Part shown: positions 1 through 64,000 of the stretch, in pieces
How the letters are laid out: the number at the start of each line of letters is the position of its first letter
Numbering within the stretch: position 1 is the first letter of the stretch
Origin: Eledone cirrhosa
Lineage: Eukaryota
NCBI GenBank assembly: GCA_964016885.1
Contig: OZ024743.1
Span: forward strand, 259,408,001-259,472,000
Reading direction: 5' to 3'
Length of the DNA: 64,000 bases
Made by a program: the position numbers and the translations under genes
Notes under the pieces: model-generated
Databases searched by the model: none
What the model was told of the DNA's origin: nothing
The model's input: the letters and a program-made list of their open reading frames with translations, nothing else

Positions 1-1967
1 TTCAAAGCAACAAAGCCCAGATGCATACGTTTGAACTATACAATTTATACACAGTCTTTCTTTTATATCTTAAAACTGTTGAAATGAATTGCTATTCCAG
101 CCTTTCCACTCTTACCTATTCGTATACAAATTCTTTCACTAGCATGAGCGTTTATTATAATGTAAACTTGAACACTTTTTTATAAATGATATAACCTCTC
201 TACTGTTAAACACCAATTGACATTGTTTACAAAGCGTACATGATATTTAATATAAACAGAAATAGCGTATAAGTGGTTTAGTACCATGGCCCATATATAT
301 GCTTATATTTACTAGAAATGGTATAAAAACAATACATACTGCCCTTAACCCCATTAATAAATTATTCTGAAACATCCATTGTAACACCTCCGCTTTTTCT
401 GCGAGATATTTATCGTGAAAACACAGTAGTTTACATATACTAACATTAGTCACCAACCATGAACGTTTTGAATTCGCGGACAGATTTCTGAAATTTACAA
501 AGAAAAGAAATGACTAAAAAAGAATAAAAATAAATAAGAAACAGAAGCTATAAATAGAATGATCTTTAAAAAAGTATTTCAATAGTCGTGAAACTTTCTT
601 GTCAATTATTCTTGTTGATGATTGATGAAATATTAATATGTCTCGGAATTGAATTCTATTAATCAATACAGACATATTCATGTAATGAATCTTTCTTTTG
701 TGTATCGAAAACTAGCCAGATATTAGAGGTTTAAAAAAAGTAATTTAAATTCCTCTCAGAGACATTTTTAATTGCTTCTATTAAAACAATAATTCTCAGA
801 AATAGATTCTCGAATTAACAGGATCCATTAGTTTAAATTTTATTTTCATTCTATGCAGAATTATGTAAAAGAAGAAAAGAATATTAATCACCGTCGTGTA
901 TACCACACCATACCAAATTTATCTTTATAGAAGTTTGAGCTAGACTAGTCCAACTGAAAAATAACTTCATAAAATATATATTTAAATGAAGTTATAGCAG
1001 AAATGAACATGTCGCAAAACACGTCTTTAACAGCTTTTAGTAAATTTCAGTTCCGTCCTAAGTTCAAATCTCACCGATGTAGTGAACTTTTACACAAAAG
1101 CTAAAGGCTATAGATATATTAAAATATAATTTGGAATGAGTTATTCATATATTTATCTGGCTTCATACTGTAAACCTCTATAATACACTCGTTTTTATAA
1201 TAAATGAGATTGCGCATAACTATCATCGTATTTGGGAACCGAACCAACCATGCACACACACACTCACACACTCTCTCTTGTACACACACACACAGGTATA
1301 TATATATATATACATTACTTCACACACCAACTACCATTTATGAATGGACTACTACCCAACGAGAGAAAAGACAGAAAAAACAGCACAAATAATAAGATGC
1401 TATGCCATTAGAGAGAACAGGTAAAATGAGTATGAGTAAAATAAATATAAGAAAAATAAGAAGAAAAGTAATGAAATAGAAGTTAAAGAATAAATTGAAG
1501 TCTGTTGGTTTAGTCTACATTGTAGATGGATCCACACATATAATTAATTGGGACTAGAATATGTTTAAAGAGTGGAACGGTGTTTTCAAGGAGAAAGTTA
1601 ATTGGAAATTCAGATAAAAATTTCAGATAAAATCATACACAGGAAGAAAATTCGCATGACATTTTTGCACACACACACACACAGACAGACAGACACACAC
1701 ACACACAAACACACACAGACAGACAGACATACACACACACATACACAGGCATACATATACACACACATACACACATACACACACAGAGAGACACACAGAG
1801 GCACACACACACACATATATTTATATATTTATATATGTATCTTTGTATCTATGTGTGTATGTATATATGTATGTAGAAGGTAAACAGAAATAACAAAAAT
1901 AACAAACACAAACGGCACAGTACATGGAGGAAATATATTAGATTAACACTTGAAATAGCAGGAAGGG

Positions 1968-2005
1968 AGTCTTAATGTTTCGGACACTAGTCCTTCATCA
2001 GAGTT
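1968..2005 (-). ncRNA. Degenerate PLE-type minimal hammerhead in an old PLE 3'-end remnant
   Basis: Minus strand: aact-CTGATGA-a-ggac-tagt-gtcc-GAAA-catta-agact. Core and stem II intact; stems I and III eroded. Confidence 0.55.
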
Positions 2006-2135
2006 AGAAATAGAAGATAAATAGATAGTAAAGAGTGACAAGAAGGAACGTGGAAAAATGAAGAAAAAAGACACGTGCATATTCAGTCGGTCATACATGC
2101 ATGCATTCATGCATACATAAACACGCACGCACACA

Positions 2136-2182
<47 letters not shown>

Positions 2183-2621
2183 ACACACACACACACACAC
2201 ATACACACACACATACATACACACATATATATATATATGTTTGTGTGTGTCTGTGTGAACAGCCTTAAAGGGAATTTCGGGTCATGAAATTGCTAGCAAA
2301 ATTTCGGTTGATGGAGTTTTTTCACACTCACCATTTTAACAGATCACTTAGTTCTTTATTTTATTCCAGTTCAATTTATACACCAACCAGTTAGAATTTC
2401 AATACTTGCTATATTGTGTGGCTAAACGAACATTTTTCTTTAGTTCAACATCGTCTGATAAGGTGAGTCTATGTCTTAAGAAGTAGATTTTAGTGATCCA
2501 ATTTTTCGTTCCGGTTTCTTAATTCATATAGGTAATAGCACCCACACACCAAAGTGGGTCATTTTGCCCTCCCAGTCTTACTTCAATAAATTTTAATTAT
2601 TCACAACTATCAGTTATATAT

Positions 2622-2736
<115 letters not shown>

Positions 2737-2838
2737 AATGAAGTAATTCCATCGGAAAAGTCCAGGAAAAAAGAGTGCTCTATGTAAGCAACAGAGCTTA
2801 ATTATTATTATTATGTAATAAACAACATAAGGCAATTA

Positions 2839-2898
2839 TTCCATTTACCAGTGGTTTCTTAAAAGCAAAAGGTTTTGCTTTCAATCCTCAGAATGAAA
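2839..2898 (-). ncRNA. Type I hammerhead ribozyme (inverted pLTR copy)
   Basis: Reverse complement of 8587-8646. Confidence 0.85.
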
Positions 2899-3112
2899 AA
2901 TCCTGGTTTGTTTATTGAATATGGATTCTAAAAACGAAAATGCAATCTATATGAAAGTGAGGCTGGAAAAGGGAGAAGGAAAGGAAAAATAAAATAAAAT
3001 AAAACTACACATGCAAACACACACAAAAAAAACCCAAAAGCATACTTACACACACACACACATATATATACACATATAATTTGCACGCATACACACATAC
3101 ACATACATATAC

Positions 3113-3163
<51 letters not shown>

Positions 3164-3823
3164 TATATACATACATACACATACACACACATATATATAT
3201 ATAAAAAGAGCGTACACCTACACACACATACACATATATATACACACATATACACATACATATATTCATACATACACACGCACACACACACACACACACA
3301 TATATACACACACACATACATATATATACACATGTACATATCCATACATATATATATATATATACATATATACACATACATATACACACATGTACACATA
3401 TACATACACACACACACACACACACACACATGTGTGTGTACAAGCCTACACATACACACACACATATATATACACACACACACATATACATACATTCACA
3501 CAAACATACAACGTACATACATACACATACATGAATGCACTCCACTACATATTAACACACGCAAATAAAAAATATATAAATAATATTAACAAATATTTGA
3601 CAGCGATACATGCCCCAGCTAACAGGACAGACACGCGTGGTAAGTAATACACACATAAGCGCATATACATACGTTCGAAATAGTAAACACATACACACAC
3701 TCTCACACATAAATATACATATACAAATACATAAACACGTACATACACATACATACGCAAACACGTACACGTATACAATATAAACACACACATGTATATG
3801 TAATTATATACACACACACACAC

Positions 3824-3884
<61 letters not shown>

Positions 3885-4343
3885 CAAAAATATAAAAATA
3901 TAAACGCACACACACATATATAAATACGTAAACACACATATACATACATAGCTAAACAATTATACACATGCAAATACGTATATATCAAAAGAACGCACAA
4001 CCAAATACAAACACACATACATATATACACACACACACACCCACACACAAACCCACACATACATAAAAATAAATAAAAACACACGCAACATATACATACA
4101 TACACGTACATATACACATATACATATATACACATACATATATACATATACACATACATATACACAAATATATACATACATATATATATATACACACGCA
4201 CACGCACACATACACACATGCATACACATACACACACACATATACATGTGTGTATGTGTAAAGCTCAGTATTAGATAAGACAAATGAACCTTACATAAAC
4301 GTATATATAGTAGTAAAGTAATAAAGCCATACAAGGCAATTAA

Positions 4344-4401
4344 TCCATTCACCAGAGGTTTCTTAAAAGCAAAAAAAGTTTCCTTCAATCTTCAGAATGA
4401 A
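4344..4401 (-). ncRNA. Divergent hammerhead motif (GUG), inverted pLTR copy
   Basis: Reverse complement of 7081-7138. Confidence 0.7.
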
Positions 4402-4443
4402 ATATACAAATATATACACACATACAGACACGCACACACACAC

Positions 4444-4488
<45 letters not shown>

Positions 4489-4735
4489 TACACATATATA
4501 TATATATATATATACAGACATATACACACACATACACACACATACATATACATACATACATACACATATATATACATACACAAACATATACGTACACATA
4601 TACATATATACACACAAAAAAACATACACATACACATAGGTATGTGAAGGGCAAAACAAAAAGAATATATGGGGTGGGGGGCCTAGAGGAGGTAAAAATA
4701 TAAAGGGAGGTAAGGGGGAAAAAAAATATTTTTTA

Positions 4736-6688
4736 AAATATCCACCTAGAATTAAAGACATGGCCAACTTCGAATTAGACCTCGTTAATCTAATTAGTGA
4801 TATCAAATTTCGTAAGTACATTAATAATTTTCAAACTAAACTTTCTCACGATATCTCTAATTTTAGAAATTCTACAAACACTTTTGTTCTTTCTGATAAA
4901 ACCAAAAACCTCTTTGAAGTTAATAGTAATTTGTATAACCAACTTTTAACTAATAGTATTACCAATAAATATCAATTAACTAATAATAATACCTACAATA
5001 CTATCAATAAAGAAGCTAAAGAACTAGCTAGTTCTTTACAAATAGATAACCGGATTGAAAGCTTAGCTAAGCGTAAAGCATATATTACCCTTAAAGACCA
5101 TAAATTGGACTTTACTAATCGACCTAGTTGTAGACTGATTAACCCGGCTAAATCCGAGGTTGGCCTTGCTAGTAAGAAAATCTTAAGAAAAATAATTATC
5201 CAAATTAGAACTAACACTGTCCTTTCACAGTGGCTAAATACTTCCTCTGTTATTTCTTGGTTCAATAATATACAAGGTAAAAATAAGTGTAGATTTACAC
5301 AATTTGATATTGTCGATTTTTACCCTTCTATTACCGTTTCCTTATTAACTAAAGCCTTAGATTTTGCAAGACCCTTCATTAATATCTCCAAATTAGAAGA
5401 GGACATTATCTTTCATGCCAGAAAAACTTTACTTTTTACTAATGATAAGATTTGGGTTAAAAAGTCAAACCCTGAAAACTCCTTCGATGTTGCAATGGGT
5501 TCTTATGACAGTGCGGATGTGTGCGACTTAGTAGGATTATTCCTTCTCCACACACTCAAAGAGAAATTTCCGTCCCATAATATCGGTTTATACCGTGATG
5601 ACGGATTAGCAGTTTCTCATACCACCAATGGCCATAATCTTGATAAATTCCGTAAAGATTTAATTAGTACCTTTGCTAATCTTAACCTTAAAATTACTAT
5701 AGATACGAACCTTACTAATGCTAACTTTCTTGATATTAATCTTGATCTACTTACTGCCTCTTTTAAACCCTATCATAAACCTAATGAAAATCTTAGGTAT
5801 ATACACAAAGAGTCTTGCCATCCCCCTATAGTTTTTAAAAATCTTATTCCTAACATTAGCCGTAGGATTTCTACTTTATCTTCGTCTATAGACATTTTTA
5901 ATAAAGCCGCCCCTTATTATAATAAAGCCCTTAAGAACAGCGGTTTTACAGAAAATATTTCTTATTTACCTATTCCCCCCCCTAAAACTAACCATAATAA
6001 CAGGAAAAGGAAGATTATTTGGTTCACACCCCCCTTCTCTCTAAATGTCAAAACTAATGTAGGAAGGAAATTCCTTGAACTATTAGACAAACATTTTCCT
6101 CCTATTCATAGATATTATAAGATTTTTAATAGGAATGTAGTTAAGATCAGCTACTCTTGTTGTCCATCCATGAAATCCAAAATCACAAGTTCAAAACGTA
6201 CGAGGATAAATCCAGGATGCAGTTGCAGGAAGCCGGATGAATGCCCATTGCAGGGTAAATGTAAAACAAAATCTGTCGTTTATGAGGCTAAAATAACGCC
6301 AGTTATCAACAACCAGCCAGCCAGAAGCGAGCGATATGTCGGTATGACCCAGGACAGGTTTAAAACCAGATTTTACTCACATGTCGCTTCTTTTAAACAC
6401 TCAGATAAACGAACATCAACGGCCCTCGCAAGTAAGGTATGGGATCTCAAGGATAGTAATATCCCGTACTCTATTGATTGGTCTATATTAGACCATTCGA
6501 GGGAGTACCAAAGGGGCACAAAGAATTGTTCTTTGTGTACCACTGAAAAGTATAGGATCTTGCTAAACTTGAGAGACACTTCCGCTTGCCTTAACTCTAA
6601 GACTGAGATCTTCAGATGCTGTCCTCATCTGAAATCGCATCTGATCTGTAACTGGATTGACACTCCTACGATAAATCAACCGCCTTGA
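4736..6688 (+). CDS. 5'-truncated second copy of the PLE ORF (lacks first ~60 codons; in-frame ATG at 4760 gives 642 aa)
   Basis: Translation identical to residues 69-710 of the 8866-10998 ORF. Identity begins at AAATA 4736 = 9046. Confidence 0.9.
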   Translation, partial: KYPPRIKDMANFELDLVNLISDIKFRKYINNFQTKLSHDISNFRNSTNTFVLSDKTKNLFEVNSNLYNQLLTNSITNKYQLTNNNTYNTINKEAKELASSLQIDNRIESLAKRKAYITLKDHKLDFTNRPSCRLINPAKSEVGLASKKILRKIIIQIRTNTVLSQWLNTSSVISWFNNIQGKNKCRFTQFDIVDFYPSITVSLLTKALDFARPFINISKLEEDIIFHARKTLLFTNDKIWVKKSNPENSFDVAMGSYDSADVCDLVGLFLLHTLKEKFPSHNIGLYRDDGLAVSHTTNGHNLDKFRKDLISTFANLNLKITIDTNLTNANFLDINLDLLTASFKPYHKPNENLRYIHKESCHPPIVFKNLIPNISRRISTLSSSIDIFNKAAPYYNKALKNSGFTENISYLPIPPPKTNHNNRKRKIIWFTPPFSLNVKTNVGRKFLELLDKHFPPIHRYYKIFNRNVVKISYSCCPSMKSKITSSKRTRINPGCSCRKPDECPLQGKCKTKSVVYEAKITPVINNQPARSERYVGMTQDRFKTRFYSHVASFKHSDKRTSTALASKVWDLKDSNIPYSIDWSILDHSREYQRGTKNCSLCTTEKYRILLNLRDTSACLNSKTEIFRCCPHLKSHLICNWIDTPTINQPP

Positions 6689-7080
6689 ACTCCTTCTCTG
6701 CTCTTTACTTTTGCTACGGCTTTTATTTTGCTGCTTCTACCTTCTGTACTCTTGTTTTTAAAAAATATTTTTTTTCCCCCTTACCTCCCTTTATATTTTT
6801 ACCTCCTCTAGGCCCCCCACCCCATATATTCTTTTTGTTTTGCCCTTCACATACCTATGTGTATGTGTATGTTTTTTTGTGTGTATATATGTATATGTGT
6901 ACGTATATGTTTGTGTATGTATATATATGTGTATGTATGTATGTATATGTATGTGTGTGTATGTGTGTGTATATGTCTGTATATATATATATATATATAT
7001 GTGTATGTACATATATATATATATGTATATATATATATGTGTGTGTGTGCGTGTCTGTATGTGTGTATATATTTGTATAT

Positions 7081-7138
7081 TTCATTCTGAAGATTGAAGG
7101 AAACTTTTTTTGCTTTTAAGAAACCTCTGGTGAATGGA
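7081..7138 (+). ncRNA. Second, divergent hammerhead motif with GUG at the cleavage triplet
   Basis: ttcatt-CTGAAGA-ttgaagg...cttttaa-GAAA-cctctgg-TG-aatgga. Paralog of 8587-8646, including the downstream aattgcctt..ttattac. Confidence 0.7.
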
Positions 7139-7597
7139 TTAATTGCCTTGTATGGCTTTATTACTTTACTACTATATATACGTTTATGTAAGGTTCATTT
7201 GTCTTATCTAATACTGAGCTTTACACATACACACATGTATATGTGTGTGTGTATGTGTATGCATGTGTGTATGTGTGCGTGTGCGTGTGTATATATATAT
7301 ATGTATGTATATATTTGTGTATATGTATGTGTATATGTATATATGTATGTGTATATATGTATATGTGTATATGTACGTGTATGTATGTATATGTTGCGTG
7401 TGTTTTTATTTATTTTTATGTATGTGTGGGTTTGTGTGTGGGTGTGTGTGTGTGTATATATGTATGTGTGTTTGTATTTGGTTGTGCGTTCTTTTGATAT
7501 ATACGTATTTGCATGTGTATAATTGTTTAGCTATGTATGTATATGTGTGTTTACGTATTTATATATGTGTGTGTGCGTTTATATTTTTATATTTTTG

Positions 7598-7658
<61 letters not shown>

Positions 7659-8318
7659 GTGTGTGTGTGTGTATATAATTACATATACATGTGTGTGTTT
7701 ATATTGTATACGTGTACGTGTTTGCGTATGTATGTGTATGTACGTGTTTATGTATTTGTATATGTATATTTATGTGTGAGAGTGTGTGTATGTGTTTACT
7801 ATTTCGAACGTATGTATATGCGCTTATGTGTGTATTACTTACCACGCGTGTCTGTCCTGTTAGCTGGGGCATGTATCGCTGTCAAATATTTGTTAATATT
7901 ATTTATATATTTTTTATTTGCGTGTGTTAATATGTAGTGGAGTGCATTCATGTATGTGTATGTATGTACGTTGTATGTTTGTGTGAATGTATGTATATGT
8001 GTGTGTGTGTATATATATGTGTGTGTGTATGTGTAGGCTTGTACACACACATGTGTGTGTGTGTGTGTGTGTGTGTATGTATATGTGTACATGTGTGTAT
8101 ATGTATGTGTATATATGTATATATATATATATATGTATGGATATGTACATGTGTATATATATGTATGTGTGTGTGTATATATGTGTGTGTGTGTGTGTGT
8201 GCGTGTGTATGTATGAATATATGTATGTGTATATGTGTGTATATATATGTGTATGTGTGTGTAGGTGTACGCTCTTTTTATATATATATATGTGTGTGTA
8301 TGTGTATGTATGTATATA

Positions 8319-8371
<53 letters not shown>

Positions 8372-8586
8372 GTATATGTATGTGTATGTGTGTATGCGTG
8401 CAAATTATATGTGTATATATATGTGTGTGTGTGTGTAAGTATGCTTTTGGGTTTTTTTTTGTGTGTGTTTGCATGTGTAGTTTTATTTTATTTTATTTTT
8501 CCTTTCCTTCTCCCTTTTCCAGCCTCACTTTCATATAGATTGCATTTTCGTTTTTAGAATCCATATTCAATAAACAAACCAGGATT

Positions 8587-8646
8587 TTTCATTCTGAGGA
8601 TTGAAAGCAAAACCTTTTGCTTTTAAGAAACCACTGGTAAATGGAA
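8587..8646 (+). ncRNA. Type I hammerhead ribozyme, intact core, predicted cleavage after GUA (A8639)
   Basis: Stem I tttcatt/aatggaa; CTGAGGA; stem II ttgaaagcaaaa/ttttgcttttaa; GAAA; short stem III cc-act-gg; TA. Confidence 0.85.
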
Positions 8647-8865
8647 TAATTGCCTTATGTTGTTTATTACATAATAATAATAATTAAGCTCTGTTGCTTA
8701 CATAGAGCACTCTTTTTTCCTGGACTTTTCCGATGGAATTACTTCATTTATACAGCTCCAACCGGGATTGATCGCAGCATATTCGATATTACATATACGA
8801 TTGGCACTTTCCAGCCCGTTTAGTTGAGCACTCTACAGTTTTCAGGAATTTAACCAACATACACC

Positions 8866-10998
8866 ATGGACCTTTATGATTTGGATTATTCTATCAAAAA
8901 CATACCCACTCCTTCCAACACAACATACACCAAAATCCTCATTGATAAAATCGAGCAAGTCGTTAAAAGAATGAGATGGAAGGCAATGGTTTACGATGGA
9001 CTATTCAGTGCTGATACTAAAGATAATTTTGACATTAAATCCCGTAAATATCCACCTAGAATTAAAGACATGGCCAACTTCGAATTAGACCTCGTTAATC
9101 TAATTAGTGATATCAAATTTCGTAAGTACATTAATAATTTTCAAACTAAACTTTCTCACGATATCTCTAATTTTAGAAATTCTACAAACACTTTTGTTCT
9201 TTCTGATAAAACCAAAAACCTCTTTGAAGTTAATAGTAATTTGTATAACCAACTTTTAACTAATAGTATTACCAATAAATATCAATTAACTAATAATAAT
9301 ACCTACAATACTATCAATAAAGAAGCTAAAGAACTAGCTAGTTCTTTACAAATAGATAACCGGATTGAAAGCTTAGCTAAGCGTAAAGCATATATTACCC
9401 TTAAAGACCATAAATTGGACTTTACTAATCGACCTAGTTGTAGACTGATTAACCCGGCTAAATCCGAGGTTGGCCTTGCTAGTAAGAAAATCTTAAGAAA
9501 AATAATTATCCAAATTAGAACTAACACTGTCCTTTCACAGTGGCTAAATACTTCCTCTGTTATTTCTTGGTTCAATAATATACAAGGTAAAAATAAGTGT
9601 AGATTTACACAATTTGATATTGTCGATTTTTACCCTTCTATTACCGTTTCCTTATTAACTAAAGCCTTAGATTTTGCAAGACCCTTCATTAATATCTCCA
9701 AATTAGAAGAGGACATTATCTTTCATGCCAGAAAAACTTTACTTTTTACTAATGATAAGATTTGGGTTAAAAAGTCAAACCCTGAAAACTCCTTCGATGT
9801 TGCAATGGGTTCTTATGACAGTGCGGATGTGTGCGACTTAGTAGGATTATTCCTTCTCCACACACTCAAAGAGAAATTTCCGTCCCATAATATCGGTTTA
9901 TACCGTGATGACGGATTAGCAGTTTCTCATACCACCAATGGCCATAATCTTGATAAATTCCGTAAAGATTTAATTAGTACCTTTGCTAATCTTAACCTTA
10001 AAATTACTATAGATACGAACCTTACTAATGCTAACTTTCTTGATATTAATCTTGATCTACTTACTGCCTCTTTTAAACCCTATCATAAACCTAATGAAAA
10101 TCTTAGGTATATACACAAAGAGTCTTGCCATCCCCCTATAGTTTTTAAAAATCTTATTCCTAACATTAGCCGTAGGATTTCTACTTTATCTTCGTCTATA
10201 GACATTTTTAATAAAGCCGCCCCTTATTATAATAAAGCCCTTAAGAACAGCGGTTTTACAGAAAATATTTCTTATTTACCTATTCCCCCCCCTAAAACTA
10301 ACCATAATAACAGGAAAAGGAAGATTATTTGGTTCACACCCCCCTTCTCTCTAAATGTCAAAACTAATGTAGGAAGGAAATTCCTTGAACTATTAGACAA
10401 ACATTTTCCTCCTATTCATAGATATTATAAGATTTTTAATAGGAATGTAGTTAAGATCAGCTACTCTTGTTGTCCATCCATGAAATCCAAAATCACAAGT
10501 TCAAAACGTACGAGGATAAATCCAGGATGCAGTTGCAGGAAGCCGGATGAATGCCCATTGCAGGGTAAATGTAAAACAAAATCTGTCGTTTATGAGGCTA
10601 AAATAACGCCAGTTATCAACAACCAGCCAGCCAGAAGCGAGCGATATGTCGGTATGACCCAGGACAGGTTTAAAACCAGATTTTACTCACATGTCGCTTC
10701 TTTTAAACACTCAGATAAACGAACATCAACGGCCCTCGCAAGTAAGGTATGGGATCTCAAGGATAGTAATATCCCGTACTCTATTGATTGGTCTATATTA
10801 GACCATTCGAGGGAGTACCAAAGGGGCACAAAGAATTGTTCTTTGTGTACCACTGAAAAGTATAGGATCTTGCTAAACTTGAGAGACACTTCCGCTTGCC
10901 TTAACTCTAAGACTGAGATCTTCAGATGCTGTCCTCATCTGAAATCGCATCTGATCTGTAACTGGATTGACACTCCTACGATAAATCAACCGCCTTGA
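8866..10998 (+). CDS. Intact 710-aa PLE polyprotein: reverse transcriptase + Cys linker + GIY-YIG endonuclease
   Basis: N-terminal SIKNIP...RMRWKA and SDKT; RT motifs QFDIVDFYPSI, AMGSYDS, LYRDDG, NFLDINL; linker CSC..CPLQGKC; endonuclease VVY...YVGMT..F..R..H; C-terminal CSLC..E...CPH. No stops or frameshifts. Naiad assignment is from recalled family motifs. Confidence 0.95.
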   Translation: MDLYDLDYSIKNIPTPSNTTYTKILIDKIEQVVKRMRWKAMVYDGLFSADTKDNFDIKSRKYPPRIKDMANFELDLVNLISDIKFRKYINNFQTKLSHDISNFRNSTNTFVLSDKTKNLFEVNSNLYNQLLTNSITNKYQLTNNNTYNTINKEAKELASSLQIDNRIESLAKRKAYITLKDHKLDFTNRPSCRLINPAKSEVGLASKKILRKIIIQIRTNTVLSQWLNTSSVISWFNNIQGKNKCRFTQFDIVDFYPSITVSLLTKALDFARPFINISKLEEDIIFHARKTLLFTNDKIWVKKSNPENSFDVAMGSYDSADVCDLVGLFLLHTLKEKFPSHNIGLYRDDGLAVSHTTNGHNLDKFRKDLISTFANLNLKITIDTNLTNANFLDINLDLLTASFKPYHKPNENLRYIHKESCHPPIVFKNLIPNISRRISTLSSSIDIFNKAAPYYNKALKNSGFTENISYLPIPPPKTNHNNRKRKIIWFTPPFSLNVKTNVGRKFLELLDKHFPPIHRYYKIFNRNVVKISYSCCPSMKSKITSSKRTRINPGCSCRKPDECPLQGKCKTKSVVYEAKITPVINNQPARSERYVGMTQDRFKTRFYSHVASFKHSDKRTSTALASKVWDLKDSNIPYSIDWSILDHSREYQRGTKNCSLCTTEKYRILLNLRDTSACLNSKTEIFRCCPHLKSHLICNWIDTPTINQPP

Positions 10999-11390
10999 AC
11001 TCCTTCTCTGCTCTTTACTTTTGCTACGGCTTTTATTTTGCTGCTTCTACCTTCTGTACTCTTGTTTTTAAAAAATATTTTTTTTCCCCCTTACCTCCCT
11101 TTATATTTTTACCTCCTCTAGGCCCCCCACCCCATATATTCTTTTTGTTTTGCCCTTCACATACCTATGTGTATGTGTATGTTTTTTTGTGTGTATATAT
11201 GTATATGTGTACGTATATGTTTGTGTATGTATATATATGTGTATGTATGTATGTATATGTATGTGTGTGTATGTGTGTGTATATGTCTGTATATATATAT
11301 ATATATATATGTGTATGTACATATATATATATATGTATATATATATATGTGTGTGTGTGCGTGTCTGTATGTGTGTATATATTTGTATAT

Positions 11391-11448
11391 TTCATTCTGA
11401 AGATTGAAGGAAACTTTTTTTGCTTTTAAGAAACCTCTGGTGAATGGA
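11391..11448 (+). ncRNA. Divergent hammerhead motif (GUG), terminal pLTR copy
   Basis: Identical to 7081-7138. Confidence 0.7.
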
Positions 11449-11907
11449 TTAATTGCCTTGTATGGCTTTATTACTTTACTACTATATATACGTTTATGTA
11501 AGGTTCATTTGTCTTATCTAATACTGAGCTTTACACATACACACATGTATATGTGTGTGTGTATGTGTATGCATGTGTGTATGTGTGCGTGTGCGTGTGT
11601 ATATATATATATGTATGTATATATTTGTGTATATGTATGTGTATATGTATATATGTATGTGTATATATGTATATGTGTATATGTACGTGTATGTATGTAT
11701 ATGTTGCGTGTGTTTTTATTTATTTTTATGTATGTGTGGGTTTGTGTGTGGGTGTGTGTGTGTGTATATATGTATGTGTGTTTGTATTTGGTTGTGCGTT
11801 CTTTTGATATATACGTATTTGCATGTGTATAATTGTTTAGCTATGTATGTATATGTGTGTTTACGTATTTATATATGTGTGTGTGCGTTTATATTTTTAT
11901 ATTTTTG

Positions 11908-11966
<59 letters not shown>

Positions 11967-12626
11967 GTGTGTGTGTGTGTATATAATTACATATACATGT
12001 GTGTGTTTATATTGTATACGTGTACGTGTTTGCGTATGTATGTGTATGTACGTGTTTATGTATTTGTATATGTATATTTATGTGTGAGAGTGTGTGTATG
12101 TGTTTACTATTTCGAACGTATGTATATGCGCTTATGTGTGTATTACTTACCACGCGTGTCTGTCCTGTTAGCTGGGGCATGTATCGCTGTCAAATATTTG
12201 TTAATATTATTTATATATTTTTTATTTGCGTGTGTTAATATGTAGTGGAGTGCATTCATGTATGTGTATGTATGTACGTTGTATGTTTGTGTGAATGTAT
12301 GTATATGTGTGTGTGTGTATATATATGTGTGTGTGTATGTGTAGGCTTGTACACACACATGTGTGTGTGTGTGTGTGTGTGTGTATGTATATGTGTACAT
12401 GTGTGTATATGTATGTGTATATATGTATATATATATATATATGTATGGATATGTACATGTGTATATATATGTATGTGTGTGTGTATATATGTGTGTGTGT
12501 GTGTGTGTGCGTGTGTATGTATGAATATATGTATGTGTATATGTGTGTATATATATGTGTATGTGTGTGTAGGTGTACGCTCTTTTTATATATATATATG
12601 TGTGTGTATGTGTATGTATGTATATA

Positions 12627-12677
<51 letters not shown>

Positions 12678-12891
12678 GTATATGTATGTGTATGTGTGTA
12701 TGCGTGCAAATTATATGTGTATATATATGTGTGTGTGTGTGTAAGTATGCTTTTGGGTTTTTTTTGTGTGTGTTTGCATGTGTAGTTTTATTTTATTTTA
12801 TTTTTCCTTTCCTTCTCCCTTTTCCAGCCTCACTTTCATATAGATTGCATTTTCGTTTTTAGAATCCATATTCAATAAACAAACCAGGATT

Positions 12892-12951
12892 TTTCATTCT
12901 GAGGATTGAAAGCAAAACCTTTTGCTTTTAAGAAACCACTGGTAAATGGAA
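12892..12951 (+). ncRNA. Type I hammerhead ribozyme (terminal pLTR copy), cleavage after A12944
   Basis: Identical to 8587-8646. Confidence 0.85.
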
Positions 12952-12984
12952 TAATTGCCTTATGTTGTTTATTACATAATAATA

Positions 12985-13018
<34 letters not shown>

Positions 13019-13037
13019 CTGTGTGTGTGTGTGTATA

Positions 13038-13178
13038 CGCGGGTCGGCTGAACAGATGCTCACGTGGGAAGTTTATATTTCAACATAGATATTAATGAGA
13101 AAAGTTGAAATTGATGCATTTAACAGCTCTAACATCAATCCTTCATAGTTGTCCTATGAACTTTTCATCCGACCCTCG
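13038..13178. mobile_element. Tc1/mariner-type MITE remnant
   Basis: TA|cgcgggtcggctgaa ... ttcatccgaccctcg terminal inverted repeats. Same TIR family as 21478-21679. Confidence 0.6.
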
Positions 13179-13266
13179 TGTATATATATATATATATATA
13201 TATATAAGTTGTAATAAAATGAAAACGAAATTTCATTTCTCACTCTTAGTACGGCACTTACTTAAA

Positions 13267-13836
13267 TGTAAGTATGTATGTATACGTACATACATATATG
13301 TATACAGACGTACAGTAGCATGCATATATATATATATACATATATACATATACATACAGGTACACATACATATATGTACGTATCAGTTTAGCGGACGCTT
13401 ATTATAGCACCCGCTTTGTTCGTTTGTAAACAAACTGAACAGCCTGAATTTATGCCGCACGGTGTTAAGGCAACCACGTCACCTTTTTGTTCAACACTGA
13501 CACAGGAACGATGTACTAGTTTCAAGCTTGTTAGCTATCATCAGCACCGTATACCCATCTGCCAGATAGTTGAACGTTCGAAAGTATATACTTTCCTTAT
13601 GAAAATTAACGGCTGAGCAGCCTAATTTGCATATCGGGCGGCATAAATTCAGGCTGTTCAGTTTGTTTACAAACGAACAAAGCGGGCGCTATAATAAGCG
13701 TCCGCTAAACTGATACGTACATATATGTATGTGTACCTGTATGTGTACCTGTATGTATATGTATATATGTATATATATATATGCATGCTACTGTACGTCT
13801 GTATACATATATGTATGTACGTATACATACATACTT

Positions 13837-13839
<3 letters not shown>
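13267..13839 (-). mobile_element. Non-coding PLE-type insertion: ~190-bp inverted arms around an HHR-bearing core
   Basis: 13267-13458 is the reverse complement of 13638-13839. (TA)n lies near both sides. HHR in the spacer. Confidence 0.75.
13508..13550 (-). ncRNA. Minimal type I hammerhead ribozyme, intact, GUA site
   Basis: Minus strand: acggtg-CTGATGA-t-agct-aaca-agct-t-GAAA-ctag-TA-catcgt. Palindromic stem III ACTAGT is typical of dimerising PLE HHRs. Confidence 0.85.
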
Positions 13840-13930
<91 letters not shown>

Positions 13931-15188
13931 CGATTTTCCAGAACATTTAAAAATACTTATAATTTATAGAAAATACTGCACATGGCTTTTATAAGTTGCC
14001 TAGTTACGTTGTTTTTAAAGGTGCTTTTGAAGGTTTTTAAAGGTTTTTCTAAAAGATTTTATAAGTTTTTAAATTTATACATACAAATACTTAATATTAT
14101 CAAATTTATACATAGATATACTTATTGTTATCAAAATCTATACATAGAAAGTTTTATCTTGAACATATTTACTATATGGTGCTCTGAAATTATATATAAA
14201 TTTTTACTTATATTGTAATTATAATATAAATTGTAATTAATTATTAGGTTTAACATTAGATTTAACTATATATCTTCATATAACTTAAACTCTTTAAATT
14301 AATAAAAATTAGAGTTATCTTTTCCTCTGATAAAAGTTTGTTTACATTTCACCTATACGAGACATTCAAACTTTACATAAATGTTTACATTCTAAAATTA
14401 ATATTTCTAACCTTATACAATAATAGACTATACATAATATTATACATCTTCTCTATAAAAATATAATTATTTATATAGAAAATGCACATATATTTAGCTC
14501 GGCATATCTTAATTGTTTTCATAAGTAAACAAAATCTATATTCACGCATAACTATTTATGTACTAAATAAATGTTTTAATAACATAATACAATTAATCTC
14601 TTATACTACAATACACTATACTTATAACTGCACTCATCATAATATTGAAACACACCCGTAAAATACATCCAATAGTATATATAAATATAAGGTATCTTTC
14701 ACATATTAAATTAATAGTTTTCACTTTAATACATTAATTTATAGTTCTCACCTTAATATTATAAATACTACCAAATTATAAAATTAAATAAATAAAAATA
14801 AATATAATTATTTCATTCGCTCTATACCCATGAAAATATGTTCGGATGTATATATGCATATTTCTATAAATATTCCGAAAAGTAGCTTTAAATATCTTTT
14901 TCTTCAATTTTAATAGCAAACCTCTTTAAAAAAACAAAAACGATTTAGATAATTATTTAAATATTACGTTATCCTCATTAGCATATTTATCCTGAGTTTT
15001 GAATATTTATTCACTATCTGCATTGAACTCATAACATTAAGTTCATATGTCGATATGTCACTATCTTTAAACGAAATATTATATTTTATCTGACGATATC
15101 ATACCAAAACACTGGTACCATTGAAATATGTATACGCAATAAAATAAATATGGTTTTATAAAGATATTTTCCATTTATTAATATTATT

Positions 15189-15236
<48 letters not shown>

Positions 15237-15615
15237 TTCAAAATATTATTATAAATATTTCGGAAATATATATATAAAAAAATATATATATATATATTAT
15301 ATATAGTTCCGAAATATATACAATAAAATATATTTTGATTACGTGAATGTCTATATTTATTAATATTTTGAATTAATATTAATAACTCCAGAAAACTTTT
15401 TTGTTGAGTGCTTCTAATCTATTGTAAAACTATATTCATTGATTAATCAATGAACCTTGTTTATATATAGTCAGGATCTTGAGGTAGTAAAATCGAAAGA
15501 TCAGGTCGCTCTATATCACCATACGATGTCGAGTGCTCTATTCTACTTGCATATTTTTTTGTGTTGCAAACGCAAATATCACCGCCAATTGATTGAACAA
15601 TTTAATAACAGAACA

Positions 15616-15649
<34 letters not shown>

Positions 15650-15676
15650 GTATATATATGTCCGTGTGTGTGTGTA

Positions 15677-15730
<54 letters not shown>

Positions 15731-15762
15731 CATATATACATACATACATATATATATAAATA

Positions 15763-15826
<64 letters not shown>

Positions 15827-15932
15827 CAGATACATATATATATATATATATAGTTTTGCGAGGTTTTTGATATGAAATCGTGGGGAGGGTCATATTTGTG
15901 TAATATTGCCAGAATTAATAACAGAACACACT

Positions 15933-16460
15933 TTCCTGGAGGGAAATTAGCTAACCAGTGTAGAAAGGCCCTGAGAAAGACCCACTTAAAGATTAAGGTG
16001 GTAGAAAAGCCAGGAACCACCATAAAATCCCTGATCAGCAAAACCTACGCTTTTAAGAAAACCTACTGTACTAATAGGAAATGTATCATATGTAAGGCAA
16101 ACCCCCGGATAAACTGTAAAACTAGAAACGTAGTCTATAGCATGAGATGTACAGAGGGTACTTGCAGAAACATGACAACAACATACATAGGCGAGACAGC
16201 TCGTAGCATAGGTGAAAGGATAGACCAACACTGGGAGGAACTAAAAGGATGAAAAAACGGTTCAGTATTATACGAACATGCCAGACAACAACATGACGGT
16301 AACATAGACAACATAGAAATTAGAATAATATATAAACATAGAAATGACCCAGCAGATAGGCAAATCAGAGAGGCCAGTCAAATAGAACTTAGAAGGCCAA
16401 GGCTAAACAGAAAGAATGAATGGAATAACAACAACACCCGAAGAAACAACATTGACCTAA
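15933..16460 (+). pseudogene. GIY-YIG endonuclease remnant with Zn-knuckle linker
   Basis: KVVEKPG...C....CIIC......C.TRNVVY..C...YIGETARS..ER...H, TGA at 16250, then LYEH...H...RQIREA..I....LNRKNEW in the same frame. Confidence 0.85.
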
Positions 16461-16731
16461 GAGAAGTATAAATAAATAAATAGATAAATAAATAAATAAA
16501 TACATACACAAGCACAATAATAACAAACACATATAAACACACACTAGTAAAGATAGAATACATTAACCAATACACAGTCACCGAATCACGAACACACATC
16601 AAACAAAACACTATACACACACGCAAACGCATGCGCAAAGAAGACAAAATAAAATAAACAAATAAATAAATATATAAACAGACTAAATAAAGATGGCGTA
16701 GAAAATACAATGCAACGGGAGGAAACAATAG

Positions 16732-16778
16732 CACCACTGACGATGTTGCAGATGTGCAACGAAAAAACTTTGATAAAC
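16732..16778 (+). ncRNA. Degenerate hammerhead motif
   Basis: CTGACGA-t-gttgca-gatg-tgcaac-GAAA. Stems I and III eroded. Confidence 0.55.
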
Positions 16779-16991
16779 TATATATATGTGTTTGTGTCTA
16801 TATTGTATCTGTATTATTTTTTACCGTTGGTCAGTCAATGACAACATTGAGGACCGAATAAATTAGATTACCGATATAAAAGACACAGAAGCGAAAAGCG
16901 AAAACCAACCAAACAGTGAGTGTGTTCTGTTATTAATTCTGGCAATATTACACAAATATGACTCTCCCCAAGTATAACAATATATATATAT

Positions 16992-17138
<147 letters not shown>

Positions 17139-17726
17139 TAAATATATACATATATATATGTATATATATATATATATATGGGTGTTTCTATGCACGTATG
17201 CACGTATGTACATATGCATATGGTGTATGTGTTTGTTTGTGCTATATATGGGTATGTCTATATATTTAGTGTCCGTGTATGTGCGTGTGTCTGCTCAATT
17301 AGCTACAATAGAAATATGTATTCATTGTGTTTTTGCATCAAGTATTCCTTTGCAGTCAACATTCTAATAAGAATCAATAAATGTGTAACAACAAACAACA
17401 TATAAGCTTTTGCTAACATACAAACAATACAATAACAGTAGAGTAATAATACAACACTACTATAATACCATATAAGAAACATATAATGCACACATCCTAA
17501 TCATAAATAATAGCAGTAATAATACACAATAACACATAATAGCTTAATAAATGCACCTTTGATATCAAAAACCTATCTATGTATATGGATGTAAAACTAT
17601 CAAGTGGAATAATGAAAAAGATTGCCGATGATGACGATAATGATAAACAATGAGTGAACACTATAGTTCTTTCTATAGCGGTATATATTACAGAAATACG
17701 CTCAGGAAATAGAGTGTATATATATG

Positions 17727-17776
<50 letters not shown>

Positions 17777-17811
17777 CATACATACATACATACATACACA
17801 CACACACACGC

Positions 17812-17844
<33 letters not shown>

Positions 17845-17846
17845 TA

Positions 17847-17874
17847 CTAGCAGTTTAGCCCGGCGCTGCTCGGG
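17847..17874 (-). mobile_element. Helitron-like 3' terminus (element body extends rightwards, boundary unknown)
   Basis: Minus strand: GC hairpin cccgagcagcgccggg, 8-nt spacer, CTAG|T, adjacent to (TA)n. Confidence 0.55.
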
Positions 17875-18505
17875 TTTCTTCATTTGGTATGAAAAGTTAC
17901 ATACAGGTAAACGTCGCTTGAAAGCGAATAAGATTATCAATTAAGTGCATAAAGCGGTTATTAAACCGGTTATTAAAAGTTACGAACCAATTAGCATTTT
18001 GGACAATCAATAATGGGTTAATAATCTTCCAATAGCGAATTTAGCCGACCAAAGTTGCAAGATGGAGGCCCTGATGCTGCTGGGTGTCACATCTGTCCGC
18101 CACACAACTATAAACGTGTGTCACTGTTGTACGTATATCAACAACCATATTTATTATCTGTTATAAACTTTCATGCATAATTATTTTCATGTAACTACCT
18201 GATGACTTCGTGCTAGCTGCTGTTGTTGTTGCAGTTGCCCATCTGCAATGGCGTTACGAAAATATACATAACACGTAATATATATTATTATCTAACCACA
18301 AAAACCTGTCTCAACGTTTACTCGTATGGGACTAAAATTGAAACCAACAGGCACAGTACCAAGTCAATCATCATATCTTACATAATTTCATTTAACCGCC
18401 TGTGTTTTGTACTAAAATGTGTCCGAAATAGATGAAATAAGGGTTTCAAATTTAGACACTAGTCCGGCAGTTTGTGAAACGAGAAGGCGATTATATCGAT
18501 GGCAG

Positions 18506-18711
18506 TGCTTCTCTGGATGAAATCGGTTGTGTATCACTACAGTGCTCTTACGACTACCCAGGAGTACAGGTCTTAAATGAGAGAAATATATTTCTGCTAA
18601 GGTAATTTCGTCTGCAATATGTACCTAGGAGTGTGATATAAATGTGCCTCATGGCGGTAGCGTATGAGTAGTAAGAGATTTAGCTTCTATTTTTATCAGG
18701 TAGATCGGTCA
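18506..18711 (+). repeat. ~205-bp dispersed repeat, left arm of an inverted pair
   Basis: Reverse complement of 20556-20762 with scattered mismatches. Confidence 0.8.
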
Positions 18712-19641
18712 TTTTATTTTCTCCATCCCGGAAGGCTAAAAGGCAAAGTTGACTTCGGCTGGATTTGAACTAAGATTAACTAAACACTGTAAAATATTTT
18801 GTCCCATTTTATCAAACATACGAGCTATATGAATTAACGTAAATAGCTTTTAGAAGGAATAACATTTCCTTTGTCTGATCTGATGATCGACAAAACAATA
18901 TATTATTTCATCTAACCTATTGATGTTGATGTTCGTGTCTGTTTTCATTAATTTTGCCATGTTTGTGATTTTTATTGTTATTTTATCGTTAGGAATTATG
19001 TAGGAAATGTACTTTCGTTGGGTTACACTGTGATCTATTGGTATTAATTCTTTAATAATTTCGAGGCTAAGACAATATTCATGTTCTTGGCTTCTATCTT
19101 TAGAAATTCCTATTTTGAAATCACATAATTTCTTTTATTGCTATTTTAGTTCTGATTTAGTTTTCGTTCATCAGTACATTGTAGATATTATAGGGTTTTA
19201 TCTCAATGAGTCGTCTGTTTTAGTTTCTTATTCTACACGTGCTAATTTCATCTTCGGGCATTGCGTTCTGAATGTTTTTTATTAATTGTTTGATGCTGTG
19301 CTTTATTTGTGATTTCATTATATTATCTTTTTCAATTTTTAAATATTATTTAGCTATTATTTTCGAAACCAGCATTAGATTTAGATCCGGGTTATTTTCT
19401 TTCCAAATTTTTGACAAGAACATAGTCGTGATTTATTTTTCGGAACAGTATTATGCAGATAGGATAGAAAGCATCTTATGTGTATTTATGCTCTTTTCTA
19501 TTTTATTCGTTGCTGTTCAGCATTAAAATTCGGCCTTTTAATTAAATTATCATATTTCTCGTTTGGTATGTGTATATTTAATTCTCGTGACAAATCGAAT
19601 AATCAAAGATATATGAAACAGACATAAAGATATACATACAT

Positions 19642-19690
<49 letters not shown>

Positions 19691-19741
19691 GAGAGAGAGA
19701 GAGAGAGATTGTATGTGTTTGTCAGTGTATATCGATATGTT

Positions 19742-19810
<69 letters not shown>

Positions 19811-19826
19811 AATATATATATATATA

Positions 19827-19857
<31 letters not shown>

Positions 19858-20555
19858 GCGTGTGTGTGAGAGCGCATTTGCTTGATTATTCACAGACATG
19901 CATTTAGATATTTCGATATATACTCACACACACGCACACACACACATATACATAATGAAATTAACCCAAGTTCCATCTTTAAAATGAATGTGATATTTAA
20001 AATAAGTGTCTTCAGTTGTATTGAAAAGCTACAATTACCAGCTGAACCCATCAAAACTAGTCATAGATCAGCTGCCATCTTTTCTAATAGAATCTTCTTT
20101 CCTTTGTGATTAGTAAAACTCAATGTTGTGATTTTCACTTTGAAACTCTATTATGAAAGATAGCTTGGCGCAAATACAAAGAAATTATGGTCATTATATG
20201 CAGGTGTATTGTGATCGGACAGATCTATATTCAAAGGTATTCCATCGATAAACACTCTACATTTTATTATACTTTCTATTTTTCAGACATAGGGTATTTG
20301 AAACTATACTATCCAACGGCGGAGTGTAATTAGAGCGAGATTTGATAGGTTGATACTTCTAGCTGGTTGAACAAATACATCGAAAGATTGACTCGTTGTC
20401 TCCTGACTACTGACATACATTGTTATTTCATATGGTGAGATGCTTTCAGTCAAATGATACGGTTATGTTTTTTTTTGTATTTTTCGTTTTAGTCATCGCA
20501 TTTGATAATGTTTTATCACAGGTTAATGCAACAGCGGCAAACAAAAAAATCTATG

Positions 20556-20762
20556 TGACCGATCTGCCTGAAAAAAATAGAAGCTAAATCTCTTGCTACT
20601 CATACCCTACCGCCATGAGACACATTTATATCACACTCCTAGGTACATATTACATACGAAAATACCTTAGCAAAAATATATTTCTCTCTTTTTAAACCTG
20701 CACTCCCGGGTAAGTCGCAAGAGCAATGTAGTGATACACAGCCGATTTCATCCAGAGAAGCA
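20556..20762 (-). repeat. ~205-bp dispersed repeat, right arm of an inverted pair
   Basis: Reverse complement of 18506-18711. Confidence 0.8.
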
Positions 20763-21477
20763 TGAGGGAGTGATTGAGAGAAAGTGAGAAATAGAATATG
20801 TACTGTACTGGTATTTTTGTTCTCGGCATCGAAAGGATGAAAGATAAAGTTGAACACAGTGGGACTTGAACTCAGAGCGATGAGAGCCGGAACAGGTACA
20901 GCAAAGTATTCTATCCGACTTTGCCAATTCGCCGCCTTAGCAGAAATATATTTAATCATAAATATACGTTACCAGGACTGACTCGAGGCAAACCAATTAC
21001 TATAACAACAGTAAAATATGGCACGGTTCTAACTGTGAACAATGGAGAAAGGAATGTTACGAAATAGATAACATAAAGCATATAATACATGGATTTATAA
21101 CATAGGTAGGAGGCGATATATTTTGGATTTGTAGTATTTTGATTTACATTGATCCTAGCATTTTACTGGTACCTATTGACCTTAGCATTTTACTGCTATA
21201 TATTTTAATGGCCTCAAAATAACAAAAGGCAAAGACGACTACGATGCGATTTAAACATAGATCACAGAGGGGAGTAAATAAGTACCACAATATATTTTTT
21301 CCGACACTGTACCTATTCTGTAATAGAATATCAAAGTTGCACTAAATTGGCATACTCGAATGAAGTCACTCTAGTTTCTGAACAGTGTTTCCATCGGTGC
21401 TGAAATCAACTACGGTACTCTTTTTCTTTAAAGAGTAACCTGAACCTAAACATAAGTATTATGTATTGAAATTTGTA

Positions 21478-21679
21478 GGTCGGCTGAAAAGTTCATAGGC
21501 TGACTATGAAGGAGTGATCCTATAGGTATGAAATCTTGCATACATTAATTTCAACTCTTATTAATTGTTTCTTTCCACGAACTATGTTGATGAATCAACC
21601 TCATTTGGTCATTCCATGGGAGTATCTTGGTCAGCCTATGAACTCTTCAGCCTATGAACCTTTCAGCTGATCATTGTAT
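21478..21679. mobile_element. Tc1/mariner-type MITE
   Basis: ggtcggctgaaaagttcataggctgac ... gtcagcctatgaac(x2)..ttcagctga inverted termini. Confidence 0.6.
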
Positions 21680-23499
21680 TTAAGTATTGATGAATTTTGT
21701 CAACCATTTAGTTCCATCGACACCAAGTGACACAAACAGTGGCATGACATCCTAACAGTTGATACTGAAAGGTCTTTATAACTTCTGAATTCTAATAGAA
21801 ACAGTGTTCAAAATAAAGACTAAAAACAATTGTAAAATCCTAAGCCCTTTTGCTACTCTTGATCTAATTTCTCTTTCCACCCATACCCTTCAGTCATACT
21901 GTTTTATTGGAATGTTCTCTATACGAAGAAAGTTCAATCAACTATAATATGAATCCAGGATCAGTTATATATCTTCTTATAAGACTTCAAAATTAAGTTT
22001 CCCACTGTCATATGTAACTACAGCCATCGCCATACACATTATATCAGTATTCATTCTACCTTAAAACGTCCACATACCGATGTCAACCGAATATAATTGT
22101 GACATTTTAGATGTGAAATGTTTCCCTATACATCTTAAATATGATTTAGCCGTGATATGGCAGTGAAGCCTTCCTCGGGAACAACAACAGTATATACACA
22201 CACAAACGAATGCACAACTCAGATGAATGATTCTGAAACAGAAACTGGATCTAAAGGAAACCGAAATTATATCGCGATAAGTTATTAATGTACGAATTTT
22301 TGTTTATATAGAAATATATATGTAGACGTTATAAGAAACAGAAACGAGCTAATCGTCAGATCAGACCAAGAAAACAATGTTTTCATTAGGCTCCTTATTA
22401 CTGATAATATCGTTCGGTCCCAGCTCCTGTCAGAGGTGGGTGGAATTTGAACTCAGAACGTACTAGACGGGATTAGACGCCACAAAGCATCCCATTAGAC
22501 AATTAAATAATTCCTCCGATCCACCACACCTGGACTGGTACTATATTTCATTGACGGTGAAAAGATAAAATACAAAGTTGACCTTGACAGGATTTGACCT
22601 CAGAACAGAGAGAGGTGGAGAAACACCAAAGCATTTAATCCAACACCATAATGACTCTGCCAATTAGTTGCCTAAGATATAGTTATTTCATAAATCAATA
22701 ATCTAGGTGTAGTCATTGCAAGATTAAAAGGATGGGTGTATATTAAATGGATTGCTAAGTACTAGGTTTCTATAGGAAGGCCAAACTTCGTGAAATCAGC
22801 ATTTTGTAGAGGCTAACAGGGGCATACATTTTAATTTTTACACGCCATTATTTGAGTATTTTTAAATGTAACAAAAATGGATTTTGGTTGCTTTTTTTAT
22901 TTTCACAAAATGTAGAAAAAATAATGGAAAATAGATGCTCTACACATCTAACAAAGGAAACATATTTTCCATTGGTCTACCTATTGCTGATAATATTTAT
23001 AGGCCGCATAAGAAAAAGCAACATCATTAAAAAAATGTTTTCTTATGAACACATCAAGCCATCCGAGCCAGGAAATGAAACGATGAACTTATGATTCGGA
23101 GTCCAATACCCTAATCAAATGCTTTACAGAATGTAGAAAGCAGTAAAACTTGCTTATATGCACTGAATAGCTAACAGAAACACTACAGAGAGATAAGATA
23201 AAATCATAGGAAAGCAAACGTATATAAGATACACTGAATTGAATTGATGTCTATTGCAAATGATTGATTTAAAAGTGTAGTTTTCTAATATTCCGTACGA
23301 ACTCTCCTTCTATGAGGTCTGAATAGCATATTCAATGAAAATCTGCCATGTACCTCATGGTAAAAGGTATAATATGCTCCGATGTTTTTTCTATATTTCA
23401 AAAAATATTCTACTGATCACTAGTAGTATATTTCAATTTTTTTACATAGATTTTTATATATCAATATATTAATATAAAAAAAATATTATATATATATAT

Positions 23500-23569
23500 A
23501 TGCATATATATACACATATATATATATTTTTGGTTTAGTATTGTTTTATATATATATATATGTTTATGT

Positions 23570-23600
<31 letters not shown>

Positions 23601-23677
23601 TATGTATATATATATACATATATATATATACACCTATATATATGTATATATATATATATATGTATATATACACATAC

Positions 23678-23727
<50 letters not shown>

Positions 23728-23751
23728 TGTATATACATACATACACACACT

Positions 23752-23791
<40 letters not shown>

Positions 23792-23801
23792 CATATACAT
23801 A

Positions 23802-23855
<54 letters not shown>

Positions 23856-23872
23856 CATATATATATATATAC

Positions 23873-23915
<43 letters not shown>

Positions 23916-23921
23916 TATATG

Positions 23922-24005
<84 letters not shown>

Positions 24006-24029
24006 AGTGTGTGTATGTATGTATATACA

Positions 24030-24088
<59 letters not shown>

Positions 24089-24100
24089 CATTTATGTATG

Positions 24101-24156
<56 letters not shown>

Positions 24157-24170
24157 CATTTATGTATGTG

Positions 24171-24215
<45 letters not shown>

Positions 24216-24229
24216 GTATATATATATAT
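23500..24229. repeat. Large compound (TA)n microsatellite with an internal inverted duplication
   Basis: tatactgtatatacatacatacacacactcacacac (~23723-23770) is mirrored at ~23993-24035. Confidence 0.85.
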
Positions 24230-25881
24230 TCGATGAATTCAAAACAAATAATGGCAAGGGATTTAGAAAACGTGTTGAAAGGGCTTAAACATATTTATCT
24301 GAACTATTAGGTAGATGAAAATATATGTAAGTTAATACTTTTTCTAGTTGTTTCTGTACGAATAGGAAACTTCAAACATTTTGTCATCTTTGAAAGTATA
24401 TAAACAAAGCGAGGAGATAAAACAGAAATAGGAATTCATGTATGTATTAAATATAAAAGATAGTAAGAGATCAAGAGTATGAAACGTTCCCTCATTCATA
24501 TTGCTGTAATAATTCGGTTTTTGCTGGAAAGTTTCACATAAACACCCGCAAAACCACACGATTACGCATATATACTTACACAAATATATATATATATATG
24601 TAAGTATTTACGAAGTGTATTATAAAGTTATATCTGTATAAATACAGAGTAAGTAACTGAACCTGAACCAATGTGTATAAATATAAACTCATACCTGACA
24701 TGTAGGCATGTAAACATACCAGCAAATACGCTTTACAAAGCAAACTGAAGCTTCCCACCCCAAAAAGCTGTTTGGGAATCTCTCTTCTACTACCTTAATG
24801 TAAATGGGTTAATTTCAAAATCCTATCCCTTTCATATGCAAACTAGAAATAACCCCAAATCTCCCTTTTAGCGCCAAGTTACCTACGAAAGTGCCGCATT
24901 AGAAATTTCTCCTTCTATCCCTGTTTTAAAAGTTTATTCACCACTTCCGTAAAAACATTACTCTGGCTACTTATCTTTCCATAACGTATAACATAACTAG
25001 AAGAGATGTCGTATCCCAGAGGTACTGGCTCACAGTTAAATGCAAAATGCATCCAAGCCACCTTAAAGCTAAGGTTCTTAGTCATATTGTAGACCTTTGT
25101 GACTAACGTCTTAGTCTATTTCGATAGAGATGTCTAAATAATTAACCTTGCTAACGTCACAACCATTCCTATTCACCTCTCTATGTGTGTGTGTGAGTGT
25201 GTGTGAGTGCATATACATTTATGTCTACACACATACACTTACACACATTATATAGATTCAATATACCTATTTTATATTAATAGTGATTGATTACTTCGAA
25301 GATTCGGCTGCGTTTCCGGGTCTTCAAACATGAGTTGGTGAAATTAATATTTTGCTATATATGTATATATATATATAGCAAAATATTAATGGATTTATCT
25401 AAGTTTAATTTAGAGGTGGTAGGTAAATAGTGTAAACAACAATATAAACTGGAATAGGAGAGGAGTGTTGAGATGTAAATTTGGCTGCAATACATTTAGG
25501 GCAGCGAAAGGTGAAATAATGAATAGAGAGGAAATGGGTGCACGAAGTATTTACCACGCGTTAATTAAGCAATGTAGCAAATAAAGTTCCTATTTCATTA
25601 AACTTCAGCGTTATTACTATTTACAGATTTCATTCTTGGTTTTGAATAAACATTTTATATTTTTTAATTAAAAATTGACTGTTTAGGTATGTCTTTTTAA
25701 TCTGGTTTCTCAAATCTTGCATCTAGCACACATACAAGTAAACAACGTTTAAAGATTAAATTGTTTGAACGGTCATACACGTACACATACATTATGTTTA
25801 CATACATATACATGCATGTGTGATGGCATAGGAATTGCTACTTGTGTGTATATATGAATATATATGCTATATATATGTGAA

Positions 25882-26180
25882 GGTGCGTGACTTAGTGGTT
25901 AGAACGTTGTGCTCACAATCGTAATCTCGTGAGTTCGACTCCCGGACTCGACAGAGCGTTGTATTCTTGAGCAAAACACGTTACATCAATGTTGCTCCAG
26001 TTCACTCAGCTGTATCGGCCATTGCCTTTCCCTTGGACAATATCGGTGGCATGAACAGGGGAGACAGGCATGAATGGGCTACAGCCGGTCTTCCACAAAT
26101 ACACATTGCCCAGAGATGTGCCAAAAGGGGAATTTTCTATGTCAAGACCATTGCCATACGTCACCAAAGCGGGCATACGA
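25882..26180 (+). mobile_element. tRNA-derived SINE
   Basis: A box tgacttagtggtt, B box gagttcgactccc, then cttgagcaaaacac...cactcagctgta core. Confidence 0.65.
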
Positions 26181-26259
26181 TGTTATATATGTGTATGTAC
26201 GACTGCATATTACGTGCACATGCATACACACACACAAATATACATATGCATACACACAT

Positions 26260-26348
<89 letters not shown>

Positions 26349-26484
26349 AGTGTGTATATATATATGTTTCTTATTTTGTGTCTCCTAAAACATCTTATCT
26401 TTGTACACACACATATATATGTGTGTGTGTGTATGTGTGAGAGTGTGTGTGTATATATAGTATACAAAAATAAGATGTTTCAGG

Positions 26485-26526
26485 CAGAATGTGTGACGAA
26501 AGAGCTTTGACAATAAACAAACAACC
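26485..26526 (+). repeat. Truncated copy of the 36291-36333 hammerhead (3' half only)
   Basis: cagaatgtgtgacgaaagagctttgacaata...aacaacc matches 36307-36348. Confidence 0.7.
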
Positions 26527-27099
26527 ATATGATTATTAAACCAACCAACTGGAAATTTGTGGTAAATTGAAATGAAAACTAACAGATACGTGTGTTTCTA
26601 TTGACACCATGACCCTCCAAATATATATATGTATACACACACACACACATATATATATATATACATACATATATATGATGGCTGCCCCTTTTTATCGAGT
26701 ATGGCCATTGCATGATATACCATTATTAATAATTATTAATTAATTCTATCGTGCAATGCCTGTGCGTGAAGATATTTTTTAAAGTGAGGAAAAACTGTGC
26801 ACTGAGCCAATCCCACTTTCTGAGCGACAGTAGCTATAATCCGAAAAGAAGAAAAGATCAACATCATCGGTAACTACTGAGCCGCAGGTTTTATATCGGA
26901 GTCATCCCAGTTTCCTGAGTTGCCTTCTCCTAGAAGAATGCCCTGACAAAAGCTAGGGACAAAAATCAAAACCTGACAAAAGGCGGAAGAACTCATAAGA
27001 GTCAACGGCCATCCAAAAGTGGGTAAATATGTATATACACATGTACCGCACATACATATATATATATACATACATACATACATATATATATATATATAC

Positions 27100-27131
<32 letters not shown>

Positions 27132-28190
27132 ATGGGAATACTCATAAATGCACGTACGTGTGGATATACGCATGCATATACGTGTTCTATTAGGTGCGAT
27201 GATGTTCTCATGACGTAGTGCTTAATTAGGAAACAGTCATGGAATGTTATAGACAATGCACGTTGACCTCTTTGTAAAACTGACTTTGCATTTACCCATA
27301 ATAGTTTCATGTAAACAACGTTCTGAAAGCAAAAACCTTTTGGACACCAAACCGCCTGAGATCATCCATAGTTCTATGATACGCAGTTCTTTCTTTTAAA
27401 ATGTTTACGTTTATATTATTATGTAAAAACGTTTGTTAACTTTTGTTCCAAACAATAGTTTATTGTAAAAGTTAGTTTTGTTACTAAACCCATCCAAATT
27501 CTTGATTAATTTCTGAAATAGGCTGTGTCTTTCATCACATAGGCTGTGTCTTTCATCAGAAATATGATAACGAATGGGTTAAAATCGAAGTAAAGGAGTT
27601 CTAAAGCGAGGAGTATATTAAAAACAAAAACGACATTTAACCAAAGTTATTGTCGTTTAGCCACAGGTCCTCATTAACCTATAGTAAATATCATTCCACC
27701 CTAGGCCAAACTGTGTCTTGGACTACATTATGAAATGTGAACCTTTTCCATTTCCTTTTTTAATATAGTAAATGTGGGATTTGAGGAAATGTCTGCCATT
27801 TCCAACAGGCGAAGCAACCTCAAAGTTGAAAATTACTGGTTGAAAATAAAAGTATGTGTTTAAAGAAATATCGGAGATTTGTGATTTAATGACTCAAGTA
27901 GGCGGATAATTGTTTTTCTCGGAGGTAATAAATCATCTGATGAACTTTAACTAAGGCACTTTTCTGATTTGTTTGTTTGACTAATGATAACACCTTACTT
28001 TTCATCATAACAAGAACAGAAAGATTTAATGTATGTAGATATAAAAATATCATCCATCTACGCTGTTATATATACACATGGTTATGTCTGGAAATGGACA
28101 CACGAACACACCCACACACCCACACACATATATATATGAATAAATAAATAAATACATATACATTGATTTACATACACACACACACACACA

Positions 28191-28308
<118 letters not shown>

Positions 28309-29799
28309 GGTATGTATATTTAAACCTGCATGTATATATTTACTAATACAGTCTACAAAAATACTCATCAAGCTAGACACTACCGCCTACTAGTGAGTGA
28401 TTTGATATTTCAGGTGGCCTGCAGAGGTCTGTTGGAGATGGGGAAAACTATACACAAGCAACAAACTGTTTCCGGTGTATTTTGACGCCGACGAATGCTT
28501 ATGATACGTATCCCTATACTGTTAACTTTTGGCGGAAATTACTAAATGTTTCTAAATTTTCTAGCCTTTTAATACTTCGTGTAGGCAAGCGTTGTTTGAA
28601 CCCCAAACAGAACCATAGCTATTAGCGAAATTATAAAACAATGTCGGTCTTTACCGATAACACTGTTAAACGACTCATTGTTGAAATTGTAGTTTGCGAC
28701 GAAAATAAAGTAGTACTTATTTTCCAAATCTAACCGAAATACTATGACGAGTTTATCATTGTAGATAATCATGATTTATTAATGACCTATGTACGGTAGT
28801 TTAATGAAAACAGTACATTACAAGAGGGAATGCTATTTACATTAAATTGTATTACAGATAAAAGATACAAAAAGAGTATCAATATTTTCTGCTGTACTTT
28901 GCGAACAATAATATGCCATTAAACATGTGCTACAGATAGAGAAACACCACTGATAGGTTGTTATCGTGGATGTCTTGTATATTTGAAGAAAGAACGCCCA
29001 AATATATTGTGCATTCATTGTGTGGCATATCTACAACATCTTGTACCAAAATATTTCAGTACAGGCTTTCAATCATAATTAAATATAATAGCCATGTCTA
29101 TAAATAATTCGAATGCTAGATTGAATTCTAAAATGATGGGATGCCTGTATCCGGAAAATAATGAGCACGTGAAAGTTAGTTATATTGCTAAAATTCCCCC
29201 AAATACTCGGTTATTTAAAAATTATTTGAAATGTACATGCAATGTCTTTCTAAAAATATATATGATAATGGAAGGAATAAATGAGCATTGTATAAGATTG
29301 CTTGCTATACACAGATGTTCATTGGCTCTCAAAAGGTGTATGTTTGACGAGTTTTGTCGAATTATATGAGATCATCTTAGTGTTTTTTAAAATAACGAAG
29401 GAGCTGATCTTTGACAAAACATTGGCAGACCTTTTAAAGAAGTCTAATTAAATTAATTTGCAGCTTCAAAAAACCAATACAACACTTATAATTTGAAAAC
29501 AAACTTGGTCTATTCCAGGAAGAAATATTAGAAGTAAATATGAAGTAGAAAACCAATCTAATTGCATCGGGGTGACTGCCATAATTTATGGCAAAAACAA
29601 AAATGTCTGCTTAATATTTAACTGTGTGTAAAAGTATTTCTAATTTATTGCTTTCTTTCCTACTTCATATCTTGTGCTATCAGGATTTAGTGCAGTAAAT
29701 CATATTTTCACCAAACAAAAATTATCTGAAAATCATGGTAAGAGGAGACAATCGCTTATTCCATAAGGGAACCAAATATACAACAGATAGTTTCATTTC

Positions 29800-30299
29800 T
29801 TTTGTCACAGTTGATATAAAAGTGAGAGTTACTAAAGGTTTCACCATTCCAAGTTACAAAAGTGGTCGCTCTAAGTATTAAAGGATCGACCACTTGATGT
29901 ACAAAGAAAGATGCAAACAAATCCGAGGCATATTTTTTGTCAGAAAAAATCATCTTCATATATCCATAATTATTTATTCAGAACATAAGTTGACGACATC
30001 TGACTTTGAGAGTTATATATGCCGGCCTCCCACGCATATCTGTCGTTGTACGTAAATAGAGAGTAAGATTTGCTGGCCACTGCCATCGTGCCACCTATAA
30101 GGCTGTGTCCCCATTAGTGCTTTGGAAACCACAAACAGTCACTAATAACAGGGGGCGCAAGCTCTCCTATCCCGATGTCATCTCCAGCGATTCTGGTATT
30201 GAAATCCAGGACTTGGCAATGAACGGCAATGAACAACAGATCCACGTGGAGATCAATTGTTGAGGTGATTTCGGCTGAGGCCGCCGGATGATAATGATT
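29800..30299 (+). pseudogene. 3' end of an RTE-type LINE, followed by (CA)n
   Basis: Frames give YAGLPRIS, RVRFAGHCHRA...LVLWKP, RGRKLSYPDVI and AMNNRSTWRSIV, then stop codons tgataatga. Left boundary approximate. Confidence 0.7.
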
Positions 30300-30305
30300 T
30301 AAAGT

Positions 30306-30371
<66 letters not shown>

Positions 30372-31703
30372 TCACTCACTCACTCACTCACTCACACTCA
30401 CACTCACACTCACACTCACACTCACACTCACGCACACACACACACACACAAAAAATATGTCAAGGCATTGTTATGGTATTATAATTGTAATTTACATAAT
30501 AGATAATTTATGCTCTACATCTAGTATGGCGTGCACTTCCTTCATTTCATCATTACTAACTCACACACATGCACACAGAACACACGCACGCACAAATACA
30601 CACACATACATATGCAGACACATATATATACGTCATATTTAACCACGCTATTTTTAATCACGTTTAACATGAATTAAATTTTGTTTGAAGATATGCAATT
30701 ATTGAAATATTAAAATATCTGAATTTATGGCCTGTAAAAATATATTTACTTAGTATTGCTTACTGTAAAATGTAGAAAATATGAGTATAAAGTTAGTTGT
30801 TCTGAAGTGATAGTTACTGGAGATATAATTTAAAATGATAGCATTTGGGTAGAAAAAGTTTGCAAAGGTAACATTTATGAATATTAATGTTATGAATGAG
30901 ACGATTGAGAATACAATATTTGTGAAGTAACATATTATTTTCTTATATTAGACTCCGGTGAGATGGCGAATTACTTTATCATACGGAATCAGCGATATCT
31001 AACAATGCGTTCTTAGCATTATCGACTGTGATAAAATGGTGAAAATTGGAAATTATGATCTTCGATGATTTTGCCAAGGGCATTAGTAAGATAATTGGAG
31101 AGAACTAGCTTCAATAGCAAAGAGAAACTGACTAACGAAAATTGCATACGTTCAATTTACCCATATTCCGGTTGAACACTTAATCACCAACTCATTCTCT
31201 GCCTAATGTAATTACATATACATGTGGTCTTTAGTTACCTGGATGTAGATATTACACACTACTTACGCCACTCACCCGATTGTAAAATCTGTTATCTTTT
31301 CCTATAACTATACTGATATGCATCCAATTAACAAGGCAGAGATTGGCTGCTCGTTAGAACATCTGCTGGAATGCTTCACAGTATTCGTTCTAGCTTTAAG
31401 CGCGCTGAGTTCAAATCGCGCTGAGGTCAACTTTGGCTTTTCAGTTCATTTCTAAATGTACTGATCTACGCCGATTCTTCTTCTCTGGGAATAATCAGCA
31501 ATGCTCAGACATGTAGAGGGACGGGATCGATCCACATTATTTTAATTTCAAAGAGACGATATATGTCCCTATACCTCAGTGAGGACTAACGGGATCATGG
31601 ATGAATAAGTAGATCCAATTAACAAATCGGTTAGTTAAAACCGGCATATTATCCATTAGAGTTCGAAACCAGTTCACCTTAATTACGACACATACGTACT
31701 TAC

Positions 31704-31758
<55 letters not shown>

Positions 31759-31895
31759 AATACATACGTGTATACATACACACGCACACATCTATATCTA
31801 CATCTATATCTCTATATATAAGAAACGAAGCGGGCTGTCTGGTTACTGTAGACAAAGTGTAAGATAGTAATATGGAGGTAAACAAGATATATATA

Positions 31896-31937
<42 letters not shown>

Positions 31938-32376
31938 TTATGTTGGATAGTTTAACTAATGAGTAGGTCTTGTCATTTCGATTAGCAGAACGTGATGCAT
32001 AATCAAAACCACTTGACGTTATGCGTATCAACCATCTTAGATGCGGTACCACATGTTTGGTGCAGGGACGGAGTTAAATAATTCAATGAAAAATGAATCC
32101 GGGATTCCAATACGTTCCTTTAATGCTGCACAAATATGCAATACGTATACTAATAGTCGGCCGGCTTATGTCATCAGATCATGTCGCAAAACATTCGGCG
32201 ACGTCGTTTACGACAAAATATAATCAAAGAATTGAAAAAAACGTACACCGTCGATTGATGTGATCACTTTGACAGAGGGCCTCCGTATGCTACACACTCG
32301 ACAATGTTATGCATTGTGGGTTTGTAGGCGCAAACAATTGAAGCGGGGCAAATCGAATCCGGCCTTCTTTTCTCAT

Positions 32377-32473
<97 letters not shown>

Positions 32474-34602
32474 CTGAATTGAATAATGTCAGCCTTAAAT
32501 ATTCGGAACTGTAGAGATTTCCAGGGGTTGATTGAGGAGATGGGTCTGTCCATTTTCACGTTATTTTTTTTTTCCGTTGCCATTGTCTTGTGCGCCCCAC
32601 TGTTATGCAATTTATATTCGAAAGCCTTAGCCTCGGTCTTTTATAAACTATTATATTAATAGACGTTGCGTCGCCCTGTCTGTTTCTTTTATTCTCCCTT
32701 ACTACTTTTCAACACCTCATTGTCATTTAACTTCCACAACATACTGGACTTATAATCCACATTTCTTTTGTTTTTCTATTTCTCTTCTTTCTATATATAT
32801 TTTACTCCCAAGCATTTGCACACACGTTTACGTTCGTTTCTTCCTTCCTTTTCAGTTGACACATTTTGGTTTATAGCATATATTTTCTCTCTTTTCTTTT
32901 TTAGTATTTAGTTGTGTAAATCGTCGAAAGGTATGCCTAGTCTGTGCTTGTTTGTACCCATTTAGTTGGATTGAACAGTATCAACCTTAGAACTTCGAAA
33001 ATGTGACTGAAGAGATTGGACTGTCTATTTGTCCATTGTTTATTGCGTTGTATTTGTCCTGTGTGCCCATTGTTTTGAAATATAAATATATATTAGCTTT
33101 TTTTTTCTTTATTCAAAATGGTTGTATTTATCGAACCTACAAATCTAGACCATTATCACGTAATCAAAGGAATTCGGTGGTGCTAGATTCGGTAGGGCAT
33201 ATGGTAGAATAGTTATGATGGCAGCATTTATTATACTGTTGCTGGGAATAATTAGTGTGGTAAGATGTGATGTTTCCAGTAATGATGAGAGTAAAAATAT
33301 GAATGGCTGCAAAAATGTTGGTGGAAATTGGTAGTGACGAAGAAGATGGGTGTGATGATAGAAGCAGCATTTTTTTATGTTCTCCATATAGAGATGGCAC
33401 TGTCGAAAATAAGTATTGTGCGAAGCTTAGTAATTAGGATGATGTTGGTAAGTGTAATAATGGAGGTAGTGGTTCTCTTGATAGAAACAGTTAGTGATTG
33501 AATGTGAGTCCTGCAGAGATATATGAAATATTGATATATTATTAAAGTAAATTGAACACTATGAATGCAACTATATATACACTATGAATGCAACTATATA
33601 TACATTGAGACTTGACATTATACGCATAAAAGAAATGCTGCATACATATTATCAGTTTAATGTTTAGATCTTAGATCTAGATTGACCGAGAGCAAAATAA
33701 ACTTCATATGTTTTACTGAATGAATATATTCTATGCAGCTTGCTGTATGTATTATGAACCAAACATAACAAAAAACAGTGAGTGACAAATTTCAAGGCAA
33801 ACATAAATAGTGATGCTGCTAGAAGATAGCTAGGTTGCATTAATGCTTCCATAGGAAATGATTCAAGCCTTTAGCTTCATGAAGCTGATTTATAATATGG
33901 TCCTTTTATTTTAGTCCAGCTTGCATTTTTGAAGCGTGTGAATAACATTTCAGAACATTACATGTTTTTTTTTCTGCATAACGTTCAGATATGAAGACGG
34001 CATAAACGATAGAAGAAATTATAAGGAAGCTATCGAGACTTTTCACAATGAACCATTTAGTAGCATATCTTGTACTTTGTAATTACTAGTGTGAAAGCTA
34101 TTATTGTGGTTAAACTGACGAATATTCCACAGAATGTAAAGAGTAAAACGTTTTTAGTGATCAATACTATTAATGATTGATTCCACATGATATTCAGATA
34201 TTCCCTTTTAAAAATATGTTTTTGTAAATAACATTTCGTTAATTAAGCATTGAGGAAATTAAATTTTTTTTTATTAAAGTGAATAGATGAGCCTCGGTAC
34301 TGTCAAGGTGTTTCAACTCCAGAAATAATTTACAGATTTATTCCATAGTTATAAACTATTATTTATAATTATTTACCTTCTGGTAACTTCCACCAAAACA
34401 AACACATTTTCCAAATATTCCTTGTTCTACGTTGATGAAATTAGTACAAGCGATTTATTAATTCAATTCTAGGTATTTCATCTAAAAAAGTATCAAGGAC
34501 TATTGAGACTATAGATTGTCGGACTTCTAATTAAAATATTAAGCACTTCATCTCCTATTAACAGTTCTGTTTATGCCATAGTCAATTATACTCTATTACA
34601 TA

Positions 34603-35017
34603 TATTATAAATAATTGTTTCTACTTTTGGCACAAGGCCAGCAATTATCCCAGTGTATTTCTGATACTTTATTTTATCGACCCTGTAAAATAAAGTACCA
34701 TATATTATAAATAATTGTTTCTACTTTAGGCACAGGGCAAGCAATTACCCAGTGCATTACGGGTACTTTATTTTATCGACCCCGTAAGGATGAAAGGCAA
34801 AGTCAACCTCAGCGGGATTTGAACTCATATTATAAATAATTGTTTCTACTATTGGCACAAGGCCAGCAAATTACCCAGTACATTACTGGTACTTTATTTT
34901 ATCGACCCCGTAAGGATGAAAGGCAAAGTTAACCTCGGCGGGATTTGAACTCAGAATGGCAAGGGCCGTAACTCTATGCGTCAAAGCATGGCGTCCGACC
35001 CTCTACCGATACTGCCA
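34603..35017 (-). mobile_element. Cluster of three partial tandem tRNA-derived SINE copies (MetaSINE-like core)
   Basis: Repeated ataattgtttctac..ggcacaaggccagcaatt..ggtactttattttatcgaccccgtaaggatgaaaggcaaagt. Minus-strand B box gagttcaaatccc. Confidence 0.8.
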
Positions 35018-35139
35018 AAAATAATGACACTCCAATGTATGTCATAATCAATAACACACTACTCTCAAAGATGCAGCTGATATAACTAGATATTAACGAG
35101 TATGCTACAGAGTCATTGGTGAATGCTACGATGTTGGAA

Positions 35140-35362
35140 AGTGTGGTTTCATTTTAAAGGTGTGAACAACTATTTGTTGGAGCATGTGGTATAATTTCAT
35201 ATTATAGGTGAGAGCTACTATATATGCAAGAGTGTGGTACAGTTCCACTTTATAGGTGATAACTACTGCATGTTGAAGAGTGAGATTCACAGTTCCACGT
35301 TATAGATGAGAGGTAATATATATTGAAGAGAATGATATTCTTATAAGGGAGAGCAACTACTG
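35140..35362. repeat. Degenerate minisatellite, ~45-bp unit x5
   Basis: Recurrent gtgtgg..ttcca..ttataggtga..ctact..gaag. Confidence 0.6.
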
Positions 35363-36156
35363 TATATTTCCAGCATTAAAAAAAATTGATTCCATGGATA
35401 AAAAAATATCTATTTACCGTCTTCATTATAAAAATGAACATGACATTAACAAATATTTTTTCGAGTGTTATCAGTCATTTTATTTTGTGTGTTAGTTTTT
35501 AATTACCTATTGTTTCCCTATGTAATATAGCGTTCAATCTATCATCCTATTATTTCGTTTAAGCCAAACTATGATCATTTTCATCCCTAATTTTATGTTT
35601 CAAAGCCGCTTCGATATCATATCATCTTTAGTTATTAGACAGAAATTGAAGTATTTATCGATCAGAGTCGAACTAAATATTGTAAAGTATTTAGTAAAAA
35701 AAAAAAGGACTGAAAAAATGTAAATGTATTATAATTGGTAATATGCGATCAGGTACGGAACAAAACTTAAAATATACTTCCTAAATTAAAAACTGTAATT
35801 ACAATTTACCGATGCTTGAGCTACACTTTATATGAATACGTTAAATGCACCAAATTAAAATTTCAATTTTATTTACCGTGCAACTAAGTCCGTTTTATTA
35901 TGAAGTAAGCTACAATAATACTGTTTTGGATTATGTATAGACAATATTTTAAAATCTGTTCTAAGTGGTTTCTTTTAGATTGGACAATTTGTTTTGCAGC
36001 TAGAAAATATAATTTTAAATTTAAGACATTTTCTTATCTTCGGTGATTTATATGCTTTCTTTCCAATCAGTGGACTACATACTTTAATAATATGGCTTCG
36101 AATAAAAAATATAATTTGATCTAAATATGTATACATATATATATATATAAATATAA

Positions 36157-36361
36157 TTCGTTTTGGGATTTGTTTTGCGAGATTTCTTATCTGAAAAAGT
36201 GTGTTGAAACAGATATTGTTATACTTTGGGAGGGTCATGTTGCCAATAAAACACCTGTTGGATTTCACTTCAATTTAATCTAAATTTCTAGTCATTGAGG
36301 ATGTCACAGAATGTGTGACGAAAGAGCTTTGACAATATATAAACAACCTTCCGGTTATCGA
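36157..36361 (+). mobile_element. Short PLE-derived insertion: inverted tail + HHR, between (TA)n tracts
   Basis: gttttgcgag and ttgttatact..gggagggtcat match the tail of the 15852-16980 element. HHR motif at 36291-36333. Confidence 0.65.
36291..36333 (+). ncRNA. Hammerhead motif with C3->U change
   Basis: gtca-TTGAGGA-t-gtcaca-gaatg-tgtgac-GAAA-gagc-TT-tgac. Confidence 0.6.
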
Positions 36362-37126
36362 TATATATATATATAGAAATATGTTAGACACTCGAGTGGT
36401 TTTTTCAAATACTAACACGGACATTCATACAAGAAAAAATAGTTATAAAATTAATGTTAGTAATTTAGTGTGTTTAATAAGAAGAATATAAATGGCTCAG
36501 AAAAAATATATAAAGTTGGAATGAATAAATCATTATTGTTACTATATTCTTTTATTATTTTACTAGTTCCCAGTTTTCAGTCGACTGCAGCCCTGATAGA
36601 GCACCACCATGGGTCGGTCGATCATGTCGAACTTATGGTTTCAAGTAAGTTAATTATTTTACTGATGTCTATATATAAAGGAAAATGAGACAGATACAGC
36701 GGCAGGTGGCATTTAACTTTCTTATAATCATTTAAAAACCTGCCCTACACATATTTAAAAACTATATTTATAATATATACATTTTCTCGGATTCTTAAAA
36801 TGTCCAACGTTAATGTATGTACGGTCCTATAACTCTTGATAGAGTCGTAGGAGCGCCGTAGTGACATACGGCGTTTCTTGGGCATTTTAAGCCTGGTGGA
36901 GTCCATCCCTCGCCAGACCTGAGTACAGCAGATTTCTTCCAGAGAAAGATAGAAAGTGAGAAAAGAAATGAGAAAGAGATACAGAGGAAGAATCCACCTC
37001 AGTACTAGACTGGTACTTTTTTATCGACTCCGAACGGATGAAAGGCAAAGTTGACCTCGGCGGGGTTTGAACTCAGGGAGCAGAGAGCCGGAACGAATAT
37101 TATAATGTATTCTATTCGACGTTGTA

Positions 37127-37456
37127 TTACAGTTTGGTTCAATAACAGTTTCCCATATCCGGCATCCTGGATTTCCGGCATATTGGATGGTCGTAATGCA
37201 AAAACAATACCATAAATGAGTTTATCGACCCCTAAAACCCCCCTTGTGACGAAATAATATCGAGTATAGGTGCAATAATAGCGGACTTTTCCTTTTTTTC
37301 GACCATCTTCAACTTCAGGGGGTATGTACAGGGGGGTTCCGGCCCTCGGGAAACATTTTTAGTATGATTTCAGTGAATGGTATGGGTCACTACATATTTT
37401 AAAGAGGGCCCGGAAATTGAGTCTGCAGATTTGTAAATTAACACCCCCCCTCCTTA
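37127..37456. mobile_element. 330-bp insertion splitting a SINE, flanked by GTTGTA direct repeats
   Basis: The SINE (36995-37126) resumes at 37463 (acgactctgcgaattcgcc). GTTGTA at 37121-37126 and 37457-37462. Confidence 0.6.
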
Positions 37457-40400
37457 GTTGTAACGACTCTGCGAATTCGCCTCCTCCAACGTTAATACAG
37501 CACTTTAAACGATTTTATTTCCAATGTCTACAGTTCAAATATCATTGAAACCATCATATATGTTATTAAATGTTCAATCAACAGATTATGTAGAGCACAG
37601 AACCATATATTCTAACATCATTTCTTCGCGAGAACTAATTCATTTTTCATGCTTCAAATTCTATGAAAATGCACCTATTCTTGTTTTTGTTTAGTCACAG
37701 TTCAGCTCTGATCTGACAGATTTATGACTAAAAAGGTTCCGACCGTAAACATACAGCTGGTTGTTTTTTTTTTTCAGATACATCATACCTAGGTCTTCAT
37801 TATTAAATATGTCTTTCAGTTATAAAGAGATTGTGGGAGATATAACTGCTGTTTCAGTCTGCTTGATCGACCACGTATCAATAACAAACTGGTGTATATT
37901 CAAACGACTCTACCATCTCTTAAAAATATTTAATCTAAACCGAAAACAAATCCTTATCCGTTTTACATTATCGAATTTGTTGGTTTGAGTCATTTACTAA
38001 GCATATTCGGGGATCTCTTCAGAATACATTTCATATATCAGATTCTACTATAAATCATCATCTTCTTTAATATTTGGCCATATACAAAACAAGCACACAT
38101 TCAGTTAATGGAAGCTGGTTAGACAAAACTTTAAATCAATTGTCTGTACAGTAGTTTGCTATGGAATTAATCAACTTTTAGATGTTTGTCAGATAAGGTT
38201 AGCAAATAGTAATAGTTACATTGAGTAAAAATAGAGACTTAAGATATAAATAGAGACACAGTCATTTCCTTAAATGCTAGCTAAACTTTATTCGCCATTT
38301 CTGGATTCATTACACGTGCTGTGTGTACAGAGATCACGAGTTGAATATTTAACTGGTTTATCTATCGATCACATCGATTGATTGATGTATTCACATCCAA
38401 CAAATATGTGGGCGTTCTAAGTCTTATCAAGTGAGTACTTGTATGTGTTTACATGTGAAATGACTAATTGCTTCATATTTATGCCAATGTATTAGTTGCT
38501 TGCTCATAATACTTTATTTTGTTCGTTAGCAGCCTACTTCTAGTCAATAAATCTCTTTTCGAACATCCTATGAATCATTGCATATACACAGAGGAATTCC
38601 AGTCCTAAAGACATGTTTGTATTAGCTATTAACATAATATATTTAAAAGTGTGTGTCAGACGAGCAGGAATGCTAAAAGGTTTAGATAAACATCTTCCAT
38701 GTTATAATCTCGAACCTATGATTCTTTCTCCAAATACCGCTACGTTTGACTGCAATAAAGAATCGATAGAGTAAATAACAAACATGTAATGGGCTGGTTT
38801 AATTTGACTTTACTTTACGACTATGTTTTGTTCGATAATAAGGAATCAATAAAATAAATCTAAAAAAAGAATTTAATGAATGGTCAAAGAACTCACAAAT
38901 TTCCTCCGCCATCTTTGCACTCAGCAATATTACGAATATTTCAATGACAATAAAACTTTTAAAGCTTGAAATTATAAGAGAAAACATTGATAATTTGATT
39001 GAATCTTTCTATCCAATGGACGGCATATTTGGCAGAGTCGTTTGAACATCATATAGAATGCATTGGGGTATTTGTTCCAACCTAGGTCAACTTTGCTTTT
39101 CATCCTTTTAAGGACAATAAATAAAGTAGCAGTCAAATATTAGGATCGATTCTTCAACTATTTCTCCCAACTTAATCTTTCTCTCTCCTCCACACTTTTC
39201 GAAGGAAATCGGCAGTGTGCAAACCTAGAGAGAGATGGGCTCCACCAGGTGTAAATGCTGTATGTGACCACAGTCACACCACGATTCCATCATAAGTTTA
39301 TTACAAATAGAGAGACTATTTCTACCCTAATTCAGTGAATGTGATAGCCTTTTAAGCCCAGTAACAAATATAAAGTTTAGCTTTTAGAAGAAACAGCAGA
39401 TATAAACAAAACACATATATAACATCTCAGTAGGGCGGTATTTAAATATTAAAGTACATTGCTACGCTAAAAATATAGCATTATACGAGTTCGCACGCAC
39501 ACACTATTACATGGGCATAAAGCAGTAGACATTTACAAACATTAATATTCCCATGGATCCTTCACGGTTCTTGGTGACTTAGGAGCGCTGTTGTTATTTT
39601 TGGCTCCTAAAACATGGCGGAGCCTATCGCTCTCCAAATCTATAGACACACGATTTTCCTCTAAAGGAAGAGAGTAAAAGGAAAGAGGAGGAATCGACCT
39701 TAGTATTTAACTGATAATTTATTTATCAACTTCAAAGTTTGGAAGGCAAAGTTGACCTCGGTGCGATTCGAAATCAGAACACAGTAAGCTGGAACAAATA
39801 CTGCGAAGTTTTCTATCCGCCGTTCTAATACCACTGCCAGTTTAGCGCCTTATATTTGTATCTATCTATTAAAAAAGCAAAATTGAGCATTTTATTATGA
39901 ATTAAATACTAAATTAAGGGATAAATACTGCCTTTTGGATGAAACGTTCTGGATATACGTGTGTGCGTGCATCTGTATCTAATATTAGTCGTTAATGCGC
40001 GTAACATAGTGACTAGAAAGACAGTTAATTTCAGCCTGATCCAGACAACTTAGCTGGCAAAGATAATGTTCCCTGGAATTCTGAGGGTCCGCCTTATCAC
40101 GATCTATGTCACGCTGATTTTTTTCTTTTTTTTTTTGAGAATTGCATTAAGGTACACGTGTCTGTGGAAGGCGTCGTCACCTGGACCTTAATTTCGCAAG
40201 CAGACTGTCCCGTTGTTCGAAGGACTGGGATACAAATCGTGGGTCCAACAACGTCAACAACAACAACAACATCATCATCAGCAACATCAACAGTATTAAC
40301 ATCAAGTGCATATGTGTTCATAAAATTAAGCATTAATCGATGAAAGAGTAAACGCTGTGAATATCGATATATTTTTATATTCGTCTATTGATATCGCTGG

Positions 40401-40499
40401 CAAGTTTTGGAGTCTTCTAATCTATATTTCCACATACAACAAGCAAGCTGTGACGAACAGCTTGAGATGTATTATCCATAGATTCATTGAACATCCACA

Positions 40500-40614
<115 letters not shown>

Positions 40615-41159
40615 AGTGAGAGAGAGACATATCACCGACATATTTATAACTGCTTATAATCGTATTGACAGTTATACGCATATATACAACTATTTAAAAT
40701 AAATACCCACCATGCATGTATGTATGCATGTATGTATATGTGTATGTATGTATGAATGTATTCATGTATATGTATGTATTCATGTATGTACATATATATG
40801 TATGTACGTATATATTTTTTTAGGTGTGTATGTGTTTATGTATGTACGTATATATATATGTATGTATGTACGTATGCACGCATGCATTATATGCATGCAA
40901 GTAAGTATATGTGTATGTATATTCTTCTGGTTTTATTGTTTTATAAATTTCCAATAGCAGGAGAGATGGTTTCTAACATAGAACAAAATTCTTTCATTGA
41001 AATTTAGACATCAACTGGGTAAATACATATCTATATCTGTATCTGTTTGTGTGTGTGTGCAGGTAAGGATGCTATTGCATCTGTGTATCGATATGTTTTG
41101 AATTATATGTGTAAACGTGCATGTTTTTTGCGTCTATATATCTGTATATGCAGTTTTTC

Positions 41160-41384
41160 TATTTTTCCATTAATAAACTGTACTTGCAACTTCCTAACTA
41201 GCTGTATCACTTTTCTGGTTCTGTGAAGCCCAGCTTCTCAAGATTTGTATTGAAGCAGTTAGCAATATATCCAACAGTACCAATGATTACGTGTACAAAT
41301 ATAAAGGTACAGTCGGGGTTGAGTATTTGCAGATTCCTCATTAATTCAGCATAAATATTCACCTTTTTCCTAATATTTAGCATT
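41160..41384 (-). pseudogene. 3'-end fragment of an R4/RLE-clade non-LTR element next to (ATGT)n
   Basis: RKKVNIYAELMRNLQIL.P....VHVIIGTVG resembles the K..KY.EL...V.IGALG end of restriction-like endonuclease retrotransposons. Confidence 0.6.
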
Positions 41385-43599
41385 ATGTATGTATGTATGT
41401 ATGTATGTATGTATGTATGTATGTATGTATGTATGTATGTATGTATGTATGTATGTATGCATGCATTCATGTATGTATGTATGCATGCATTCATGTATGT
41501 ATGTATGTATGTATGCATGCATGCATATATGTATGTATATATGTTTGCATGCATATATGTATGTATATATGTGTGCACTAACGAAACAAAGCACAGACCG
41601 GTTCTCTAAGAAGCAGATAATAATTCTCTGAATTCATTCATTTATATTGACCGTTGCAAGGAGTCAGTATGTCGTGAAGTCGCATATGTAAGATAAAGAT
41701 GCTTGGCTTAAATCATAAAATATATTTACTACTGCTCTCTCCTTAGGGAAAATATTTTGATAATTTAATCCTGAAGTTTCCATACTTCAGTGAACAAATA
41801 TTAGATAGTCAGGTGCCAACAATTTGTAGAATGGAAATATAAACACACCCCATTATCTCCATTGCAATAATCATTACCTTCTGCTGCAACACCATTCATT
41901 TCCAAGGAGGCTACCATTATCTTTCTCCCACAATCTTCACCTGTTTTATCGGTTGTTACCATGATTAAGCAGATATCGATATTTTCTACTTAGGATTAAA
42001 TAGAGCTATCTAGTTATGATTAACTAATGAATCCAGGAGCCTATATAGTCACGAGCAGATGCTGAAACAGAAATCCTCTCATTCATTCCCCCTTTGATGT
42101 AGTGGAACATCTTCGATGTGACAAATGGGGTGACGAGTCTGCTAATTTCTTAATCGACCCCAATGTGACAAAAGGCAATGTCGAGCACCACGCGATTTGA
42201 ACTCGGAACTTTAGCATTTAATATTCATAACTACTACATTAATATAGACACTTCTATTGCACCCATGTGTATGTGTATGTATTTATGTTGTTTGGGAATG
42301 TGGATGTCAGCCTACATAAGTGTTTTAACCTTTAATCTAATGCATTTATAATATTCCTTTAGTGTCTGTATAGTTCACAGATAGTGTAAATATGCCTTAG
42401 GTCTAATTCTTTTCTCTTATCTCTGTTATATTATGGCGTTCCTGTTATTATTAGTTGGATCTGCACAACTTTCTTCGTTATATTTAACCTTATTTCTTCA
42501 TTTCGTTTTTGTCTTATTTTCATTGCATAAATTCTCTGCAATAAATAGCATAACCCTGTGTAACTTGGGCATCTGCAGTCTTTTACTCTTACTTAGAAGT
42601 ATCTATTGCATTGAATGTAAACAATATATGGGTCCACTGCCTTATAGTGATTCATTATGTATGTTGCGCTTATTTGTATGTGTTGAAGCTTTACTTATGC
42701 ATTTGTCTTCATCGCATTAAATAATTCCCATATTTATAGTGATTATTTCATTTTTATTTCAATTTCCACATCTTGATTACCTGTCATGCAAAGCTAAATG
42801 TCATGCAGAGGACAGAATCTCTTGGTAGGAGAGGATGCACTGAGGGACGTTTGTCAACTTGTTGGCTGTTACCTAACTGAAATAATCAAATCGATTAATA
42901 TCTAAGTGTTTGAGATTTACACCAATAAACCATAAGAATAATGATGATGACTTCTGTATTGGCTACTAAGTCCAGAACATAAAGGATAATACAAAAGATC
43001 AGGGATAGTGGGGATTTACATAAAAATATGTAAAGAAAGGAAAACATGCAACAATTCATACAATTCATAACAACAAAATTCCCCAAAGGGGGAACATCAC
43101 CCGAGGTAGTTTAGGTACCACACAGATCCGAAGGCACCCAAATCGTAATTTGTTTGGTGTTTTCTGTTTTGATATTTGGGGGGGGGGGGGGGGGGGGCTC
43201 ATCTTCACTTCGATCGTCTATCCAGGTTGTGCTGAGATCTCTTTACGCTGTAGAGCAATTTTATTATATTATTTTACTTGTTTGTTGCCAGAGCCTCTTA
43301 GCCTTGATTGGCAGTACGCCCAGAAGGATCACTCTAGGTAGATAGCACTCTTTAGCCATTTAGGGGACAACATTTCAATGGTTTCATGGTCAGAAGAGGC
43401 TCTTTCATCTTGTTAACCATTCTAGAGCTGGTGTCTTGATCAAAACACCGGTTACTGCGCTAACTTAATCAGTGACATGTTAGAACAAGATTTAAATAAT
43501 AACGACATTAATAGCTCTGAATCTATCAGTGGACGTACTTCGGTGGGTGCTCCACAATGAAGCAAGCTGAACAAGGCATCAATCGGCCACTGCTTACCA

Positions 43600-46500
43600 A
43601 AGACAGAGGACAAGGAACGGGTATAATGGGAGAAAGAAGCAAACAAAATAGTGATTGAATTGTATATCAAAAGTTAACCTAGCAGGAGAGATTGCATGAA
43701 CTGAATGAAAATGCTGTGGAATGAAAGGGGATTATTTCCATTTTGTGCACAGCAGTTAATCTATCAAGTCAGAGCAATTAAGAGAAATGAGTTGTTACCA
43801 ACAGTAGAGGTTCAAGAGATTAGTAGGAAAGTTATATTGGAAGAGAATAATGGTTTCAGAGATGCAGAAGTTAAGGAAGAGAATGTCAATCAATGAGAGG
43901 AAAATGCGCAACAAAGAACATGTCAGCTTAGCTGTTGAAAATGATATTTTGATGGTCGCTAGAGAAAGAAGATTGGATGAAGAGAAATGCAACATTGTGC
44001 AATGGCTAGCTATAAGGATCAGAAAAGAACACGATGACCAGCCTCCGAATTTAAGATACATTGACAGAAACACAGTGAAAGTTATTGATGGAGAGGTCAA
44101 CACAGTGATTGAAATAATTGGGACAGTAAATACCACGCAGCTAAACAGACGGCTACAGACTGCTGCAAATGTAGCAGCAGAATCAGCAGGATATAAGAAG
44201 TCTATTAGGGACCAGACATTGGAAAAATAACAACCACAATGGAGAAAAAGGATCAGGTTGAAACTTAAAAATACAAATGTTGATTTTGGAATAGAAAAAC
44301 AGAATAAAAAGTGGAGGTGTCCAGAACGAAAGGACCATATCAAAACTGAAGTATGAAGTACCGAATAAGCAAAAAAGGATCAGATATAATACGCAAAGAA
44401 AGAACGTCTCGAGGCATCAACTGCTAAATTGAAGAGGTATAATGCACGAATCAAACAATACAGATACCATAGATTACGCAAGGCAACGCAAAGGAAATTG
44501 TTAGATAAAATCTATGGTTATAGCAAGGAAGATTTAAGCCCTTATGAAAGCAAAACAAATTAGAGTGTTATTTGGGATAATCCTCTAGAAGCTTTATAGT
44601 TAAAGGATATAGAAATTCAGACACAAAAATACAGAAACAAGGCAACATCCAAGTGATATTTGAAAAACTTAAGGAAAAGGCTAGTAAGATAGTTAACTTA
44701 AGGAAAAGGCTAGTAAGATACTTAACTGCCTAGCCAGACATAGTGTAAGGATACTGGATAAAAAAACAAGACTTAACTACATGGTAGAATAGCAGATCAG
44801 CTTAATGTCTGATTTTAAGAAGGGAATGTACACATCTGCACGACAAAATGGGGAATGTGTTAAGGACATGGAAAAATTAGCGTTGGTCTCAAACTTTGTG
44901 CCTCTTTTGACTGCCATTTTTGGGGAGGAATGGTATAACTACCTGATAGTGCATTCTGTATTACCGCTGGAGTGAAAATGTTTAAGAAAAGTAGTGTGGG
45001 TACAAAGGATCAACTACTCATTGACAAAAGGGCTATAGAGGATTGCAAACGAGTGGAAAAACGTAGACGATGCGTGGACAGATTATAAAAGAGCGTATGA
45101 TATGGTGCCGCACAGCTAGAATTTAAAGGTGATGAACATTTTTGGTATTGACAATATGATCAATTTAGTGAAACAAAGCATGTCTGGTTGGAACACAAAA
45201 TGTCAGCAGATAATATCTTAGGAAATGTAAAAATTAGAAGTGGAACTTTTTAAAGTGATAACATGTCTCCCTTGCTATTTGTGTTGGCAATGATTCCTCT
45301 TTCATTGATGCTGAAGAATGAGAAATCTGCTTGTGAATGGAAGTGAATGGAAGATTTGATCATCTACTTTTCATGGATGGCCTGAACATTTTTGCCAAAA
45401 TGAGAAGCAGTTGGACAGCTTAATTCAAATTGTTGGAATCTCCTCAGAGGATATTAAAATGGAGTTTGAATTGACAAAATATTCTGTTTTGAACATGAAA
45501 GGGAGGAAATGCACGCGAAGCAACGTAATTTAGTTTCCAAATAGAAAGGACATAAAATCAATAGAAAGAGCTTGCAGCTGCAGGTATTTGGAGGTTTTCA
45601 AAGCGGATGAAATGCAGCACACGGAAATGGAGCCAATATTAAGCACAGAGTAGTTGAAAAGGATTTGGAAACTTCTGAAGAGCAAACTAAATTGAAGGAA
45701 CATTATTATAGCAATTAATGTAAGGACTATTTTAGTGATAAGTTATGGAGTTGGTGTTATAAACTGGATCAAAATGGAGCTCCAAGCAATGGATAGGAAA
45801 AAACCAGAAAATTGTTCACCATGCATGGCCCCCATCAGCCAAAAGCCGACGGTGACCAGCTGTACATGAAAAAGAGTGATGGAAGTCGAGAACTTATTTG
45901 TGCCAAGGTCTGTGTAAGCATGAAAAGGAAAAGCGTGATTAATTATAGAGAAAGAAGCAAAGCACGTCTGATCAAAATAGTAAAAATGAACTGGTATTAA
46001 AGAAAGGAAAGAGGGAAAAAGTAAGGAAGATGTGTAAAACATGCATAACGTTTTAAGAAAATCAGAAAGCATTACATGGACAATTTGAACAAGGAACCAA
46101 ATAACTGAGAAGCAAACATAAATGGAAATTGCATAGAAAAAGAAGTGTAAAGATTTTCTCTTGATAATTGAGCAAAAGTACCTTCATCAGAAGGAATCAT
46201 GTCAAAACGTTAAATGAAGTAAGAACAAGCAACAAAAAAAGCTAAACATATGAAGACACTTACTAAAAATCCAGCCTTAAATAATCTTGCCGGCAAATGT
46301 CAAAAGAAAACCACTTCATAGTAAATACTCATAGAGGGATAGAAATGCTGATGTTGACAAAACTCTTACCCATCAGTATTTAGCGTCTTCTGACTTAAAA
46401 ACGAGACAGAAGGGTTTATCATTGCAGCCCACAATCAATGGCTACCTACAAGAAGCTACCAGGCCAACATCTTAAAGAATGGCAGAAGCCCAACATGTCG

Positions 46501-46892
46501 AGTAGGGAAGCAACAGCCTGATACCATCGATCACATTGTCTCCTTCGTGCGCCCTCTGAGTATCTATAGAGGTATAATAGAGCGAGCTGTACAGTATATC
46601 CACTGGGCAATATGCAAGGACATGGAACTGCCCCATCATTAAAACTGGTTGGAACAGAAACAACCCCCAGCTTACTCCTATTGATCTTTTCTGTCTAAAC
46701 AGCAAATATGCCAGTCATTATATTGAAGGATCTCAGACAAAAGCCCAAACTAGAACTATACATATGGTTGTTAGTGCTTTAGAAATAATAGCAAAAAAGG
46801 CTGATTATTAAATCCCAGGAAATCCCCAAATGGAAGAAATTCAGAAAATAGTATGGGTATGCTTATATCCTACGGAATATACTGTCTATGTA
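43600..46892 (+). pseudogene. Decayed R4/Dong-like non-LTR retrotransposon (RT + RLE)
   Basis: Fragmented motifs: GTKDQLLIDK, WTDYKRAYDMVPH, DNMSPLLFVLAMIPLS, HLLFMDGL, MEFEL.K, ETEGFIIAAHNQWLPTR, CRV....DTIDHIVS. Many stops and frameshifts; boundaries approximate. Confidence 0.8.
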
Positions 46893-47473
46893 ACTCCGAA
46901 ACAATCTTTTTCACATAATTAACAAAGGCACTATTAAAAGTATATAATAGCAAATTCTATTTATCGTTATTTTATTTCTCACTAACATTCTAGGTCTCAA
47001 TAATTACTTTTCAATAAGCTTATAATTTTCTTATGTTATGACAAATATTTTCTAGAAAATGCTTCTTTGAAACATGAGGCACGCAATAAAATTACAATCG
47101 TTATCACTGAACTACATTCTTCTCCCCTGAAAACCTAGCAGTTAGCAACCATCCTAGACATAACGTCCGCTTGAACTTATAACTTGCAATCTCTTGAAAT
47201 CTCTGGGGGAGATTTGGTGTCAGCTCGCACAGACACATAGCAAAATCCAAACATCCAGTTAAAGTAAGTTGAAAAACACAACTGTATTTAATTTGTACCC
47301 AATTTGGAATATGCTTGCTCCAGAATGTCCTCACAACTACACCTTTCCTGTATATCTATGATTTGTCCATCTCATAAATGTGTAAAATAATGCATGCGTA
47401 TATTATTGGTTGTAGGAATGACTCTTTAGTGGCAAATAAATAAAAGTAATCATTATTGGGGTTATTCCTGAGG

Positions 47474-47635
47474 GCAGAGGATTAGCAGAATTGGTAGAGC
47501 ATCGGACAACATGCTTTGCAGTATAGAGTTATGGCATTTCACGTTCTGAATTGAAATCCTGTCTAGGTTAGCTTTACCATTCATCCTTAAGAGATCGATA
47601 AAATAAAGTACCAGTAACACATTAGGATCGATTTA
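47474..47635 (+). mobile_element. tRNA-derived SINE (MetaSINE-like core); further decayed copies at ~18715, 20800, 22540, 37000, 39020, 39690, 53150, 53750, 54500, 57180 and 60720
   Basis: tagcagaattggtagagc ... ttcatcctt..gatcgataaaataaagtaccag. Confidence 0.7.
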
Positions 47636-48129
47636 ATTATAGGTTGTTGATGTTATCGTTGTTCTTATGATGGTGGTGGTTGTCGATGTTGGTAGTGTTG
47701 TTTTCCTTGTCGTTGCTGGTGTTTTGTTGTAGTTATCAGTGTTGTTACTGTTCTTGTTATCGTTGTCGTTGTTGTTATTTCCGTTGTCGTCTTCACCGCC
47801 TTTCATACTGTTTCATTATGTCACTATATCATTATTTTCAAAGATGTCGTTATTTATTGACAATCATGTTTTAGAAACAAAGAAATCATTCTTTTGCTGT
47901 TATATGACGCAACTCCTTTAGATTCAGATAATGAAAGAATCAATACAGTGTTTTTATCACTATAGTCAAGTTAAAGAAACGTAAAATGTTAAGATGGAGC
48001 CTATGAAATCAACGGTCGGAACAGGGTTAATAGATGAGAAATTTGTATAACAGTTTCATATTTATCAAAATATATATTCGTCCTAAGTGAATAACGTTTA
48101 TCCCGGTTTCCAATCCCTTACTATTGTTG

Positions 48130-48257
48130 ATACTTATTTTCAACTGAGTGAAATTAAGTATTTTGTTCAAAAAACGCAGAACACAACACGGACTAGGAAT
48201 GGAACCCACGACATTATGATCGTAAGGTCAACACTCTAACCACAAGGCCATGCGCCC
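48130..48257 (-). mobile_element. tRNA-derived SINE head (same family as 25882)
   Basis: Minus strand: ggcgcatggccttgtggttagagtg...gtgggttccattcc...tgaacaaaatac. Confidence 0.6.
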
Positions 48258-48492
48258 TAATTCTCAGTCGTTTAAAGCCACGCCACGGAACTAGGATAAG
48301 CACCAACATAATGGGACTTTAACATTTTTTAGAATAATTTTAGGCCATTAAATGTTGTACTCAATGTATAATTTACAGATATAAATGCGCTTATGAATAT
48401 ACATATAGACATATACATGCTCACGCAAAGAAATGATTGATATGTTTACGTGAATGTGCATGTATGTATGTATGTATGTATGTATGTATGTA

Positions 48493-48547
<55 letters not shown>

Positions 48548-48616
48548 TATGAAGAGAGAAGAAACATTTAGATATAATTAGTAATAAAATGTATCATACC
48601 TAAACTGTTCCTAAAT

Positions 48617-48704
48617 TCCTCGACTACGTAGTTTCGTGGCATAAACAAAAACAATATATCAAAGATATAGAGTCCTTGCGAGGTCTGCCGACTTATCAAG
48701 AGGA
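48617..48704 (-). ncRNA. Variant hammerhead with extended stem II
   Basis: Minus strand: tcctc-TTGATAA-gtcggca...(hairpins)...tgccac-GAAA-ctacgtag-TC-gagga. Palindromic stem III ACTACGTAGT, GUC site. The CUGANGA box has two substitutions. Confidence 0.65.
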
Positions 48705-49221
48705 TACCTCATTTTACTAGTCTCAAGAACGCGTCTACACGACGTGAGAAAGAATCCCAAAAGGCGGAGGGGGAGATAGTCACGCGATATAACGGTCGAG
48801 AATATAACGGTCAGAGCTAAGCCTCCTATAACCACGAAGAAAATACCACGGAGGCGGAGGGGGTATTCATATCGAGGCCGTAGAAGAGGTAGTGAAGAAG
48901 GCGAGAAGTATGAGTAATGGAAGTTTTCCAGTTGTCCCCACACTTCAAAGATTGCTCGACCAGAGGGAGTTATTAATATATTTGGAAACACACAGATACA
49001 TGCGGACACACACATATATATATATACATGAATGCATCCGCACCCAACTGTGAGTTAAGGGTGCCAACTTCACCGATGTTGCTCAATGAATGACTGGGAC
49101 AGACCAATTCAGTTTGAACTAGACTGAACCAGTATCAGAGTTAAAAATACATTATGAAGAGAGAAGAAACATTTAGATATAATTAGTAATAAAATGTATC
49201 ATACCTAAACTGTTCCTAAAT

Positions 49222-49309
49222 TCCTCGACTACGTAGTTTCGTGGCATAAACAAAAACAATATATCAAAGATATAGAGTCCTTGCGAGGTCTGCCGACTTA
49301 TCAAGAGGA
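49222..49309 (-). ncRNA. Second copy of the variant hammerhead
   Basis: Identical to 48617-48704, offset 605. Confidence 0.65.
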
Positions 49310-49508
49310 TACCTCATTTTACTAGTCTCAAGAACGCGTCTACACATTTTAACTCTGATACTGGTTCAGTCTAGTTCAAACTGAATTGGTCTGTCCCAGT
49401 CATTCATTGAGCAACATCGGTGAAGTTGGCACCCTTAACTCACAGTTGGGTGCGGATGCATTCATGTATATATATATATGTGTGTGTCCGCATGTATCTG
49501 TGTGTTTC

Positions 49509-49569
<61 letters not shown>

Positions 49570-49651
49570 ATAATAATAAAATTGAAGACTAAAATCCAAA
49601 GAGGGCTCGATAAGGAAAATATATATCAAATATATAAGAACCGTAGAGCAG

Positions 49652-49789
49652 ATATTTATTAAAATAACAGATTAAAGTTTAAGCAAAGAATCGCTGCTTA
49701 CACCCTTAACGGGATCTTCTGAAGTTTCAGAAGATCCCGTTAAGGGTGTAAGCAGCGATTCTTTGCTTAAACTTTAATCTGTTATTTAA

Positions 49790-49796
<7 letters not shown>
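49652..49796. repeat. Near-perfect ~72-bp-arm palindrome with 2-nt loop
   Basis: ...ttaacgggatcttctgaa-gt-ttcagaagatcccgttaa...; only one 1-nt indel between the arms. Confidence 0.95.
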
Positions 49797-49832
<36 letters not shown>

Positions 49833-50079
49833 ACATAGGCGTATATAGGCCTACAAACATACACACATGCAAATGCATACATATGTGTCGGTGTGGGAAT
49901 GTGTGTATGAGCGCACAGGCGCGTGCACACATGTTTTCCTTTTCAGCTATTGCTTTATTTCGATTTAGTCTTTCATATGTTTACATTCCTGGTGGGGTAT
50001 ATTTCAGTTGAATAAAGAAATATTTGATAAAATTTAGTATACCTATTTGTTATATATATATACATACACCCAGACAAAT

Positions 50080-50475
50080 AGAAGGTGTTGAGCAACGACA
50101 GCCGAGGCATGGGTAGCCACATGTTCCCATACCTATTGATAGCAAGGATCTAAGGTATGTGGACCCCCTTTACTTACTTGAGCAGCAAGATGAACCACTC
50201 TGCAGCACTGGATTATGAGATCATCAATCGCGTCTTCAAAGCAACTGACGCTATAGCAAACTATATTATTGTCTATGGCATGTCAGCTATATCCCTGAAA
50301 ATGCAGTTCATCGTGGTGCTGTGGTATTGACAACACCTGTATACGGCCCAGTGACATGAACACCTTATCACACCCACATATATAAGCTTGATCTCTTCTA
50401 CAAACATTGCATTCGCTCTATCTGTGGTCATGCCCTTTCTGACAATCCCATACATCGATATAACACGGAAGAAAC
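50080..50475 (+). pseudogene. RTE/BovB-like LINE ORF2 fragment
   Basis: FTYLSSKM...LDYEIINRVFKA, VHRGAVVLTTPVYG..T, KLDLFYKHCIRSICG. Confidence 0.65.
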
Positions 50476-50477
50476 CA

Positions 50478-50531
<54 letters not shown>

Positions 50532-50744
50532 ATGTGTATGTGTATATATATCTCAACTCCACCCGCCACAACCCCTACACGTCTCACACCCTTCCACCAC
50601 TTGTTTATTTTTATGTTTATTTTTATGTTTACTTTTATTTTTATTTGTACTGCCTCTCTGTTTTTGTTCCCGTCTAAGTTTTAACTATATATATATATAT
50701 ATATATACATATATAAATATATATTTACCCCCCCCCCCCCCCCC

Positions 50745-50779
<35 letters not shown>

Positions 50780-51354
50780 TCAACACCAATCAGAAATTTC
50801 CATATAATATTTATGACAATCATATCCATTGAAAACATTTTTGAAAATATTTTTTAAAATATTCTTTGAAATTTTCAGCAACGTTAGGCTAGATGATGTG
50901 AGAACTTGCGGTATTGTGTAAAAACCAAGTAACGTATATGTAATTTATCGTATCATCATAATTGTGATTTGATTTTCCTAAATTCAAATTTATCATGAAT
51001 TTAACATGTTTTACCCCGCGGATTTTTTCTTTGCTATAGATGATGTAATATTATATAAAGAGAACCAATTCCAATTTGGTTTTAGAAATCTTTTGTCTCT
51101 TCTTGGCGCACCTTATTTTTAAAAGCATCTTGATGGAATAAATTATCTTTACCTTTTAATTATAATAAAATTATATGCTTCGACATTTCTGATTGATTTT
51201 TCCGTTGAACACTATTGTTACTGTCTTTTCATGTGGCTTTAGATGAAACCACTAAACATTCCTGTTCACCTTTCATCTCATATCTCATGTTGCTTTTCTT
51301 TACCTCTCTCTAATCATCACCATTTCTTTTACTCTTTTCCTATTCCTTCTAACA

Positions 51355-52230
51355 CTTTCGTCGTCGTCTTTGTCGTCGTCGTTGCAGTCCTCATACTCCC
51401 CCTCCCCCTCCTCTTCCTCATCATCATCATTGGCACCATCATCATCATCATCATCATCATTATCATCATCATCATTACCAACAGTAGCAGCAGCAGCAGT
51501 AGTGGTATCAATGACATTATCCTTATCGTCATCGTCGTCGTCATAAATGTTGTTAATATTAGTTTTTATCCGATTCCCATTTCGAAAAAGAAACGAAAAA
51601 AGAAATAAAAAACGCTTTTAGCGTAACTGTTTAAGCGTAGCCTATTTTAACTGTATATCTGGTGTCACAGGTTTGAATGGGAAGGTGCTTAGAACGTGCT
51701 TCACCAGCTAATATAGAGATCGATAAATAACTATACCAACCACCACCACCACCACCATCACCACGACCTCCATCAGCATCACCAGCACAACATTCACCAT
51801 CCCCATCATCACCATTAGGACCAACATCATAACCACCAACAACATCACCTTCACCAGCACTATCACAACCACTATCGCCATCACCACGATCTCCATCAGC
51901 ATCACCGCCACCACCTTCACCATCGCCATCATCACCATTAAGACCAGCATCATAACCACCAACAACACTAATAACAACATCACCTTCACCAGTGCCATTA
52001 GCATCATCGCCGCCATCACCACCACCAATTTCAGAGCCATAACCACCACCATCACCAGCACGATCAGCAACATAACCACCACCACCAACAACAACAACAA
52101 CTACAAAATACACCACCACCACCATCACCACCATCACTACCCCTACCAATAACCAATCCATCATCTGAAACATTAACATCACCATCAACAGCACCACCAG
52201 CCAAACCACCACAACCGACAACACTAACTA
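51355..52230. repeat. Compound trinucleotide repeats (CAT/CAC/CAA/CGT) with an internal ~130-bp duplication
   Basis: catcaccattaggaccaacatcataaccaccaacaaca (~51806) recurs at ~51929. Confidence 0.8.
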
Positions 52231-54974
52231 TCGATCCTTTACATGCGACGGTAAGCGCGCGCTCACACACATGTGCATCATAAACAAATACACACTCTCA
52301 CACACACTCACATACACACACTCGCTGACTCACACACACATATAAACACAGTGTTGGTACTCGTGGCTCTGTTGTCTCTGCTTTTCTGTAAATATCTGAT
52401 GAGCGGCGGAATGTCTGAAACTTGGCTGCCAATTTAGACGCGACAAATACTGGAAATTGATCCAGCACTTCTGTTCCTGTCATATTACGAAATGCGCTAC
52501 CCTCTAGTCGTGTCAATGCAACCTTCAGGTTTAGCATTGAAGAAATATTCTTGTGCCATTCTTTCAGCTAGCACGTCGGTTACAATACAATTCCTAATCG
52601 TCTCTTCTAGATTAGCTGATACTCCACTCCCTCGCCTTTGCTCTCCTCTTTTCTATAGATATTTATTAAACGTTATTGATTCTAGTCTAATCGCTCTCCT
52701 GAGAACGCACCCAAACCTGATGTTGATGATTGCCCCTTTCAACTGTCGATTAGCCAATATTCTAACCCGGTTTCTATAGACCTTATGCGCCGGGAACAAG
52801 GGTTAAGCATCCAGTTACTGGGATTTTGTCTTGTCTATGTGTTCCATCTAATTGGAAGATCACAAATTTATTGTCTGAATAGGCGTCCGTTTGTAGTTGT
52901 GGACATCCAATATAGGGTACTATGTATTATAGGATACTATATGATATAGAGTACTATATGTTATAGTGTACTGTGTAATATACGGTAACTTATTGGAAGA
53001 ATAGTGAAGCAAGTTAAGTATTATAATAGAAGCAAATAAAAATGAAAAAGGAGAAAAGGAACCTACACAAATCGGGTTAATTTGCATGGGATACTAATTT
53101 TGATATAGGGACAGCAATTTGATAGGTCGGGAGGGGAAATTCAATTAAATCGACTTCATTATTTGACTGGAACTTTATTTTATCAACTCCAGGAAAACTG
53201 TCAGCAAAGTTAACCTCAGAGGAATCTGATCAAATAATGGTTTCTAATTTAGACGCAAAGTTAGCAATTTAAAAATAGAGGACAGTTGACTAAATAGATC
53301 CCAAGTATTTTATCAACCTATGAAGAATGAAAGACAAAGGCATTTTATCCACTGTTCTAATTACTCTACCTACCGAACGCCGCTCGCAGTTTATTTCGTA
53401 TTACAGTTTGCGTTATAACCTTTACTGAACACACGCAGGCTAAAAGCAACAACGACAAATGTATCCATTAAACAACAAAAATTATTAAGCAAATAAAGGA
53501 TATGAATTTATAAAAAAGTAATTTGATTAGTAAAGATGTGAAGAAAAGAGAAACAGTAAACGGTAGATGTAAGTATGATCCTATAAATGCTGAAGGGGTA
53601 GTAGGGGCATTGAATTGACATACGGCTTTTTTAGGGCATTTAAAAACCTGTTGCACCCATCTCTCTCCAGGTCTGAATACAACAGATTTCTTCCATAGAA
53701 GAACAGAGAGTAAGAGAAAAGAAATGACAAAAAATTATAGAGGACAAATTGACCCCAGTACCAGACTGGTACTTTTTTTATTGACCTTTAATCGTGGAAA
53801 TGCAAATTTGACCTCGGTTTCTATCCGGCATTCTAGCAACTCTGCCAATTCGCCGCCTTCATAAATTACATATTATACATTGAGATAATTGGGCAAAAAT
53901 AATATGAAGTGAATAAAGGTAAAGAAATGCCTCGAATTAAGATAATAAACAAACTATTGGAAGATAATGGCAAAAAATGAAATTAAACAAAATTGAAGGA
54001 ATCCAAAATAAATATTAAGTTGGAGAAAGATATGTGAAGAAGAAAACAATATCTGCTTTGAGAAACAACAGACAGAAAGTCGAGTCAACGAGAACGTTTA
54101 TACTTCATCGCTCTAACTGCTAAATTTTTTAATATCATTTCCTACTGTTTTGATTAAGGAAAATACATTTCGTAACGTAAGTATATATTATTAAGTTACA
54201 CAAGAGGATGAGATGATATCTGAATGGCTTATATAAATTATAATATAATCGGTTATAGGTTCGATCTTAAATGAAGTTATTGTGAAGAAGCACAAACCAA
54301 AAATGATACTTTGAGAGAAGTTGCAAATTTGCCAAAACTGAAGAATGTTTTACATCTGACGAGCACATGTCAGTGAACCGAGGGGTCGGCAAATTATTTC
54401 TGCTGGTTACTACTTCAGCCCTTTCAATTATGTAGGGACATTTAGATCTTCAAATAAAGATTGTACTTTACTGAATTTATTTTCCAATATATATGATATT
54501 TTAGGAATGAATAGATTAGAACTTCAGATAAAATGCATCGCGGTATTCATTCCAGTCCTCTGTGTTCTGTGTTCAAATCCCACCGCGGATACGTTTTATT
54601 TTCATCCTTCCGAGATCGACATATAAAGTAGCAATCCAATATTGGGATTGATTCTTTCTTTATATCCCGTTATCACATCCTCTCTATTACACTGTCTCTG
54701 TCACTCTTTCTTTGGAAAAAATCGAGTGTGTTGAGTCACAGATAGGCAATGGGCTCCACCAGATTTTAAATGCCCTCGACACTCCGTAAGTCACGATGGC
54801 GCCTTAATGCTCCTATGATGAGTAACGTGTTCATACATGCATTACTAATAATATTGAGGAATATAGACACTTCACAGATAAAGTTGTCTTAATTCATAAT
54901 AATATACTTATTTTGTACTTATTTAAAACATGTGCATAAAAATACATATTGTTCGATATTACTATGAGCGCTCC

Positions 54975-56040
54975 GTGTTACTGCCACACATCTCTGCTCA
55001 CTGACCACGATACTTGTATCCGAGTGGCATCTGAAGAGATGTGCAAGGTCAGGTTTGACGACTTTGGATGGTAACAGGCCACCTTACTTGTTAGAAACTG
55101 TCGCTTTGGTTTTCGGTCCCCGGTCTTATTGGCTTTGACGGCGTTTCTTTCGTCGGTAACCTCTTGACGTGTCCTCATCAACAAGGTTCTCCACAATACA
55201 ACAGAACCCACTGTGATCGAGGAATGCCAGTAGACCTTTCTCCTCCTCTTCACCTTGTACACATCAAATCCCCGCAGAGCATACGGGATGCCATCCAATG
55301 CGGCATGGCTTCGAACTGGCTAGCGCGCCAACTCGATCAGCACCACCGTGTTTTCGCTCGGCCTCGCAACACCACAGTCGTGCCTGATTCAATGACCTAC
55401 CTTCCTTTTCGACTGGCACATAGCTGGATAATGATAGCCTGTGAATTGGTGTTTCCCTGAGGCTCGGACTCTGGAGTTGCGAGTAACAACAAATATCGCT
55501 GCGGATCCACCGTAGAATCTTTCGGCCTCCACCAAATCTCCTATCGCTTTAGTGCCGGCCACCTTCCACACCATGCTGCTTTAAACGAGGTCATAAAGTA
55601 TGGCTTGGATGCTGCAGGCTTCTTCTCTCAGCTCGAGCCGGCGGGGATGGACGGAGGGGACGGCAAAAGGCCAGACAGCATGACCATCTTACCGTTCCGC
55701 GGTGGTAAATCCCTCATTTGGGATGCCACATACAGCGACACATTCTCCAGCAGCAACCTGGTGCAGTCTGCGACTAAGCCAGCCTTTGCTGCACTTCGAG
55801 CCGAGGAGGGTAAACGCCCAAAATATCGGTCGCTCTTCGACAGGTTTGGGGTCGACTAGTGGAGACTTCCCTACTCACCACCATCGGCACAAAGTTGGCT
55901 ACATACAGGTGTGAGCCCGGTGAGCTGCAATGGCTCTTCCAGCACGTCTCTTCATCATCCTCTGAGGAAACACCTTTTCTACTCTGTCCACCAGGGCGAT
56001 CAGGGCGGTCAGTGCGTGGGCTTCCATTTGCTTATAATAG
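54975..56040 (+). pseudogene. 3' fragment of a CRE-like non-LTR retrotransposon (Zn knuckle + restriction-like endonuclease)
   Basis: HHAALNEVIK..L..AG....LEP.G...DGKRPDSMTILPF.GGKSLIWDAT..DT...AEEGKRPKYRSL. GC-rich island, frameshifted. Confidence 0.8.
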
Positions 56041-58842
56041 TGAGAGCTGGGGAGAGCAAGAGAGACAGAGACAGTGACAGTGGGAGTTTGGTTCTATTGA
56101 GTTCGGACCTGGTATATATGTTTATATTTATTTACCACACCACATTTTTATAGTGTTTCTATTTTGTTTTTTTCTATTTTCAATTAAAAACTAACTATTA
56201 TTTTAGAAAATCAATATTGAAAGGTTTATGGTAATGAAGTTGGAAATTGAGAGTCAACTTTGTCTTCAATCTGGTTTTCAAACATCAGGTAGCAACGCTG
56301 TTCAATAGTACCTGTAAGGTGATAGTGTTAACTCGTCATGTATTAACCTGTCATATTCATTTCGCAAACTTTTCTGTCATTTTAAAAAAAAATGTTTAGA
56401 AGGAAGAATTTTAACAAGTATTTATCTCTTCGTTATAGAGGGGGAAATTGACGTTTCACAAATAAGATACACTAATTGTTATGCTAAGTAAGGTGTTTAG
56501 GTGAAGTGAAATATATTATCAGAGAAATGTATTTAACAGAAATACTTAAAGCAAATACTTGGTGACTGGTCATTATGATTGGATTAAGGTGGCTAGAAAT
56601 TAGTCGATATGCGCTTCGTCAATTTGACGGAAAAAAAAAAGAAATGGAATAAAATCCTCAGCAGTATGTCTTGCCAGAGGGTGTCACTGAAAACTGACGT
56701 GGATAGCTAAAGAGTTATGTCAACGCAGTAACATTTTAGCACATGGCTATCATAATGTGAGGCATAGAGAACTTACTATTTTGCAAATCACTTCTTTGAC
56801 TAAAAGGATTAGTAATATGTTTGATTATATGTTCTGGTATTTGCTTGAATTAATTGCAAAACAGAGGATGGAAGGCATGTGTAACAGTGGATTTAGCTGT
56901 GCAATGAAGAATATAAGTTGGGATGATTAGGCTGAGAAAATCTGAGAGACACAAACATTATAAATGATACATTAGGTGTTGCTGCAGGTGTGAGATTTGA
57001 TTCTACTGAAAATTATATCATAGGAGCACAGTCTAGTTCTTTTAAACCAGATGGGGGCCATCCCTCTCCAAATCTGAAAGTAACTGATTTCTTCCAGAGA
57101 AAGAAAGAAAGAGAGAGAGAGAAGAAAGAAATAGTGCGTTAAAGTGAAATTAAGAAAGAAATCTAGGGGAAGAAACAACCCCAGTGCTAGTCAGGTACTT
57201 TATTTATCGACCTCGAATTTATGAAAGCAGAGTTGAATAAGGTGGGTTGAACTCAGAACACAAAGAGTCGGAAAGAATAACGTAAAACATTCTGTCCCCT
57301 GTTCTAACTACATCACCAATTAACTTCCATGAATTTGTCAGTATAACTGAACGGTTACGAAGTTCACTTCGCAATCAGTAGGTGTCGGGTTCTCGGCTCT
57401 AACTCTTTGTCTTGTAAGTGAAAGAAGATAGATGAAAATAAAAGTGAAAGAAAATTTATAGTACACACTTATGCAGGTTTAGGTACCCTAGTACAAGTTT
57501 ATAGTCGCAGGAGGTTTCTCAGATATTTGAATGATAGGGCCCAAACTCCTATCATGAAAAACAACGTGAAATGTTGTCTTGTCAAGAACACCACACGCAA
57601 CTCTGTCCAGGAATTAAACACACACCCTTACTATCGGGAGTTCAACACCTTAACCTCTTGGCTATGTGAATACACTTAGTGTGAAAATGGCTGTTTTAAT
57701 GTTTATAATGTTTCTGGACAAATTTGATTCTGCATTGCTTAAGTTTATGTAAATATTGGGGACTGTTTTATACTTCCTTAGAAAAGGTCAATATTACAAA
57801 TTGATAAATTCTTCTCATTATGGATGTTTAGATAATTGATTGTATCTTTTGCACTAATGCGATGGATAAATGTATATTTATTCATATATGATTGAAGCTG
57901 AAAAACCTATCTACGTCTAAGATATTTTCGTACCACATCATACATTAATTTCTATCCACCATTTACTTTCAACCCAGCATTAGATCTATAAAATTGCTCC
58001 ATGCTATGAAAATGTCAGTAACTATAAAATTATATATGTAAACTTGAGTTGTTTTATGTGAGTGTGATCGTGCATGTGTAACTGTTTGTGTTTGTGTATG
58101 TGTGTGGTTGTATATGTGTGTGTTTTTGTGTTTAGGTGTGTGGGTGTATACGCTTATCTCTGTGTATTTATGTCTGTGTTTTGCTGTTAATGTATATAAC
58201 ACTACTTGTCTCTTTATGTGAGTCCAATCGTGAACGTCACTAAAATTTGTTGAATGTTATTTATATATTCAGAATGAACTCTACACAAACACTCTTACTC
58301 ACGCACACATACATATGCACACACACTCACGCATATACACACATATACACATACACGCACAGAAAGATACTAAGAGGGATCTTCTACCTGGTTGCTTGAT
58401 CTGATTAAGCCAGAACTCTTTCGACTCTCGATCCAATCCTCAAAATATGGCAGACTTGGAGATAGAAAAAAATACTGGTTGGAACGCGTTCGACCATTGG
58501 CCAGTTCAGTCACGTTTAACCTGGTTCTAATCAAAAGACAAAAAATAATTCTTACGAGAATATAGGGGCGGATTAAGCTTGCATGGAGATCCCTTACTGA
58601 AAATTCCATCGAGACCCTTGTGTATTATTTATTGTAGTCAAAATTTGATTCAGGGGCCTTTTTTACGTATTGTGTTAGCTCTAAGTACAGCCCATGAATA
58701 GGAGGTTACAGTGCAGGTGCTTGACCAACTAGAAATGACAGCCAAAGTCTCTGAAAAAAATCACACATTGGACAATGTTGTTTTACGTTTTAAAAAATAA
58801 ATGAAAAAGAAAGTACGTTTATGTCGAAAAAAAAACAGGAAT

Positions 58843-58971
58843 TATATGTGTGCTCGGTCATGGCAGAATCAACTTCTATTATATGTGTACTCGGTCATGC
58901 TTGAAACTACTTATATGTGTGCTCGGTCGGGGTTAAAGCAAACTGTAACATATGTGTGCTCGGTCATGGCC
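58843..58971. repeat. Four-copy minisatellite, conserved ~20-bp core tatatgtgtgctcggtcatg with variable ~14-16-bp linkers
   Basis: Cores at ~58843, 58880, 58912 and 58950. Confidence 0.75.
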
Positions 58972-59441
58972 GAACATAGTCTAAACAACAACCAACAAGA
59001 ACAACAACAATCAGCAACAACAACCTAAAAAAACCAATAACACCAATAACATCATGATCATCAAACACAGCTGAAACAACGTCAACAATAATAACATAGT
59101 CTGGTATATATTTACTTTCGCAGTTTCATTCGAATTGCATTAATAACTTGTTGATATCTTAATCATGTTTACAGTAATGGCATACGATAATTGCATTGTT
59201 GAGGATGGCAATCATGATGATGATAATGATAATTATGATGAGGATCATGATGATTATGACGACGACGACGATGATGATGATGATGAGGATGATGTGGTGG
59301 TGGTTGCGATGATGTTGTTGCTGACCATTATAATTATTGCAATGATAACGACGATATCTTAACTATAATTAAAGAAGGTCTGCGGGATTGCGTCCAGAAT
59401 ACATGTTTTTACCCCGTTTGTAAAGTAAGTTGGATTACTTT

Positions 59442-59805
59442 AATAAATAATTGTTTCTACTTTTGGCACAAGGCCAACAATTATTCCAGTGTATTACTGG
59501 TACTTTGTTTTATCGACCCCGTAAGGATGAAAGGCAAAGTTAACCTCGGCGGGATTTGAACTCAGTCTGTAAAGGGACGTAACTGTGCTGCAAAGCGTGG
59601 CGTCCGACCCTCTACCGATACAGGCCAATCCACTGCCCTTTTATAAATAATTGTTTCTACTTTAGGCACAAGGCCAGCAATTACCCAGTGCATTACTGGT
59701 ACTTTATTTTATCGACCCCGTAAGGATGAAAGGCAAAGTCAACCTCGGCGAGATTTGAACTCAGATCGTAAAGGGACGTAACTATGCTGGAAAGCATGGC
59801 GTCCA
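59442..59805 (-). mobile_element. Two head-to-tail young SINE copies
   Basis: Near-identical ~200-bp units, same family as 34603-35017 and 62385-62575. Confidence 0.85.
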
Positions 59806-60559
59806 ATGTATGAATATTACATAATTTATATGCTAAATTTCGTGGCTGTTGATTAAATATATCTTATAGCTTAATCTTTAAAATTCACTTCTTTAAAATT
59901 ATCAAATGTCAACACTTCCGGTTAGCGGCCGTTATATTATAACACTTATAATCGCATATATTTCCGTCGCTAATTTATATATAATGTCGTATTTTTTTTA
60001 AATATATCATGGATTACTGATTACAGAAGACAGTGTAACATAGGCTTTGTTCAATTTCTGTCTATATTGTCAATTACGATTTTATTTGATGTATCATATC
60101 TACATGCATATATATTTGTGTATAATATCAACATACACACTACACATGCTAGCAGAAAACCACTCGTAGGGTGGTTTTTCTGCTAGTTGACCTTAATAGT
60201 GTGTGATGAGTCTGATATATATGAAATATAATAGATTTCATCTGGGACAATCAATGGTTCTAATAACAACGGTTTTCACTGGTCAGATATATGTCACTTT
60301 TAGCAAGTGAGACACAGTTTATTGACAAATACAAAGAAAAAAATAAAAGGGGATAAAGGAGGGGAAATCTTTGCACCCTTTGATGGACAAGATGATGAAA
60401 GCATTACCGTAGAAAATAGCTAGTGTCATCTGATATATTAGTCATTCGATCTCGTGCTGTGTGGAAGAAAATGATCTATATTACAACAACCTGACAGTGG
60501 CTTTACGCTGGCATTTCTAAAGCTCATTTACGTGGCAGCCAAGACGCAGAACTATTCCG

Positions 60560-60640
60560 ATGTAAGTGTATCACCACCTAGATTTGAACCCGGGATCTAA
60601 TGATTGCTAAGCGTACTTCCTAATCGTTTAGCGATGTTAC
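60560..60640 (-). mobile_element. Decayed tRNA-like SINE head
   Basis: Minus-strand B box gggttcaaatct; no intact cloverleaf. Confidence 0.4.
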
Positions 60641-62064
60641 TTCAACGACTTGCATTAATATTTGCAATATATCTGTTATATTTGTTATATATGTTTATCT
60701 TACACTCAGTAAGACTCAAGGCAGCTAATTGGTAGAGTCGTTAGAACGCCAGGCTGACTGTTATGCGGTATTTGTTCCGACTTGTGCTCTGAGTTCATAG
60801 CAAATAGGACAATATCGTTATTTTGTGGACTGCTAAATATGGTATTTCGAACGTTATTGATAGTAAAACATATTTTTGTGGCAGATATCTTAAAAGCAAA
60901 CGTCTCAAAATAAATATCGGTAATACTTTAAGATTAACATTTAATAGACAACAAGTATATGTTTCTAATATTTGAATTAATATCAATTTACCATCGTGTG
61001 TTATTTATTATATCTCTAAGATAATCTTTAAATGATATATCAAACAGCGCAGTGGACGCTGCATGTTTGAAAGGTTAAGGTGTCCGTTTCCCTATCATTA
61101 AGTTTCAGGCTCGATCTCACTGTGTCATCTTGGGGGCAATTACCAATTACCACAGTCTAGGGTCGAACAATCCCTTATGTGTGAAATTAAGTAGACAGAA
61201 ACTGTTTGGAAGCCCGTCGGTTGGCCTGTACCTGTAGTTCAAAGAGCCAGCTATGTTACATACTTTGTCATGAACAATCTCCCTGTGAATGACTTTGAGT
61301 GTACACTTGTCTTTGGAATTCTCAGGCAGTTAGACTTTAATTTAATGAACAGACTCTTCTGTTGGTCTAACACTTGCAATACTCATTGGCGAAACCGAGG
61401 AAAGTCCATTTCATTCCAAATCTACACTAAACATTCAAATTCTATTTCATCATATAAATCTGATTTATACTTTTACGAAAAAAAAAAACAACTTAAAGAG
61501 AATTGCAGATGATGCTTCTGGAAGCAGATGAAATTCGCTTAAAGTTATTTTCATTAATAAATGTTATACGATAGAAATATATACACGATGTGTTTGTATT
61601 TTCAACACACATCTAAAGAACATCCTTCCTATGCGCAGAATGACGTAGCTACAGCCTGCACCTGGATATCTAGCGCGCTATAGGCTAGTTCTACAATTTA
61701 CCCACTCTTCTCCAATTTTTGCACCCCATTCTTCCTAATGAGATAATTTCAACTTAGAGTTGGGTAAATTAAGCAACTTTGTTTTTGATATTTCTTTCTT
61801 TGATCACATACAAAAGACATGAATACTACGACTGCATTTTCCACTACACAGTCTACACTCACCCAGGCTAAATATTGTACATGCCAAAAGACCTTACAAC
61901 GCTCACCACCGATTTGTATATTTACACAAAGTTGTTTGGGGGCAAAGATTTAACGATTTATTTAACCACTTAACGATTTATTTATTGAACACTGGAAATT
62001 ATTATATACTAATAAATGACTACACAATGTTGTCTCTGAAAGAGACAAAGCGACAGTATATTTG

Positions 62065-62330
62065 AATACATATAAAAATGAGAAAACTCATCACTAGAAC
62101 AGCAGTTAACACAGTTAAATGCTGTCAAAGAGAGCGATGGGCAAAAAATCCTCACAGGACAGAGACCAGTGGCTAGTGGTCAACAGATAGTCGATCCATA
62201 AAGTGGGTGACAGGCACATCTGCCTATTACCCACCTTGTGGATTGTCTCTCTGCCCATCGCTGTCTTTGACTGCATTTAGCTGTTTTAACGGCTGTTCTA
62301 GCGATGAGTTTTCTCATTTTTATATGTATT
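62065..62330. repeat. Fold-back/MITE-like element with ~80-bp imperfect inverted arms
   Basis: 62065-62143 vs 62252-62330. Confidence 0.8.
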
Positions 62331-62384
62331 ATACACTGACTTTAATCATTCAAATCTATATACACTGTGATCATGTAGGGTTCA

Positions 62385-62575
62385 ATAATTGTTTCTACTT
62401 TAGGCACAAGGCCAGCAATTACCCAGTGCATTACTGGTACTTTATTTTATCGACCCCGTAAGGATGAAAGGCAAAGTCAACCTCGGCGGGATTTGAACTC
62501 AGATCATAAAGGGACGTAACTATGCTGGAAAGCATGGCGTCCGACCCTCTACCGATACTGTCAATCCACCGCCAT
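62385..62575 (-). mobile_element. Young SINE copy
   Basis: Near-identical to 59645-59805. Flanking direct repeat catgtagggttcaataat (62371-62388 / 62573-62590) is a likely TSD. Confidence 0.85.
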
Positions 62576-62941
62576 GTAGGGTTCAATAATGCGCCATGCT
62601 GAGGTGTGCAAACTTGGAGGCTACCTAGTTCACCTAAATATATTACTACACATATAAATAATAACACACGTAAAAATAACTTCCCAGTTGTGAAAGTTAT
62701 CCTTCAATCAGTTATTCAGTGTGTAACTACTAACAACTAAAATACAGATGAATGCATATAGCAGTCAGTGTAACGTTAGAGAACGACAGACGACAGACGA
62801 CACAAGATCGTGTGTTATCATTATACACGCCATTACAGCCGCTATTACAGATACGCGATATGTCTTGATAAATGACACCCAATACATTTCAGTCATCACC
62901 ATCGCCATCATCATCATCATATATTCGTCATTATTATTATT

Positions 62942-63060
62942 CTCAGTTCAAATCCCGCCGAGGTTAATTTTGCCTTTGATCCTTACGGGGTCGATAAAAT
63001 AAAGTACCAGTAATACACTGGGTAATTGCTGGCCTTGTGCCTAACGTAGAAACAATTATT
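62942..63060 (+). mobile_element. 5'-truncated SINE copy, opposite orientation to 62385-62575
   Basis: cagttcaaatcccgccgaggttaattttgcctttgatccttacggggtcgataaaataaagtaccag...agaaacaattatt. Confidence 0.85.
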
Positions 63061-63076
63061 ATTATTATTATTCATC

Positions 63077-63385
63077 TGCCTGGTGGCCATGACGAAAGAG
63101 ATTGTGTGGTGGACAAGGTTGAAAGGGTTGAAAACGAACACTTTCCTCTCCGGCCAATCTCTGATTAACTTTTTTAAGTTTCACTGTGGGTGGAAAGGCA
63201 AATGCTGTCTTCTAGTAAGTTTGTTGAAAGGTGGGTGAAAGTGGCGAATCTGGTCCGAGTGAACTCTGAGTATGCGCTTGTAGACTGAGGAGTGGGAAAA
63301 AAACTGAGAGAGGGCGCTTGCCCGGGTGGTCAGGGTGGCCGTGGTCTTTTGTGTGGTTTTTGCTCGCTCTCAGTGAGTCGCTTTA
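63077..63385 (+). pseudogene. Possible Tx1/L1-like LINE 3' end
   Basis: CLVAMTKEIVWWTR...INFFKF...ERQ......FVERW resembles the C-terminus of Tx1-type ORF2. Confidence 0.45.
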
Positions 63386-64000
63386 TTTACCTGTTATAAT
63401 TATGTATTGCTTAATTTTTCTTGTTGTGTAAGGGATATAAGCCCTTGAAATTTGCCCTGTGAAGGGGCAAGTATAATATTTGGGCCTTTTGACCCAAATA
63501 TTTACGCAATATTTGAACATTTTACTTTCGAAAATTAAAAAAACAAAAAAAAACATGGCTGAGCTACGCCCCTCCCCCCCCCCCCCAGCAATATGTCTGC
63601 TGTCGTGTGACAACGGCGTAAAAGTTGAGAGGAGGGTTAGTGAAATTCATACAACAAAAACCACCACAAACAACGTGAACAAAGACAACAACACTGAGAA
63701 CACTAATTTAAAAAAAATTACAACACTAACAGCGTCAACCAAAATACAGACAACAGAAAAAAATGACAACAAATGCAACTACGTATTAACACCACTAACA
63801 AGAACATAAACAATGACAACACCAACAGCAACAATACAGATTGCACCGAAAACAACAACAACGGTGGCACCAAATAAACAACCAACTACAACAGTGATAA
63901 CAGCAACAACACCAACATCACCGTTTGTAGCAGTAGCAACAGCAACAGCACCAACAAGTCCAGTAGCAGCAGTAGCGGCAGCAATAATAGTGCCGCTGAA

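Follow-up and report, generated by a model that had tools for sequence, protein, structure and literature searches.

A recently spreading Hydra-clade Penelope-like element with a layered, TA/TG-rich 3' UTR that was probably enlarged by insertions into its own carried repeats

The window, by which we mean the whole 64,000-nucleotide stretch of Eledone cirrhosa DNA that was analysed, contains a 10,251-bp insertion that lies within a (TA)n tract. Self-alignment of the window resolves this insertion into three units of one retroelement, namely an inverted copy, a 5'-truncated copy and a full copy, with the following features.

2624..2733, no strand: left half of the target, (CA)n followed by (TA)35
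2737..4738, minus strand: inverted 5'-truncated copy, consisting of UTR only (2803-4738) and a 66-bp tail (2737-2802)
4736..6688, plus strand: 5'-truncated ORF, aa 61-710, overlapping the inverted arm by 3 bp
6689..8682, plus strand: 3' UTR / pseudo-LTR, copy 2, 57% microsatellite with 8 (TA)6+ tracts
8683..8748, plus strand: optional 66-bp 'tail', which joins the UTR to the next unit
8749..8865, plus strand: 5' leader of the full-length copy
8866..10998, plus strand: intact 710-aa ORF, RT followed by a GIY-YIG-type endonuclease, with Hydra-clade motifs
10999..12987, plus strand: 3' UTR / pseudo-LTR, copy 3, without a tail at its end
12985..13034, no strand: right half of the target, (TA)n followed by (TG)n
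8588..8646 and 12893..12951, plus strand, and 2839..2897, minus strand: terminal type I hammerhead motif, read from the sequence
11391..11483, plus strand (also from 7081, plus strand, and ending at 4401, minus strand): inner relic derived from the 3' end of the family itself, containing a second hammerhead motif
11499..11535, minus strand (also 7189-7225 and 4257-4293): decayed stub of the outer end of family F, in antisense

The truncated copy, including its tail, spans positions 4736-8748 and the full copy spans 8749-12987. The segment 4736-8682 is repeated as 9046-12987 at 99.87% identity, with 0 substitutions over 3,947 bp and three indels (2, 2 and 1 nt) that all fall in repeat runs. The segment 2737-4738 is an inverted copy of 6756-8748 at 99.25% identity, and this arm carries one further 12-bp TA indel. 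A previous sequence-only reading of this DNA had described an intact ORF inserted between (CA)n(TA)n and (TA)n(TG)n, and both statements are borne out: the frame is open at 8866-10998, giving 710 aa from the ATG, and the two repeat tracts lie at 2624-2733 and after 12985. The identity of the two translations that was reported there holds over aa 61-710, the upstream copy being without the first 60 aa. The description of the ~2 kb after the stop codon as mostly microsatellite is narrowly correct, with 57% of the 1,989-1,994 bp of UTR lying in repeats of period ≤6 as detected by TRF. The UTR at 6689-8682 is also strongly strand-biased (329 TG versus 41 CA dinucleotides, with T at 48%).

Judged by its sequence motifs, the element is a member of the Hydra clade of Penelope-like elements (PLEs). 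This clade has been defined by RWK, a change of DKG to DKT, a CxCX5C linker, the lack of CCHH, and the presence of CxxC and CxH, together with a canonical hammerhead near the 3' end and insertion into (TA)n; its members are generally below 3 kb, a trait that is descriptive and not diagnostic (PMC8557442). The 710-aa ORF carries RWK at aa 37, DKT at aa 114 and YRDD at aa 346, followed by the CxCX5C linker at aa 555, a GIY-YIG-type pair formed by VVY at aa 574 and YVG at aa 594, CxxC at aa 658 and CxH at aa 689; there is no cysteine between aa 570 and 657, and hence no CCHH. Within this single ORF the RT precedes a C-terminal GIY-YIG domain, whose motifs occupy aa 555-690 of 710, a domain order that is based on motifs and a by-eye fit to the published Hydra alignment. 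The element had been called 'Naiad-like', a label that is not retained because the endonuclease is C-terminal and the diagnostic Hydra motifs are all present. Of 8,000 candidates scored in a protein search, 1,428 proved to be relatives; identity is 41-59% for the best 120, and ten of the relatives share RWK, DKT and the linker cysteines. Pfam scans gave no RT or GIY-YIG match for the ORF or for 11 aligned relatives, and no PDB sequence was matched in a profile search.

The published Hydra clade, which includes Hydra-1_Obim from Octopus bimaculoides, resembles this element in ORF layout, motifs and 3' hammerhead, as well as in (TA)n insertion, partial tandems, an inverted copy and a tail (PMC8557442). 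The protein of Hydra-1_Obim is closely alike in the alignment published there, as judged by eye. However, the unit is 4.31 kb long here, versus 1.1-2.7 kb in 26 of the 27 families given in that source (the 27th, of 3,045 bp, includes an inverted copy), and the excess over typical Hydra length is entirely UTR. Specifically, the 3' UTR is 2 kb here versus ~200-270 nt in three published consensus sequences, and the tail is 66 bp versus the usual 30-40 bp (PMC8557442). The second, inner hammerhead and the captured foreign ends described below are further differences from the families in that account. Naiad elements share the (TA)n preference, the tandem and inverted insertions and the occurrence in octopus, and have a comparable size of 3.4-4.4 kb, whereas their defining features (an N-terminal EN, DKA, CCHH and no canonical hammerhead; PMC8557442) are each the opposite of what is found here.

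Copies of the family are numerous and many are young. In the 3.0-Gb genome, the ORF DNA is matched in at least 48 places at 93-100% identity and the protein in at least 64 places, with 24 of the best 30 protein matches being free of stops. Among 80 distinct ORF ends, 34 are at least 98.3% identical, in agreement with the earlier proposal of a young family. The same UTR follows the ORF at 30 of 30 loci taken from the ORF matches. In addition, 33 of the 34 young copies contain both the inner relic and the foreign stub, the 34th being an internal deletion, and a mid-UTR marker is present in 31 of the 34. These counts confirm that the microsatellite UTR is part of the transposing unit. Its length ranges from 1,827 to 2,124 bp in 26 young copies. 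When 14 young copies were compared with the window (one boundary-cut row having been dropped), 600 bp of the ORF differed by 1-6 substitutions and no indel, and the UTR by 12-47 substitutions and 11-25 indels of mostly even length. Thus, the order of the repeats is kept while run lengths change by slippage.

The tabulation of insertion flanks, which had been proposed as a check, agrees with targeting of (TA)n by the family. Such a tract adjoins the element in 42 of 43 flank rows from 21 loci, and in the remaining row the neighbour is the tail of a relative. Ends in both orientations are available for 17 loci, and at 16 of these the tail is found on one end and not on the other. Several family insertions lie within TA tracts that flank the ends of other PLEs.

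Even the oldest copies recovered (85-89% identity) possess the long UTR, which measures 1.6-2.1 kb in the four oldest. Its mean length is 1.63 kb in 11 middle-aged copies versus 1.96 kb in 26 young ones, and one deletion variant (L066) has a UTR of 828 bp. A microsatellite share that grows over time was looked for and not seen, this share being ~50% from the oldest to the youngest copies. Sister Hydra families in the genome also have long UTRs with some repeats. One of them (L251-L260) has a 719-aa frame with 70% aa identity and its own UTR of >1.2 kb with short repeat tracts, and a further relative (L310) is at 81-87% aa identity. In a sequencing run of another organism code (X5), contigs are 92-98% identical to the ORF, and one contig is identical over 11465-11545, which covers the end of the relic, the TA remnant and the foreign stub. 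The layered UTR may therefore be shared with a related species, although this is one run only and mislabelling or mixing is possible. The relic region yielded no pieces in runs X6 and X8 and two short pieces in X7.

Two hammerhead motifs are found in each UTR. The terminal motif, a candidate type I hammerhead, has an intact core, a palindromic stem III and an A at the cleavage position. Rfam returned no hammerhead among the 150 of 203 matches that were listed, these being repeat-driven microRNA and snoRNA matches below gathering scores, and single-strand folding z-scores were weak (-0.06 to -1.2). In its layout the terminal motif agrees with the 26 Hydra entries listed in File S2 of PMC8557442, and a G occupies the cleavage position in none of these entries.

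The inner relic is ~100 nt long and consists of a hammerhead motif, then ~35 nt matching the no-tail end of the element, then a TA remnant. At its cleavage position (11442) the inner motif has a G. Cleavage triplets of hammerheads follow the NUH rule, and because the G breaks this rule, cleavage is predicted to be blocked and the inner hammerhead to be dead. In a side branch (L198 and L208) this position is an A, accompanied by other stem changes, and pure repeats are less frequent in the UTR. That the inner hammerhead was inactivated twice independently was considered and rejected, since the A-bearing branch nests within the G-bearing lineage.

The distribution of the relic among copies bears on the time of its arrival. 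Among 69 copies with at least 90% ORF-end identity, 63 contain it, and the six exceptions comprise one deletion and five copies with interrupted UTRs. By contrast, it is found in 0 of 11 copies below 90%, of which 8 keep other UTR markers. A tree of 37 ORFs, in which 22 carriers (from the 63) and seven non-carriers (from the eight that could be scored) were placed with four unscorable copies and four sister-family sequences, was rooted on the sister family at 70% aa identity. This tree is a ladder in which all 22 carriers fall into one branch with 100/100 support, together with three unscorable copies, and all seven scored non-carriers branch below it. A clade restricted to the 22 carriers fails the formal test (p-AU 2e-8), as the three copies, which have interrupted UTRs, nest among the carriers. 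The absence of the relic from copies below 90% and the rooted ORF tree together indicate that it was gained once, later than the long UTR. The reverse order, in which the inner hammerhead is the ancestral end and the rest was captured later, was rejected because older copies have a long UTR without the relic.

Stems I-III of the inner motif have changed step by step. The relic resembles the terminal end more closely in older copies. It is also almost never used as an element end: among 30 sampled inner-type motifs, 29 continue into the next UTR spacer (27 as judged by motif and two by eye), leaving a single genuine end. Short family stubs that start near the same point are common as free insertions.

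Directly behind the inner relic lies a decayed stub that derives from a different hammerhead element with TA flanks, family F, and represents its outer end. When an older form of this stub is compared with free TA-flanked ends, their outermost ~50 nt are matched with identities reaching 91% over 47 nt (E 2e-13). The stub in the window itself has no donor match at E<1e-4, and the link runs via the older copies. Family F has 5,575 pattern matches in the genome versus 0 for the control, and 9 of 10 fetched donors start at (TA)n at the same point as the stub boundary. A free end of this family is also present in the window at 15308-15463, where it is 80-82% identical over ~158 nt to L303/L305.

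Older copies contain two further foreign ends, which have since been lost. The corresponding spacers have 30 of 47 and 5 of 22 distinct matches outside the family's UTR. The donor family of one of them has 81,133 matches, with L311 and L319 lying behind Hydra-like coding sequence, and the other was seen free in 2 of 40 arbitrary 10-kb stretches of the genome. As judged by sequence match, three UTR spacers, one current and two restricted to older copies, therefore correspond to ends of other dispersed elements. The hammerhead-like end with 81,133 matches (L311-L320), which is far commoner than the family under study, occurs mostly as short stubs and fold-backs in (TA)n. For the mid-UTR spacers at 11775-11845 and 12085-12262, no free relative was found in ~2 Mb of loci. 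Among 214 marker intervals at loci chosen for intact ORFs, seven are more than 200 bp too long; each of these has non-repeat sequence beside TA/TG runs, and one is enlarged by 5 kb containing another Hydra-like ORF.

Several other repeats are found elsewhere in the window. A fold-back pair of 3' stubs at 49652-49818 belongs to a second Hydra family, family C (98% identity to L241), which has a protein at 42% identity to that of the studied element and a UTR of ~1 kb. Further fold-back elements with arms of 170-205 bp at 91-100% identity are present at 13267-13839, 18506-20762 and 48976-49517. A dispersed repeat of ~120-150 bp occurs in both orientations at 34602-35018, 47471-47621, 59441-59808 and 62384-63068.

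These observations are probably best explained by a recently spreading, TA-tract-targeting Hydra PLE whose 2-kb TA/TG-rich UTR has grown by insertions into the repeats that it carries. PLE tandem loci are known to be transcribed through, AT-rich DNA is nicked by the PLE endonuclease, and ends with or without a tail result from reverse transcription that begins at two neighbouring internal sites (PMC11167929, PMC4209133). By analogy with this PLE biology, a tandem locus of the studied family would be transcribed through the ORF and UTR, the GIY-YIG domain would nick a (TA)n tract, and the RT would start from either of two constant positions at the distal UTR end, producing a copy with or without the tail. 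Everything between the ORF and the terminal end would be copied, and therefore a short insertion in a TA tract of the source copy would be inherited by all of its descendants. Given that the relic appears to have been gained once, after the long UTR existed, the carried TA tracts are likely to act as landing sites. The feedback between carrying and targeting repeats that had been suggested for this element is thus supported within the element itself, where carried TA tracts took insertions.

A serious competitor, although we judge its chances to be somewhat below even, is that the long UTR arose by a single 3' read-through event that captured the host DNA separating an ORF from a stub of its own family further downstream, with the foreign ends already residing in the captured DNA. 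Host DNA in this genome does resemble a pile of TA-flanked element ends, as illustrated by the family insertions that lie beside other PLE ends, and both the donorless mid-UTR spacers and the 1.6-2.1 kb UTRs of the oldest copies are compatible with such an origin. However, the later-gained inner relic needs a second event, which would again require an insertion into a carried TA tract. Read-through capture can be reconciled with the preferred explanation for the oldest layer only, which may have come by either route.

A function for the element, such as dimerization with the terminal ribozyme or pairing with the target, is unlikely to be the reason why its repeats and its inner hammerhead persist. 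Metazoan PLE hammerheads have been proposed to act as dimers (PMC4209133), and the stable ~50% microsatellite share and the TG-over-CA strand bias of the UTR would be in keeping with a conserved role. Nevertheless, the stems of the inner motif have changed stepwise, old copies spread without this motif, and deletion variants exist (such as L066 with its 828-bp UTR). Moreover, the Hydra families with published consensus sequences have UTRs of ~200-270 nt (PMC8557442), and hammerhead mutants of an anole PLE still inserted in vitro (PMC11167929).

Of lower probability still is the proposal that the family is the main engine of the microsatellite load of the genome through carry-and-target feedback. 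Microsatellite takes up a 5.5-fold greater share of the UTR than of arbitrary DNA (57% versus a mean of 10.3%, sd 10.2 points, in the 40 arbitrary 10-kb stretches), carried tracts do take insertions, and the sister Hydra families also have long, partly repeat UTRs. The 40 stretches (400 kb) contain 550 (TA)6+ tracts, versus 8 per 2-kb UTR, and extrapolate to ~309 Mb of microsatellite and ~4.1 million (TA)6+ tracts in the genome. Against these totals, genome-wide pattern matches number 5,931 for the terminal hammerhead end, a count that includes some older inner motifs. The ORF end is matched 1,233 times, the inner motif 679 times and the mid-UTR marker of young copies 405 times. The excess of 3' ends over ORFs is also seen in raw reads from two animals of the same species label. 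Among 30 sampled 3' ends, 14 are stubs that extend at most 100 bp upstream of the hammerhead and 7 extend at least 1 kb (extents having been read partly by eye), which does not support the earlier view that several kb are added with every jump.

If a full UTR is granted to all of the ends, the family would contribute 6.7 of ~309 Mb (2.2%) of microsatellite and 47,000 of ~4.1 million TA tracts (1.2%), and a rough estimate from the 30 sampled ends is 0.6% of microsatellite bases. In the 40 arbitrary stretches, one ~300-bp family fragment was found. When recognisable copies are counted, just ~1-2% of the microsatellites in the genome thus come from the family; the patterns miss old decayed copies, and the share contributed over the lifetime of the lineage could be higher. 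As a genome-wide cause the feedback fails: microsatellite makes up ~10% of the genome, and at most ~2% of this microsatellite can be assigned to recognisable copies.

Finally, near-identical repeats are hard for assemblers, but a triplication created by misassembly, with the repeats belonging to host flank, is almost certainly not the explanation, as private indels distinguish the three copies, and the ordered UTR follows the ORF on many contigs, in tandem and inverted arrangements with differing flanks and truncation points.

Returning to growth by insertion into carried repeats, a more speculative extension can be outlined, which as a whole we regard as possible but doubtful. The UTR of an active TA-targeting PLE might serve as a self-feeding landing strip that, by carrying its own target, accretes the ends of the element and its siblings, the inner ones being silenced, the ORF could in principle receive a new working 3' end by this route, and the long Hydra UTRs of this genome might constitute a dated and ordered record of active TA-targeting elements. 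If this were true, the long UTRs would offer a naturally occurring test of the features that a PLE end needs in order to be used.

Several components of this system are already known, including TA-targeting by Hydra elements and a Hydra family in octopus (PMC8557442), movement of simple sequence repeats (SSRs) by Penelope elements (PMC7878876) and the seeding of microsatellites by LINEs (PMC6050309). In Litopenaeus vannamei, Penelope copies that are >98% identical move internal SSRs, which then lengthen, and this has been put forward as a route of SSR expansion (PMC7878876). TEs hold most SSRs in that genome, whereas the family studied here holds ~1-2%, and the relevant sections of that account name no clade, target preference or captured ends. 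The squamate CR1-L3 and Rex LINEs likewise spread microsatellites at their 3' ends, with one terminal motif and on a genome-shaping scale, in contrast to the compound internal UTR and small total found here (PMC6050309). What is new is the layered UTR with a relic of the element's own end, a second hammerhead and foreign ends. Among the open-licence papers listed by literature searches, as judged by title and abstract, none was found to describe a PLE UTR whose layers derive from captured ends, and the pertinent parts of PMC13282606, PMC3124438 and bioRxiv 10.64898/2026.07.22.740005 contained nothing of this kind.

The microsatellite richness of this genome is not explained by the family. Simple-repeat masking would cut the family into pieces, and microsatellite markers placed within it would be multi-copy. 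The element offers a direct view of a feedback that is usually only argued, in which an element that carries its own target is hit there and passes the hit on. Furthermore, the presence in one RNA of two near-identical ends, one used and one ignored, provides a test of what PLE RT recognizes and of whether the hammerhead matters, both of which are open questions (PMC11167929, PMC8557442).

Follow-up and report, generated by a model that had tools for sequence, protein, structure and literature searches.

Paired GUG and GUA hammerheads in the pLTR of a Hydra-clade Penelope-like element from Eledone cirrhosa: uncuttable helper or captured relic end?

Why should a retrotransposon carry, in each of its pLTRs, two paralogous type I hammerheads of which one has a GUA and the other a GUG cleavage triplet? 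The question is raised by a Penelope-like element (PLE) in a 64,000-nucleotide stretch of the Eledone cirrhosa assembly GCA_964016885.1 (contig OZ024743.1, positions 259,408,001 to 259,472,000, forward strand), referred to below as the window. The upstream motif (U, GUG) and the downstream motif (D, GUA) lie 1,448 nt apart. A preliminary description had proposed that U may be a helper, stabilising stem III so that the RNA is cut only once per unit. Much of the literature used here (PMC8557442, PMC4209133, PMC7229834, bioRxiv 10.64898/2026.07.22.740005, PMC6431247, PMC3138052, PMC11167929 and PMC6765202) is cited from portions of the text, and statements resting on these sources apply to those portions.

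Identity of the element

The pair sits in a single PLE insertion (2737–12987) that reads, in order, as an inverted pLTR, a 5'-truncated ORF, a pLTR, an intact 710-aa ORF and a final pLTR, with a unit period of 4,310 nt (~4.31 kb). The inverted pLTR copy (2737–4738, minus strand; U at 4401–4344 and D at 2897–2840) ends in (AT)n with a long tail, the truncated ORF (4736–6688, plus strand) covers residues 65–714 at 100% identity, and the right pLTR copy (10999–12987, plus strand; U at 11391–11448 and D at 12893–12950) ends in (TA)n 43 nt past the D cut site. The inverted and direct arms meet through a short AAAT microhomology at 4736–4738. As the three pLTRs are 99.3–99.9% identical, with differences confined to the lengths of repeat runs, we count them as a single observation.

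The intact ORF (8866–10998, plus strand) encodes a reverse transcriptase with YRDD followed by C-terminal GIY-YIG-type nuclease motifs. It contains RWK (R41 W42 K43), DKT (D118 K119 T120) instead of DKG, a CxCx5C linker (C559, C561, C567) and, near the nuclease end, CxxC (C662–C665) and CxH (C693–H695), which replace CCHH. Homologues numbered 1,507 among 8,000 scored candidates, the best being 59% identical, and in an alignment with 49 of them YRDD (350–353), Y580, Y598, G600, R609 and H613 were invariant. One homologue with PF01541 (P0003) aligns through the nuclease region at 42%; direct Pfam support for the nuclease was weak (1 of 49 members, E 0.014). A PDB sequence search gave no matches, and neither a single-protein metagenome scan nor a viral scan found relatives. 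The Hydra clade is defined by RWK, DKT, the CxCx5C linker, a C-terminal nuclease and insertion into (TA)n, and its elements are generally <3 kb, although this is not a strict criterion (PMC8557442). Both ends of the insertion join (AT)n runs, in keeping with the (TA)n target feature, and the unit, at 4,310 nt, is longer than 3 kb. Judged by its protein motifs and its (TA)n target, the window element is a Hydra-clade PLE, and the PLE context given in the preliminary description is correct. An identity as a Naiad was dropped, Naiads having an N-terminal nuclease and DKA.

The nearest listed family, on a comparison made by eye alone, is Hydra-1_Obim from octopus (PMC8557442). The family and its clade have in common with the window element RWK, DKT, CxCx5C, CxxC with CxH, the (TA)n target and a type I hammerhead with a palindromic stem III, which in Hydra-1_Obim is ACCA-A-UGGU (File S2 of PMC8557442); the tandem and inverted layout is also the same. 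The window element differs from the clade in its 4.31-kb unit, in a 2.2-kb microsatellite-bearing stretch from ORF to ORF and in the second, GUG hammerhead, and its stems I and II differ, by eye, in sequence from those of Hydra-1_Obim.

Several other repeats were seen in the window. An unrelated type I hammerhead (13500–13551, minus strand; CUGAUGA, ACUAGU, A at the site) lies 550 nt beyond the element inside an inverted-repeat arrangement of ~400 nt (13345–13760) and is probably a remnant of another PLE. Tandem arrays at 34702–34977 and 59438–59804, with 126- and 199-nt units, have a common conserved core and are likely to be a dispersed SINE-type repeat.

The two hammerheads and their surroundings

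Hammerhead D (8587–8646, plus strand) has a 7-bp stem I (8587–8593/8640–8646), CUGAGGA at 8594–8600, an 11-bp stem II and the triplet GUA at 8637–8639, with a predicted cut after 8639. CUGANGA, GAAA, three stems and an NUH site, the features of a type I hammerhead, were all found in D, without a G10.1–C11.1 pair, and D is likely to be a working hammerhead as predicted from these features. Hammerhead U (7080–7139, plus strand) has all 11 core positions intact, a stem I (7080–7086/7133–7138) of which both strands are the same as in D, CUGAAGA at 7087–7093, a 7-bp stem II and GAAA. Its triplet, GUG at 7130–7132, lies outside the NUH class, and NUG triplets are not cleaved (PMC3138052), a point on which the preliminary description was right. 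The positions it had given for two paralogous motifs in each pLTR, and its account of U as keeping CUGANGA, GAAA and stem I with a GUG triplet and of D as canonical, agree with our direct reading, with the proviso that the three copies amount to one insertion.

The two motifs align with 83% identity across 88 nt, the aligned part starting at the first base of stem I and extending ~26 nt beyond the motif, and an 18-nt head common to both occurs six times in the window against 0.03 expected, a count reached in none of 100 shuffles. Stem III, given earlier as very short in both, is indeed short in both but is not equivalent: taken from A15.1–U16.1 it forms a palindrome around one base in D (ACCA-C-UGGU), whereas in U it reads ACC-UCU-GGU, the palindrome being broken by the T at 7126. 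At three of the U/D differences, position 17 included, U has G and D has A; one idea is that these might derive from A-to-I editing fixed by reverse transcription. Rfam gave no match to U or D in the window at the gathering score, and its 88 matches at E≤10 were microsatellite-driven and of miRNA type, with no hammerhead family among them. Identification of the hammerheads was thus by a custom descriptor, not Rfam, and this descriptor allows any base at position 17. Hammerhead positions are numbered in the established manner.

The spacer (7139–8586, plus strand) is mostly a compound (TA)/(TG) microsatellite with 27 TG blocks and 2 CA blocks, and a further microsatellite (6856–7079, plus strand) separates the 3' UTR from U. 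The length of 1.45 kb given earlier for the spacer holds, but its description as microsatellite throughout does not, since it contains unique islands and an intron-like stretch. The whole of 6856–8586 is strongly strand-biased (32 TG blocks and 2 CA blocks); several host tracts are mixed. The plain reading of this bias is expansion from one seed. The U tail (7139–7180, plus strand) is homologous to the D tail up to 7164 and contains a TA run (7173–7180) 40 nt after the would-be cut site. The unique stretch that follows (7181–7234, plus strand) is repeated in public contigs, with diverged variants; homology to the Hydra hairpin was considered for it and rejected, there being no significant match and the best score being equalled by 20% of background windows.

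The intron-like stretch of 88 nt (8435–8522, plus strand), a predicted intron running from GTAAGT to a pyrimidine tract and CAG, ends 65 nt before D and resembles the short 5' UTR intron of Penelope. It is the sole match to its pattern on both strands of the window, copies also being present at 12741–12827 and 3049–2963, and a second acceptor-like site ends at 6811. A clade-wide intron upstream of the hammerhead was rejected, the pattern occurring in 6 of 59 cases and, on the reverse strand, in 5 of 59.

Downstream of D, the GCTC...GAGCAC hairpin of the Hydra clade (8688–8710, plus strand) begins 48 nt past the cut site and the short element end falls just 5' of it. A second pair of hairpin arms (8755–8831, plus strand; GCTC arm at 8755, GAGCAC arm at 8826–8831) precedes the ATG, with the long (tail) end just 5'. 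The right end of the window element falls 43 nt past the D site, before the first hairpin, and its left end just before the second GCTC arm; both ends map to the D tail and none to the U tail.

U and D among relatives and in public contigs

The 49-homologue alignment was used to fetch 77 metagenome loci (from the best 80 of 328 confirmed) and 13 loci from genome bins. The descriptor gave 89 hammerhead matches in 62 of these 90 loci, 66 of them distinct, and at position 17 the latter have A (45), C (14) or U (7) and in no case G. When the stem III segment was paired with its own copy there were at most two mismatches in 65 of the 66, compared with one for D and three for U. Likewise, File S2 of PMC8557442, in the portion available, gives one hammerhead per Hydra family and none with G at the site. 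A hammerhead lies downstream of 48 of 82 ORF ends (median distance to the first, 141 nt; range 77–534), and each of the ten closed ORF-to-ORF junctions (278–396 nt) has one hammerhead. The window element has two within ~2.2 kb, U at about +400 and D at about +1,900 from the ORF end. The relatives are mostly short contigs, prone to break in microsatellite-rich pLTRs, and this sample is biased against window-like layouts.

The GCTC...GAGCAC hairpin lies 36–61 nt after the site in 48 of the 66 distinct tails (48 nt in D). Of the 22 rows that have a TA run, 10 show the junction 31–54 nt after the cleavage site (U, 40 nt; D, 43 nt); the TA junctions of the relatives fall just before the hairpin or before its second copy near the ATG. 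The hairpin may mark the two points at which reverse transcription starts and by which the tail is delimited; the Hydra section of PMC8557442, as available, makes no mention of it. Thirteen loci (L078–L090) are Hydra-like retroelement contigs in bacterial genome bins and are most likely contamination from animal hosts.

The conservation of H17 and of the stem III palindrome bears on the possibility that cleavage is minor for both motifs, and that their fold or sequence serves as a binding site for reverse transcriptase or as a 3'-end signal, U being tolerated or acting as a weak second signal. Catalytic mutants left in vitro insertion unaffected and no RNA ends were found at the site for an anole PLE (PMC11167929), and PLE hammerheads are slow even as dimers (PMC4209133), all of which would fit such a role. 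Retention of H17 in 66 of 66 relatives and of the palindrome in 65 of 66 points, however, to selection on dimeric cleavage in the clade, and it is to the D tail, never that of U, that the ends of the window element map. We consider this explanation improbable.

The two-hammerhead pLTR is a real but uncommon architecture in a known clade. Non-LTR retrozymes (PMC7229834; bioRxiv 10.64898/2026.07.22.740005) also have tandem type I hammerheads and are related to PLE pLTRs, but their repeats are non-coding, measure 150–450 nt and have an active motif apiece, whereas the window has an autonomous coding element with motifs 1.5 kb apart, one of them cuttable; by this comparison the window pair is not a non-LTR retrozyme. 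Terminons (PMC6431247) resemble it in having host DNA between PLE ends and chained hammerhead ends, but are EN-minus elements of telomeres, with lengths of tens of kb. A GUG/GUA hammerhead pair in a pLTR was not found described in the literature searched, which covered few subscription papers.

Four of 14 sequencing runs were compared against 7062–7234, with 186, 21, 2 and 0 contigs matching, and 18 of the 209 pieces were listed. Differences from the contigs were listed only at ~31 nt or more from a contig end, which places 7132 outside that coverage. In organism A, exact contigs cover 7080–7138 (depth 1,083) and 7109–7184 (depth 1,274), both spanning G17, where word depth is not copy number and the run is possibly close to the source of the window itself. 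Exact U was also present in organism B over 7109–7184 at a depth of 12, and another contig of that organism has a D-type 3' half leading into the stretch downstream of U, position 17 falling outside the displayed part. The run with two contigs gave one D-type and one unrelated partial match and no U-type; neither this run nor the one without contigs is evidence of absence. In the contigs of these two organisms U is, as far as can be read from them, a repeated and fixed part of the family. The stretch downstream of U also occurs in variant form, with 7 and 10 differing letters over ~65–70 nt, which indicates that the U arrangement, or the family from which it came, is older than the window subfamily. 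For the 3' half of the motif common to U and D the summed depth approaches 150,000 and the loose ends are D-type, so that D-like ends far outnumber U, a difference for which 5' truncation alone could account. In organism A the D-like ends over 7104–7139 are about a hundredfold deeper than U and occur as several variants, one ending in (CT)n; the D-like ends of this organism make up a large family of short ends that bear a hammerhead.

Both a helper and a relic would be expected to show fixation of G17. Word shares cannot be converted to divergence, and the exact match to U in organism B therefore does not prove constraint. U and D differ at 7–9 of the 59 ribozyme positions and at 5 of the 26 tail positions (Fisher p 0.50–0.75, a small sample), so there is no excess conservation of the hammerhead part of U. 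The check suggested earlier, whether the GUG copy is conserved across the family and its relatives, comes out positive to the extent that G17 recurs in two organisms, and negative in that it occurs in none of the 66 relatives and that the excess conservation is lacking.

Folding of the pair and the origin of U

A short palindromic stem III requires dimers (PMC4209133, PMC6466107, PMC6765202), as the preliminary description had recognized; its further statement that such dimers cleave efficiently was too strong, activity being low even then (PMC4209133). The two copies of a double hammerhead have a merged stem III (PMC4209133, PMC6466107), and we infer from this topology that each core cuts the site of its partner; with this strand swap, U would be the enzyme for the D site. 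The dimeric hammerheads of PLEs, the newt satellite and ASBVd (PMC4209133, PMC6466107) have, like D, a short palindromic stem III, and a D–D dimer forms in silico, but they are equal cleavable copies, whereas the window pair includes one NUG, non-palindromic copy. Abundant single truncated hammerhead motifs have also been described (PMC4209133).

The helper idea can accordingly be put as an asymmetric double hammerhead, in which the catalytic strand of U cuts the GUA of D, the D core faces an uncuttable GUG, the spacer is looped out and retained, and one cut is achieved without a second pLTR. All folding was by a secondary-structure model without tertiary terms. A nested U–D dimer can be drawn, which gains 5.6 kcal/mol over two monomers (6.1 for D–D). 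The intact core and stem I of U, the fixation of G17 in a form repeated in two organisms and the start of U/D homology exactly at stem I are also in its favour. The U–D cross-helix is possible but degraded, with 7 pairs around a 2x2 loop at -7.0 kcal/mol (8 pairs at -8.2 for D–D). Stem III, which would carry the cut, loses its fourth pair through the change at 7126. When the motifs were isolated with A-linkers, the D–D dimer lay 0–0.4 kcal/mol above the MFE (P 0.02–0.09) and the U–D dimer 5.9 kcal/mol above it (P about 6e-6), the U–D MFE being a misfold in which the 3' strand of U stem II captures the 5' strand of D stem II. In sequence context, inter-ribozyme pairs had P of at most 0.006 and the U–D dimer lay 9.0–10.3 kcal/mol above the MFE, although with costs of 9.0 kcal/mol for U–D, 8.5 for D–D and 0.9 for the D monomer the in-context model cannot separate the partners.

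The suggestion that the spacer brings the pair together fared unevenly. Its dimer cost of 9.0 kcal/mol is well below the 17–21 kcal/mol of three non-microsatellite controls, a point for the asymmetric pair, but of two host microsatellites one gave 9.5 kcal/mol, about the same, and the other 18.5. The spacer folds more stably than shuffles (z -9); a special ability to join its ends was rejected, the 6 exterior steps comparing with 4–21 in 12 shuffles and 8–17 in five controls. Splicing, which would leave U and D ~110 nt apart, was likewise rejected as a promoter of the dimer, the cost in the spliced model being 13.3, a value that counts against the asymmetric pair. With the broken palindrome, the preference for a misfold and the lack of excess conservation of the ribozyme part, the idea of U as a tuned helper is not supported; nor is a helper needed for one cut per unit, as a single hammerhead per pLTR suffices at all ten closed junctions of the relatives, none of which has such a pair. 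We regard the asymmetric double hammerhead as unlikely, and slightly more doubtful still the stronger claim that U is a natural enzyme-only hammerhead that cuts a neighbour 1.5 kb away while itself uncut, with a TG-biased microsatellite as folding tether.

The misfold itself suggests a different role, in which U would lower D cleavage as a decoy: by taking up the 5' stem II strand of D with its own 3' stem II strand, it would let full-length template survive. The 3' strand of U stem II is identical to that of D, the isolated U–D MFE is a cross-paired stem II, and in vitro a PLE has been reported to use mainly uncut RNA as substrate (PMC11167929). In context, however, D stem II forms with P 0.64–0.995 and U pairs elsewhere, and any duplicate would cross-pair likewise; we think a decoy very improbable.

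Our preferred explanation, which we consider probable rather than secure, is that U derives from the 3' end of an older sister subfamily, captured and inactivated, and is now carried inside a Hydra-clade pLTR. PLEs insert beside existing copies and can carry host DNA (PMC6765202, PMC6431247), and reverse-transcription starts have been placed at tail ends (PMC11167929). As Hydra elements insert into (TA)n, their ends would accumulate side by side; a transcript might then extend from an old end through its host flank to a D-type end of more recent date, and the entire segment would become fixed as a 2.2-kb pLTR once reverse transcription had started from the D tail. Cleavage by an active U would sever the template 1.5 kb before this start and so part the ORF from it, which means that full-length spread would be open only to a lineage with a dead U, all of whose copies would owe G17 to one master copy. 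For D, the partner in a double hammerhead would be the D in the next pLTR, an arrangement already proposed for other PLEs. Alternatively, U might have arrived as a short 5'-truncated insertion into the microsatellite, with the same outcome.

Capture of a relic end is consistent with the appearance of U, which has lost A17 and the palindrome, is without the hairpin and has a TA run at 40 nt, and so looks like an old short end; its tail and TA run would be the join between this end and the (TA)n target. Also in its favour are two relatives (L082 and L089) in which several PLE families have their ends stacked at TA runs, and the organism B contig that joins a D-type 3' half to the U downstream stretch. 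Against it, stem I is the exact point at which U/D homology sets in, and nothing of the D upstream flank is recognizable, the 3' UTR before U matching the D upstream region at chance level only (12% of local shuffles). This boundary is not predicted by plain 3' capture and is better accommodated by a truncated insertion or by selection on the fold. The core and stem I of U are also intact, so that cross-pairing is possible, and no sign of ongoing decay of U was seen among the 18 of 209 contig pieces listed.

The two main readings differ in what the pair would mean. Were U a helper, it would represent a division of labour between two natural hammerheads, of which we found no description in the literature searched, and an asymmetric pair would free a retrotransposon from needing a tandem copy for 3'-end processing. 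D–D, U–D and D alone provide a natural and cheap test set. If U is a relic, the locus would be a snapshot of PLE terminal repeats growing by swallowing old ends together with target microsatellite, and would hint at intolerance of an active hammerhead in an internal position, a point relevant to whether cleavage by PLE hammerheads takes place in vivo.
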